Source: Glycera tridactyla
Lineage: Eukaryota
NCBI GenBank assembly: GCA_965644265.1
Contig: OZ286475.1
Span: 66,650,001-66,714,000 of the forward strand
Reading direction: 5' to 3'
DNA: 64,000 nt
The position numbers were made by a program, and so were the translations under genes. This document shows, one piece after another, positions 1 to 64,000 of the stretch. The notes beneath the pieces are model-generated. The model ran no database searches. It saw only the letters and a list, made by a program, of their open reading frames with translations, and was not told the origin of the DNA. The first letter of the stretch is position 1; each line of letters opens with the position of its first letter.

Positions 1-172
1 GGACTAAACATAAACCACCGTACTACACTACTATGGTATGGTTGGTTGAAATGTTGGGCTACATTATGGGTCAATTGTTCGTTCGTTATGAACCTCCAAT
101 GTGTGCAGAATTCTGTCATTCTATGCAATATATCAGAGTGCTTGATCTGCATGTGACATTGATTTATATGTA

Positions 173-349
173 CAGTCGAACCTCCCCCAAAAACCACCTC
201 TCTATAAAGATCACCTCTCTATGAAAGCCATCCTGAGCTGTGACCATGGTGGTATTTTCAACAGTAAATGACCTCTCTATGAAGACCACCTCCCTATAAA
301 GGCAACTTTTCTATGCGACCGAAGGTGGCCTTTATTGAGAGTTCGTCTG
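173..349. mobile_element. MITE, Tc1/pogo-type, family A
   Basis: Starts TA-CAGTCGAACC and ends GAGTTCGTCTG-T (imperfect TIR); body aligns to the reverse complement of 21577-21755. Confidence 0.65.
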
Positions 350-372
350 TTTTATCAATAACCCAAACGACG

Positions 373-2168
373 TTGGAGGAGGAATTCGACCACAGGTCTC
401 AGCAGAAATATCAGACTATGTCTGACCGCCTGTATATCTATAACCATAACCAAAGTGGAGGATGTATTCGACCTTAGGTCTCGGCAGAAATATCAGACTT
501 TGTCCAACCGCCTGTATATCCATAACCATAACCACACGGTAGGATGGATTCGATCACAGGTCTCAGCAAAAATATCAGACTATGTCTGACTACCTGTATC
601 TCCATAACCATAACCACATTGGAGGATGAATTCGACCACAGGTCTCAGCAGAAATATCAGACTATGTCTGATCACCTGTATATCCATAACCATAACCACA
701 TTGGAGGATGAATTCGACCATAGGTCTCAGCAGAAATATCAGACTATGTCTGACCCCACCTGTATATCTATAACCATAACCACATTGGAGGATGAATCCG
801 ACCACAGGTCTCAGCAGAAATATCAGACTATGTCTGACCCCACCTGTATATCTATAACCATAACCACATTAGAGGATGAATTCGACCACAGGTCTCAGCA
901 GAAATATCAGACTATGTCTGACCCCACCTGTATATCTATAACCATGACCACATTAGAGGATGAATTCGACCACAGGTCTCAGCAGAAATATCAGACTATG
1001 TCTGATCACCTGTATATCCATAACCATAACCATATTGGAGGATGAATTCGACCATAGGTCTCAGCAGCAATATCAGACTATGTCTGACCCCACCTGTATA
1101 TCTATAACCATAACCATATTGGAGGATGAATTCGACCATAGGTCTCAGCAGCAATATCAGACTATGTCTGATCACCTGTATATCCATAACCATAACCATA
1201 TTGGAGGATGAATTCGACCATAGGTCTCAGCAGCAATATCAGACTATGTCTGACCCCACCTGTATATCTATAACCATAACCATATTGGAGGATGAATTCG
1301 ACCATAGGTCTCAGCAGAAATATCAGACTATGTCTACCACCTGTATATCCATTACCATAACCACATTAGAGGATGAATTCGACCACAGGTCTCAGCAGAA
1401 ATATCAGACTATGTCTGATCACCTGTATATCTATAACCATAACCATATTGGAGGATGAATTCGACCATAGGTCTCAGCAGCAATATCAGACTATGTCTGA
1501 TCACCTGTATATCCATAACCATAACCACATTGGAGGATGAATTCGATCACAGGTCTCAGCAGAAATATCAGACTATGTCTGACTACCTGTATATCCATTA
1601 CCATAACCACATTAGAGGATGAATTCGACCACAGGTCTCAGCAGAAATATCAGACTATGTCTGACCCCACCTGTATATCTATAACCATAACCACATTGGA
1701 GGATGAATTCGACCACAGGTCTCAGCAGAAATATCAGACTATGTCTGACCCCACCTGTATATCTATAACCATAACCACATTGGAGGATGAATTCGACCAT
1801 AGGTCTCAGCAGAAATATCAGACTATGTCTGACCCCACCTGTATATCTATAACCATAACCACATTGGAGGATGAATTCGACCACAGGTCTCAGCAGAAAT
1901 ATCAGACTATGTCTACCACCTGTATATCCATAACCATAACCACATTGGAGGATGAATCCGACCACAGGTCTCAGCAGAAATATCAGCCTATGTCTGATCA
2001 CCTGTATATCCATAACCATAACCACATTGGGGGATGAATTCGACCACAGGTCTCAGCAGAAATATCAGACTATGTCTACCACCTGTATATCCATAACCAT
2101 AACCACATTGGAGAGGGAATCCGACCACAGGTCTTAGCAGAAATATCAGACTATGTCTGATCACCTGT
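373..2168. repeat. Tandem minisatellite, ~22 units of 81-84 bp
   Basis: Unit GGAGGATGAATTCGACCACAGGTCTCAGCAGAAATATCAGACTATGTCTGA(CCC/T)CACCTGTATATCYATAACCATAACCACATT; 81, 82 and 84 bp variants. Confidence 0.95.
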
Positions 2169-3449
2169 AACCAATTGTATGTACTCGTGTCACCAAAACC
2201 TGATATCACCTCATGGTAAATCAATGCTTGGGCCTCAACATGATTATTGTCCCAGGCCAGAGAGGCTCGAGTCTGATAGGCCCGTCAGGGGCCGGTGGCA
2301 AAGTATTAGTTGTATGATTGATCTTGATGTGAATATTCTCCACTCTGCCTTGAAACATGTTCGACTGTACTGTCAACAACTCGTCAATAAAGAAATTGGT
2401 GATTGTTATTTGTTAATTGTTAAGATTATTCCATTGTCTATCTATCGAGATTCTTCTCTTCTCACAGATGAGTGTGGTACACACAATATTGCGTTGCCGG
2501 AGAATGGAGCTTTTTGCAATGCAAGTTCCCAGATGGCGCCAGGTACAGCCTGTGAGAAAGCCCTCGATGGTGTGACCGAGATGTGACATGAATGGGTCAC
2601 TTATTTCGAAGGTGTTGGTTCCTGGTTCCAAGTGATTTTCACCTGGAAATATATGTGAGTTATTCGATGCCATTTTAATACTACATTGTCTACATGATAC
2701 TCACGGAATTTCGAAAGATATTCAAACAGATCAGAATAATACCACATTATATGTCATGAGAAACACCTTAAGGTACTTTCGGCCCTCATTCCTCCTACAT
2801 CACCCTGCCCCATTTCCCATATAGAAATTTTGCTGCTGTCTTGATATGTATTGCATTGTATCCGAACACACCATGAGGATGTTTTGGGCAATTGTGGTTT
2901 CATGTGAAGTGAAAAATTGATTTAAATCAATTCAGATAAGGAAAACGAAGAAAAAGATATATATGTCTATACAAGCAGTATGTGAAATCTCGGAGCACTC
3001 ACTTTGATCGACGTCCACATTGTGTCTGCATAGCATCTACCGCAGCTTCGTTACATCATCCTTTTCGAATCATTCATCTCCTTTCAGAAACCGTAATAAT
3101 CAAATACAAGATCGTATCCATTTGAGAGTACAACACATCGTATATCTGTATGGAGCCATAGATAGGTCTCTGGTATATTGCTGTCCATAACAGAATAGCT
3201 ATTATTGAAATGAGACTCACTTTGAGATTCTGTTGCTGTTACTTACCCCCTTCTATGTCATTATTCATGAAGTACTGGAGAGGAATGCAAATTGTGCAAC
3301 TAACTGTATTATTCGTTAAAAAAATTGATATATCACACATCACGAACCAAACAAATTTGTCGCCATCCTCGCTCTTTTAATCCAGCCACTCAGAACCGCC
3401 CAGAATACACCATCGCTAAGCATACACACTTCCCTCATCCCTCAGACAT

Positions 3450-3648
3450 TATAGCAAGACTATATAGCCGTGAAGTGAAAGTGCAATAACAAACAAGTTA
3501 GTATTGCATTCTTACATCATGGTCATATAGTCTTGCTTTTATCACATGGAGTGAAATTGTGAAAAAGTAGCTCTCATCCAGCTGTGAAGTATCACTAGAA
3601 ACACTCAACACCTGATATTTCACTGAAAAGATCACATCCATGTGATAA
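3450..3648 (+). mobile_element. Non-autonomous hairpin element, family H1 (hairpin centre deleted)
   Basis: TATAGCAAGACTATA...TATAGTCTTGC followed by TTATCACATGGA...TCCATGTGATAA; homologous copies at 20043, 32540, 32917, 42710. Confidence 0.8.
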
Positions 3649-3882
3649 TTGGAGCCAAAATGTCTGACAGAGTTGATTGATTGACCAAACAGGATATTCA
3701 AATCCAAATTCAAATTTAAATGATGATGATATGAGAACTTCCGAGGTCAGATAGATATCAAAGTAGGCCGAAGTTTACTGAGCATTATTTCAAGAAAGGA
3801 TCTACTATGCAGTCATCTTAAAACATTACTTTTCCGAATCACCCATTCGAATCATAAATTTAACTCTCCTTCCTCAGGGTGC

Positions 3883-3950
3883 CTGCCTTGGTGGCTCAGT
3901 TGTGGGCCGGCGTGCCATTGGTATGGGGTTCTATCCCCAGTCTTACCATG
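3883..3950 (+). mobile_element. Possible tRNA-derived SINE head
   Basis: A-box-like TGGCTCAGTTG and B-box-like GGTTCTATCCC with tRNA-like spacing; no full cloverleaf. Confidence 0.3.
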
Positions 3951-4149
3951 CAGGAACGATTCACCCTTCATCTTTACTCCTTCTAGGCAGGTGGTCTGAT
4001 TTAGCCTACACAAGTGCAGAAAGTGGACCTGAATCCTTGACATTTCATTTTTTTCTCTGTTTTTTTTCAAAGAACAGATTGAGGTGCAGCACCCTTTATT
4101 TGCAGGATAGAAATAGGTCGGCTGATGCAGCGCTGGTCGAGAACGGAGT

Positions 4150-4225
4150 GTTTTTTTGTTTGTTTTGTTGGGGGTTTAACGTCACGTCAGCTCCATTTGG
4201 GCTATATTGTGACGCCCATGCGTCG
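4150..4225. repeat. Interspersed repeat fragment (SINE-end-like)
   Basis: GTTTAACGTCACGTCAGCTCCAT..GCTATATTGTGACGCCCATGC recurs at ~42145-42215. Confidence 0.5.
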
Positions 4226-4614
4226 TGGTCGTGGTGGTTAAAAGGAGAATTATGATAATATCATTAATAATCATAATAGTAAACATCATGTAAACGTAGT
4301 AAACATGGAATTGAAGTCCATCTAGACATCAGGTTCCTGCGATAATAAGATAATGGTACCAATGACTATGATGAAGATAATGACAATGAAGATGAAGTGA
4401 AAGTGATATGAATGTTGTAAAACTTTGCAGCTTCAGCTTGTTCCCTGTCCTGGTCGTCGCAGTTATGATCCTGCTGGGAAAGTCTGGAATCCAATCATAT
4501 TCTCTCCCTAGGCTCTGACAAGAACGATCCACATCGAAGTACTCAGTGAATACAATCATGTTCGTAATGGCATAATGCAGTTGGACATTTTCCATCTACC
4601 AGGTAAGAGATCAC

Positions 4615-5115
4615 TGACATCGTCATTATCATCATCATCATCAGCATCAGCAGCAACAACAACAAAAACGACAACAACAGCAGCAGAAGTAGAATCAGTA
4701 GCACCATCATCAACAACAACAATAAGGACCACAACAACAATCACAACATCATCACCATCATCATCATGGTCGATATCACCACCATTACCGCCATCGCCAC
4801 CATTGCCATTGTCGACACCCCAACGCCGCCATCCCTACCACCATCATCATCATTTTTGTTATTGGTGCTGTCATTTTTGTTTTTGTTCTTGTTCTATCCT
4901 CATCATCATTAGGAGCACGATTGTGGTCATTAGTGTTCTCAACATCATCATTACTGATATCACAGTTTTTTTCATTGTTATCATCATCATAATCATTTCA
5001 TCATTATCATTATTATTGTTATTATTATTATTAATATAATTAGCGTCAACATTATTATCACCGCCATCATTAATTATATCATCATCACTATTTTCATCAT
5101 CAATATCATCTTCAT
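4615..5115. repeat. Trinucleotide low-complexity tract (CAT/CAA/CAG/ATT)
   Basis: Runs of ATC, AAC, AGC and ATT triplets. Confidence 0.9.
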
Positions 5116-5404
5116 CCACAGTATAAGCCATTATGACTTTGTAACTTATGAACTGTTTCTGGACGGTGTATGGATTCCATAACATTGTCAATAAGATGTC
5201 TGTATCCTTCTGATACTGGGAATATTCTGCTGGCATTTTCTTTGTTTCAGGAGTCTTCATCAGGCAGGCGAGCAAGTTTATCATGACAAAAAACCAGTTC
5301 TTTACAGGCACTACAAATACGACGCTCCATGTACCAGAAATAGAAGATTGTGCAATCGCCTGCCTCTCGACATCATCCTGTATTGAGATGAGCTACATCG
5401 AGGA

Positions 5405-5616
5405 GCTCTCCAGGTGCTGTCTCTCCTTTACAGGATGAATTCCAACTTGGACACTGAACACACTCATGAACAAACACACTCGCACACACACCAACACACA
5501 CACACATGCACAGGTGATGTATCTCCTTCACAGGATGAATTCCAACATGAACACTAAACACACTCATAAACAAACACACTCGCACGCACACCAACACACA
5601 CACACACAAACACAAG

Positions 5617-5649
<33 letters not shown>

Positions 5650-5849
5650 TGTCTCTCCTTCACAGGATAAATATCAACATGAGCACCATACCCACTCATA
5701 AACAAACACACTCGCACACACACCAACACACACAAACACAAACACACACACAAAGGTACTGTCTCTACTTCACAGGATGAATTCCAACATGAACACTAGA
5801 CACACTCATAAACACACATACTTGCACACACACCAACACACAAACATGA

Positions 5850-5881
<32 letters not shown>

Positions 5882-6192
5882 TGTCTCTTCTTCACATAAA
5901 CAAACACAGACTCACACTCACGACAACACACACAAACACACAAAGACACACACATGGATGCTGTCTCTCCTTCTCAGGATGAATTCCAACATGAACACTG
6001 AACACACTCATAAACAAACATACTTGCACCAACACACACACAAACACAAGCACAAGCACAAACACGCACACACACACACACACACACAGGTGCTGTCTCT
6101 CCTTCACAGAATGAATTCCAACATGGACACTTAACACACTCATAAACACACTCGCACACACACACCAACACACACCAATACACACAAACACA

Positions 6193-6237
<45 letters not shown>

Positions 6238-6339
6238 AGGTGCTGTCTCTCCTTCACAGGATGGATTCCAACATGGACACTTAACACACTCATAAACACA
6301 CTCGCAGACAAACCAACACACACAAACACGAGCACACAC

Positions 6340-6383
<44 letters not shown>

Positions 6384-6449
6384 TGTCTCTCCTTCACAGG
6401 ATGAATTCCAACATGGACACTTAACACACTCATAAACACACTCGCACAC
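5405..6449. repeat. CA-rich compound minisatellite, left block
   Basis: Conserved core CAGGTGCTGTCTCTCCTTCACAGGATGAATTCCAACATG.ACACT.AACACACTCATAAAC separated by variable (CA)n tracts. Confidence 0.95.
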
Positions 6450-6726
6450 TGTTCTGGAGGCCCTCTCTCCAAAACCCTGCTTAACTGGCAGGACACTCCA
6501 TCCAAGTATATCAAAAATACCTAGTGTATAAGGAAACCAAATGTCAAGCTCACTATGTGCATAGCTCTCTCTCTCTGCTGACCAACTGACCAAGTGCCCC
6601 AAGTTTTTCTTCACCCGCTAAGTCTCGCTGAGTAACTTCCGCTGTCCCAAGTAACGCTGCGAGTGACTTCCGGTGGTCGCGTGTATCACCGTTCGCCAAT
6701 TTTTGAAATACAAGGAGTCTGTAACA
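6450..6726 (-). repeat. 3' LTR (277 bp)
   Basis: TGTTCTGG...GTAACA; about 15 substitutions and one 2-bp indel versus the other LTR by manual count; adjacent AGGTGGGAAG on the minus strand. Confidence 0.95.
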
Positions 6727-6982
6727 CTTCCCACCTTGGATAAGCATCCAATAGCTGTACTCTTGGGTTCTCTACATGGAAGAGGAAAGTACATCTGATT
6801 CAGTTCATATCCAGAAAGGTTATACCAACAGAATAAATCCCTATTATCTGTGTTTCACAAAGAAGGAAGTAGATATACATTCTGAAGGGGATCACTGTCC
6901 ATATCAGTCAATTATAAATCCATGTCACAGAACAAACACAAATGATCACTGTCACTATCAGTTCAACACAAACTCTATATGA

Positions 6983-9900
6983 TTATAAGTCCAAACGTAC
7001 GGGCGGTTTAATAGACCGTCCGTAGCGAGAGGCTCTAGGTATGGGAGGCTCTCTGTCGTCCACAGTAATGAATTGCTCTAGCTCATCACTATTCACGACT
7101 GACGCTTCATCTTGCAAAGCAATCCTCTCATCAGGATGATCCCTGATAGGATGGATTTCTTTCTCTTGGGATATCATATCCTTGTCCCTCAATGGAGGGA
7201 CTTCCGGGAAATCAGCGGTTTCAAATAAAGAGGAAGAGGTAGTATTGACTTCAGAGTCATACACCCTCTGTATGGACCTTGTCAATATTCCTTTCGCAGT
7301 CTGGATCTCCACCGAACGCACAAGACTATCCTTCCCAGGAAACACCGTAGTGATGATGCCCAAAGGCCACTTAAGTCTGGGATAACCCTCCGCTTCCACC
7401 AGAACAATAGACCCAACAGACAACTTCCCTCGAGTATCATGATCATTACCGGGAGGCAGATTTCTCAAATATTCCAATTGCCACACCTCCCAAAATCTGT
7501 CTTGCAAGTGCTTCTGAAGTTCTTCTCTAAGAATCATTTGCTGTGATGTTGGAGTAGAAAGGTTTGGATGTTCAGAAGATCTATACCCGGCTCCTTGATT
7601 GATCAAAAAATGGGAGGGGGTTAAAGGGTGACCTGTCTCCAAACTATCTCCAACAAAGGTCAGAGGTCTGGAATTGAGACAGGCTTCGACCTCATGAAGC
7701 ATAGTTTCAAGCTCTGTTCTAGTCAGTAATCATGATCCCAGAGACTTCCTAAGAGCCGACTTGGTGGAACGAACCAGACGCTCCCACCAGCCTCCCCACC
7801 ATGGGGACCTAGGAGCAATGAACTCTGTGGACTCGACGGACCTAATAGAATGGTTAATTGCAGTTGAGCAGCAGTAAATGATTTGGCATTGTCCGAATAG
7901 AACACAGTAGGCAGACCCCTACGAGCAATGAACCGACGAATAGCTAGAACAGTATCTATCGAGGAAAGAGACTCAACCAGCTCTAGATGAACAGCACGCA
8001 CCACGGCACAAGTAAAGAGCAGGATATAAAACTTCTCCTTAGGATGGTCGCAACAATACAGAGGGCCAGCATGATCTAAACCAGTAACAGAAAATGGAGG
8101 GCTCGGTTTTACCCTATTTGCAGGCAATAGAGCCATAGGCTGCTTGCAAAACTGAAGATCTTGCTTCTGACAAGCAATGCACTCCCTTTTCACCCTCTTC
8201 ACCAAACGTCGGAGACCAATAATTCAATAGGAATTGCGGAGAGAAGTGATCAGTGCTTCAACTCCAACATGTTTCATAGCGAGATGTTAAGACCTAACTA
8301 AGAGTAGACTCATGTGACCCTTTAGCAGGATAATAGGATGTTTTTCCTCATAGGAAAGATCAGATAATTGAAGACGGCCCTTCACTCTCAATAGACCATC
8401 TTCCCCTAGTATTGGATTCAGCCAAGCTATAGGCAAACTATTGGGAAGACTACTCCCAGCCTTCAAAGTTCCAAATTCAGAAAAATACTCTTGGCGTTGT
8501 GTGTGAAAAATAAGTACATGTTGAGCTTTACGTAATTCTTCACTAGAGAGAGCTCCCAGATGGCGTTTAGATGGATCCTGACAAAAATTATGAATGAACC
8601 TGAGTATCCAACCAATGACCCGTAGAGCCTTCGACAAAGAACTCCTACTCAAGACATCTATCACAGGCAATGGCTGGATTTTCTTCACAGTGGTCAGAGA
8701 AACAGAAGTCGCTAATTCATCGAGCATGTTTGAAGAATCCTTCAAAGGAGGCTCTTTCACATCACCTCTTTCAAAAAGGGGTTCCGGGCCTCTCAACCAT
8801 AAAGTGCTATGAATGAGCTCAGCAGCAGAAATACCAGAAGTGACTAGATCGGCAGGATTATCCTTTCCTGGACAATGGTGCCAATGGGATTGATCAACCA
8901 ACTCTTGTATTTGAACTACACGACTCCTCACAAACGTCTTCCACTTACAAGGATCACTTCAAATCCACGCGAGGACCACCATAGAATCTGTCCAACAAGA
9001 AATGCTCACATTATCCGGAAGTTTCAGAGCCTGTTTGACCAAACCCACGAGATGAGCACACAACAATGCCCCTAATAACTCCAGACCTGGAAGAGTGACA
9101 GGTTTGAGGGGAGAGACACGAGCCTTCGATATTATTAGTGAGGAATGAACTGTACCTACTCTGCTATGAACCCTCAAATACACACAAGCCCCATATCCTC
9201 TTTCTGAGGCATCCCCAAACCCATGAATCTCTATCAGAGAGCAATCATGCCAACTAAGGTTGGTATACCGGCGAGGTATGAGCCAATGGCTCAAATCATG
9301 AAAGCCACGTAACCAAGATGAGAAAACATCAATCAGATCTTTGGGCAAAGACACATCCCAGCCCAAATCGAGTCTCCATAAATCTTGAAACAGACATTTG
9401 GCCCCCATGACAAAGGGCGTGAGGAAACCAAGGGGGTCAAATATCCTCGCTATAAAACTCAACACCACTCGTTTGGTGACACGCAAGCAGTCAGGTAGAT
9501 CAATAGTCTCAAACGAAAAAGAATCTTCAAGGACCAACCACTTGAGGCCCAAAACTTTGATGGAATCAGAATCCTGATACTTCCCATCCCATTCATGGTA
9601 AAGTTTGGCGTTGACTTTACCACTGTTCGATCCCATCTGACAAGCTTCCTGATCATCATCCGCCCCTGACAACCAGTCGTCCACATAGAGATTCTCGGAT
9701 AATTCGTTCACAACTCTGGAAGGAGCAAAACCTTGTAGATGGGAATTGATAGTTGCATTCAATAAGAAGGGACTACTTTCATTGCCAAAGGGAACTCTTG
9801 TGAACCTCATGATCCTGGTGTGATTACTATCTTTAAGAAGAAATCTGTGGACATCCCTATCCTTTCGATGGACCCCAACCTGGAGAAAGGCCTTAGTAAT

Positions 9901-10983
9901 GTCGGCAGTCAGAGCCACCTTCCATCTACGAAATCTTATCAAGATTTCAGAGAGATTAGGTAACAAGCGAGGACCCGTTTCTAAACAATCATTGAGCGAA
10001 ACACCATTGTATCCCGCTGCCGAAGCGTCAAAGACAGGCCGAATTTTGGTCGAAACACTCGCTTCCTTGATGACAGGTCAATGAGGCATATAATAGACCG
10101 GATAGGAAGTAACAATTTCCTCAGAAGGAACCTCTTCAACAGTGCCCTCATCCTCCAACTGTGAGAAAACCTCCTAATAACGCATAGCCAACTCGGGGAC
10201 CTTTTCCAATCTGGAAGTTAAACAATCCAAACGTTTTCGGGCGAGTTTCTCGTTATTCAATAACTTGTCACACTTTTCCTTCCAAGGCAAACCAACGACA
10301 TAACGCCCTTCAGTAAATCTAAGCTCATCTTTGAAAGAAAGCCACACTGGGTTTGGAATGGGAGTTTCCTGGACAACAAGACCTTCCGGACCCTGCACCA
10401 TACCTGGCTGAACCAACTGCCAATAGTAGTCCAAACCAAGAAGGATATCAATGGTCAAATGTCCGCCATCTCCTTGTGCATCAACAAATGTTAAATTATT
10501 GAAAGACTCCTTCAAATTTGAGGAAATTTGCGGCTGATACACGTCAGCACAAATCACTGGAACTTAGGTGGCTTGAATGGCATGACTCCTCCCTTGGTGT
10601 CCGACCAAGTCAACTTCAAATATGTTCCGTAATTCCAAAGAACTAGGTTGGGTGCTCCCGAAAGCTGAATAAGCCACCGATTGGGAACCAACCCAAGAAG
10701 GCTTAACATCCTCCACCAGCTTTCGAGCAATGTATGTTCGATCCGAACCTGTGTCAAATAAGACAGTGGCAGTGGAGAACCCATTTTTCCCGTGAATACG
10801 CACCTGAGCAGTTTGCAAAACAACTTGTGATTGTTGGGTAACCTTAGATAACCCAACATGAGAAATGGTGGTGGTCGACGAGTGAACCAATTGTGAACTA
10901 CCCTGGCAAATAATAATATGATGACAACCTTTGCATCTGGCACATGAATGGTTACAAGCTCTGGCAATATGTCCGTGTCCCAA
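6983..10983 (-). pseudogene. BEL/Pao pol fragments (protease, RT, RNase H, integrase, C-terminal DUF5641-like region)
   Basis: LFDTGSDRTYI; ALTADITKAFLQV and LYVDDW; HGFGDASERGYGACVY and WTDS; GLDHAGP, SDNA, EVEACLNSRPLT, FWEVWQLEYL; split by frameshifts, stops and deletions. Confidence 0.93.
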
Positions 10984-10986
10984 ACA

Positions 10987-12066
10987 TCAGAAGCATAGAC
11001 CAGCTTCATATATTCTATCCTTTATTTCTGAGATAGGTAGGCCCAACAAATCTTTGCATGCGCTGGAGAGGTGATGTTTCTGACAAAACCCACACTGGCC
11101 CTTGGAAGATGTATATAATGCAGAAGCAGAGCCAAAGGAGGAAGGAGTACTTTCTGCATTTACAACCTGGGAAGAATCACCGAAAACCTCTTGGAAAGAC
11201 TGAGAACGCTCTCGGCGTTGAATTTCCTTAACAAGAAAAACCATCAACCACTCTAAATCACTTTCATGACCCTGACCCTCTCTAGCCCACTCTAAACGAA
11301 TATCTTGAGGTAACCGAGAGAGAATAAGAGGAGTTAGTACCACCCCATACTGGTCCCCCTTTACTTCCAAAGTCTCCAGACTTCTGACATGAGCTTTCAA
11401 ATCATCACAAAGAGACCACAGAGTTTGTACAGTAGACTGAACGGAGGGAACAGCTATACTCAGAAGATCTTGAATATGTTGGAAAATTATTCTCTCCGTG
11501 CGCCCAAATCTCTCTTTCAAAATGTCACATGCCGTACCGTGATTAACAGATGTTAAAGATAAACCTTGAATGGCCAACTTGGCCTCGCCACTGAGTAAAG
11601 ACCTTCGATAAGTAAACTTATTAATCACAGGGATATCAGACTCATCAATGACGGCGACGAACTGGTCCCAAAATGATGGCCATTCAACAACATTTCCGGC
11701 GAATGAAGGCAACTCCAATTTGGGTAATTTCACATCCATAGAACCGCTCGAAGATGACTCAACATCCTGTTCTGCACTTTGCTCAAGCTCCTTGATACGT
11801 TTGGCTGCTTTGATTCTCGGCACTCTCACCTTCTCTCGAAAAGCAGCCGCAACATCGATATCCACTTCAATTTTATCCTCCTCTATATCCAACTCCACTT
11901 GAGTCTGAGCCTCATCCAAGGTCCCCAAACGATTATCGAATTCATCCATCGCATCCCTTAACTCGACTAAGTCCACATTATCATCTAAACATAAAGTCTC
12001 CAGTTTTTTTGAAGCTTGGGTAACCCAACCCTTGCTGGCAATACATGCCTTAATTGATGATGTCAT
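10987..12066 (-). pseudogene. BEL/Pao gag (DUF1759-like region plus Zn knuckles)
   Basis: ATG at 12066 (MTSSIK); LPKLELPSFAGNVVEWPSFWDQF...LKERFG; CGFCQKHHLSSAC; further knuckles after a frameshift. Confidence 0.9.
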
Positions 12067-12233
12067 TATCCTTGTAGATAATCCAGGTAAAAGGCAATAC
12101 CAATGGTTCAAATGACACCAAAGCACAAGTGCACGAGTAAGACAGTTAGTCCTTGAAAACTGCCAGTCATTTAAACTAATCGATAATATGGAAGTTCCAA
12201 CCAACACCACTGAAACATCCTCCCTTCCAAATG

Positions 12234-12251
12234 TCCCGGGTTCCGGCACCA
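12234..12251 (-). promoter_or_regulatory. Primer-binding site, tRNA-Phe-like
   Basis: Minus strand TGGTGCCGGAACCCGGGA, 2 nt inside the 5' LTR; 17/18 complementary to the 3' end of eukaryotic tRNA-Phe as recalled (TCCCGGGTTTCGGCACCA). Confidence 0.75.
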
Positions 12252-12253
12252 AA

Positions 12254-12528
12254 TGTTCTGGAGGCCCTCTCTCCAAAACCCTGCTTAACTGGCAGGACAC
12301 TCAATCCAAGTATATCAAAAATACCAAGTGTATAGGGAAACCAAATGTCAAGCTCACCATCTGCATAGCTCTCTCTCTGCTGACCAACTGACCAAGTGCC
12401 CCAAGTTTTCCCCCACCCGCTAAGTCTCGCTGAGTCACTTCCGCTGTCCCAAGTAACGCCGCAAGTGACTTCCGGTGGTCGCGTGTATCACCGTTCGCCA
12501 ATTTTCGAAATCCGAGGAGTCGGTAACA
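12254..12528 (-). repeat. 5' LTR (275 bp)
   Basis: Direct repeat of 6450-6726. Confidence 0.95.
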
Positions 12529-13014
12529 GACACAAACCAACACCCATCCACACACACAAACACAAGCACACACACACACACACAGGTGCTGTCTCTCCTT
12601 CACAGGATGAATATCAACATGAGCACCATACCCACTCATAAACAAACACACTCGCACACACACAAACACACACAAACACACACACACACACACAGGTACT
12701 GTCTCTACTTCACAGGATGAATTCCAACATGAACACTAAACACACTCATAAACACACATACTTGCACACACACCAACACACAAACATGAACACACGCATA
12801 CACGCACACACACACACACACACACACAGGTGCTGTCTTTTCTTCACATAAACAAACACACACTCGCACACACACCAACAACACACAAACGCACACACAC
12901 ACGCACATGGATGCTGTCTCTTCTTCTCAGGATGAATTCCAACATGAACACTGAACACACTCATAAAACAAACATACTTGCACACACACCAACACACACA
13001 CAAACACAAGCACA

Positions 13015-13065
<51 letters not shown>

Positions 13066-13753
13066 TGTCTCTCCTTCACAGGATGAATTCCGACATGGAC
13101 ACTTAACACACTCATGAACACACGCGCACACAAACCAACACACAAAAACACGAGCACACACACACGCACACACACACACATGCACACACACACCCACACA
13201 CAGACGCTGTCTCTCCTTCACAGGATGAATACAGGATGAATATCAACATGAACACTAAACACACTCATAAAAAACACACTCGCACACACATCAACACACA
13301 CAAACACACACACACACACACAGGTACTGTCTCTACTTCACAGGATGAATTCCAACATGAACACTAAACACACTCATAAACACACATACTTGCACACACA
13401 CCAACACACAAACATGAACACACGCATACACGCACACACACACACACACACACACAGGTGCTGTCTTTTCTTCACATAAACAAACACACACTCGCACACA
13501 CACCAACACACACAAACACACACACACAGGTGCTTTCTCTCCTCCACAGGATGGATATCAACATGAACATTTAACACACTCATAAACACACTTGCACACA
13601 CACCAACACACACACAAACACAAGCACATGCACACGCACACACGCACACACACACACACAGATGCTGTCTCTCCTTCACATAATGAATTCCACCATGGAC
13701 ACTTAACACACTCATAAATACACTCGCGCACACACCAACACACACAAACACGA

Positions 13754-13784
<31 letters not shown>

Positions 13785-14030
13785 CACACGCACAGGTGCT
13801 GTCTCTCCCTCACAGGATGAATTTCAACATGGACACTAAACACACTCATGAACAAACACACTCGCATGCAAACAAACTAACACACACAGACAGAAACACA
13901 CCAACACACACATACGCAAACACAAACCAACACACACATACACGAACACACCAACACACAAAAACACAAACACACACACATACACACATACACACTTACA
14001 CACCAATACACATTCATTTACATACTCAAT
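12529..14030. repeat. CA-rich compound minisatellite, right block
   Basis: Same unit as 5405-6449; resumes in phase after the LTR. Confidence 0.95.
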
Positions 14031-14432
14031 CTCCCACGGCTGACAGCTCGTAATCGAACACATTGGCTGGGTATTCTCTGAACTGAGGCATTTCCTTGTT
14101 CAAATCACTTTTCTAGAAGTGGGAGCACAACTCTCAGGCTTGAGTGTTGGCTTCCAGTCAATTACATAGCAAGATATCCCAATGATCGGTCAGTACTATA
14201 CGAGTTGAGTAGAGGTCTGTGCGAGCTGTTTGCCACATTATTTCTACTTCCCCATCTTCTTTGTTCGGGGATCCCGGGAGTGATGTCCGCAGAAGACAGA
14301 ACATCCAGCTCCTACTAATTGATAACACATTGTAAACATAATCGTTGGGGTTGACACTGGCTGCATCTTGGACTCATAGGTCTGTTTGTAATCTGCCCCC
14401 CCCCCTCAAATTTCATCAATCAGGGGTATTTA

Positions 14433-17062
14433 TTGATTCACTCCACACTCCACTTTTTTCTAAAGTCATTCAAATTGGATCAATTGATAAATGAACCTAC
14501 GAGAGTCACGCCACAAAGTAGTACATTAATCGATCACATTTGCGTAAACAACAAGAATCTATACTGGAAGTTCGGGGAAATGGATCTTGGACTCTCTGAC
14601 CACTCTTCAGTCTACACCATCAGAAAAAAAAGGAAGATCAGCAAAGAATCGGTATACACGGAAATACGTGACTATAACCATACCGACAAAGAAAAGTTTA
14701 ATGCTGATGTGAAAAATGCAGACTGGAATAGGTTGTATACCGAACATGATGTGAATGTTTGTATAAAAATTTTGAATGAAATCATGCTCCCCCTGGTTGA
14801 CAAACATATGCCAATGTCGAAGAAAAAGGTTCACATAAATGGACCCAAATGGGTCAATCATGAATACTTGAGTCTCAGTGACCGCCTTTGTTACCAAAGT
14901 AGTATGTGTTCAAGAAATCCCTCGGAAGTGAATATAACTAACAAGAAAGAGACTCAGAGAGAATGTCGTAAGTTAAAAAGACGACTGCAGTGTAATCATA
15001 TCACAAATAGTCTGAATGAACATGAAAATGATCCAAAGAAATTATGGAGAACCTTGAAAGAATTTTGGCCGACAAAAAGCTCCTCAAATCATATCTCTGA
15101 AATCAATGGAGAATCAAATGATACCAAAATTGCTAATACCCTCAATGAACATTTCTTTTCGGTTGGTCCCAAACTAGCAGGAAAGCTTGGACCCAGATGC
15201 CAGAATGATTTCATGAACAATTATACAACAAATAGAACTAATTCAATTTTTGCGCCACCTCTACTGACTCGGTACTAAAGGCGATTGATAGGCTATCGAC
15301 TAACAAAAGCTGCGGTAACGACGGCCTCACTCCAACCATACTAAAATGGTGCAAAAGCACCATTGCTCCTATACTCACCTATATTTTCACCTGAGGTTTT
15401 GAATCGTGTGTATTCTCAACTGAGCTAAAAAAGGCAGTAGTTACACCACTAAGATGGACCCAGAAATGATCCAAATGATTATCGTCCCATTAGTGTGCTG
15501 GCAACAATCAGCAAACTATACGAAAGAATAGCACACAATCAACTAACAGCATATATCAAGGAAAACGACATTCTATGTCGGGAACAGTCTGGGTTCAGGG
15601 AGGGGCACTCTACTGGCACATGCTCGATTCGATTCCTGGATGATATATATCGAGGAGTCGAGTTGGGCATGGCCAGTGGAGTGCTCTTCCTTGATCTCAG
15701 GAAAGCTTTTGATACGGTTGACCATGATATCTTATTGGGGAAATTGAAAATATTGGGTCTCGAGAGTACAAGTGTCAACTGGATTTCATCATATCTAACA
15801 GATAGAACACAATCTACCCGAGTCAATGGACATCTGTCTAGTGAATTGAATATAACTTGCGGAGTGCCCCAGGGATCCATCCTGGGGCCACTTCTATTTA
15901 CGATATATGTAAATGATCTTCCATCCTGCCTCAGTTGTGGAACCAGTAGTTTATATGCAGACGATACAGCTATTGTCGTCACAGACAAAAATCAAGACAT
16001 CATACAGCAAAACTTGAATATTAGCCTGGCTGAAGTGTCTGTCTGGTTATTACAAAATAGGTTGTCACTGAATATCGCCAAAACGAATTACATGATCATA
16101 GGCACGAATCACATGTTAAATTCATGTCAAAATAAAGTAGTCAAACATGAGGATGACATTGTGAAACCAGTGAAATGCTTCAAATACCTCGGTGTCAAAC
16201 TTGACCACAAGCTAAGTTTTACGGAACATGCCCTTTATATACGTCAGCGCACCATATCACGTGTAAAACAATTATGTAGACTAAGACCCATCATCAGCCG
16301 CCAAACTGCTCTTATGCTATACAAAACACTAGTCCTCCCCATGTTCAACTACTGTGATATCATATACGATGGTCTGAATCAAAAGGACAGCGTATTCCTT
16401 CAGCGTGTCCAGAATCTTGCATGTCGTTGTATTACCCAAACAGCCCCAAGAGCAAATTCACAGGCACTACATGACCAACTATCACTGGATTATTTGACAA
16501 CCAGGAGGCGAAAACATCTGGCTACTATGTCATACAAAATGATGAATCAAAAGGCCCCCCAATATCTAACAAATTCCATGAAGTTTGTATCTGATGGGAG
16601 CTTGCGATCAACCAGATCATGTACTCGTAATGATTTGGTCATCCCTAGAATGATGACATCCAAAGCTAGATGTTGTTTCCATTATAGAGCATGCTTACAA
16701 TGGAATCGTCTCCCAGTTGATATTCGCGAGAGTCCGAGTATTGATACTTTCAAATCTAAACTCGAAAATCTGTCACCCACCTTGTTTTGAATATCATAGC
16801 CAAAGAAGAACAATATTGTCATAATATCCCTTTCCCTCCCCCTCCCTTGCTGCCAGGCCTCTCTCCAAACCACCCTCGTCCTTGACATCACAAGATACTA
16901 TTCATTTATACTATAATAAGCCTCTACCCGAAATAAATGTTGTATGTATAATAATAGTTAAGTATTGTATATATGTTGTATTCTCGGCCCCAGCGAAAAA
17001 GCTTCCATTGTTGGAGTAATTCCTGTTGACGAATCAAAATAAAGTTATACAAACAAACAAAC
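14433..17062 (+). mobile_element. 5'-truncated L2/Crack/Daphne-type LINE
   Basis: End of APE domain (LIDHI, GLSDH), KKLWRTLK, FLDLRKAFDTVDH, GVPQGSILGPLLF, YADD, KYLGV; 3' end AATAAA plus (CAAA)n. Confidence 0.92.
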
Positions 17063-17504
17063 GATGGTAGCTGTTACGTGCAGCATACCGTGATATGTAC
17101 ACTTTGTATCATGGCCATAAACTAGATGGAATTGATAGTGATAGTTGCTCTTTGAAATAACCTAACATATAACATATGACATAACTTCTATTTGATCTCT
17201 CTCGCCACAGAGGGTTGCCTGTACTATCCGGGCCCGAGATACAATACATAAAACAGCATATATAACAATTCAAATCTGGATTACTCGCTCATATATCACA
17301 GAACTAAAGATAACGACACCGACCATTGCCTACAAGTTGGTATGCAGTAGTCTCCTGATATATCGTTCAGAATGCACTTCAGACGACGCTTGAGGATCGC
17401 CTATTAAGAAAACATACAGGGTTATCATAAATATATCATCATGCTGGGGTGGTTGTCTACATAACGTCGCCACTATTCAGATGGTTTCATGATGAGCACA
17501 TTTA

Positions 17505-17680
17505 CAGTCAAACCTGTATTCAGCAACCACCCTCGGAACAGTGAAAAGTGATTGCTTAAGACAGGCGGTTGTCTAATACAGGTTAATTATAGTGAGAAAT
17601 ACTCTGGAGGGACTTTCATAAGTGGTTGCTTAAGGCAGGTGGTTGTTTAATACAGGTGCTCTTTATAGCAGGTTCAACTG
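17505..17680. mobile_element. MITE, Tc1/pogo-type, family B
   Basis: TA-CAGTCAAACCTG...CAGGTTCAACTG-TA, 176 bp; second copy at 21286. Confidence 0.85.
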
Positions 17681-17902
17681 TATATAACATTAGGCTCCAG
17701 TCTCGATGCACGGTACAACAGCAGGGGAAAAACACAGAAGACGGAGCTGAAATGCTTAGATGCCATCCGTTTAAATCCGGCTCAATTGTTTGTTGTCCCG
17801 CTGTATAGACAATGTCCCCGACTGTGCACTGACGGTGCGTACGTAGCGACATCTATTGGTCAGTTGGTTACTGAGCAGAGACACCTGTTGACAGGCGGTG
17901 GT

Positions 17903-17904
<2 letters not shown>

Positions 17905-17975
<71 letters not shown>
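17905..17975. repeat. (CT)n microsatellite
   Basis: Perfect CT run. Confidence 0.99.
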
Positions 17976-17978
<3 letters not shown>

Positions 17979-18009
17979 GACAGCCCCGGATGCTCCACTA
18001 GTTCATAGA

Positions 18010-18372
18010 AATGAAATTCTTGGTGACGGTCTCATTGCTGCTTTCATACCCATAGCATCCTACCTGTGTTACATTGATCTTAATACCGACCATTTCCTAC
18101 TTAGTATCAGTATCCAGACCTCTACACTACCCAAAACCAATAGAATATACTAGCGAAACATTAAGATTTCCAAGAATCTCTCCTTATCCTATCAACTTGC
18201 ACCCCGCCATTGAAACTCCCAGCCCCTCTCTATGTGTTGCGCTCGTCACTCACTTGGTCTCATTCACCGTTTACTTTGTACATATTATATGTGATTACTG
18301 TATATATGTTGCCCGTTTGAGCATATTATGTGACATTTGTCAATGCTTCTCGAATAAAGTTTATTCAATTCA
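18010..18372 (+). mobile_element. Probable LINE 3' end fragment
   Basis: UTR-like sequence ending AATAAAGTTTATTCAATTCAA. Confidence 0.4.
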
Positions 18373-18835
18373 AAAAAGATGCAGGCACATTTACAAATAT
18401 ATCGTCGCCCTTGGGGTGGTTTTCCACGGACCTTGCCACCATCCAAAATGGATGCATTGAGGGTACGGCTGAAGTAGTTTCAGAGCACTGCACTATGAAA
18501 CTAATGACTGGGCATTCTCAAATCGAAAAAAAAAATTGATGGATGAATCAAAAGATTGGAATTCAGCAATGATGATCCGGTCTTATGAGATTCTATCGAT
18601 CCTAGTGCCATAGAAGACTTCAATCATTTCGAGGATCTCCTCCACATCGTTTTGCAGACCTTGTTCTATATAGCAGAGTACTGAGGAGTTGATTGGTATG
18701 TTTTATTGGTGTATTGTTGCCATACAATTGTTTCCATCCTACCGCCTGATCCACCCAATTTGCCCATCAGCATGTACAACCATATTGATTTGGCCCACAT
18801 CTGTCTCTTTTTCTCCTTTTTCTGTCAGCATCTAA

Positions 18836-18985
18836 TTAATGTATAAATACACTTGTTATGTTTCTGACCTGTGCATAAGCACCTAATATGACCCCTCGGG
18901 GTCAGTTGTATAAACTGTATACTCCACCTGTATATAGATTTATATCTTATGCAATAAAAATATTTCTGATTCTGATTCTGATCGT
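18836..18985 (+). mobile_element. LINE 3' end fragment
   Basis: GCATAAGCAC.TAATATGACCC...GGGTC and CTTATGCAATAAAA plus (TCTGAT)n; matches the 3' end of the LINE at 37232-38533. Confidence 0.6.
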
Positions 18986-18989
18986 AGAT

Positions 18990-20800
18990 TGAATGACACA
19001 ATTGTATCACTTCGATGGCTATGGTTCGAAGGGGTTCCCTGTATGCCTTTCCCAGGCCATCGAGATCACTGTCACGTGCCCTGCCATAGATTGTATCACC
19101 ATAATTCGCGGGGTTGGGAATTACAGACATATTTGTGTGCACATCCTGAGCTCATGTATCCGCTATTTCTTCTTAACTGGGATATGCGATTTCTAAGGTC
19201 TTTTTCAGCTTTGTCTAGGTGTGGTTTGAACAAGAGAGTAGGGTCCAGTATAAGACCAAGATATTTCGTAGTCTCAACTTACTCTAGAGAGAGTGTCTGA
19301 CTCAGCAGCTTCTGATTAATTCCATTCATATCCAATCGCTGACGGGTCCCGAACAGCATGCAGTTGAATTTGGTCTTGTTCAAGCTTAATTTCTTAGATC
19401 GAAGAAAATAACTCTATTGGCCATGTCTTTTTTCAGACTTTTCACAAATAGTATATACTTTATCTCCAGTTACATGAATTGTGGTGTCATCCCATTACAA
19501 AGATACATCGGAAAATTCCAAGATATTTGGCAGGGAATTTACGTACAACGAGAAGAAGAGGGGGCCCAATATCGAGCCCTGGGGGACGCCGCATTTCACC
19601 TGGCTTAATAATGATTTTGTGTTATTCAATTTTATGGATTGCATCCTCTCGGTGAGATTACCATGAACCCATTCGGACGCTGTATTGCTAAGGCCAGGAA
19701 TGTAAAGGTCATCTTTCAAAAGATCGTGATTCACAGTGTCAAAGGCTTTTGCAAGGTCAAGGAAGACCACTCCAACCATTTGACCGTTATCCATGGCGTA
19801 GTAGATCATCTCTGTGAAGCTTGCCGAGCATGTTACGGTTGAGTGGTACTTCCCGAACCCAAAGCCGGACTGGACACAACATTATGGCTGTCCAAGTAGG
19901 ACACTAGTTGATCATGCACCAGGCATTCGACCAGTTTGCCAGGATAGGGAAGGACAGAAATAGGTCCGAAATCGCTTGCCTTTGTCGATTTTCTTGACTT
20001 AGGTAACTATGCTTCCATGATGACGAGAAGGTGTCTGACTGTTTATCACATGGATGTGCCATTTTCAGTGAAGTATCAGGTGGTGAGTATTGCGTTTGAT
20101 ACTCCACAGCTGGATGAGAGCTACTTTTAGATGATTTCTCACTTAATCCATGCAATAAAAGCAAGACTATATGACCGTGGGTAAATTTCTCGTTGTGAAT
20201 TTCTCCGGATGTCACTCGGCCTTTAGCCTCAAGACATCCTGTGAAATTTAGACCTTGTTTGGTATCGAGTTTTTACTTCACGGCCATATAGTCTTGCTAT
20301 AATACATGTGTTTGCTATTTCGGTCAAAGTGGGGCATGAGCCTGGTGCTGCAAGTCTGTTCAGATTGTTGCTGAAGGTGTTTGAGCTTTTCATGTTGGTA
20401 GTGGCTTTAGCTACACTAGATAAGTTGACTTTTTTGAGGAAACATTCTACATTATTTGTTCGACGTGCACTCGTGGAAGGGTCATCTACTATAGATAAGG
20501 TTAGTTTTGGCCCTACTTCAGTATTTATTCAGATTTTCAATGAGTGGTGACACAGTCATCCGATCTGAGGTTGGTGGATAGGCCAGTATCATTTTCCGGC
20601 CATAGTGAGCGGAAAACTCGCCACAATTTCTTAGGGTCATTACCTGCCACTTTACTTATATTATTTCCATGAAATCTTGTATGGTTGTGAAAACCCATCT
20701 GCTTTGATCCAGATAGATTACTTGAATAGCTCTTTATGAGTCTATCTTCCATGAAAATGGCTCCTACTTCCAGAAATTTCCTGCCAGCTCATGATTGATC
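18990..20800 (-). mobile_element. Decayed L2/Crack-type LINE
   Basis: PKKLWRVFRSLWP, FLDLAKAFDTVNH, GVPQGSILGPL, YLGLILDP; many disruptions; contains an H1 insertion. Confidence 0.85.
20043..20301 (-). mobile_element. Non-autonomous hairpin element, family H1
   Basis: Full copy in reverse orientation; removing it restores NTCIQSDTFSSSWK in the host LINE frame. Confidence 0.85.
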
Positions 20801-21285
20801 TTGGCTTGCCGTCAGGTTTGACACTGCTAATGATACAAATACTCTCCATCTTTTTCTGTTCATTTTGGACTGATTTTTCATTGCGCATCATGGGTATATG
20901 TTGAAGAATTTTAATCTAAGATGGTATTGAAGTGTTTGATTGTATGATTTAGTGATTTATGAGTGAAATCCACATGTTCAATGATTGGCTTTTGAGAGTG
21001 AGGTATCCTCATCCCGGACATTTCGACACAGTTTGCAGCTGGTGGACTGGATAAATGTGAGAATTCGAATTGATTCCTCTCACACTCACCAGCAGTGATG
21101 TGTGTTGCCAGACATCCTTCTTTCGGTATACATGCCTAGTTTCCTCACCTGGAAACAAAAACCCACCTGTCATTACATATCAGCAGTTTTCCCTATGATC
21201 TCATAACACACATCGTGAATCAGCATGATTGAAAGACATTCCGTTGAGGTAAGGAGGGTCAATATCACAATTTTATATATACATA

Positions 21286-21461
21286 CAGTCAAACCTGTAT
21301 TCAGCAACTACCCTTCGTACAGTGAAAAGTGGTTGCTTAAGACAGGTGGTTGTCTAATACATGTTAATTATAGTGAGAAATATTCTGGAGGGAGTTTCAA
21401 AAGTGGTTGCTTGAGGCAGGTGGTTGCTTAATACAGGCGCCCTTGATAGCAGGTCCATCTG
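21286..21461. mobile_element. MITE family B
   Basis: TA-CAGTCAAACCTG...CAGGTCCATCTG-TA, 176 bp; homologous to 17505-17680. Confidence 0.85.
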
Positions 21462-21576
21462 TAATTCTATATGTTGCAAGAATGTTTCATAATTTGTTCA
21501 ATCTGTATATCACGAAAACAATGTTGGTCGACTGTGTTTGCTGGAATTGTGTTTCAAACCACCTCACTTTGTGATA

Positions 21577-21755
21577 CAGTCAAACCCGTCTATGAAGACC
21601 GTCTTTGGTCGCATCAAAAAGGCGTTTTTTATAGGCAGGTCATCTTTATAGAGAGGTCATTCTCTGTTGGAAATACTATCGCGGTTGCAGCTCAGGGTGA
21701 TCTTTATAGACAGGTGGTCTTTTTAGAGAGGTGGTCATTAGAGCAAGTTTGCCTT
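21577..21755. mobile_element. MITE family A
   Basis: TA-CAGTCAAACCCG start, degenerate right TIR followed by TA; homologous to 173-349. Confidence 0.7.
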
Positions 21756-23119
21756 TATCTGTATATCACATATCGCAAACACTATTACATATTATAATAT
21801 ATTCAGGCGGTGAGTATGCAGGTGGTGGGCATTAAGAGAAATGCTCGCATCAAGTTTTATTTCACATATATATTCTCCACAGGAGTTTCATCTAGTCGAT
21901 TACATTTTGTGAGAGATCTTAGGCAACCTGATTTCTTTCTGGAATTCCCACTGCATGTCTTTCACTATTGACTTTTTGTTTCTTCAATAGTTTGATTACA
22001 GAGATGATCCAAAAAGTAATCCTATTGCTGACCTCGCCCCTCTTATTTTAATTGCAATTCTTTTTGCAAGGATGGCAGAAATCAGGGTATTTTTCGCTTG
22101 AGAACCTGCGTGAACCTGTGTTTGTAATTTTTTTCCTATTTGTGTATTCAATTGTTGGCTTTTTTATAAACCATGGCAGTGGGTTTTGTGTGTAGTATGT
22201 TTCTGTGTGAACCATGCTAATGTTCACTTTGTCGACCATATGGTCGTTTTGCTTGTTGAATACCAAGTGAGTGTTTGCTTCCAAAATACATGGTGTTGGG
22301 ATTTTGTGTGTAGTGTGTATCAGACTTTAGAGATATCAAAATCAACAATTTCCGACAACCTTTGTATGAGATACACCATTTCCATTCATCAACCCCATGT
22401 TTTCTCGAACAGTTTCATCCATGAACATCTGGTTGTCAACTCAACCTCTGGTATTCATTGTCAATATGTACATAGAACTTTTTGCACTTATTCAAATTTG
22501 TTATTGTGAATAGGTTGATGTGACCTGCTGTAGTTTTTTCAAAGAGGCATAAATCTTTTACAGTAGCTTTCAATGTACATTTGTTAGCATAGAGTGACAA
22601 TGAAATTCCATGATCCCCTGCATGATCACCTGCATGCTAAATGACTCTCTCTCTCTGTCTTTCTTAAGGCTTCATAATGTTTATTCATGGAGATGAGCTG
22701 AGACAACTCATTTCCATTCCATATACATCAAAGCAAAAAACGTACATACATTGACCAAATAATAAGCTACTCACATATTACATTGCACAAAAGAAAACCA
22801 CATTTTCGGAAAAGTTGGCTAGAAAAATAAGAACGGACCCACATTGCAGTACCAGGCATGTGCAACATCCAATACAATTTTGTGGCTCATGAAAAGTCAC
22901 TTGCGCTTATCGCAACTGACTAACTTGCAGACAAAGGACTATATTCACCGAACGTCTTACAATTATATACGTAGATCATAAGTACTAAGTGACTGAAGAC
23001 ATCAAATTCCTGTGAATAATACATTATCTATTGGTACATTGTCAATGCATTGTCGATGCACCAATCGACTGCCCCACTGACTGTCAAACTGACTATGGCA
23101 TCGTAAAGTAGAGTGATCC

Positions 23120-23405
23120 ATTAATTTACAATTTATTTGCGAAAACAAAAACTGCTTGTCTACTGTCCTTCGAGCGTTTCTTGAACACAGAGAGACTATC
23201 CGTGTCTTTTGTGATAGGGGGCAACCCATCGTATATGCGGGCCCCACGTACACAGAACCGGCTATCCCCCATGACAGTACTAGATCGTTTATAAAGTAGG
23301 GTCTCATGGTCTACCATGTCAGATGCCTTTTTTAGGTCCAGGAAGACCGCCCCAGTAGCACACCCCTGATCCATGCCATTCCATATCTCTTCCAAGATAC
23401 TCAAG
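23120..23405 (-). pseudogene. Internally deleted LINE RT fragment
   Basis: GAVFLDLKKASDMVDHETLL fused directly to the C-terminal FCVRGARIYDGLP motif. Confidence 0.7.
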
Positions 23406-23442
23406 AGGCACGTGCTAGTAGAGTGGCCCTTCCTGAACCCTC

Positions 23443-23488
<46 letters not shown>

Positions 23489-23757
23489 GATGTTAACAGT
23501 TTAATATGGATGTTTTGCGACGGTACCTACTTTTCCCATATTTTCGAAAGAATGTATCATCGCAATGTGAACCATTTCCGGCAAAATAAAATTTTGAAAT
23601 TCATATTTTTCGCTACTCTCTTTTTGTGTTGTGCCACTGTACTGTCTTACAAATGGGTCAGAGTGCGTGTGGGAGCCCAGTATGTGTCATTGGATCGGGT
23701 TTACATTTCCAGATATGAATGCAATACATGTTAATGCTGATACTTGATGCGGGTCAC

Positions 23758-24396
23758 ATGGAACATCAAGATTACTGTTCAAGGAAAATTCAAGATCCAT
23801 TTTATGTGGTCGATTCAGGAGCAGAAAGATTACTTACATATATAACATTCTGAGAACATTTCCAACAGAGAAATGAAATTTCTCTACTGTTACTCAGCCG
23901 ACCAGCCTCTGTGCACACTTATGAAAGGATATGTGCCCCATATCACTTTCAATAAGGAACTGCCAAATGATGAAATATTGGAGAAATTCACTTCTCCAGC
24001 TAAGATGCACTTCATTATGGTAATTGATGACCTGATGCAAGATTTGATTTCTTAAAAGATTATGTTGGATTTTTCCACATTATGGGCATATATTTTCTGT
24101 ACGTTTCGCACAACTTGTACAAACGAGGCAAGTTCAGCAGGGCGATCACACTTAACGCCTCATACATTTGCCTGCTTCAAAATGTACGTGGAGGGGATCA
24201 GATTTTGACCCTTAGTAGACGAATGTATCCTGGAAAAAAAGAAGATATGATTGCTGAAGCCTATAAACAGGCAATGAACCTTCAGCACTATAGATACCTG
24301 ATCATTGATATGACACCGAACACAACAGACGAGCTATGCCTGCGAACAAAAGTGTTTCCCTCCGAAATAACACGATTCTTCACGACACCTCTCTAG
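23758..24396 (+). pseudogene. Polinton packaging ATPase (A32/FtsK-like)
   Basis: Frameshifted Walker A (SILCG..GxGK-like), VIDDLM Walker B, SHNLY, ITLNASYICLLQNVRG, YLIIDMTP, LRTKVFP. Confidence 0.85.
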
Positions 24397-24476
24397 GCCG
24401 GTTGCACTTAGTGCATAGGATACATTAGTCAAAATTCATGAGAAAAAACATCATGTCTAGGTCCGTGAAATAATCC

Positions 24477-24764
24477 ATGAAGCTTGTCCACAATGAAAGG
24501 CCTTTCTTTTTGGCTCTATTCAACTCAGCCGAGGAATCAGACGTAAGTGATATACATCTCCTGCTGGAAGGCATGTCTATAGAACAGGCATCTGCAATAG
24601 GCACAGTTGAATTAAATACATTGTACGGTTCCATTGGAATTTCCACAAGACATAAAAAAGAAATGAAACAACTGAAGAAATATTTTAGATCAATTACAGA
24701 TGAAACAACTGTACCAGGGCTTAGGAAACGCTTCAAAAGGCTTCAAAAATGTTTATTTCCATAA
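24477..24764 (+). CDS. Polinton small basic ORF
   Basis: LNTLYGSIGISTRHKKEMKQLKKYFRSI resembles the small ORF that commonly follows the Polinton ATPase (recalled pattern). Confidence 0.55.
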   Translation: MKLVHNERPFFLALFNSAEESDVSDIHLLLEGMSIEQASAIGTVELNTLYGSIGISTRHKKEMKQLKKYFRSITDETTVPGLRKRFKRLQKCLFP

Positions 24765-24926
24765 CAGTGTATCCCCGACCCCTCCCCCAACACAGATGTT
24801 GACAGCAATAAAAGATACATATATATATTATGTCAATCCTAGCTATACTGGTCATAGAAATTGTAGACATTTGAGCAAATCCAACAGAATTTCTTTAGTG
24901 GTATTCAAGAACCTGGACAACCTCAT

Positions 24927-25202
24927 ATGGCGAGATCAGAAACCAACTCAATGAGTACCACGAATGTCAGAGAATATTTTTCGGTTCCTGCTTCCAAATC
25001 AGAGGCATTCATTGAATTCCAAAATGGCGACGAGGCCGATGGCAACAAAAATCATCGTGACCATGCAGCTATAAATACCAATTCTCACGAAATGGGGTCA
25101 TCAGAAGTACGAACTACACCCACGAGTGAACAAGCATGGGCTGAAGAGATGAAAGGTGGTCGATCAAAAGCGAGAAGGACAATCATACGCAGACTCACTT
25201 AA
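24927..25202 (+). CDS. Unknown 91-aa ORF with SEQAWAEEMKGGR motif
   Basis: Open frame; TAATG stop/start overlap with the next ORF; paralogous motif at 28370-28585 on the minus strand. Confidence 0.55.
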   Translation: MARSETNSMSTTNVREYFSVPASKSEAFIEFQNGDEADGNKNHRDHAAINTNSHEMGSSEVRTTPTSEQAWAEEMKGGRSKARRTIIRRLT

Positions 25203-25840
25203 TGGATCACATACCAAATCCCCCCCCCCAAAAAAAAATGGGGGAAAAGATGGCTAGACTTCAAGAGCATCGGGAGAAGTTAGGTAGACTGTGGCCCACT
25301 TGTGACATTGAGGTATGTTGTACTAATGCCCTGTGTAAATCGAACTTTAATTGTTCAGTCGATTCGACTGACAGCACTCACATGTTCCCTAACATTAAAT
25401 TCAACCCATCGAAAATGAACTGTGCTGTTATGCAACATCATGAGATAGGTGGAGGGAAACCAGTAGCTCTCATATTCAAGTCAGGATATATTTCAATTAC
25501 CATTGATAAGACTGTCTCAGCTGCAAAGATCAATATGCGTCAGTTTTTTCACGTATTTCAAAGAAAAGGCTATGATGTGAGATTGACCAGGGTCTCAATT
25601 CAAGCACCATCAGTCTGTGTCAAGCTACCATCGACATTAAAAATCAACAGCATTAACAAGTTGTCCAATGCCAGCTACGTACCTGAATCACTTCAAGTTC
25701 TATTGCTCAAGGTAGGCAGTATCTCCTTCCTGATATTTCCATAAGGTAGTATTGTTATCACCGGCCCCAATTGCTCATCCTGTATAGCACATGTACTTAC
25801 CAATGTTATTGTATTTTGTTGGTCCGTCCCCAAAAATTAG
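25202..25840 (+). pseudogene. Divergent TATA-binding protein (TBP)-like gene with one in-frame stop
   Basis: Colinear with the TBP core: TNAL..NFNCSVD, NIKFNPSKM.CAVM, VALIFKSG, RKGY...IQ, SYVPE, FLIFP*GSIVITG; TAA at 25742-25744, frame ends at TAG 25838-25840. Confidence 0.8.
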
Positions 25841-26028
25841 TCCATCGGAAGTGACACATGTGACAATGACTGATGGTACTATGGGGTCGGGTTCAGTTGA
25901 GTCCCACTCATCCATTGGTCAGGTAAACCTGTCTGCAATAAATTTAGAAGAAAACATAGGAATTAGAGATTCAGGAGCTGAGGTGAACTCGCCTGCATTG
26001 AGTCACACACTTTCTGGATGACAGACTC

Positions 26029-26298
26029 ATGCCTGGCTTATGTATTGAGAATGAGATATTTTCTAGAGTCCCCTTTTATGAACAAGCCATTCTAATTTTC
26101 ATCATTTGCATCGCTTACATCATGAACTTGAGTATTGGATCCGAACACAAAACTGTATGGGTATCACTTCTTCCCTCGATCTTAGGATATATATTGCCAT
26201 CTCTTCAAATTAGAGGACCTCAGAAAAACACGATTGTGGGAATAATCCAGGAAGCCCTAGGCCTTTTCGACTGGTCAGTTTCCTTGAAATTGGGTTGA
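26029..26298 (+). CDS. Polinton small transmembrane ORF
   Basis: FYEQAILIFIICIAYIMNLSIG...VWVSLLPSILGYILPS fits a recalled conserved small Polinton membrane protein. Confidence 0.65.
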   Translation: MPGLCIENEIFSRVPFYEQAILIFIICIAYIMNLSIGSEHKTVWVSLLPSILGYILPSLQIRGPQKNTIVGIIQEALGLFDWSVSLKLG

Positions 26299-26299
26299 C

Positions 26300-27880
26300 A
26301 GGAATTTACTCAACGACCGTAGCCCAGCCGAATAGGTTTCGTATCTTCGCAATCTATACAGGAATCTGAAAAAAGGTGGAAGTTACCAATCGCCCGATAA
26401 ATTATTCCACACTGTTCAAAAGGAAAGTAAATTCAACATTTCCCTTGTTCAGGTACACAATTCTTTACCAAAGAGGTGCCCCGAAAGTTCAAAACCAATA
26501 CGATAGAAATGTTGTCCAGCTCCAGACTCTCAGAAGGTGATCTGGCTGATTTACACATGGACATGAAAGATAACAATATATTTCAGGAGTAATTGATACT
26601 TTTTCCAAAAAATTACGGGTTCAACTTTTGAAGACCAAGTCCGGGAAGGAAATAATCTCAGATTTAACAAATATTTTCCGAACTGATCATGGAAGTGAAG
26701 TTTCTAATCATCTCGTTTCTGAATTTATGGGAAAAGGAAACACAGGTCAGTCCTTTACTTCAAATTTGAGTCAGCCAGCATACGTAGAGAGAACATAGAA
26801 AAGTATGAAAAAATGGATGAGAAATTATATGCAAGATAAAAATAAGATAAGATACATTGATATCTTGAATGACCTTGTCAAAGGTTATAATTACACCCTA
26901 CACACAGCCATAGGGATGACTCCCAAAAAGGCTTTCCAAGCCAATCCTGTTCAGGTTGAATTCAACCTACTCAGAAATAAACAGAAGCGGAACAAAAAGG
27001 CAAGATTCAGTCCCTTCAAACACTATTGATGATAACCAAACCCCAGAATTCGAGCCTGATGTTGGTAAGTCTGACCCCTAGGACTCACTACATGATTATC
27101 CTGATCAATGAACATCAATGAACATCAATGAACATCAATGAACATTGATCCCAGTTTTCCTCCACATCTGCCACAAGTCAGGTATTGAAGTACATCCTGC
27201 AATCTCTCATTCACTCATTCACTCATGCAGTCCCTCTTCTCATTCACATCTCTACAACCACTTCAATGTTCCATCCTTTATTCTTCACTGAAACTAGCAA
27301 TATATTGATATGTTCTTGCACTTGTTCGTTCAACTTGTACATATGTTTTGTATTGGAGTATAGACACTTGATCCTGACTGTTAATTTGCAATATTTGCAT
27401 GTAGTACGACCTTTTTAGGTCACATGTCTTATGTTCAATAAAATATCTACTTACTTACCTACTTGCTAATAAATATCGCCACAAACTAGATGAGCAAAGA
27501 GCACAAGCTGAAAAAATGAAATTCAAGTTCCCTATAGGAACACCTGTGAGAATCAGTATAATTTCCCAGAAATTGGACAGCGAGTACACTGAAAGATGGA
27601 GTAAGGAGATATTCTACATTCACTCAAGACGTTTCAGAGAAAAGATTAAAGTATACAAATTTAAAGATGCGGAGGGTAAATATTATAGGAGCCTTCTTTG
27701 CTACTGAACTTCAAAAAGTGGCAGAACCCGAGGCTGATAAACTATACAAAATAGATAGAGTGACCAAATCACATACAGTGACAGGTCAACACAGGGGGGA
27801 AACAGAAGAATACCTTGTCAGCTTCATTGGATTCACAGCCAAATTCCATTAGTGGATACCCAAGTCAGATATCAAAAGCA
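26300..27880 (+). pseudogene. Polinton rve integrase with C-terminal chromodomain, interrupted
   Basis: VIDTFSK, TDHGSE, YVER, YNYTLHTAIGMTP, KFPIGTPVRIS, RWSKEIF, ELQKV, EYLVSFIGF...WIP. Confidence 0.88.
26990..27465 (+). mobile_element. Retroposed insertion in the integrase (boundaries approximate)
   Basis: Non-coding block ending AATAAAATATC plus (TACT)n; contains a (CAATGAACAT)x4 tandem. Confidence 0.55.
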
Positions 27881-27952
27881 TTGATATAAATACGGGGCCC
27901 TAATAGTAATAACAATAACACAAATTGATTCAGAGCATCAGTTCAATTCAAT

Positions 27953-28375
27953 ATGTCAGAATCGAATGAAGTTTCTTCCACTATATATGTTTCAAGTGAT
28001 GACTCAAAAACAACATACACATATAACAATGCATATCATTGCATAGTTGAATTGCCATATCAGTTATCATTTCCTGGAACTTGGTTTTGTGAGGTCCCAG
28101 GCCCAGGGGTAATTAGATATGTTGGGTATGCAATGCCATATTCTCTTGTATTCATGTACTGTATTTGACCATCTATAGCATACAATACAGAAGTTGGAGT
28201 ATGTGGGTTATATTTTTTGTATGACCTGAATCATCCATTATGATGGCCATAGAAGAAGGTGGCATCCAACTAGATAAACAACATATTTCAAGGTTTGTTA
28301 TTCGCCTCGTAACAGACACTTTGAGTAGTTGCAGTTTTGTAACTGATAAAACTGTGATAATTCTGAAGTTCACTT
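27953..28375 (+). pseudogene. Polinton minor capsid (penton)
   Basis: IYVSSDDSKTTYTYNNAYHCIVELP..LSFPGTWFCE at the N-terminus; ISRFVIRLV...FVTDKTVIILKF at the C-terminus; disrupted. Confidence 0.7.
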
Positions 28376-28585
28376 CGAAATCATGGCCTCCTGGTCGCAA
28401 GGGTAAGTAGGCCGATTCAAAAAACACTTCAATGCACAATCGGATGGATATATCCCATACTCGCCTGGCTTCACTGTAATTGGGAAAGTATCTGGTCGTC
28501 GACCTCCCTTCAACTCTTCAACCCAAGCTTCATCTGAGATTGTTTCCCTCCCAGCAATGGCAGCTGTTGAACAAGCATCAGACAT
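28370..28585 (-). CDS. Unknown small ORF with SDEAWVEELKGGR motif
   Basis: Peptide and codon-level similarity to ORF 24927-25202. Confidence 0.45.
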   Translation of the reverse strand: MSDACSTAAIAGRETISDEAWVEELKGGRRPDTFPITVKPGEYGIYPSDCALKCFLNRPTYPCDQEAMISK

Positions 28586-28695
28586 TGTTGGTGCTGGTAA
28601 TAGGAGAAGAAGAGACGCTGACGAAAACGAGAACGCCTAGGATCTTCGAAAGGAGTCACGAAAAAAGGGCGATCGAGTAAGGAGCCAGAGGAGAG

Positions 28696-31600
28696 TGGAA
28701 TGCAAGACGGCGGACGTCGGACGCGGCCGCGAGTGAGCTCTCAAAGAAGTCGAAGTTCTGAGGAGTTTCAAGGCCTACAGGAGGATTTTTCATGACAGCG
28801 CCGAGAGGATTTACTGTTGGGGAACCGAGGAGATGATGAGAAAGCAGGATAGAGAGGATCCCAGGATTTCTGCAGTAGTTGAACTGTTGCTGAGCAACTG
28901 TCAACAAAGATCTTCAGCACTGGAGGCTAGAAACGGATCTTCCTGTCTAGGACTTATACTAAATATAAACAACACAAGTCTACAAAAGAGTTGAGACCCC
29001 TCAACTTGGTGATATCTGCTTGAAATTGCACCTGGAAACCGGTGAGGACTTTGCTCTTTGATGTCCAGTAAAGTAGCGTAGATTAGTGAGTGTTTGAGAG
29101 GCAGAAAAAATGTCTAGGTGGCTTGAGAAGTACACAATATCACCGCAGAGCAATAAGAAAAAGGAGAGGACTGGTAAGACACGTAAAAGCTTGGGATCTA
29201 GCAGAAGGAAAGCGAAAGCAGCAGCTGAGGCTAAAGCAAATGATACAGCAAAGAGTGGGGCTGAGGACAGCTGGTCTTGGTTGTGTCAAGAGTGCCAGGT
29301 AAACTTTGATGATGAAAATGAGAGGATACATGAATGTAGTATGTGTAGGCTACACAAGAGAGGAAAGGGACCTTATAAGAGAGAAAGTAGCAGAGGCAGA
29401 GGCTTTGAGTGAACAAGAGACAACAAAAAACCGGATCTATCGGGTGAGAGGCCAGTCTGGGGAACTAAAAATTGTGGAGTTGGCAAGATCAAGACCAACT
29501 CAACAAAATTAATGGAGCCGTCGAGAAAGACGAAAACAAGTGCAAAGGCAACAAAGGGGAAGACCCACACAAAGACAAGTCAAAAAAACATTTAGGGTAT
29601 CAAGGTCTTTCACACAAATGCGGACTCACTGAGAAATAAGATAGACGAACTGAAAATGAGGGTGTTCCAGGAAAAACCGAAGATTATAGCTGTTGTTGAA
29701 GCGAAACCAAAAAACTGTAGGTACCCAAGGGACAGGTGTGAGCTGCAACTTAAGAACTTCACTCTCTATGACAATATTGAGGATGGAAGTCGGGGCATCT
29801 GCCTATACATACACAACAACTTAAATCCATCAACGTCAAGTAGAATCAAGGAAGATTTTGAGGAAGTGATCTGGGCAGAGGTGAAGACAGGAACAGGGGA
29901 TCTCATAATCGGATGTATCTATCGCAGCCCCAACAGTGATGCAATCAGCAACGTCAAACTGATCAGCATGTTACAATCAGTAGGACAAATTACAGGAGCA
30001 CAGGTACTTCTGATGGGTGATTTCAACTACCCCGAAATTGACTGGGAGAAGGAGGTTTGTGCAGCTGGACTGGAGCATCTGGCTAACACTTTGTTGGAGA
30101 GCACGCGAGATGCTTCCCTTACTAAACATGTTACTGAACCCACTCACTATCACATAGGTCAGAAATCAGACACACTTGATCTTGTTTTCAGTAGTAAAGA
30201 CGAGATGGTAGAGGATGTCACTGTAGATACCCCCTTGGCTGGTAGTGATCACTGTGTCATTTCCTTCGATATGAACATTAATTATGTGGTGCATTCTAGC
30301 AGTAAAATGAGCTATAATTACTACGAAAGAAACTATGACCAAATGAGATGTGACCTAGACCCGAACTGGGAAGTGCTCTTTCAGTCAAGATCAGTCGACG
30401 AGTGCTGGAAGATCATTGAGGACAAGATCCATGAAGCCAGAGAAAGAAACATCCCAAGGAAAGGAAGGAATAAAGAGGGGAGACCAATATGGATGAATGA
30501 CAGGGCCTTGGCCAAGATCAAGAAGAAACACAAGGCATGGAGGAGGTTCCTGGAGACTCAAGCTGATCAGAATTATCAGGAGTTTGCCAGGGCGAGAAAC
30601 CGGGCACGGTGGGAGAGTGGAAAGGCCGGGAAAGACTTCGAGCGGAAGATCGCCAAAGATATCAAGAGAAATCCCAAGGCTTTCTGGAACTATGTACGTC
30701 ACAACTGAAGTCTTGAGGGCAGATCCCAAACCTGGATAGAGTATCCGACAATGCCAGAACCACAAATGATCTGGAGGCAGCAAACGAGTTGAACGCCCAA
30801 TTTGGCAGGGTTTTCACTAAAGAGGATCTCTCAAGTATGCCCAATCTATCACCGAAACACTACGGGAGTCATCTAGAATTGCTGGTGATGGATATTGAGT
30901 GGGTGAGAAAGAAACTCGACAAGCTGAACCAAAATAAAAGTGAGGGCCCAGATGGTGTCCACCCAAAAATTCTGGTGAAAGCTAAGAGACAGCTAGCACT
31001 CCCTTTATGTATGCTCTTTCAGAAGACGATCGATGCAAGAGAGACACCCATGGAATGGAAGGAAGCAACCATAGCCCCAATTTTCAAGAAAGGCAACTAA
31101 CCATCCAACTACCGTCCAGTGGGTCTGACATCTGTCATTAGAGACGCGGTGGTAGAGCATATGTAATCAAACACGCTTTTCAGTTGTGACCAATATGGAT
31201 TTATGGGAGGAAGATCAACGGTGACGCAACTATTAGAATCACTAGAGGCATGGACAAGGATGTTGGATGAGGGTGACTTCCAAAAAGCTTTCGATTCAGT
31301 ACCACACCAGTGACTACTGAACAAGGTTCACAACTATGGTATCCAAGGAAGGCTACATCAGTGGATTTCAGATTTTCTTCAGGATTGCAGGCAAAAAGAG
31401 TGAGAGTCAACGATTCCTTTTCAGAATAAATAGATGTGAGGAGTGGTATCCCTCGAGGCAGTGTACTTGGTCCGCTGTTGTTCGTGATCTTCATCAACAA
31501 CCTACCAGAAGAAGTGGACTGTGGGATCAAAATCTACACGGACAACACAAAGATATTTGCCAGAACAAACTTCATGGATGACTGTGAGAAGTTCGTAAGC

Positions 31601-32477
31601 AACATAGACAACATCTACAACTGGTCCCAAAGGTGGCAACTGACATTCCACCCGGAGAAGTGCCACATATTGCATTTGGGCAGATTTGACAAGATGTTCC
31701 AATATACCATGTGGGGATGACCAAAACAAGACTGTTTTAGCTGATACCACAGTGGAGAAAGACCTTGGAGTGTACATGGACAATAAGCTCTTGTTTGATA
31801 GTCATTGTCAACAGGTAGCCACAGCAGCCAATAAGTTAGTGGGGAAAGTGAGACGTTCATTTGCCTACCTAGACAAAGCAAACTTTCTACTTATTTATAA
31901 AGGACTATTCAACCACGGCTGGAGTACGCAGCATCTGTTTGGAGCCCGATGAGAATCAAGGAGATCGAGACTCTTGAGAGTGCACAGCGAAGGGCAACAA
32001 AATTAGTGCCTGGTTTGTCTGACCTTGGCTACAAGGATAGGCCGAGAGCACTAGACTTACCCACTCTGGTCTTCAGGAGGCTGTGTGGGGATATGATTGA
32101 GACTTTCAAGTTCCTGCACGATATATATGATGTAAATCACAATGATATGTTACCACCAGGTGGGGGCAGAGAAACAAGAGGGCACCCATTGAAGTTGAAG
32201 AAGAGGAGAGCGAACAAAAGACTGAGAGCACATTTCTTCTCTCAGAGAGTAGTAAACCGGTGGAACATGCTCCCTGAGGATGTGGTCATATACAGCACCA
32301 AGGCTTGATTGTTTCAAGTCTCACCTTGATAAGCATTGGGAAAGTCATCCTCTTTGCTTTGAGTTTAAGGCCTCAGCGGACATATTTGAGTGATACAGTG
32401 ACTGACTCGCAACCTGGTGTATAGGACTTCACCTGAAACACCGTATCAGATACTACTACTACTACTACTACTACTAT
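28696..32477 (+). mobile_element. CR1 LINE with 5' UTR, truncated PHD-type ORF1 and decayed ORF2
   Basis: ORF1 WLCQECQ...ECSMC; APE (HTNADSLRNK, IYRSPN, GDFNYP, LDLVF, GSDH); RT (KAFDSVPH, PRGSVLGP, YTDN, EKDLGV); (TAC)n tail; flanks TAAGGAGCCAGAGGAGAG 28678-28695 and TAAGAAGCCAAAGGAGAG 32478-32495 (16/18 TSD). Confidence 0.93.
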
Positions 32478-32539
32478 TAAGAAGCCAAAGGAGAGAATGT
32501 CATCCAAATGAAAATGCCACAAAGAAGCAATTTTAACAT

Positions 32540-32795
32540 CATAGCGAGACTGTATGGCTGTGAAGTAAAAACGCAATACCAAACGAGGTGTGAATTTCAA
32601 CGGATGTCACGAGGCCGAGGCTTAGTGATATCTGGAGAAATTCACACCAAGTTTGGTATTGTTTTTTCACCTCACGCTTTTATCACATGGATTATAAGAG
32701 AAATCATCAAGGAGTAGTTTTCCCTCAGCTGTGAGGTATCTTACGCAACACTCAACACCTGATACTTCACTGAAAATGGCACATCCATGTGATAA
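32540..32795 (+). mobile_element. Non-autonomous hairpin element, family H1
   Basis: CATAGCGAGACTGTATGG start; GGATGTCACGAGGCCGAG centre; TTATCACATGGA...TCCATGTGATAA. Confidence 0.85.
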
Positions 32796-32916
32796 AGTAC
32801 ATTTACACTAACTGTGTCCTGAGGTATCATCAAATAATACGGAGATTGAAACATCATCAGCTGTAGTCGAAGATACTCCAGCAGGTGATGATACATCTTA
32901 TGGATATCCAGCTGAA

Positions 32917-33181
32917 TATAGCAAGAATATATGGCTGTGAAGTGAAAACGCAATACCGGACGAAGTGTGAATTTCGCCGGATGTCACGAAGGCCGAGTGA
33001 CATCCAGCTGAATACAAATCGAGTTTGGTATCACGTATTTACTTCACAGCCATATATGCTTGCTTTTATCACATGGATTAGGGGAGAAATTGTCAAAAAG
33101 TAGTCCTCACCCAGCTGTGAAGTAACATGCGCAATACTCAACACCTGATACTTCACTGAAAATGACACATTCATGTGATAA
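32917..33181 (+). mobile_element. Non-autonomous hairpin element, family H1
   Basis: TATAGCAAG start; GGATGTCACGAAGGCCGAGTGACATCC hairpin centre; CATGTGATAA end. Confidence 0.85.
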
Positions 33182-34092
33182 TTCACATTTATACCTTCAA
33201 CAGCAGATTGTGAACAGTTCAGGAACATCATATGCCTACAAGAGTATGTTAGATATCTTGCTAGAAAGTGACTGGAGTGATGTGGATGGTCACCTGATAG
33301 AAGATCTCTCTCAGGGAAAATGGACTTGACAGCGAAATTGGGAACCAATAAAAATGTTGGATTGTTTGAACGATCAAAATTTACAGAAGAATCCAAAGTA
33401 GTGAAACTTCTTCGAAAAAATCTGCATCTTGATTTTAAAAGACAAGATCGGTTACTACTCAATGCTGTGCAATTGACAATGAAGCTGACTCAGAACTCGG
33501 ACGAATTTAGGATCTTGCGTCTGGCCCCTGTAGTCAGTGCTGATGGTAATATCGCTGATCCTAAAAATTATAGAGTGGAGATCCTAAATGCCACCCTCAA
33601 AGTTCGAATGATAAACCCTTCACCAGGAATGCTATTGGGTCATAATACAGGACTAGCCAGTGGGCCAGCATTATATCCATTCGAAATAACAGAAATAGAG
33701 ACAGCAGCCATTCCTTCAGGAATGTTGGTGGCCACGTGACAACCTATTCTCGACAGCACAACCGAAACGATTGGTAGTAGACTTGGTTTCATCAGCTGCA
33801 TCTGACGGAGACAACCTGAAAAACCCGTTCAAGTTTGTTAGTTTCAACTTAAATTATTCATGCCTTACAGTTGATGGCTCTTGTGTACCTTCACAGGCAT
33901 TTCAACCAAATTATTCCAGGAACCACTACTTAAAAGCCTGCGATCCCTAGTGTCTGATATCCAGTCTTAGACAACTGATTCTGAACATACATCCATACCA
34001 TTTGTTGAAAATCTGGTGATTTTTCTCGCCCCTCTTGAAACCGGTGCATGATATCTGGAAATACATAATGGTGAATATTGATTATACTGACT

Positions 34093-36400
34093 GTTTGTTT
34101 GTTTGTTTGAAATGCTTTATTCAAAGTAAGCATGGACATAATACAATGTGGAAAACAGAGCATACAGTCATTTCACATGCTCACATGGACAAATCTAGTG
34201 TGAGAGGAAAACATGTTGGAGTTTGAACAAACTAAATATCACAACATCAAACACAGAACTACAAAATTATGGGAATCAAGGATGATAGAGCAAGATGGTA
34301 TTCAAATGAAGCACACAGGCTGGAGAGATGCGAAAACATTTGATCAAACAACAAACAGTGTTACGAATATTGGATCTAATGACAAACAAGAGGAAGGGTG
34401 TCCCGATTCAAAACAGATGACTATGGTTTTGAAGAAAGATCATGGAACATGAAAGAAAGTAATATCAGGCTTGATGGATAATAAGTTACATTAGATAATC
34501 ACACGTAGTGATACAGCAGATATGTCAGCCAGGTGATCGTTGCCAGTCAGGGTCCATACAGCATGCCTATCACGACAAGAGAAAACAAAACACTTGTTGC
34601 GTAGATATGAATAGATTCGTAGTTAGGTCAACTGACCTGTGATTGTTCATGACTATTGCTGGAGAACCATCTTATAGTGGGAACAATAACTTACATTGCC
34701 TCTTTAGCGATTCCAGTGTTGAACAGTTATGTATTGCCACCGGACAAGTATTCCAAAGTACCACTCCCCTTATTAAGGGGTTATTCCTGGCAAACTGTGT
34801 ACGTGTCCCCGGTATGTCTAGTGCATTGTTTTCAGTTTGCCGTGTCGATCTTGAAGAGACAGTGGCACGCGTCACAACCAAGTTGCGCACATGATCATTG
34901 CTAACGTTATTTACCAATTTGAATATTTCTCGTACAAGATGCCTGTTCCGCAGGGTAGAAAGGTAGGGAACTCGCAGTGTTTGATGGCATTCTGATGCGG
35001 AATATACGCCATTAAACTTGCGAACCACTTACAAACATCTGTTTTGGGCCATTTGTAGCTTGTGTTGGGCTCATGTTAACGTACCGCCATAGATGTGGTC
35101 ATTATAGCACAGTAGTGATTGTACTAAGGAATGATATATATAGTGCTCTCTCTTGGCTGATGTAGTGACGTATATGACGCAGGGCTGAGAGTTGGTGGTT
35201 TACTTTCCGTGTCAAGTAGTCTACATGCTTTTCAAACAACAAATTCTTGTCGAGAATCAGACCTAGATACTTATATTCAGTTACTCTCTTAATTCTCATG
35301 TCCCCATAAGCTATTTTCTGAGCTTCAAAACGTTGCATCTGCGGCCAAGTCCCAAAAAAAATGATGATTTCCCGATATTTAGTGATAGGCGCATGTACTT
35401 TAACCAGGATGCCAGGATGTCAAGGTCCATCTGGAGCTTCTTGATTAGCTTTCTCATGCTTTGCATTATTACAAATGGCGGTATCGTCCGCGTATAGGTA
35501 TGCATGCGAGTGAGATAGAACTCTAGGGATCTCGTTTACATAGATAGTGAATAATAGGGGCCCGAGAATTGACCCTGTGGTACGCCACAGCTGACTGAGT
35601 GTTTCTTGGAGATAACATTGTCAAACTTTGTGGATTGGGTGCGGTTGGCCAAGTATGATTCAAACCATGTCACTGCACTATATCGAAAACCAATTTCACG
35701 AAGCCTTTGGAGCATCATAGTGTGGTCAACCGTGTCGAATGCCTTCTTCAGATCCAGGAAGAGGATCCCAGTAGGACGCCCCTGATCAGCCTCCCTGAAG
35801 ATATTGTCCAGGAAGCTGGTCAGGCAAGTCCCAGTGGAGCCCCCTCCCTGAAACCGAATTGGGCATCCGACATATTTTGTAATCAGATAGATACTTGCAT
35901 ACCTGTCCGTGAACTAGTTTCTCCATGACTTTTCCCAGGACTGGCAGTATTGATATTGGTCTAAAGTTACTCACGCCAATATCGAGACCACCTTCATGGA
36001 TGATTGTTACAATGCCATCTTTCCAGTTAGTGGGGAAACTATTTTGTCGAATGGACAGGTTGCAGATATGAGTTATTGCAGCAACGATGCTGTCGGGGCC
36101 CATTTCAAGTAACTTGAGGCTATACCATCGCGGCCGGAGGATTCTGACTTCTTGAGACTATTTACTATTTTCCTAACTTCACCCGGGTCGACCTGCTCCA
36201 ACTCAAAAACTGGTGGTCTCAGTGGTGGGTTTGGGATTGGGTTGGGGGAAGCGGGTATCTTCTCAGCTAGCCTACTGCCGATGGTACTGAAGAAGTCATT
36301 TTATTACTCATTACTCCTAACCACAACCATACCCGTGCTCCTAGAGAGTTATTGTATTTTGTGTTTTTTCATTGTTGTTGACATTAGCATGGTCTACCCA
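34093..36400 (-). mobile_element. Decayed L2/Crack-type LINE
   Basis: NFRPISILPVLGKVMEK, GVPQG, YKYLGLILD; minus-strand AATAAA plus (CAAA)n tail at ~34093-34120. Confidence 0.88.
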
Positions 36401-37231
36401 CGTTAGCATACTGTGCCGCTATCCCTATATATATGTGGGAAATCATGTTCATATGGCGTGACCCGAAACATATGACTTGATCCAACTTGCAGTGAATTTG
36501 TGATTATAGCTCTGCTCATTGATCATATGCACCTGCAATATTTATTGTAAATAATAATGATCTGATGCTGATTTTTTTACTAACATGTCTGCGTAAGCAT
36601 CTAATACGACCAGTATTGGTCACGTGTAATTACTGTTCATCCTGTAAATACCTTACGCGATACACATATCTTTATCTGTATCTGTATTTTCTTGCACTCA
36701 ACCAGATTCAGCTGGTGAACCTTGAAAGTCAGCAATGCTTATGTGACAGGATTATCCCCAGGACATGCTATGTATTATTGGATTGAGTAAATTCATAAAG
36801 AATGCCCCGAGTGCCAGCACGAGGGACATCCTTGATTCATCATCCAAGAAATGAATAGAATAATGAATCAGCTTCAATTTGGTGTTTAGATTTGAATTTG
36901 ACCAGTGGTTGATGAGTTATAGAGATTTTTCTCAAGGGATCTTTGCCTTGACGCTATACGATTCGAACGCGCGATGCTGTCAGTTGACCCTTGAACTCGA
37001 TTGTTCTATAGCCAATCAGCGGTGGTGCAACGGTCACACAACATGCAATATAACCTCAAAAATTACTCGATCCATACGTACGTACACTCTGTGCAGCGAT
37101 TACATACATGCTACACTCGACATCGGATGATAATGAATTATCCATTACACTCACCCAAGCTGTGACATATATTCTATATGCAACATGTAATGCTTTGTTC
37201 CGAGTGGATGGGACAAGGAATGTAAGAGTAG

Positions 37232-38533
37232 ATGGGAATACAGTATCGCATTCTGGAGAACATGGACAGAATAAAGCAGTTCTCATGTACAGATATTTTC
37301 CTGGCTATCAACTCTTACTCTAATGAATTGAAATTTAAGCAGATGGAAGTTTGTGCAGAAATTGAACTTCCCCAAGTATATGAGGTAGAGGTGAAATTAA
37401 ATCATGACTTAGCGTTGATTTCTAACTTGTTTAAGAGTAGGAAGCTCACACTGAATCTCAAAAAATCGAATGTTATTCTATTTGGAACAGACCAGCGCCT
37501 CCGTAAATGTCGACGTCTTGTGGTCAAGTACAATGACCAAGCAGTACACCAAGTAGAAAGCTATAAATATCTGAGTATCCAATTGGACCCCACCCTGTCT
37601 TTCAAAAGCCATGTTGATTACTTAATACGAAAAGTGAATTTCAGAAGGCAAGCATTATATTACCTGCGCCCCTCAATCAGTAAGGATATGTCTCTCTTCT
37701 TGTATCAAAATCTCATAGACCCGCTCTACACATACCTAGATTTTGTTTATGATGCCTGTTCCATGTCTTTGAATAGGAGGCTCCAAGTCTCGCAAAATCG
37801 CTGTCTCAGTGTGGTATGTGAACAGGGTTGGAACTACTCTGCCAGCGATTTACACTCAGCTCTTGGTGTCGCCTACCTGAAGGACTCTCGACGCTGCAAT
37901 ACAATCATCGAGGCATTTCGTACCAGGCAAAATGTTAATGTGCCTACCTCAGACATATTCACCCCTGCAGTGCAGAGAACCGAAGGGCCGAGCACAAGGG
38001 CCAATAGTACGGTTAGGCAGAACAACTTATTGTCAATGCCTTTCAGCCATCTGCACTTCAGTGATGGTGATTTCCGCATTAGAGGCGCCAAGTACTGAAA
38101 CAATTCCAGTATAGAGGTTAGAGCATGTGACAGCCTGTCAGGAATCAAGCGTGTTCTAAAATCTCACGCTGCATGATGTCATCACTATCTGTGACACAAC
38201 TTACCTAAATATCTCTACTCTACTACGTGCATGTACACGTGAAATGTATTACCTTAGAGGGACGACCTGCTGAATCAAGTAGGTAGACATGACACTTTCC
38301 CTGTGCTCCTCTATCCACGATACAACGTATCTTGAATATACTCTGATTTATGTATCTTTATTGTTATACATGCTGAACCAATGTTTGATATTAATGTAAC
38401 TATTTTGCTTCTACTTCAACTTGCATTTTTGTACTGAGTTGCATAAGCACATAATATGACCCGTCAGGGTCGAGTGTAAATATTGTACTATATCTCTTAT
38501 GCAATAAAAGTTTTTCTGATTCTAATTTCTGAT
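37232..38533 (+). mobile_element. 5'-truncated L2/Crack-type LINE
   Basis: LTLNLKKSNVILFG, YKYLSIQLDPTLSF, FRIRGAKY; 3' UTR stem-loop and AATAAA plus (TCTGAT)-like tail. Confidence 0.85.
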
Positions 38534-38929
38534 GTACAGGGATGACCCTCACTCATTGTAATCAATTCTGACGCTAATTCTATGTCAGTCAATAATTACC
38601 GGGTCGGACATGACTTCAACACATTCATAAAGCATTTCTCATCAAGTTGTTCGAAAGCTGAATCAAGAATAATTGATATACCAGCATCAGTCCAGATGCT
38701 GCAATTATTACTCCTTGATATTTCAATGTTTCCACATAAGCGAAGTGTAAAGCGAGGTTGCTGGCCCAACATGGACATACATGTTTGAGTTAAGTCATGC
38801 AAATATGTGTGATCCTCAGGTAAACAAGAGCACTACTGCACACGATGGAGAATTTGCTCAATGATTGCTTCAATCAGTGTTTACTCAAATGAAATATCTT
38901 TCTGTATGCGCTATAGTACATAAAAAGGC

Positions 38930-40240
38930 ATGTTCAGCTCAAGCCTGACCTCTTGCCCGTTGTCTCCACTCACGGATCTCCATCTCAAATAATTCAGCTA
39001 CATTGAGGTGTATGATGAGTGGAACACATCTTTAGTGTATTCATACGCATCATCACTGGCAGCATTACCTCTAACCCATGATATATTCCTAGGATGTGCC
39101 CTGAATATCTCATGGGGGGGGGGGTGTTGCCTGTTTGCCCTACATACTGTATGAAGTACAAATTGCACATAATACAGTCGATGATGTTGCTGCTCTGGCA
39201 GGTGATGTTTTCTTTGCAAGTGTATTCCCTGCTCGTATATGTACTTTTGATCCTCCCTGTCTGGTAAAACAAAGGACATAACTTGCACCTTCTATGGTTG
39301 CATCGATTCTGAAATTGGCTGCAGGGGTGTCTGGCGGGTGATGTTTTCTTTGCAAGTGTATTCCCTGCTCGTATATGTACTTTTGATCCTCCCTGTCTGG
39401 TAAGACAAAGGACATAACTTGCATTTTCTATGGTTGCATCGATTCTGAAATTGGCTGCAGGGGTGTCTGGTACTGTTCTCTGCCTTTTCGGAGGTAAGCG
39501 AGCGTGTACTAATAGACTTTGGTTTTTGGTGTGCATGGACAACCTTCAACTCTGACAAAGTCTTGGTTGTAGATGACCTTTTGAGCAGATTCCAATGATG
39601 GTCTACCATTTTTCGCTGGAATGTGGTGATGTGGAAGGTGTCTCCTTCGTCATCTGTCTGTTTTGTCTGCTGTTTTTTCAGTCGTTCTTCCTGTTGTGCC
39701 AGTAAATCATGTCTCATCATTTTGGCTGATTTGGATAAAGCCTCAATGAGAATTGACAATGGGTACTGTCTCCGTGATATACATGCAGCATAGTATCATG
39801 TTTCCATCTACTGCATATATGGCGTTTCCTCAGTAATGAATGGCAGTTCCGCAGTATTTGGCTGTATGGGATGCTGCCCTTACAATGTGATGGGTGCACC
39901 GATCTGGAATGTAGGTAGGTCTGACTGTTTGTTTGTTTGCTATACAGGTCTGTCCACGATGCCCCTTCTGAATCAAGATGTAGAATAGTGTCGAAAAAAG
40001 TATTGCATGTTGCGAGGCCTCCATGGTGGAGTTCATGGTTGAATGAAATCCATCAAGAAACTCTTCAAAGTTATCCAATTCATCACGACCATGTGTCCAA
40101 ATGAATCTAATGTCATCCAAGAAGCGTTTATAGAAGATGGGCCGTTTTGGATGAACACATTTTTCCTCAAGGTTGGCCATGAAGATATTTGCCAGGCTGG
40201 GTGCTACCCTTTTTACAAATGATCGCCCTAAGACCTGTTC
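38930..40240 (-). mobile_element. Penelope-like element fragment (RT C-terminus and GIY-YIG endonuclease)
   Basis: YKRFLDDIRFIW, HPSHCKGSIPYSQILR, CNHRRCKLCP, ITCQSSNII.CI.C...QYVGQTG. Confidence 0.88.
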
Positions 40241-41759
40241 AGTACAGGCTAACCACAGATCTGATAAGATATGGCAACTGAGGCACCTTGAAGTTTACCG
40301 TCACATTTGGATTTGACAGAAATAATGTACAACCAGGCCTTTGGGCCCCACGAGAACAGCTGCGATAGGCAAACATGGAATTTGATTGATGTCATGATCT
40401 GTTGTCACCATGATGTAGGAGTGATCATAAATGAAAACAATTATTCACGGGTTCAATCCATGATGAGGTGGTTCAACAAAGAAGAAGCCAAACACACTTC
40501 AATTTATCTAGTCAATGCAAGTTTTGCTGCCTTTATTTCAAACTGCCATGTTTGCCCCTGGTGGCAGAACATATGCAACTGAGTCTCATGGATTTTTAGC
40601 CTCTAAAATACTGGTGTTTCACCACTTATCGCTTCTCACCCCACTCACAATAATAATCCCAACTATGTGATTAAATCATGGCTTTCTTCAGAGAATACCC
40701 TCACCATGTTCAGTACCGAGGCTATTATCGGAACTGATGCTTGGCTACGGTTTTCTCACGCTCCTCCACGTTTTCTGGGGTCTGCCCGTGCTTGGCTGGA
40801 TAGGTATGCGTTTTTGCTCCCGCGATCGCTGGCGCCTTGCCGCTCCCGGTGGATTCATCCTGTGATCCTTGGCGCCTGGCCGAGGTCTCACTGCGCCATC
40901 AAACGTAGCGGAATGCCACCGGGCGCCGCTGAGCGTACTGATACTGCACACCTGGTAGTGACCATGCTTCTTGGCGCTTCAATGCGCTTGCCTGCGGCAC
41001 CCCTGCACTCCCAAGTGCCTCCTCATGCCTTTTCGCGCTTGCCTACATTTTAAGCAACTACTTGCACTCGTTCACGTAAGTTTTGAACATGCTTGTCCGC
41101 GCTTCTTCACGATTCCCTTGGCGCTCGACTGCGTTCAGCCAACGCAGTCGAGCGCGAGCAGGCGCCGGGCCTATGCAAGGGCTGCTTAAGAGCCCGAAAC
41201 ATATCAATGTCACACTGGTTTCACAGTTAGTGCGCCTGCCGTATCTCCATTGTTTTACTACAAATAAACGCCGATAATGCCGGCAGATTCGCCGAGGAAT
41301 GCAATGAGATGATGGCGCATCCTCTTGAAAAGCATGCAAACTGTCCGAATACAAGGTTCGATGATTGCCAGAAGATCTTGACAGTCATTTCATGCTATTA
41401 CTTCCCGAATCCGACAAGAAATCGCGAATTTAGTGCCTGAAACGTACCGACCACAATTGGATTTGACAGAGTTTATCCAACAAAAATCAGTATCACACCG
41501 TTAGTGGATATTTCCATGGAGGATATTGACAGCCACTAGAATCATTTCATTATTGATGATTTCTCTGACGTTTCATTGACATGCTATATCTATGTTTGAA
41601 TAAACTTTTCGTACTAACTTTTTGGTCAATTGTAATCCTGGTTATATTTCATGCAATAAATGCCTATCACATCTTATCATATCTGATCTGATCTTATCTT
41701 TTCTCATATGGTACTGAGTTCGGTGCTATACGACCCCAACAATGGTGGGAATTATGGGA

Positions 41760-41915
41760 GATATGGCCATCGATTTGAAAACGCATGACCCAAAGATGAA
41801 ATGAGAATTACTGGATATGGCCATTGGTTTGAAGCTGTATGACCCTGAAATGAGATGAATTGATGATATGTCCATCGGTTTGAAGTTCTATGACACTAAG
41901 ATGAAATGAGTGACT
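41760..41915. repeat. Three diverged ~51-54 bp tandem units
   Basis: GATATG.CCAT.G.TTTGAA....ATGAC....GATGAAATGAG repeated. Confidence 0.75.
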
Positions 41916-42709
41916 TGATCCACAATTGTGTCACCTAGGAGTGGATGAGCCAATTACCCACTGAGACCTTCTGAGTTTCTTTTGAAATATTGGTCGTCGG
42001 GGAGAAAGGGTGGATGAATCAGCATTGAACCAGGTCACTAACTATCCAGAATGACCTTGAGGGTAGAATACCAATCATCTGAGAAAAAAAGGTTGTGAGA
42101 ACCTATTTCTCGCACACTTGGCTTGTTTCCCACACCGGTGGTTTGTTTGTATGTTTTGTTGAGTGTTTGACGTCACGTCAGCTCCATCCGTGCTATATTG
42201 TGACGCCCATGCAATGGGCATGGGTGAGATCGTTCAAGACTCCTCCTTCTGGATCCCTAACAGAAGGCAAAAATTTATGAAATTCACAGACGCTCGAGGT
42301 GTCATCTCTAATGGGCTACACAGCAAGTCTTGTAACGAGTAAGACCAGTGGTAGAAATCAGTTGCAAGATCACAATCGATCATCGGTTGGGCCTTTCCAA
42401 CTAATTATCGGTTGAAATCTGTTACAGAAAAGGTGGAGGTTGTAACACGAACTTTGAAAGCGCCACCTGTGATTGGTCATGTGAGCTACAAGTGTACTTC
42501 TGCTGCCACCAGTGGTCACACTATAAAGTAAATAACAGCTTCAGGATAACACAATCCTAAACTACCTCATCTGCCTAAATATCGTCGATATGATATTTGT
42601 ACTGCTGTATATCACAAAATTGGTTCAATTTGTGTGCCCTTCTCTCAAGATGGATCATAGTGAGGCAAGTAGATTGAATGAGTCTCGGAAGGAATGCTAA
42701 GGAAATTAT

Positions 42710-42741
42710 TATAGCAAGACTATATGGTCGTGAAGTGAAAA
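42710..42741 (+). mobile_element. Isolated left end of an H1 element
   Basis: TATAGCAAGACTATATGGTCGTGAAGTGAAAA. Confidence 0.65.
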
Positions 42742-45700
42742 TACTATATCTAATCTTCACAGACACACTGATCATATCATCCAATAACAAGAGATAAATG
42801 TTGTTGAAGTCTTCTTTATTGGTCAGCCACCAAGAGAGACAGATTGAGTTATGCATACATGAATGCATACTTAGAAAGAAATCCCCATGCTTCATATTTG
42901 TTGAAATTACACAGAGTTTGCCCTCAGGGAAATGGCTGGTAGCTGCCAGCAGGAAAGATGGTAGCCCCGGCTCAACATCAACTTCTCTCACGCTGTACAT
43001 TTCTTCGGTCTCCCCAGTTATCACTATTGCAACTTTGCTTGCAACACAATATCTGGTAATGATTTTTAACGACTGCTGAGACTACAGAACAAGGCATGCC
43101 AGATCATTTTGAAGGCTGACTGTGAAGCACCAAAGAGATGAATTCTGTACCAAAATGGATTAGGTAGGCATGAACATCCATGCACTGCATTCTACCAGGG
43201 TGTTCATAACCTTGCCCCCCCCCCCCCACCCCACTCGAATGAGCCCTATGCTAGGAGAGTTCCCACAACAAGGCCTATCACAAACAGGCGAAACAGAAAT
43301 TTCCAAAATATTCCGGTGTCCACCAACGTAATAGCCAATTGATGACTCACTGGTACTCACTGGCCTTCTTGTCTCAGTATAAAATGCTTGCTAACCTTCC
43401 TATTTTTGAGAGCAGATCAAGAGAAATAGTCCATGTCCGGTTACATAGTGATATTTGGTCATATCCATGCAATGTCTATGTATCATGTCAAAGATGTAAG
43501 TTGTATTGCTCCATACACTATTGTTGACAGTCTCTGATAAAATCCTGCACTTATACTCGCGTGAGTATCGACTCTGAGAAATCGACTCATGAATCTGTAT
43601 CTCTATTTATATAATTGTCAAGTTTTTGAATGATATTGTATGTTGAGCTTGTATGTGGGGGAGATGAGTGTCATCCACTTCTTGCCGACTGATGATTTTC
43701 AAAGCCTTTGAAGCTTTTTTGAAACCGAGATTGTGAGCTGGAAGCGAAAAGGCCTGTCTCAGCAATCGAAGCTGAGATTAGTCGGAAGTGTGACTAACTC
43801 CCCATGTAACTTTAAATTTGAAGCGATCTCTTCAGATCAACCAAATTATGACCAAGAAAGTGTAAAGGCAGTGTTAAATGGAATGCTCACTTACTGCATT
43901 GGATATGGTCCCTTTAAATAACCACAGAGTTCCCTGAGTACTTTCAGAACTTACCAATGTGACTTTTTCATGTTTCTGACATGGGCATATGAAGGCGGCT
44001 AACAAAAAGGAGCAGTTAGGCTGGTTGATCCAGGAGAAAGAGAGACTTCACATCATGAAGACAGACATTTGCCAATGTGTCTGTCGAATTGCAAAATATC
44101 AAAATTATTCCTGAAAAATATCACCCAAACAGAGTAGCTGAAATGCAGGGGAAATACATATTGACAATGTCAATGAAAGTAAAGGGGCCCTTGGCTGTGA
44201 CTCAATGTGTCTAAATGACCCAGTTGTCAAACCTGTTCACCACTCACCTCATGTTCCTTCTCGAACTCATTTTATCCATCAACAATTTTGACCAGTCAGT
44301 GAGTTGAGATATCAACAGATAGACTTGCACCTATGCATTCACCTGCACATGGACACTCATCCTACACTCAGTCTTTTTTTGAATTCTTCAGATGCACATG
44401 TTTTCTGCATCATTGGTCAATCACATGTGAGCCTACCTGGATATATATAGCCAGGTACCTGAATAGGTACAGGTTGTCCATACACATCCAGTCCCAGACA
44501 TATATGCACAAGGAACAGTCATGGTGAGAGTGTGAAACTAGGCAGACCTGGGAGCCTGGTATCCTCTCTCAACGTACGGATGACACATGCATGGTCATGG
44601 TCATACAAACAAAAGGCAATGGAGAGTACACAAATACATGGGGCCATGAGTATGATCATATACACAGAGTTTCAATGGAGAGACAGTGAACTATCCACGA
44701 ACATCCAATAGATACAGGTTTCTATGAGACACGAAGATGACAAGAGCCATTCATCAGTGTTTTGTTACTTTATCCATTATATCTAATGAACTCTCACTTT
44801 CTGGCGAAGAACCAGGAGAAGAGTCTTGAATGATCCCATGTATGCAAATTGCATAAACCAGATAGGGCTCGTTAGATGTGGAACAACCAACAAACCAACC
44901 GATCATATGATATACTCTTCATATGTGAGACATGAATGAAATGATGACGAGGGTTTTTTTCTGAGTATGTGACACCCATATTCATCCCCATCACATAGAT
45001 GTCTCCATATAGCCCAGATGATGAAACAATTGATCCACCAACTGACTAGCCATGAGGGGGGGAAGAGCAGAATGTCTACTCTAAACCTTTTTGCCGACTT
45101 TCTGAAATCTGAAATGACTGCCCCAAAAAAACCAGAATTTGGAGTGAAAGGAGAGGTGAGAATTGCTCCCACTTGGCAGGAAAGATCAGCTCCAGATAAT
45201 GGATTTGAAGACTCAAAAAAAATCATGCATGTTGAATACAAGGAAAACTCTTGAATGAGATCTTGAACAGTGATTTGGTGACCTTTTCTATTCCCGGTAT
45301 TCGGAAAAGTGGTGCACCCTGTTTTGGTATCCACCCTGGTGTGGTAGGATGGGTCTATGGATGCTCACCTTGGTCAAAACAGTTTCAGGGCAATTCCTTC
45401 GATAGTTTCTTGGCTAGCAATTTCGAACTTGCAAGGCACCATCTACATTGCGGCAGTAATCATGTGGTCCAAGATGGCCCAAGTGAGAATCAAAATCAGT
45501 TTCTGGACATACTGCCGGAATGATGAGGCTATGAACTCAATCATTGGTCAGCGCTATACCTATGATGAGAATAGGCTTGTTTTTTCAGATTCACATATAT
45601 CAACATCTTCATCATTATTGTTCCTTCAATATTGCAGGTCTATTCGCCCGGGTTTCTTCTCTAGAGATTGAAACATTCTTCAGGTGCATAGCAGACACCC

Positions 45701-45784
45701 GTGAACGAGCTTTCAGTCACAGAGTGTCAAACCATGACAGGACATGAAGCATGTGCTAGTCAGGTGTTGAACTGTATAGCGAGT

Positions 45785-48700
45785 TCATTTTATACTATTT
45801 TCAGTTTTGTACATTATTTTTTTCTGTGACAGGCATGCACTCGACAGGGTATTTGTACTCACTGACTTCGTCCTATTCCCAAAATCTCTGAGGAACCATA
45901 ATGTGTGTATTACGGGATTTGTTACAGCATTCATCGGAAGTATTGAGATGGTAACCCATTCAATTGCCCGAGTGAAGAAAGTGATCTCAGTCCAGTAGCC
46001 AAATACAAATACTGAAAGTAAGAAAGTTGGCACTACACTAATGATGATCACAGCAATCATCTTCATGATGAGAAACTTTTCAGATTTTGACATTGGTCTT
46101 CCAGCCGCTCGACGAACAGTCTTCATTTGGTGAACCATTCTCCATATAAGCAGTGAAATACCTATGAATTCGAGGATGGTTATGCTAATATCAGTATAGA
46201 TCATGATGCTCACTTGTGCATGTGCCACGTCAAATGGTGATAAACAGTTGCACATCTTGTTGCCTCGCCTTACCCAAATGAAGTTCCCCACAACCAGTGA
46301 TACTTGGGATGACCAGCCAACAATAGCGAATGATTGGATCCATTTAAATTTTTCTCTCACTTTCAGTGGTGCCCAAACAATAAGAAAATGTATCATAACC
46401 AATATCAATGTTGTTAAAAGTGAGCCCCTTAGTGATAGGGATGTTATCAATATTAGTATCTGACATGTCAGGCTATATGTCCAGTGGTCTCTATTCAATG
46501 GGAATGATTCACCAAACCATTCATCATGTATCACCAACATCAACAAATATACACATATCAGGAAATCCAAGCTGTGTAGTACGACCTTGTTCCCCTCACT
46601 TGTAATTTTGCCCCTGCAGCTTCTGACTTGGGTAAGAAAGGCAAGCAAATTAAGACAAGCTGTGATGACAATATAGAAGTACCCAATGATGTGCAAACTG
46701 TTTGTCTCAATCAGGTGATTGCATGAGCTAACAGTCTCAATCACTGGGTGAAAACCAAGGATAGTTTTTGGAACAAAGCACTCAACTCCTGGTATATCGA
46801 TGTACAAGCAATGCAAAGTTTGTGAAAACAAGAATGTAGAACCGTCCATGTGTGCGAGATTATTGTGTAAAAGATTGAGAGATAACAATTTGGGAAGACA
46901 AGCAAACATGCCTTTAGGAATAGTGAAGATGGCATTATCCATCATATTTAGATGTTTCAAGCTAAGGAGGCCAGAGAATGAATGCGAATTCAAGTAACGT
47001 ATGTCTTGATATGAAAGATCCAAACTCAACAAATGATTGACTCCAACAAATGCCCAATTCTCAATGACGCTTATTTCATTATGATGTATATGAATGTCTG
47101 ACAATGATACCAGTCCGTGGAAGCTCAAGCTTGTAAGAGTAGATAGTCTATTGTTGGAGATGTCAAGAAGGCTCAAATAGCAAGTTGTGAAAAAAGGTGA
47201 TTCTTTCAAATGAATGACTGTGTTATGTGAGATATTGAGATGTAATAACTGCTTAAGACCAGATAGAGTCCATTGCTTCAGTTCAATGAAATTGTGACTT
47301 AGGTCAGCACCTTTCAAGGAAGGATGGTATTCAGGAATTCTGTATTGACCAGAACTCCTACATTTGAGAAGCATACCAATGCATATACAGCGAGAAGGAC
47401 ACTCTGGGATGGAGCAATGTGTTTCATCATCACGTGACCGAGCACAATGAACTTCCCCATCACAAACCTCTGGCCAGCCAACACACAATCCTTCTTTGCA
47501 CCTTAAAAGCCCTGCACATGAAATCACATGGCAATTCTTTTCATCTTCACCTGATGGACAGTCTTTCTGTCCATCACAGACAGTATGATATGGTATGCAG
47601 TATGACTTGAAGCATTTAAACATTCCAGGACATTTGTGATGATGACAGAACCTGAGGTTACTGAAGATTGGTACAATATTATCACGTCTGTCGAAGAGAC
47701 AAGCTATGTCAGTAGACAATGTTGGCTGCATGTCAGATTCTGTCAAATACAGTCCGTGTAAAACTTCATCAAAATATTCTTCTCTTGGTTGGCTATGACA
47801 CAGCTGTTCATCATATGCATCCTGGCAGTCAGCAACACCATCACATACCTTTGAGAGAGGTATGCACTTTCCTTCAACACATTGAATATGAAAAATGCTG
47901 CATGTACAATGAGGTTTCTCACAATCAGTGAAACAAATTTCAGCATCTTTGTTCAGTATGGATCGACATGGAAATTCACATCCAGTTTCGTCGGAATTGT
48001 CCATGCAGTCTTTTACTCCATCACATGTCCGATGCTTGATTATACATTCTCCACTATTGCATTTGAGCTGGTTTCGATGACATTTTCGTATAGTATCTCC
48101 ATAAAGTAATTTCGTAGCAGTAACATGTAGCTCATATTGGTTGGAATTGCAGTTCAAAGGCGAGATACTCCAAACTGGATGCTCATAGGTTGAAATCTCA
48201 TGAGGAACAATACAGGATGGCTTATCCAGGTGTATGCTGATGCCTGTTTGTTGGAGGTGGAATGGTATCTTGCCGAGATACTGACTCAAAAGCATAGCTT
48301 CCCATGAGCCAGTGAAATCATAGTTTTGGGAGAAATCTAGCATGTCATCTCCAGAACAACTATCAACTTGTAGTTTCATCTGTGATTCAACCTTAGTTTC
48401 TCTAAAACAAATATGGTTTTGGATGATTTTGTAGATTTGGCAATCAACATGCTTTGTCCAGATGACATGATCATCAAGCCATTGTCGCTGAATGAAGGTA
48501 CAAAAGTGCTGTGTTCGCAAGCAGTGCTTCAATAAGTGCCACGTGGCAGTTCTAGTAATAATGTTAATGAGATGACTTGTCATTGGCTCTTGTCTATAAT
48601 ACCATTCTTCCAACAATATATGCAGTTGTTGTTGCCGCATAATATGACCTATTCTGTGAGAGATGTTGCTTGAAAATGGCTTTCTTGTCTCCATGTTTAT

Positions 48701-49210
48701 ATAACTATGACTGGTGTTGTATACTCGGTAGCATCTATCTTTGATCAATATCCAATGTTTTCGACAGACGTTGGCATCTGATTCCCCGTGGAGAAGAGAG
48801 AATGATTCATTTTTTTTCTTTGAAACAAATATGCTGGTCTTTTCAGAAATATTATTGTGTAATTGCTCAGCTGAGTTGTGATCTTGATGATTCAGGTTGG
48901 ATGGTGATTCACAAACCAATACTGTAACTCTGTGTTGCTTTTCACAAGGAATTTTGATCCATTCCATCATTTCAAGATGGGAACTCTTCATCCAAAACCA
49001 TGTGCATTTTCTTCTGTCCTGACCACGAGTGGGACAACTTGCATTATTGTGCAAGGCATAATCCGCTAAAAATTTCCCATTGAAGAGCTGTTCGATTACT
49101 CCAGTGGCATTCTGTATAGTATTTCCATATATATGCAAAGCTGATTTTTGAAGATAGGTGTCTTGTAGAGAGATTGTGAGAGGATTTCCATCAACCCACT
49201 GTTCACCATT
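45785..49210 (-). CDS. Terminal exon of a GRL101/RXFP-like LGR GPCR (CTL-like, about 4 LDLa, LRRs, 7TM)
   Basis: 1117-aa uninterrupted ORF; acceptor TTTCAG before 49210; LDLa e.g. CDGVKDCMDNSDE; LRRNT CPSRCIC; LxxLxLxxN repeats; LGR-type TM2-3 (DFLICVYLL...W..S..C); NPVI in TM7. Confidence 0.92.
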   Translation of the reverse strand, partial: NGEQWVDGNPLTISLQDTYLQKSALHIYGNTIQNATGVIEQLFNGKFLADYALHNNASCPTRGQDRRKCTWFWMKSSHLEMMEWIKIPCEKQHRVTVLVCESPSNLNHQDHNSAEQLHNNISEKTSIFVSKKKNESFSLLHGESDANVCRKHWILIKDRCYRVYNTSHSYINMETRKPFSSNISHRIGHIMRQQQLHILLEEWYYRQEPMTSHLINIITRTATWHLLKHCLRTQHFCTFIQRQWLDDHVIWTKHVDCQIYKIIQNHICFRETKVESQMKLQVDSCSGDDMLDFSQNYDFTGSWEAMLLSQYLGKIPFHLQQTGISIHLDKPSCIVPHEISTYEHPVWSISPLNCNSNQYELHVTATKLLYGDTIRKCHRNQLKCNSGECIIKHRTCDGVKDCMDNSDETGCEFPCRSILNKDAEICFTDCEKPHCTCSIFHIQCVEGKCIPLSKVCDGVADCQDAYDEQLCHSQPREEYFDEVLHGLYLTESDMQPTLSTDIACLFDRRDNIVPIFSNLRFCHHHKCPGMFKCFKSYCIPYHTVCDGQKDCPSGEDEKNCHVISCAGLLRCKEGLCVGWPEVCDGEVHCARSRDDETHCSIPECPSRCICIGMLLKCRSSGQYRIPEYHPSLKGADLSHNFIELKQWTLSGLKQLLHLNISHNTVIHLKESPFFTTCYLSLLDISNNRLSTLTSLSFHGLVSLSDIHIHHNEISVIENWAFVGVNHLLSLDLSYQDIRYLNSHSFSGLLSLKHLNMMDNAIFTIPKGMFACLPKLLSLNLLHNNLAHMDGSTFLFSQTLHCLYIDIPGVECFVPKTILGFHPVIETVSSCNHLIETNSLHIIGYFYIVITACLNLLAFLTQVRSCRGKITSEGNKVVLHSLDFLICVYLLMLVIHDEWFGESFPLNRDHWTYSLTCQILILITSLSLRGSLLTTLILVMIHFLIVWAPLKVREKFKWIQSFAIVGWSSQVSLVVGNFIWVRRGNKMCNCLSPFDVAHAQVSIMIYTDISITILEFIGISLLIWRMVHQMKTVRRAAGRPMSKSEKFLIMKMIAVIIISVVPTFLLSVFVFGYWTEITFFTRAIEWVTISILPMNAVTNPVIHTLWFLRDFGNRTKSVSTNTLSSACLSQKKIMYKTENSIK

Positions 49211-51222
49211 CTGAAATCATACAGGTGATAACATTCATTCTCATGAATGGCAGTTACCTAACTGTGTTCTTTGAACCAATATGAATCGCTTTTTCTGACA
49301 TCTTGATTCATAACCATGTGATGATTTGAGAGTGAACCCTGGCAGATCGAAAAAGCCTAGATGGATTACATACCTTCCCTTAAATCGATGAAATGGCTGA
49401 GCTCATCCTTCATGAGTCTGTGATGACAGCATCAGAACAATTGAAATTCGGGAGCCCTGCATCCGACTCCTGATTGATATGACCAGAACTACACTTCTAT
49501 ATGACATTTATATTCCTAAAACCCACCTTTTATAGCATACCGATGATATCTTATGTACTCAATGATCGCTGAGGAGAACCATTGGTGTAGTCAATAGAAT
49601 GGCAGTCATCATATATACACATACATTCTTTTTGTGGTTAGCATTCACTCCCAGAAAAAAATACGAAGTAGATACTGTAGGACAAGAGCAATGTGCGCAA
49701 GACTTTTGTCATCTGGTCCCTTCAGTATCAGGAACAGGTGAAATATTGTATACATAAGATATTTTTACGGCATGTGTTCGACGGAATACAAGTGAAGACA
49801 TGATGGATCAATAGTAGGCCAGAGTGCCTAATCACGCTGTCTTAGCTTACTAAGGGTTACATCTATCCCATGCTTATTGTGGGAGTGTGCCTGCCTGACA
49901 TGCATACATGTGTGGATGGGTAGACCCCCTAGTGGTGCATGTATGTAAGCCAGTGTCTACCTGTGTGTGTGTTTTTGTATGTGTGTGCGGATAGCTGTTC
50001 ATCTATGTCTGAGCGAGTGGGTGCATGCATGCATGCATCAGTGGGTTTATGTGTTATTGATGCGTAGATCTTTGTGCATATGTACATGTGTACATGCACT
50101 GGTTTGAGTGGAATGGAGAGGGTGGGGGGGGGGTAAGTGGTGTTTAGTAGTACCTCCCAGAGAGAAGGATCTAACATGATATTCTCAGTATGTTGCTTTG
50201 TTTTGTTTAAGAAGTCTTCATTCACGGACCAATTCATATGAGAATTCGAAACCTGAGGGTTCGATTTCCAACCTGGCCGTGTAATTTGTTTGCACAAATG
50301 ATATGGGTTAGTATCAGTGCAAGCCCTGTTTATGTTGCCAATGTGGTGAATTCTTGTATCATTTGTTTCCAGCTAATAGAGATGTGCATAGACTCTCAAA
50401 ACAGTGTTGATCTCAGTATGTCTGCAGCAAAATGATATAATAGTTTCACATGTACATACACGGATATATATGTATTGGACAATTATTTCAGCATTTAATT
50501 ATATCCAAAAATGATGAAGTAGCTTTGTCGAAAAACGTACTGCACTCCCATAATTGTGGTGGTAGTGCATTCCAGATTCTGGGCCCCTTCATCGACAATG
50601 CATTATTTGTTTATTGTTAATTTTGCCTTAATTATTTTTAGCAATTTCTCAGTTGACTGACGCATGACCACATTTGCAACATTTTTCTCATATTCAAGCT
50701 TCTCCTCAATATACTCAGGTAGCTGACCATTGAGTCCCTTGAAAATCAGTATCACATTGGTGCAAAACCCCTCATGTGACCATCAAATGAATAGTTTGCA
50801 GTCGTATCCCTACCAGGATAGAACATGTGCATTGAATTCTGGCAGTCATGCCCCTATTAGTCCAGAATGAATTCATAAACACAGTGATTATCTGAGTTAG
50901 TTTTTTTGTGTACATTTTCTGGTACACATATGCATGTCATCACTTGTACCAACAGGCTGTTCAGTCGAGCTAACGGAGAAAACGTTCACCAAATCCCCTA
51001 CCAAATATCCTCTATCTTAAGAGTGTCAAAAAATGAACGAGGACCCTGATTCCGCTACGTATCGTTAGCGATTGTTAGCTGCATCTGAACTGCCTGCAGT
51101 AGCAACCTCTGTTCCTCCACTTGTTCTTGGCTTTGGTTTGGGCTTGATGTAGATCTTGAGAGAGGACATGATCGGGAAGATGGGATCACACTCGTGCTTT
51201 CTGCATGAAGATATTTGCTCAC

Positions 51223-53510
51223 CTGCCCAGAAATCATACCGATATAGATGCCCTCATTCTCCAGCCAAGTTTTCTGACGGATTAGGTGTCTGATCATATC
51301 ATATTCCTCGAAGCTATTTATAGTCACAAGAGTTCCATTATTAACGTCACAGGTTCGCTGCGCTTCATTCCAACTCAACATATATTCATCTAATTTGAGA
51401 AACCTGTAGCACTGCCATTTAGAACAGAGTATGTCTGGAAGGCTTTGCAATCTCCTGAGTTCATCCCTAGGAAAGGTAAACTTCGTAGGACAGAGATGAT
51501 CTAGTCCAAACCAGTTCAATCCACAAGTTGCATAAGCATAGGATCTATGTCGCATCTGCACCTCACAACTACTGACTGAGTGTGGCAACAGGAGAGTGTA
51601 TTCAGAATTATGGCTTTGGGATTTCCATGTCAGCTTTCGATCAACTACAAACTCGTGGACCCGCTCACAATGTGCATCGGCAATTGATAGAGATTTTATT
51701 TGTAGGGTTGCAACTTCACAAGTTGTCTGTAAGACCTCCATGTGTCCATATAAATATGACAATGACGATTTGAATGAGAATGAAGATGTGAGATAGCGCT
51801 GAGAATGGCTGACAAGAAATGACAGTTCCATTGTCCTATGGAATGCTATCCAGCAAAATGCTTTGTAATTGAGGACCGCATGACAGTCACTGGAACATTT
51901 GATAGGATTGCCATTCTTATTCTCCAGATGAGAGGAGGGAAAAATGAATGAGGAAATCAGTGGCAGATCCCAAACACACCACCCATGGACATGCAATTCA
52001 TATGAGTAACGTTGGGAGTGAACTTCCTCCAGTTTGAAGCGACAATCTTCTGTACTATTATATCGTCCATGGGATGATAGTGCAGATGCATCTTCTATCC
52101 AGATGTGTATTGGGTGGGATTTCAAAATGGTCGGCTCACAAATTGGTATCAAGTATATTTGCAGGGAATCATCATGAGTCAACACTTTTATGTGTAGATA
52201 CCTACCATCCGATGTCAGATTGATATGCCATCTGGAAGATACTTTGGACAAGTGTGATGAAGTGATGAGGGATGAACATAAAATAGGTAATATCATTGCC
52301 GTCTCATCTTGAGAACTGTTTGTCTTCAGTATTATCTGCAATTCGCAATAATCCTCATAGGCATAGATTATTAGCTGGCCTCGATGGAGGGACAATGGCA
52401 CTCCTAATAATCGGCCAGTACTTCTATTACCATATTGATGACAGTAGGGACCATAATCTATACTCCTTTGGAATAGAGATCGAAATATCATTCCACCATA
52501 TTCACATTTCCATCCTTTGAAACCAGAAGTTGAGAAGAAAGTAAACATCAATTCCATATCTGGTTGTTCTCTGGTGCTCAAATACATGACGATATAGGTT
52601 AGTGGCACATTGGTTGCATTGATCCTTGACATACCAAACATGTGGAAACCAGGGGCAGCTAACGGCTGCATTCTCCAGGAAGAGCAGGTACTATGATAGG
52701 TGATTAAGTATAATTGATGTGACCCTGAAAATGATGAAGCTAATTTGGAGCACTTGCCTCCTGGACCATCGAACAATTGCACATATTGCTCATCTTGCAT
52801 ATGACATATAGGTTGTTGTATTTTCGAAATTTTCAGCAGATGGGCATACATTGTCGTGATTGTGACAAATACAGTGGCATTGAATTCCTTAGGAGTGACA
52901 GTCACTAATTTGAGAGGCGAGTGAACTGTTCTTCTCACATACAAAATGCTGCCCTGTTTTCTCGACATGCTGTAAGACATCCCAAAGCTTAGGGTATCTT
53001 CAGTCCACACAATGCGTAAATGAATGGTCATATGATGAGAAAAGATTATCTCTTTCCAAGGTGGGAGATGCCCACAGTAATATGCATCTACAGGAGTGAT
53101 CTGTCCTCTTGAGATACGTAGGTAGTTCACTCTACAGGACGTTGAGTATAATATATCCAAAGAATCGACTGCCATGTCCAAGTGCATATTTTTTATAGAA
53201 GTGATCTGCCATATTATAGTGTGGTGCACAACAAATTGCTCATTCTCAAGTGAAATTATTCCAAAAAGACTGGAGTTTTGTGAGCTGTCTTCACCATAAG
53301 CGGGTAAGACTTGTCTCAAACTTGAAAATACTCGGTGAAGGGAGGATATGATAGAATTTGTTGATGTGTGTTTGCTGAGTAGTGTTTTATGGATAACAAA
53401 CGTCAAGACGTTCTCATACGACATATACAGACCATCCTGGTGAGTTTCACTCATTACTGTTTCAGAATAGGGATACCCTGCAAAGCTGGAGGGATTGATC
53501 TTCAATGTAT
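51223..53510 (-). CDS. Large internal exon of the same receptor (CUB-like repeats and N-terminal half of a C-type lectin)
   Basis: Acceptor T-rich CAG at 53511-53513; donor CAG|GTGAGC at 51223; CRVNYLRI...YCG, LSWNEAQRTCDVNNGTLVTINSFEE, IYIGM; phase-0 join gives IGMISGQ|NGEQWVDG. Confidence 0.85.
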
Positions 53511-53686
53511 CTGAAAAAAAAATGGATATGAGATTTTATTCCATTGGAGAGCTCAATGATTGCCGATATCACTTGAAGGTAGCTATCTGGTAATGGGAAC
53601 ATAGTAATATCAATTGATTCGATCATGCTCTGTGGACGGAATATGCAGCGAATCGGATGATATGATCAAAAAAAAGTCATATATAC

Positions 53687-53729
53687 CTATGTATATGAAA
53701 ATAGATTGGGCAACAAGCCCAGACATCAT
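53687..53729 (-). CDS. Candidate first coding exon (MMSGLVAQSIFIYI)
   Basis: ATG, short hydrophobic peptide, and G|GTATAT phase-1 donor matching the phase-1 acceptor at 53510. Confidence 0.4.
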
Positions 53730-55790
53730 TTGCCATGTCAGACAAAATATATAGCTATATACATATATATGATGTAGATGAGGCAAAAGCAAGATATCAG
53801 AATGAATCAACCTACTCCATAGACTTGGACAGCAAAGGGTAATCTGCTCACAAAGTCGGCCATTTCTTCAATGGGTTTCTGTTGACTTTTCAGCAAGAAA
53901 AATATCGGACGTTTTTGCTTCAGATTCATGAATTTCTGCTGGTCACTCCTGTGTGGAGAGCTAAAATTTCTGAAACCCACAATTAGTTCTGCTATCTGAT
54001 ATGCAAGAAGCAAAACTTTTACAGAAGAGTCAGCACTGAATATGCAGTTCCCAAACGTCATGCACTCTCTCCTTTCTCAGCCGAAGTGGGAAGGCCAGAA
54101 TGGTGATTTGCAGCACGACGACGTGGGAATATGCAGCTCTCCCCTTTGTGTGTTCTATCCTCTCTCAGCCTATGTGAGATTGCCAGAAATGAAAATCAAC
54201 AGCACAATTGGCGAGATCATGCAGCTCACTTACTTCTTCTATATATATATATCATATACAAAGATAAAGGTATTAATGCTGCTAGAGATGTCACTAGGCT
54301 CCCGCCAAAACTGACAATCGTGCTCGACGACTTCCGGTTCCACGTTAGCTACATTTGATGAGATGATACTGACTTTCGTTGTTATTCCTGAGGTTCGTAG
54401 TCGTTGCTGATGTGCATCGTTGTTGTAGGGACGTTCATCATCACTCAATCAATCCATATACGTTGAGCGTTTCTGCAGCTTTTTTTCTTCTAGTGGGATC
54501 CTAGTGACGGGGTAACGTATTGGTATGACGTATAGATCTTACATGAATTTCGCTGATTTACAGAGGTTTTTAAAAGTTTATGCTAATGACTGCTCATTAG
54601 CATCTTCCAATGATCGAACACTGGCGATCTCGGGATTCTTCGGCTGGCTACCCCTATCCATATATGGTATGCTAATAGCTGAATGGCGACTTCAAAACGA
54701 GGTTCCGGCGGATCCAGGGGGTGTTCGTCCTATATTGAAAACGAGGCTAAAAGTCAGTTTTAGAGGTGCTGAAGGGTCATTTCCCTGGTCCCTGGTGGCC
54801 CCCTGGCGTCGAGAATGCCAGATGGCTAATCTGTAGCTATTCGCAGTAAGTTTGGTCGTCTCATGCCAACACAGACTGGATTATCTGTCTTGATCCTCAT
54901 TAACATAAAGTCGCTAACATTTGCATATCGTTACCTATCGAGCTACCCAGAATGCACCATTCGGCTTCGGAGTTCCGAAGATTGCCGAGGATTGCCGAAG
55001 ATTGCCGAGTGTTTGACGTTCGGTTAGCTACTCCCATAATGCATCTTGTCGGTTTTAGCTACTTGCTACTGATGCTAGATCCGACGTCCTGTGTCCCTCT
55101 CTCTCTGGAAATTAGGCAACGCCCACTTTTCCTCTCTGTGCCCTCTCTGGGCGATTCTGACTGACAGTTGTGCCCTCTGTTTGCGATTCTGACTGATTGT
55201 AGCGCCCTCGTAGGTGATGCCTAGGAACTAAACTTCTTAGTGCGCTTGCACAAAGACAAGGTACGATTTCTCAAACTTTTGACTAAATGGTTTGTTTGTG
55301 GCTGGTAGCTACATTCTTTCAGACACAGCTATCAGAACCACCAGGACCTTAGGATCATCCTCTGTAATGGTGTGTTCCTGGTCAGGCAGACACTAAAATG
55401 CAGTGTCAGTGAAGACCAACAAACAGATCAAAGTTGGCAGACCTCAATCTCCGATTCACACCAGTATAACTACATCAGGTTTTTAAATCGTTATTCACTA
55501 TTTGAATATTTGCAAATATCTTCTCTGAAAATGATGACAACAATCAGATACTAAAAGCATCTGTTTCCCGAACATCATTTCAAACAAAAGAAAGATATTA
55601 GTGGTAACAACAACAATATTGGTGAGTTTAGACAGAGCATCTAATCTTATATTACCCACGTGAACAATCATACCTACGCTCACCCTCACGCTAACCCACC
55701 CTCACAGGCACACTCACACACATTTGTGCACATCCTCGCACACAAACACACCCACGGACACACTCATATAAGCTAATACGTATTGATATG

Positions 55791-56146
55791 AGATCCCCCC
55801 AGGTTTATTACTTACCCTGGGGATATGTACTTACCATTTCTCCCTCAAATAAGCATTCCCTGGGCCAATAGGCCTGCATACGAACATTATAAACAAGTTT
55901 TCAGGATGGTAGGCCCTCCCGTATGGAAGGGGTGGGCTAGATGGAACTCTGCTCCGCCGAGCATTGACAACGCCTCCCTCCCGCTGTTGCTCTGTGTATT
56001 TTCCAATGAGAATCGTTGTACCTCACATAACCGATGTGAGAAGATCCCATTTTTTTTTATAGCGGGGACGGACGGGAGGGACCATCCATTTGAGGGAGAA
56101 ATGGTAAGTGCAGATCTCAAGGTTGAGAAGTAAACCTGGGGGGTCT
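55791..56146. mobile_element. MITE-like element with TIR and subterminal inverted repeat
   Basis: CCCCCCAGGTTTA...TAAACCTGGGGGG; internal TACCATTTCTCCCTCAAAT / ATTTGAGGGAGAAATGGTA. Confidence 0.75.
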
Positions 56147-56459
56147 GTCTGTACCATTTCTCCCTCAAATTAAGCATGAAAATAACACGTATGGAGTGTG
56201 TGAATAGAAAAAAACCATCGAATTACCTTTCCAAGAGAATCAACATGAGCCATGGCACAGAAACAATAAACATTGATATTTCTACGGACAAACCGAGCAG
56301 CGAGAATACCGCTACAAGAAGTCCTGTATGTGCTCCGGCCCCAGGTCATGCATCCCTGAAAAGATGCCCAAGCGGATATAGACAAAGCCTAAAATCTATC
56401 ATCTCTATTGTGAGGAAAAACTCCCTGCATGAAGGAAACCAAGTATCCCACAGGCGATC

Positions 56460-58090
56460 ATGTTGGTCACACATAGACCATCGCGATGAAGCAACGAATA
56501 CACCGGGGCGTGGATATCGAGAGCGCTATGTTCGTCATGATGATATAAGCGGTCCAATCTTCTCAGGTAGACAGCACAACCTCCTGAGATAAAAAGCCGA
56601 AGAGACCACCTATGATAAAGTGAACATGTGACTGGTCTGCAGCCAAGCTGCCAGACACATTAGACCACGCATATAATGGAATGTGCCTGACACTTATGAC
56701 TCCAATGTAGCCGTCACAAATTGCAATGACCTAACTACAGCTCAGCTGCGTGACACACTAGACCTCGTCTGCGGTCAACTGGGTCTGACTCTGTGACTTC
56801 GATGTAACCTTACAACCTGCAGTAACCTATCAAGCCATGAGACCACGTCTTTGATTGAATGTGCCTGCTATTATAAAGCTCCTATATACCCGTCACTGAC
56901 TGTCGTCCTGAGGCAGTCGTCACCACCAGTTGGAATCATGCAACACATCATAACAAGAACCAATGAGCGTGGGCGATCGGCACAATCGTGACGGAGGCCG
57001 CTGGCGACTGCCGAGTTGGAGATGTGATGATCGCCCACGCTCATTGGTTCTTGTTTTTCTCCAACGGCCATTATTACATTAATTCCACAACTATTTTCTG
57101 AATTAAGATCGAGTTTGCTAGTTTGTTCGATGTCAAAGGTTCAGGCAGCGTCCAAATGGTCTCTATTTTAGGGTCATAAACACTCACAAATCATTATATA
57201 TGGGTGACATTTTCGTCTTTTTCGTTCAAGCAAATGACGATGGCATGAGTTCTGAAGGAAGAAAATTATATTTACTGATTTTTCATCACATTTATTCATC
57301 CATATTCCCCATATTCTCGACAGAAACGGTATAATTGTGTGAAACGTCTGCACATACGAATAATTGACGCGCCACCCGCCAGCGTAGCAGGGAACTAGGC
57401 TCGCGTCACGGTAAGCCTTGCTTCAATCAGCGTGGGAGATCGGCACAATCTCCAACCCCCGATCTCCACCCGATTTTGGCGGTTGTCGTTGGAGAATAGA
57501 CCACGTCTGTGATCGAATGTCGCTACCAGTTGGAATCATGCAACACATTAGACCACGTCTGTGATCGAATGTCGCTACCAGTTGGAATCTTGCAACACAT
57601 TAGACAACGTCTGTGATCAAATGTGGCTGCTATTGTTATTGTACAGTCTCGATATAACCACCACCACTGTCGTCCCAATGTCACTATCACCAGCAGTAGG
57701 AATCATGCAAGACATTAGACCACATCTGTGGTCGAATGTGGCTGCTAATGTATAGACACGATGCATCAAATATGCCTACTACTGCAGAACTTCGATATTA
57801 AGTATCACTTACTGTTGCCTCCAAGCAACACACTAGACCATTTCTGTGATCGAGTGTGTCTGCTATGAAGGTCTTCGACGTAGCGTGCCTACTAAAGTAT
57901 AGCTTTGATACATCCATCATCAACAGTCGTTCTATGAGAAACACATTAGACCACGTCTGTGGCCGAATGAGTCTGAAGTTGAACGGTCCCAAAAAACAGT
58001 CACCAACTGTCGAAATCCAGCAACACATAAGACCACGCTTGTGATCAAATGTAACTGTGAATGTTACTGCGATCAGACAGCCTCGATACA
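56460..58090. repeat. Degenerate ~52-bp tandem array
   Basis: CACATTAGACCACGTCTGTGATCGAATGTCGCTACCAGTTGGAATCATGCAA; near-perfect at 57499-57600, diverged elsewhere. Confidence 0.8.
56949..57496 (+). mobile_element. Non-autonomous hairpin element, family H2
   Basis: 27-bp perfect inverted repeat AACAAGAACCAATGAGCGTGGGCGATC; TTCTCCAACG...CGTTGGAGAA; interrupts the 52-bp array. Confidence 0.85.
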
Positions 58091-58269
58091 ACCGACACCA
58101 GCAGGCGAAATCCAAAATCTTTGTGAAATACATGGAAAGAGCCATGACAGATCAAGGCATTTGGACACTTGGAGTAGACGATATTTGAAAATTGATGATG
58201 GGATGGGAATAGAATAGAAAACAATAGAATGCACTGGCACATGCATGCATGAAGGAATCCACTCTAATT

Positions 58270-58620
58270 GAATACAAACCCCGTCACAACCTCCAAGCAT
58301 GTGCGAAATCCACATCTCATACATAGCACACTTAGACATGTACTAACACAGATGGTCAATCTGCCGGAAAACAACACATACAAACCATACAGGCGGAATA
58401 GAGAAACATACACTACCCGACACATGCTCACACTCACACACACACACACACACACGGACCAGTGCACATATAAGACGGCGACTGAACGCACATACAAACT
58501 CGCTTACAAGATTGCTCACAAATACGTACACACTGACTAGCGCACGAGTGCTTGGCAGGCACCTATACACATACACACCAACACGCACATACACATAAAC
58601 ACATTTCCGTACAATGTATT
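58270..58620. repeat. CA-rich low-complexity tract
   Basis: Imperfect ACAC/ACAT runs. Confidence 0.7.
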
Positions 58621-59499
58621 ACAGAATAGATGCGAAATGTGACCTAGATTCAGTAAGCAAGGGACATCGCATATTTCACTGCTGGGCTGGTCTGCGACAT
58701 TACAATACAAACATGCATACATACATGAACTTTCATGTACTGACAGTACTGACGGTTCTGTTTTGATATTCACTTCCGATGCTTTGAGTCATGACTTCAT
58801 TGTTGTTTGCTGAGTGCCGGCTGAAAACTTAAAAACTTAAAAAACCTCAAAATCTTGAAAAATTTCTGGCAATACTCGACGAGTTTTGAATTTTTTCGGG
58901 ATCTTGAGAACTAGTCTCTTTGACATACGTTGCAATTGGGAATACCAACCATGCGATTTTGTCATGTGTATTGAGTAACACTATGAATCCGAAATTTATT
59001 TCATGAACAGTGGCGGTGAATTTCTCTCTGTTCTTCTGTTCCTCCCTAACAAAATGTTTCTCACGGAGTGAAACTTGAAACTCCTGGAACCCCTGAAATT
59101 TTATGTCAAATTGATGAGTAGGAAAAAAAAAGTTGAGATGCCACGAGACTATTCGGTTAACAACATGTACAGTAAATGCCAAAAGAGATGACAGGGAATC
59201 CATAATCTAGGCTTTAGATAACTCCTGGACAGCTGAGGGAGAAAGCGTGAAAAATTTCTCAGCTCCCAAACTCTCACACGCACTTGAGTACTATCTGAAT
59301 ATCTGAGAAAGAGAGCGTGAAAGATTCTTCTTAGCTCTCAAACTCGCACATGCACTTGAGGACTATCTCAGATCAATTTGCTCCGCAATTATTTGTACAT
59401 ACTCGTGAAATTGTGTTTTGTTTGTGTTAAACAGCTACGTCATCGTTCTATTTTTGTTCCTTACATATGTTATGAATTTTTGTCGATATACCTACTTTA

Positions 59500-62400
59500 A
59501 CTACAACCGTCTCCGTACCCATTAGAATGGGTACCTTTCCAGATCCTAGTGTGCTGACTGATATGGAAGATACAACCAAAGTTATCAAAAATCAACCCGA
59601 AATGGGATTTGCTCACCTGAACATCCGGATTATTGTAAGGAAAATCGACCACATTGCAATTTTGCTGAATCGTAGCCAACTGGACTGTCTAGTTTCAAGT
59701 GAGAGCTATCTAAACGAGCATATTTCAAATCAAGGATTAGCCATTGACGGATACAGTATTTTCAGAGCGGATAGAACAAGAGCCTCCGGGAAAATGGGTG
59801 GGGGGGGGCTATTAGTATATACTAAAAACACTCATGACTATGCATATATAGAAAATGGAGCGATATGTAACCCACATCTAGAACTTCTATGGATAAAACT
59901 GTCCCTACCTTTCACACGCACGACCTACATATGTTCACTTCACCGCCCACCAGATGGTGTCATCAGAGAGGCCCTAGATACATTAGAATATACTATGTCG
60001 TTGGTGGTAGGGGATGCCCCGGGAGATGTGCTCGTCTTTCGGGACATGAATATAGACACTCTAATAAATAATAGTAATTATAGAAAGCTTAGCAGCTTCC
60101 TAAAACAGAACGGCTCAGAACAGCTTGTAAAATCTCCCACGAGAATCACAGACGGCTCTCAAACATGCATAGACCACGTCATTACTAATAATGATCAACT
60201 ATTCACATACACGGGCGTTCTAGACCCAGGTCTGAGTGACCATTGTCTAAAATTCACCTTTAGACTAAGAGCTAAGATCAGAAAGTCAGAAAAGCCAGAA
60301 AAAAGGAAGTTTTCCGGTCCTATCAAAATATAAACAGCCCTGATTTTAAGAATGCCCTAACCAACATTGACCTAGATTGCGTGAGCCGGGATGTGAATGT
60401 GGTCACAGTTGATTTTCATAGAAAACTGAAGATAGTGATGGACGAGCACTTACCGACCTGTTCCTCAACACGCAAGGTTGTGAATGCACCCTGGGTAAAC
60501 GGGAAATTCCTGTCATTAGTTGATAGTCGCTAGTACTGGGCTGAGCGGCATCGTAGAACAAAAAATCAGTTGCACTGGAGATATTCTAAATTATTTGCCA
60601 GCCAGTGTAACTCTCTGAAGCAAGATCTGAAGAGAAAATATATTTCAGACAAGATGCAAGCTTATTCTAAAGACTCTAAAAAACTCTGGAAAACCATCAG
60701 AAGTTTCTGGCCAGGGAAAAAAGTCCAGGCATCAAATGGCAATCTAAAAATCCAGGATGAATCTGAACCATCAAAGGCAGCTGAGTGTCTGAATCAGCAC
60801 TTTACCAAGATAATAGAAGATGAGACTACTGACGACACACATCTAGATGCCTGCATGCCACCAGTCTTTGAACTACACGATATAACAATCTCAGACTAAT
60901 TGCAAGCATCAAACAAGTTAAGCAGTTCAAATGCAAGTGCAGAAGACGAGGTGGGCTCTCAAATTGTGAAAAGTGGAGGGGAAGAATCGGGAAAGGTGAT
61001 GATCTATCTTCTGAAATTTTAGCATGCGAACTAGTACTTTCCCCAATCTATGGAAACGTGCAATGGTCACACCACTGCATAAGCCTGGCAGCCCGAATGA
61101 CAAACAAAATTACAGACCTATTTCTGTCTTGCCGACTTTCGGAAAATTGTTAGAAAGGGTCGTGCATCAACAATGCTGTGCTTATCTAACCAGCCACAAC
61201 ATCCTATCGGAAGCTCAGTCAGGTTTCAGGAAACACCACTCCAGGGTAACCTGTCTGATTGACTTCACTACCAAGCTATATGAAAATATAGATCAGGGAC
61301 TGCTGAGTGGAGTGGTGTTCCTGGACCTGACTAAGGCTTTCAACATTGTTGATCACATTAAAATGTTGGATAAACTATGAAGAATCGGTTTTCAAAACTC
61401 GGCATGTAATCGGTTTGGCTCATACCTACAGGGCAGGAGCCAGGCAACTAAGTTTAATGGAGCAATATCAGACTTTTCGGAGATAAAGTATGGCATACCT
61501 CAGGGGTCAATTCTCGGACCCCTGATGTTCATCCTGTACATAAACAACCTGGGAAAAATCTTGACAGACTGCTCACTATATATGTATGCGGATGATACAG
61601 CTATCATGGCTGCTGGCCCTACTGGAGAAGACCTACTGAGAAAACTGGAGGGTGATATGCCTGCTGTTGAGAAGTGGTTTCTCAGTAACAAATTAACTCT
61701 GAATAGACTAAAATCCAAAGTAATGTTCTTCGGCACCTACTCCAGATTATCCAAAATGTCCAATGGGTCATCTGTTTGCAATCACGACTGTGTCAAGAGT
61801 TTCTTATATCTCGGAGTTAAACTTGATTCCCGGTTAAGCTATAGTAAGCATATTGAGTATCTAGAATCAAAAATGAGGTCGAGGATACTCTGAAGGATGA
61901 GACCACTGGTTTCTCAGAAAACAGCAACTTACCTGCTAAAAACACTAGTTCTCCCAATTGCAAATTATGCCGACGTAATCTATAACGGCTGCAATCGAGG
62001 TGACTCTGACCGCCTGGAAAAAAGGTCTAAATACCGCGATTCGCATGATACTGAAACGAAATATGAGGACCCCTATAAGCGATCTTAGACGGGACTCTGG
62101 CATACTCAGCTTGGAAAAGGTGCGACGCAGAAACAGTATTGGGCCCAACAAGTTGTGCGGAAGTTTTAACAATCGTTACAAACAACCAGTGAGACAAACT
62201 TGATCTGCCACAACCCAGCATGTTCAGGTCCCAAAAACCAAACTGATAACGACTGATCGATCTTTTTCCATACGGGCCGCAAATTACTGGAATGCCCAGA
62301 AAGACTACATTTTGGAGAGCGATAGTCTCAATTCGCTTAAACATAAACTACTGAAATTTGAATTTGGTCTTCTAATTGAACCCTAAATCGATTGAAACCT

Positions 62401-63176
62401 GGTCTAGCGTGATGAATCCATCCTGGTGGTGAACATGTCGGCTGGCGTGGACACTGCCATGGGATCTAGTTACTGGGGCAGCTTCTATAGGGACGTGTCT
62501 CTGAATGTGGTACAATGCATGTCAAATTAATCCAAGGCAGTAAACATGTTGTGTGACGTGGATGCTGTCAGCTTTAAAGCACCTTTAATCATCTAGTCAC
62601 CACGATTTTACTGATCGGCTATGTATGTTAACTCTAATCACCCGGCTTTGAATGCAAGGTTTGATTATATCCAGATAAAGTTCCCAAATGTCACCAGCGC
62701 ATATATGAAGTTCTTATGACTACAGTTTGTTTGTGTGCAATGATCAAATACATTGGAGTGACATAGAATATTCCGTCAATCGGTAAATTCAGAGATTGCC
62801 AGTTTTAACTCTATGACTATACTTCCACTGATATATATGTATTTTATTCCAGGAAACTATGACTCTAGTGTATTATACATGTACAGCAAATAAATTGGAT
62901 GAACATTAAGGAAATCATATACAGCCACGCTAATAGCCAATGTTCTATTCAGTTAACAAGCTACATTTATGATGTCTCATTTATATTCCATATTTCCAAT
63001 ATACAGTCAGCCATTGTAAATAATATACAAATCCAGTCTGCTGAAATATGTCGCCAAATTACGTAACCAACCGATCTATGTTGTGTTATATGCAATCTGA
63101 GTGGAGGAGAAATGTATCTTTGTATACTTTCCATGTTGATTTGAGATAAATCATTCTTATTCTTATTCTTATTCTT
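59500..63176 (+). mobile_element. Decayed L2/Crack-type LINE ORF2 with long 3' UTR
   Basis: APE (HLNIR, SESYL, GGGLLVY, HRPP, CIDHV, GLSDH); RT (NYRPISVLP, FLDLTKAF, PQGSILGPL, YADD, YLGV); (TTCTTA)n tail at ~63148-63176. Confidence 0.92.
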
Positions 63177-63263
63177 AAAACATCCTGAGTATTCAAAGAG
63201 CTATCTATTGATATGTACAACATGTTGGATCAACCACTTCTAATTATGTTGATCTATCATAGA

Positions 63264-64000
63264 TCAGGCCACTACTATTGGCCCCAAAGAATATAAACTC
63301 TGTGCTTGGCCGCACATATCGCGTAGATAATAAGTCGCGAAGCTGTTTCCCAACTCCCAAAATGCCGCCTGCATCAGCTCCTCTATGGAACATGACTGAT
63401 TGAATGATTCCCAGGAAGAAGAGATAGCTCTCACTTTGTGAACTGATACAGACGACAGAAGCTTGTGTGATCTGTCCTCCGACTCATACGCCAACTTGAC
63501 AAACTGTCGAATCCATGCAGATATTCCATCACGCTTATCTTGTTTATCTTCCCAGCACGGAAACCAGACACTCGATCTAAATATATATACAGCGCCCTCA
63601 CAGGGCAAAGAAGAACATCTTTGGAAGACTGGTTCTCTGGATTCAACGCAGGAATGATAACCTCTGGACTCTTATTTGATGGCTTCTGATTCTTTGCCAA
63701 AAATCCTGGCAATGAAAACGATCTAACACTAGACTTATCAGCTGTGAATTGTACAGCTCCTGGAGCTCCAGAGAAAGCATGTACCTCACAACGGCGTCTG
63801 CCCGAGGCCAGTGTTACAAGAAACACTACTCTCCTTGTCAAATTCAAAATTCCACAAGATTCTAAATGTTCAAAAATGGTTCCCTTCAGATATCTGAGAA
63901 TAACTGCAAGATCCCATTGTGGAATTGCTCTCTGTAACACTGATCTCTCAAGCTCAAGGTTATTCTGAAGTGATTACAAATCTCTACTATACAAAACTAA
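63264..64000 (-). mobile_element. DIRS1-type tyrosine recombinase fragment
   Basis: PQWDLAVIL, FLVTLASGRRRCEVHA, GFLAKNQ, LCPVRAL, HKVRAISSSW, AAFW...SFATYYLRD; frameshifted; runs off the window. Confidence 0.9.

Follow-up and report, generated by a model that had tools for sequence, protein, structure and literature searches.

A TATA-binding protein gene carried by Polintons of Glycera tridactyla and a clade-specific box ahead of their virion-module genes

Introduction

A TATA-binding protein (TBP) fold serves viral late transcription in herpesviruses. According to the available portions of PMC12529657, KSHV ORF24, a viral TBP (vTBP), recognizes a non-TATA late-gene box and works with host RNA polymerase II (Pol II); the likeness to the elements described here, which is by inference, lies in these features. 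ORF24 also carries additional domains at its N and C termini, contacts Pol II directly, acts in a six-protein complex and lacks the glutamates that contact TFIIB (PMC12529657, same portions). In contrast, the Polinton protein is reduced to the core, at about 170-180 aa; it keeps these glutamates and has lost two phenylalanines, and models suggest that it is nearer cellular TBP than ORF24 by fold score. Large dsDNA viruses also encode two-lobe TBPs, often together with their own TFIIB and with diverged adapter sites, as stated in the available text of PMC7221094. The Polinton elements differ from them in having no detected TFIIB and a cellular-like stirrup.

Polintons, Mavericks and adintoviruses share with the present elements a protein-primed PolB, an rve integrase, an ATPase, a C5 protease, inverted repeats and a 6-bp target duplication (PMC8502044, in the part available). 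What sets the present elements apart is a TBP gene at a constant place and a box specific to the clade. An earlier note on this locus had been aware of no TBP described as Polinton cargo. No such description was found, but legends to figures in Starrett et al. 2021 (PMC8502044; preprint 10.1101/697771) do carry a label "TBP", within the available part of the non-animal section on adintovirus-like PolB elements. In the portions of the literature covered, no conserved TBP or promoter box is described in animal Polintons, and genome-map figures, supplements or Repbase may hold one. Neither PMC11131425 nor 10.64898/2026.06.19.733378 mentions TBP or TATA, and one supplement of PMC8502044 likewise mentions neither. 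General background on shape readout by TBP is given in PMC4139847, as far as its text was available.

Results

A decayed TBP gene in a Polinton remnant

The window is a stretch of 64,000 nucleotides of the Glycera tridactyla assembly GCA_965644265.1 (contig OZ286475.1, positions 66,650,001 to 66,714,000). Its frame at 25202-25840 (+) matches PF00352 in two stretches when the stop is written as X (E 3.7e-17, 62.4 bits, cut-off 22.9). The frame also matches solved TBPs at E ~1e-10 and is colinear with them across residues 41-191, which confirms the colinearity with both halves of the TBP saddle that the note had read from the sequence. The alignments likewise agree with its reading that both LIF phenylalanines are present and that the remaining two Phe positions are M and L. 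The premature stop is a TAA at 25742-25744, the single internal stop of the frame.

The start of the gene had been misread. The two-repeat TBP-like core occupies 25310-25840 (+), beginning at about 25310. In relatives, the small low-complexity ORF UP1 overlaps the TBP frame and ends with W-x-x-L-stop, 4 bases ahead of the TBP core and in a different frame. UP1 is broken in the window (24927-25303, +) and its C-terminal tail lies in the TBP frame, within the first ~33 codons as originally read (ARLQEHREKLGRLW, corresponding to GLQERRKKLRKLWIEL of the relative L002), whereas the equivalent of the relatives' TBP lead-in sits in another frame. The window copy has frame breaks at about 25200-25240 and 25290-25310. 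The originally read start (25202-25309, +) and its TAATG therefore stem from these breaks. The TAATG that had been taken to couple the gene to the upstream ORF is a product of decay and is ruled out as the gene junction. The core also carries private changes at otherwise fixed positions, namely R141, E186 (here V), L189 and T124/G125 (yeast numbering, used throughout, anchored on a plant-like TBP). From its sequence, the window copy is a fossil, that is a decayed and dead copy of a TBP gene. It has no close sibling among the compared elements, with 64-76% identity in short patches.

The neighbouring genes, all on the forward strand, are those of a Polinton, as the note had proposed. Upstream lie a frameshifted putative packaging ATPase (23715-24384), which in a relative has a P-loop and matches Pox_A32 below the cut-off (E 6e-4, 19.8 bits, cut-off 22.8), and the small conserved ORF UP2 (24483-24731, tblastn E 2e-18). 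Downstream, a conserved hydrophobic (TM) ORF, also frameshifted (25866-26298), separates the TBP gene from an rve integrase with chromodomain that is spread over several frames (26342-27873; rve in a relative, E 1.8e-13). The TM ORF has no Pfam match in a relative and, judging from position, we guess it to be GasderminX. The next ORFs are, presumably, a frameshifted minor capsid gene (27944-28407, labelled from position) and, ahead of the major capsid gene, a small basic ORF (28383-28733), for which we assume the name pX. The putative major capsid gene, a label that we again take from position, is present as a middle piece (33189-33944), cut off by a retroelement-type insertion, and a last piece (37129-37236). 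The capsid proteins of a relative have no Pfam match above the cut-off. No match to PolB or protease was found within the window. The whole element is dead, with frameshifted ATPase, integrase and minor capsid genes and a major capsid gene split by insertions. By eye, remnants of LINE-type endonuclease/reverse transcriptase are found at 14355-16790, 29596-32308 and 35102-38100 of the window, and two of them split the capsid gene.

TBP is a fixed gene of a Polinton clade

The genome of the window contains at least 142 TBP-like matches among the 150 candidates scored. Of these, 129 are stop-free over the matched 147 codons and 141 adjoin Polinton genes, a figure obtained by manually combining the match list with the tables of ATPases and integrases and by reading three loci by eye. 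At all 47 distinct loci mapped by script, TBP is preceded by UP2/UP1 or the ATPase and followed by the TM ORF or the integrase, where these neighbours survive. The dN/dS of the TBP core between families is 0.12-0.17 (6 unsaturated pairs), close to the values of neighbouring genes, and judging from these ratios the gene is under purifying selection. The count of neighbours contradicts the refuting case set by the note, homologues lying mostly outside Polintons, and together with the selection it bears out the idea of a Polinton lineage with its own TBP. The sole match without recognizable Polinton neighbours within 1.7 kb, L146 (G000:C31:86315701), is a 78-codon piece with three stops.

Intact relatives encode PolB (PF03175, E 1e-27), an rve integrase (E 2e-13) and Peptidase_C5 (E 9e-9). 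Inverted repeats of ~125 bp starting with AGTAGT, together with 6-bp target duplications, were found in two of six 30-kb stretches taken around TBP-bearing copies, both from one TBP-bearing family; the other four stretches did not include both ends. The element delimited by these repeats spans ~27.5 kb. Another observation concerns a TBP-bearing family of about 25 copies (L005-L030) that share 98.5-99.9% DNA identity, which indicates a recent spread of that family. Moreover, the 6-bp target duplication is identical in two Polinton families that are unrelated to each other (at G000:C1 near 4.77-4.80 Mb and at G000:C13 near 4.45-4.48 Mb), which may hint at a target preference.

The junction between UP1 and TBP varies among lineages. 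In clade A, the clade of the window, the TBP frame is open 30-165 codons into UP1 (for instance in L002, L004, L055 and L057), with a fixed spacing between the TBP frame and the UP1 stop, and most families have no conserved ATG at the TBP core. In clade H, the sister TBP clade, an ATG lies on the UP1 Trp codon, and JGI contigs have a free-standing ATG. Translation of the clade A gene could involve a start inside UP1, a frameshift or splicing. Contigs from four sequencing runs yielded a scatter of pieces at low depth in three runs that are presumed to be RNA, and no joints.

The TBP family extends beyond this genome, since dozens of relatives of 157-250 aa outrank nearly all cellular TBPs in profile searches. 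TBP precedes the integrase in all four JGI contigs retrieved; it occupies the same slot in L080 and L082, and the order in L080 is ATPase-UP2-UP1-TBP-integrase. Two short TBP-like proteins, P0040 and P0066, head clusters of 198 and 35 members located on ENA contigs of megabase size. Many of these members are truncated, a pattern that multi-copy elements in other large genomes would be expected to show. An IMG/VR scan gave 10 distant loci with query A1 (E 1e-6 to 8e-4) and no match with query A3. The first metagenome scan gave no match.

Fold and phylogeny

An intact relative matches PF00352 in two stretches (75.3 bits, cut-off 22.9), and the relative L002 is predicted to fold as a TBP saddle (structure model with pLDDT 90.5). 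A structure prediction had been suggested in the note; every one of the best Foldseek matches of this model, as far as E 1.7e-9, is a TBP structure, with E 5.6e-14 and TM 0.79 for human TBP and TM 0.72-0.81 across eukaryotic and archaeal TBPs.

A quick tree was built from 87 rows. In it, the window copy falls within the element TBPs (SH-aLRT 98), apart from which the cellular TBPs form a group (88). Two short element-like proteins, P0209 and P0274, belong with the element rows, and the four viral rows from IMG/VR sit on a long branch of their own. The phylogeny that had been called for places the window copy, but this quick version settles neither the root nor the origin of element TBPs. The host has separate TBP and TRF2-like genes, both containing introns (G000:C4:90964733 and G000:C1 near 79.05 Mb).

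The DNA-facing surface and the stirrup

As in cellular TBP, the element protein has a two-repeat saddle and keeps N69, F116, F207, T215 and the YEPE stirrup, with about 28% identity in structural alignments. It differs from cellular TBP in being an intronless minimal core on a mobile element and in having W-R-H-R-x-I in place of I-M-R-I-R. The changes of clade A are F99M, N159A/S/T, V122S, T124N, V161S and the loss of P191. V122S, T124N, V161S and Met at position 99 are all found in 19 of 19 clade A rows; N69 is likewise kept in 19 of 19 and N159 in none, being replaced by A, S or T. P191 is present in 0/19 clade A rows versus 14/14 cellular ones. Among the 10 clade A rows of the genome itself, F116 is kept in 10, F207 in 9, F190 in one and F99 in none, with Leu, Ile or Met in place of F190 in nine. 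Clade A also largely retains T215 and the basic residues at 98, 105 and 196. Clade H has His at position 124, versus Asn in clade A. The element protein belongs to the TBP fold family but lacks the canonical set of four phenylalanines, the Asn pair and P191.

From TBP-TATA structures, we take V122 and T124 to face box positions 5-6. KSHV ORF24 has Asn at V122, T124 and V161, that is N,N,N versus S,N,S in clade A, a resemblance and not membership (PMC12529657, available portions). The same portions state that ORF24 requires all four phenylalanines and that the proline favours T at box position 1; the loss of P191 would fit a C at that position.

The stirrup residues E186 and E188 bind TFIIB, according to the available text of PMC7221094, and in clade A E188 is kept in 19/19 rows and E186 in 18/19. 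No TFIIB could be assigned to the elements. PF00382 gave 3 matches among 10 candidates in the genome, all short open frames and none multi-copy, and 19 other element ORFs, left-end ones included, had no Pfam match to TFIIB, although a very divergent one could escape such a search. One helical left-end ORF has a predicted fold of pLDDT 39. No RNA polymerase encoded by the elements was found. Besides, a reverse-strand ORF near the right end of one element (L031:3780-4445, in a locus read on +) resembles PC4/Sub1 (Atlas 0.86). PF02229 is found on 21-78% of its cluster members and the ORF itself has no Pfam match; similar ORFs occur in L034, L042, L043 and L117 and, by eye, also in TBP-less group B.

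A box ahead of virion-module genes

In an unbiased word count of 10 clade A elements, CATAGGA is the top non-repeat 7-mer, with 62 occurrences versus 7.6 expected and 3 on the other strand. None of 200 shuffles reached its counts in L041 and L032. With gene starts assigned by script, YATAGGA lies 20-200 nt before 45 of the 86 virion-module genes of clade A, compared with 1% on the opposite strand; the other 41 have no box. The distance from box to ATG ranges from 26 to 195 nt, and the box frequently overlaps the stop codon of the preceding gene. None of the 10 clade A TBP genes is preceded by YATAGGA. The polymerase half (37,986 bases, with left ends undelimited in 3 of 4 elements) has 0 box matches versus 4.6 expected, and the virion block (32,837 bases) has 30 versus 7.2. 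Furthermore, Ile-Gly is encoded by ATA-GGA in 32 of 83 cases, versus 12.6 expected, and the base preceding ATA-GGA is C in 20 of these 32, versus 17% of third bases. This bias and the preceding C indicate that the DNA word itself is kept.

Exact or one-mismatch boxes survive in the window at slots used by relatives. CATAGGA is found before UP2 (24414-24420, +), a slot used in 7 of 10 related families, and again by motif match within the TM ORF, upstream of the integrase (25955-25961, +). Boxes with one mismatch lie 23 nt ahead of the ATG of the TM ORF (25843-25849, +) and 135 nt ahead of pX (28248-28254, +), the latter at the spacing of 8 of 10 related families (129-138 nt). Four YATAGGA of the window are on the + strand inside the 5-kb element block; over the whole window the word shows no excess (11 versus 16).

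Boxes of other clades and of TBP-less groups

Other lineages have other boxes. In three elements of clade H, YATAAG precedes 12 of 20 genes and YATAGGA none. YATAAG also precedes 8 of 9 genes in JGI contigs (background 23%). Group C, in which no convincing TBP match was found in three elements examined whole between their inverted repeats, has TATAWAW before 15 of 32 genes (background 12%), at common slots of 35-45 and 81-85 nt, and YATAGGA before 0 of 32. One stop-containing TBP match (E 0.02) does occur in group C. Group B, for which the element ends were not found, has no TBP in the slot; TATAWAW precedes 5, YATAAG 8 (3% background) and YATAGGA 1 of its 53 genes. The comparison used 6 of the 9 loci of group B and 4 of the 7 of group C, near-copies being dropped. 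The word CAATTA of group C was rejected as a box, being scattered through coding sequence.

Some further features of these groups were noticed. Group B comprises L095-L098 and L104-L108; at least L097 and L098 have a reverse-strand low-complexity ORF in the TBP slot, GCAAT(T)AGAG recurs 30-50 nt ahead of the TM ORF, and a PolB-like ORF lies downstream on the opposite strand. In group C, a polymerase ORF (L099:602-3217) ends in a NADAR domain (E 8e-16).

Discussion

We consider it probable that the intact TBP is the late-gene promoter-recognition factor of the element. Since YATAGGA stands before about half of the packaging/capsid-module genes, the TBP likely switches these on with the host polymerase. 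It would be made early by the host machinery and would bind the box of its clade through the minor groove. The loss of P191 would permit C at box position 1, and the polar changes of V122, T124 and V161 may make room for G at positions 5-6. The TBP would then recruit host TFIIB and Pol II, and packaging and capsid genes would be expressed. Such an early-to-late switch could not be triggered by host TBP, and the virion genes of an integrated copy would stay quiet. As for the broader proposal that Polintons evolved an orthogonal TBP-promoter pair, in which TBP and box drifted together from TATAAA to YATAAG and CATAGGA with host TFIIB and Pol II still in use, we give it an even chance.

Several observations count against a late factor. 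The distances from box to ATG vary widely, 41 of 86 genes lack the box, the box often overlaps a stop codon, the YATAAG background is high in JGI contigs and most clade A families have no conserved ATG at the TBP core. F99 and often F190 are lost, and N159 too, while ORF24 needs its four phenylalanines. Moreover, TBP-less group B has no clear TATA, and its YATAAG frequency (8/53) exceeds the 3% background.

The box might instead be read by another element protein or by a host factor, the TBP being an accessory such as a complex stabiliser. The elements do carry other ORFs with no assignment, including the PC4-like one (a lead only), group B combines its own recurring word with no TBP found, and two of the four phenylalanines are gone. 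We nevertheless judge this unlikely: the boxes are one or two changes away from TATAA and lie in slots where the TBP-less family has TATA, and the saddle changes are fixed within clades and differ between clades with different boxes (Asn versus His at 124). This co-variation rests on about four lineages, which are non-independent draws.

It is distinctly unlikely that the motif is an RNA-processing or translation signal (3' splice acceptor TAG/G, 3'-end signal or stop context) and that the TBP has an unrelated job. CATAG/GA does include YAG/G, and its frequent overlap with stop codons would suit such a signal, but base counts reveal no pyrimidine tract ahead of the motif, and YATAAG, its counterpart in the sister clade, does not resemble an acceptor. 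CATAGGA is also found away from stops and inside Ile-Gly codons, and is missing from the polymerase half.

The earlier note had also considered a decoy. Such a shut-off factor would dampen host transcription by binding TFIIB or regulators of TBP in the host, with no productive contact to DNA; the kept acidic stirrup and R141 would suit it, as would the loss of F99, N159 and often F190. We find this very doubtful, as the protein largely retains N69, F116, F207, T215 and the basic residues at 98, 105 and 196, and a box that varies with the TBP clade would be left unexplained. Of the two roles that the note had offered, a box that precedes virion genes and differs by clade favours promoter recognition. 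Finally, there is virtually no chance that the gene is a processed pseudogene of the host TBP that came to lie in a Polinton by accident, a reading that the missing introns and the broken window copy might suggest but that is refuted by the Polinton context of 141 of 142 matches (129 stop-free), by selection, by the common slot in unrelated contigs, by the separate intron-containing host genes and by the nesting of the window row in the tree.

Promoter recognition by the element's own TBP would have several consequences. By analogy, the element TBP likely works like a herpesvirus vTBP, yet is not one; this would be an independent arrival at the vTBP strategy with one bare protein and with the host TFIIB contact kept. 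The interest rests on the TBP family and its clade-linked box and not on the fossil copy of the window. TBP-bearing and TBP-less families stand side by side in one genome, which makes the link between TBP and box testable, and a direct test of sequence reading by the saddle would come from natural TBPs that tolerate G in the box. With a TBP and a private box to match it, Polintons would time their genes from early to late as replicating viruses do, and a virion stage in animals would gain support. If true, an integrated animal virus would thus switch on its late transcription with a single protein, and the elements would offer a natural series of altered-specificity TBPs.
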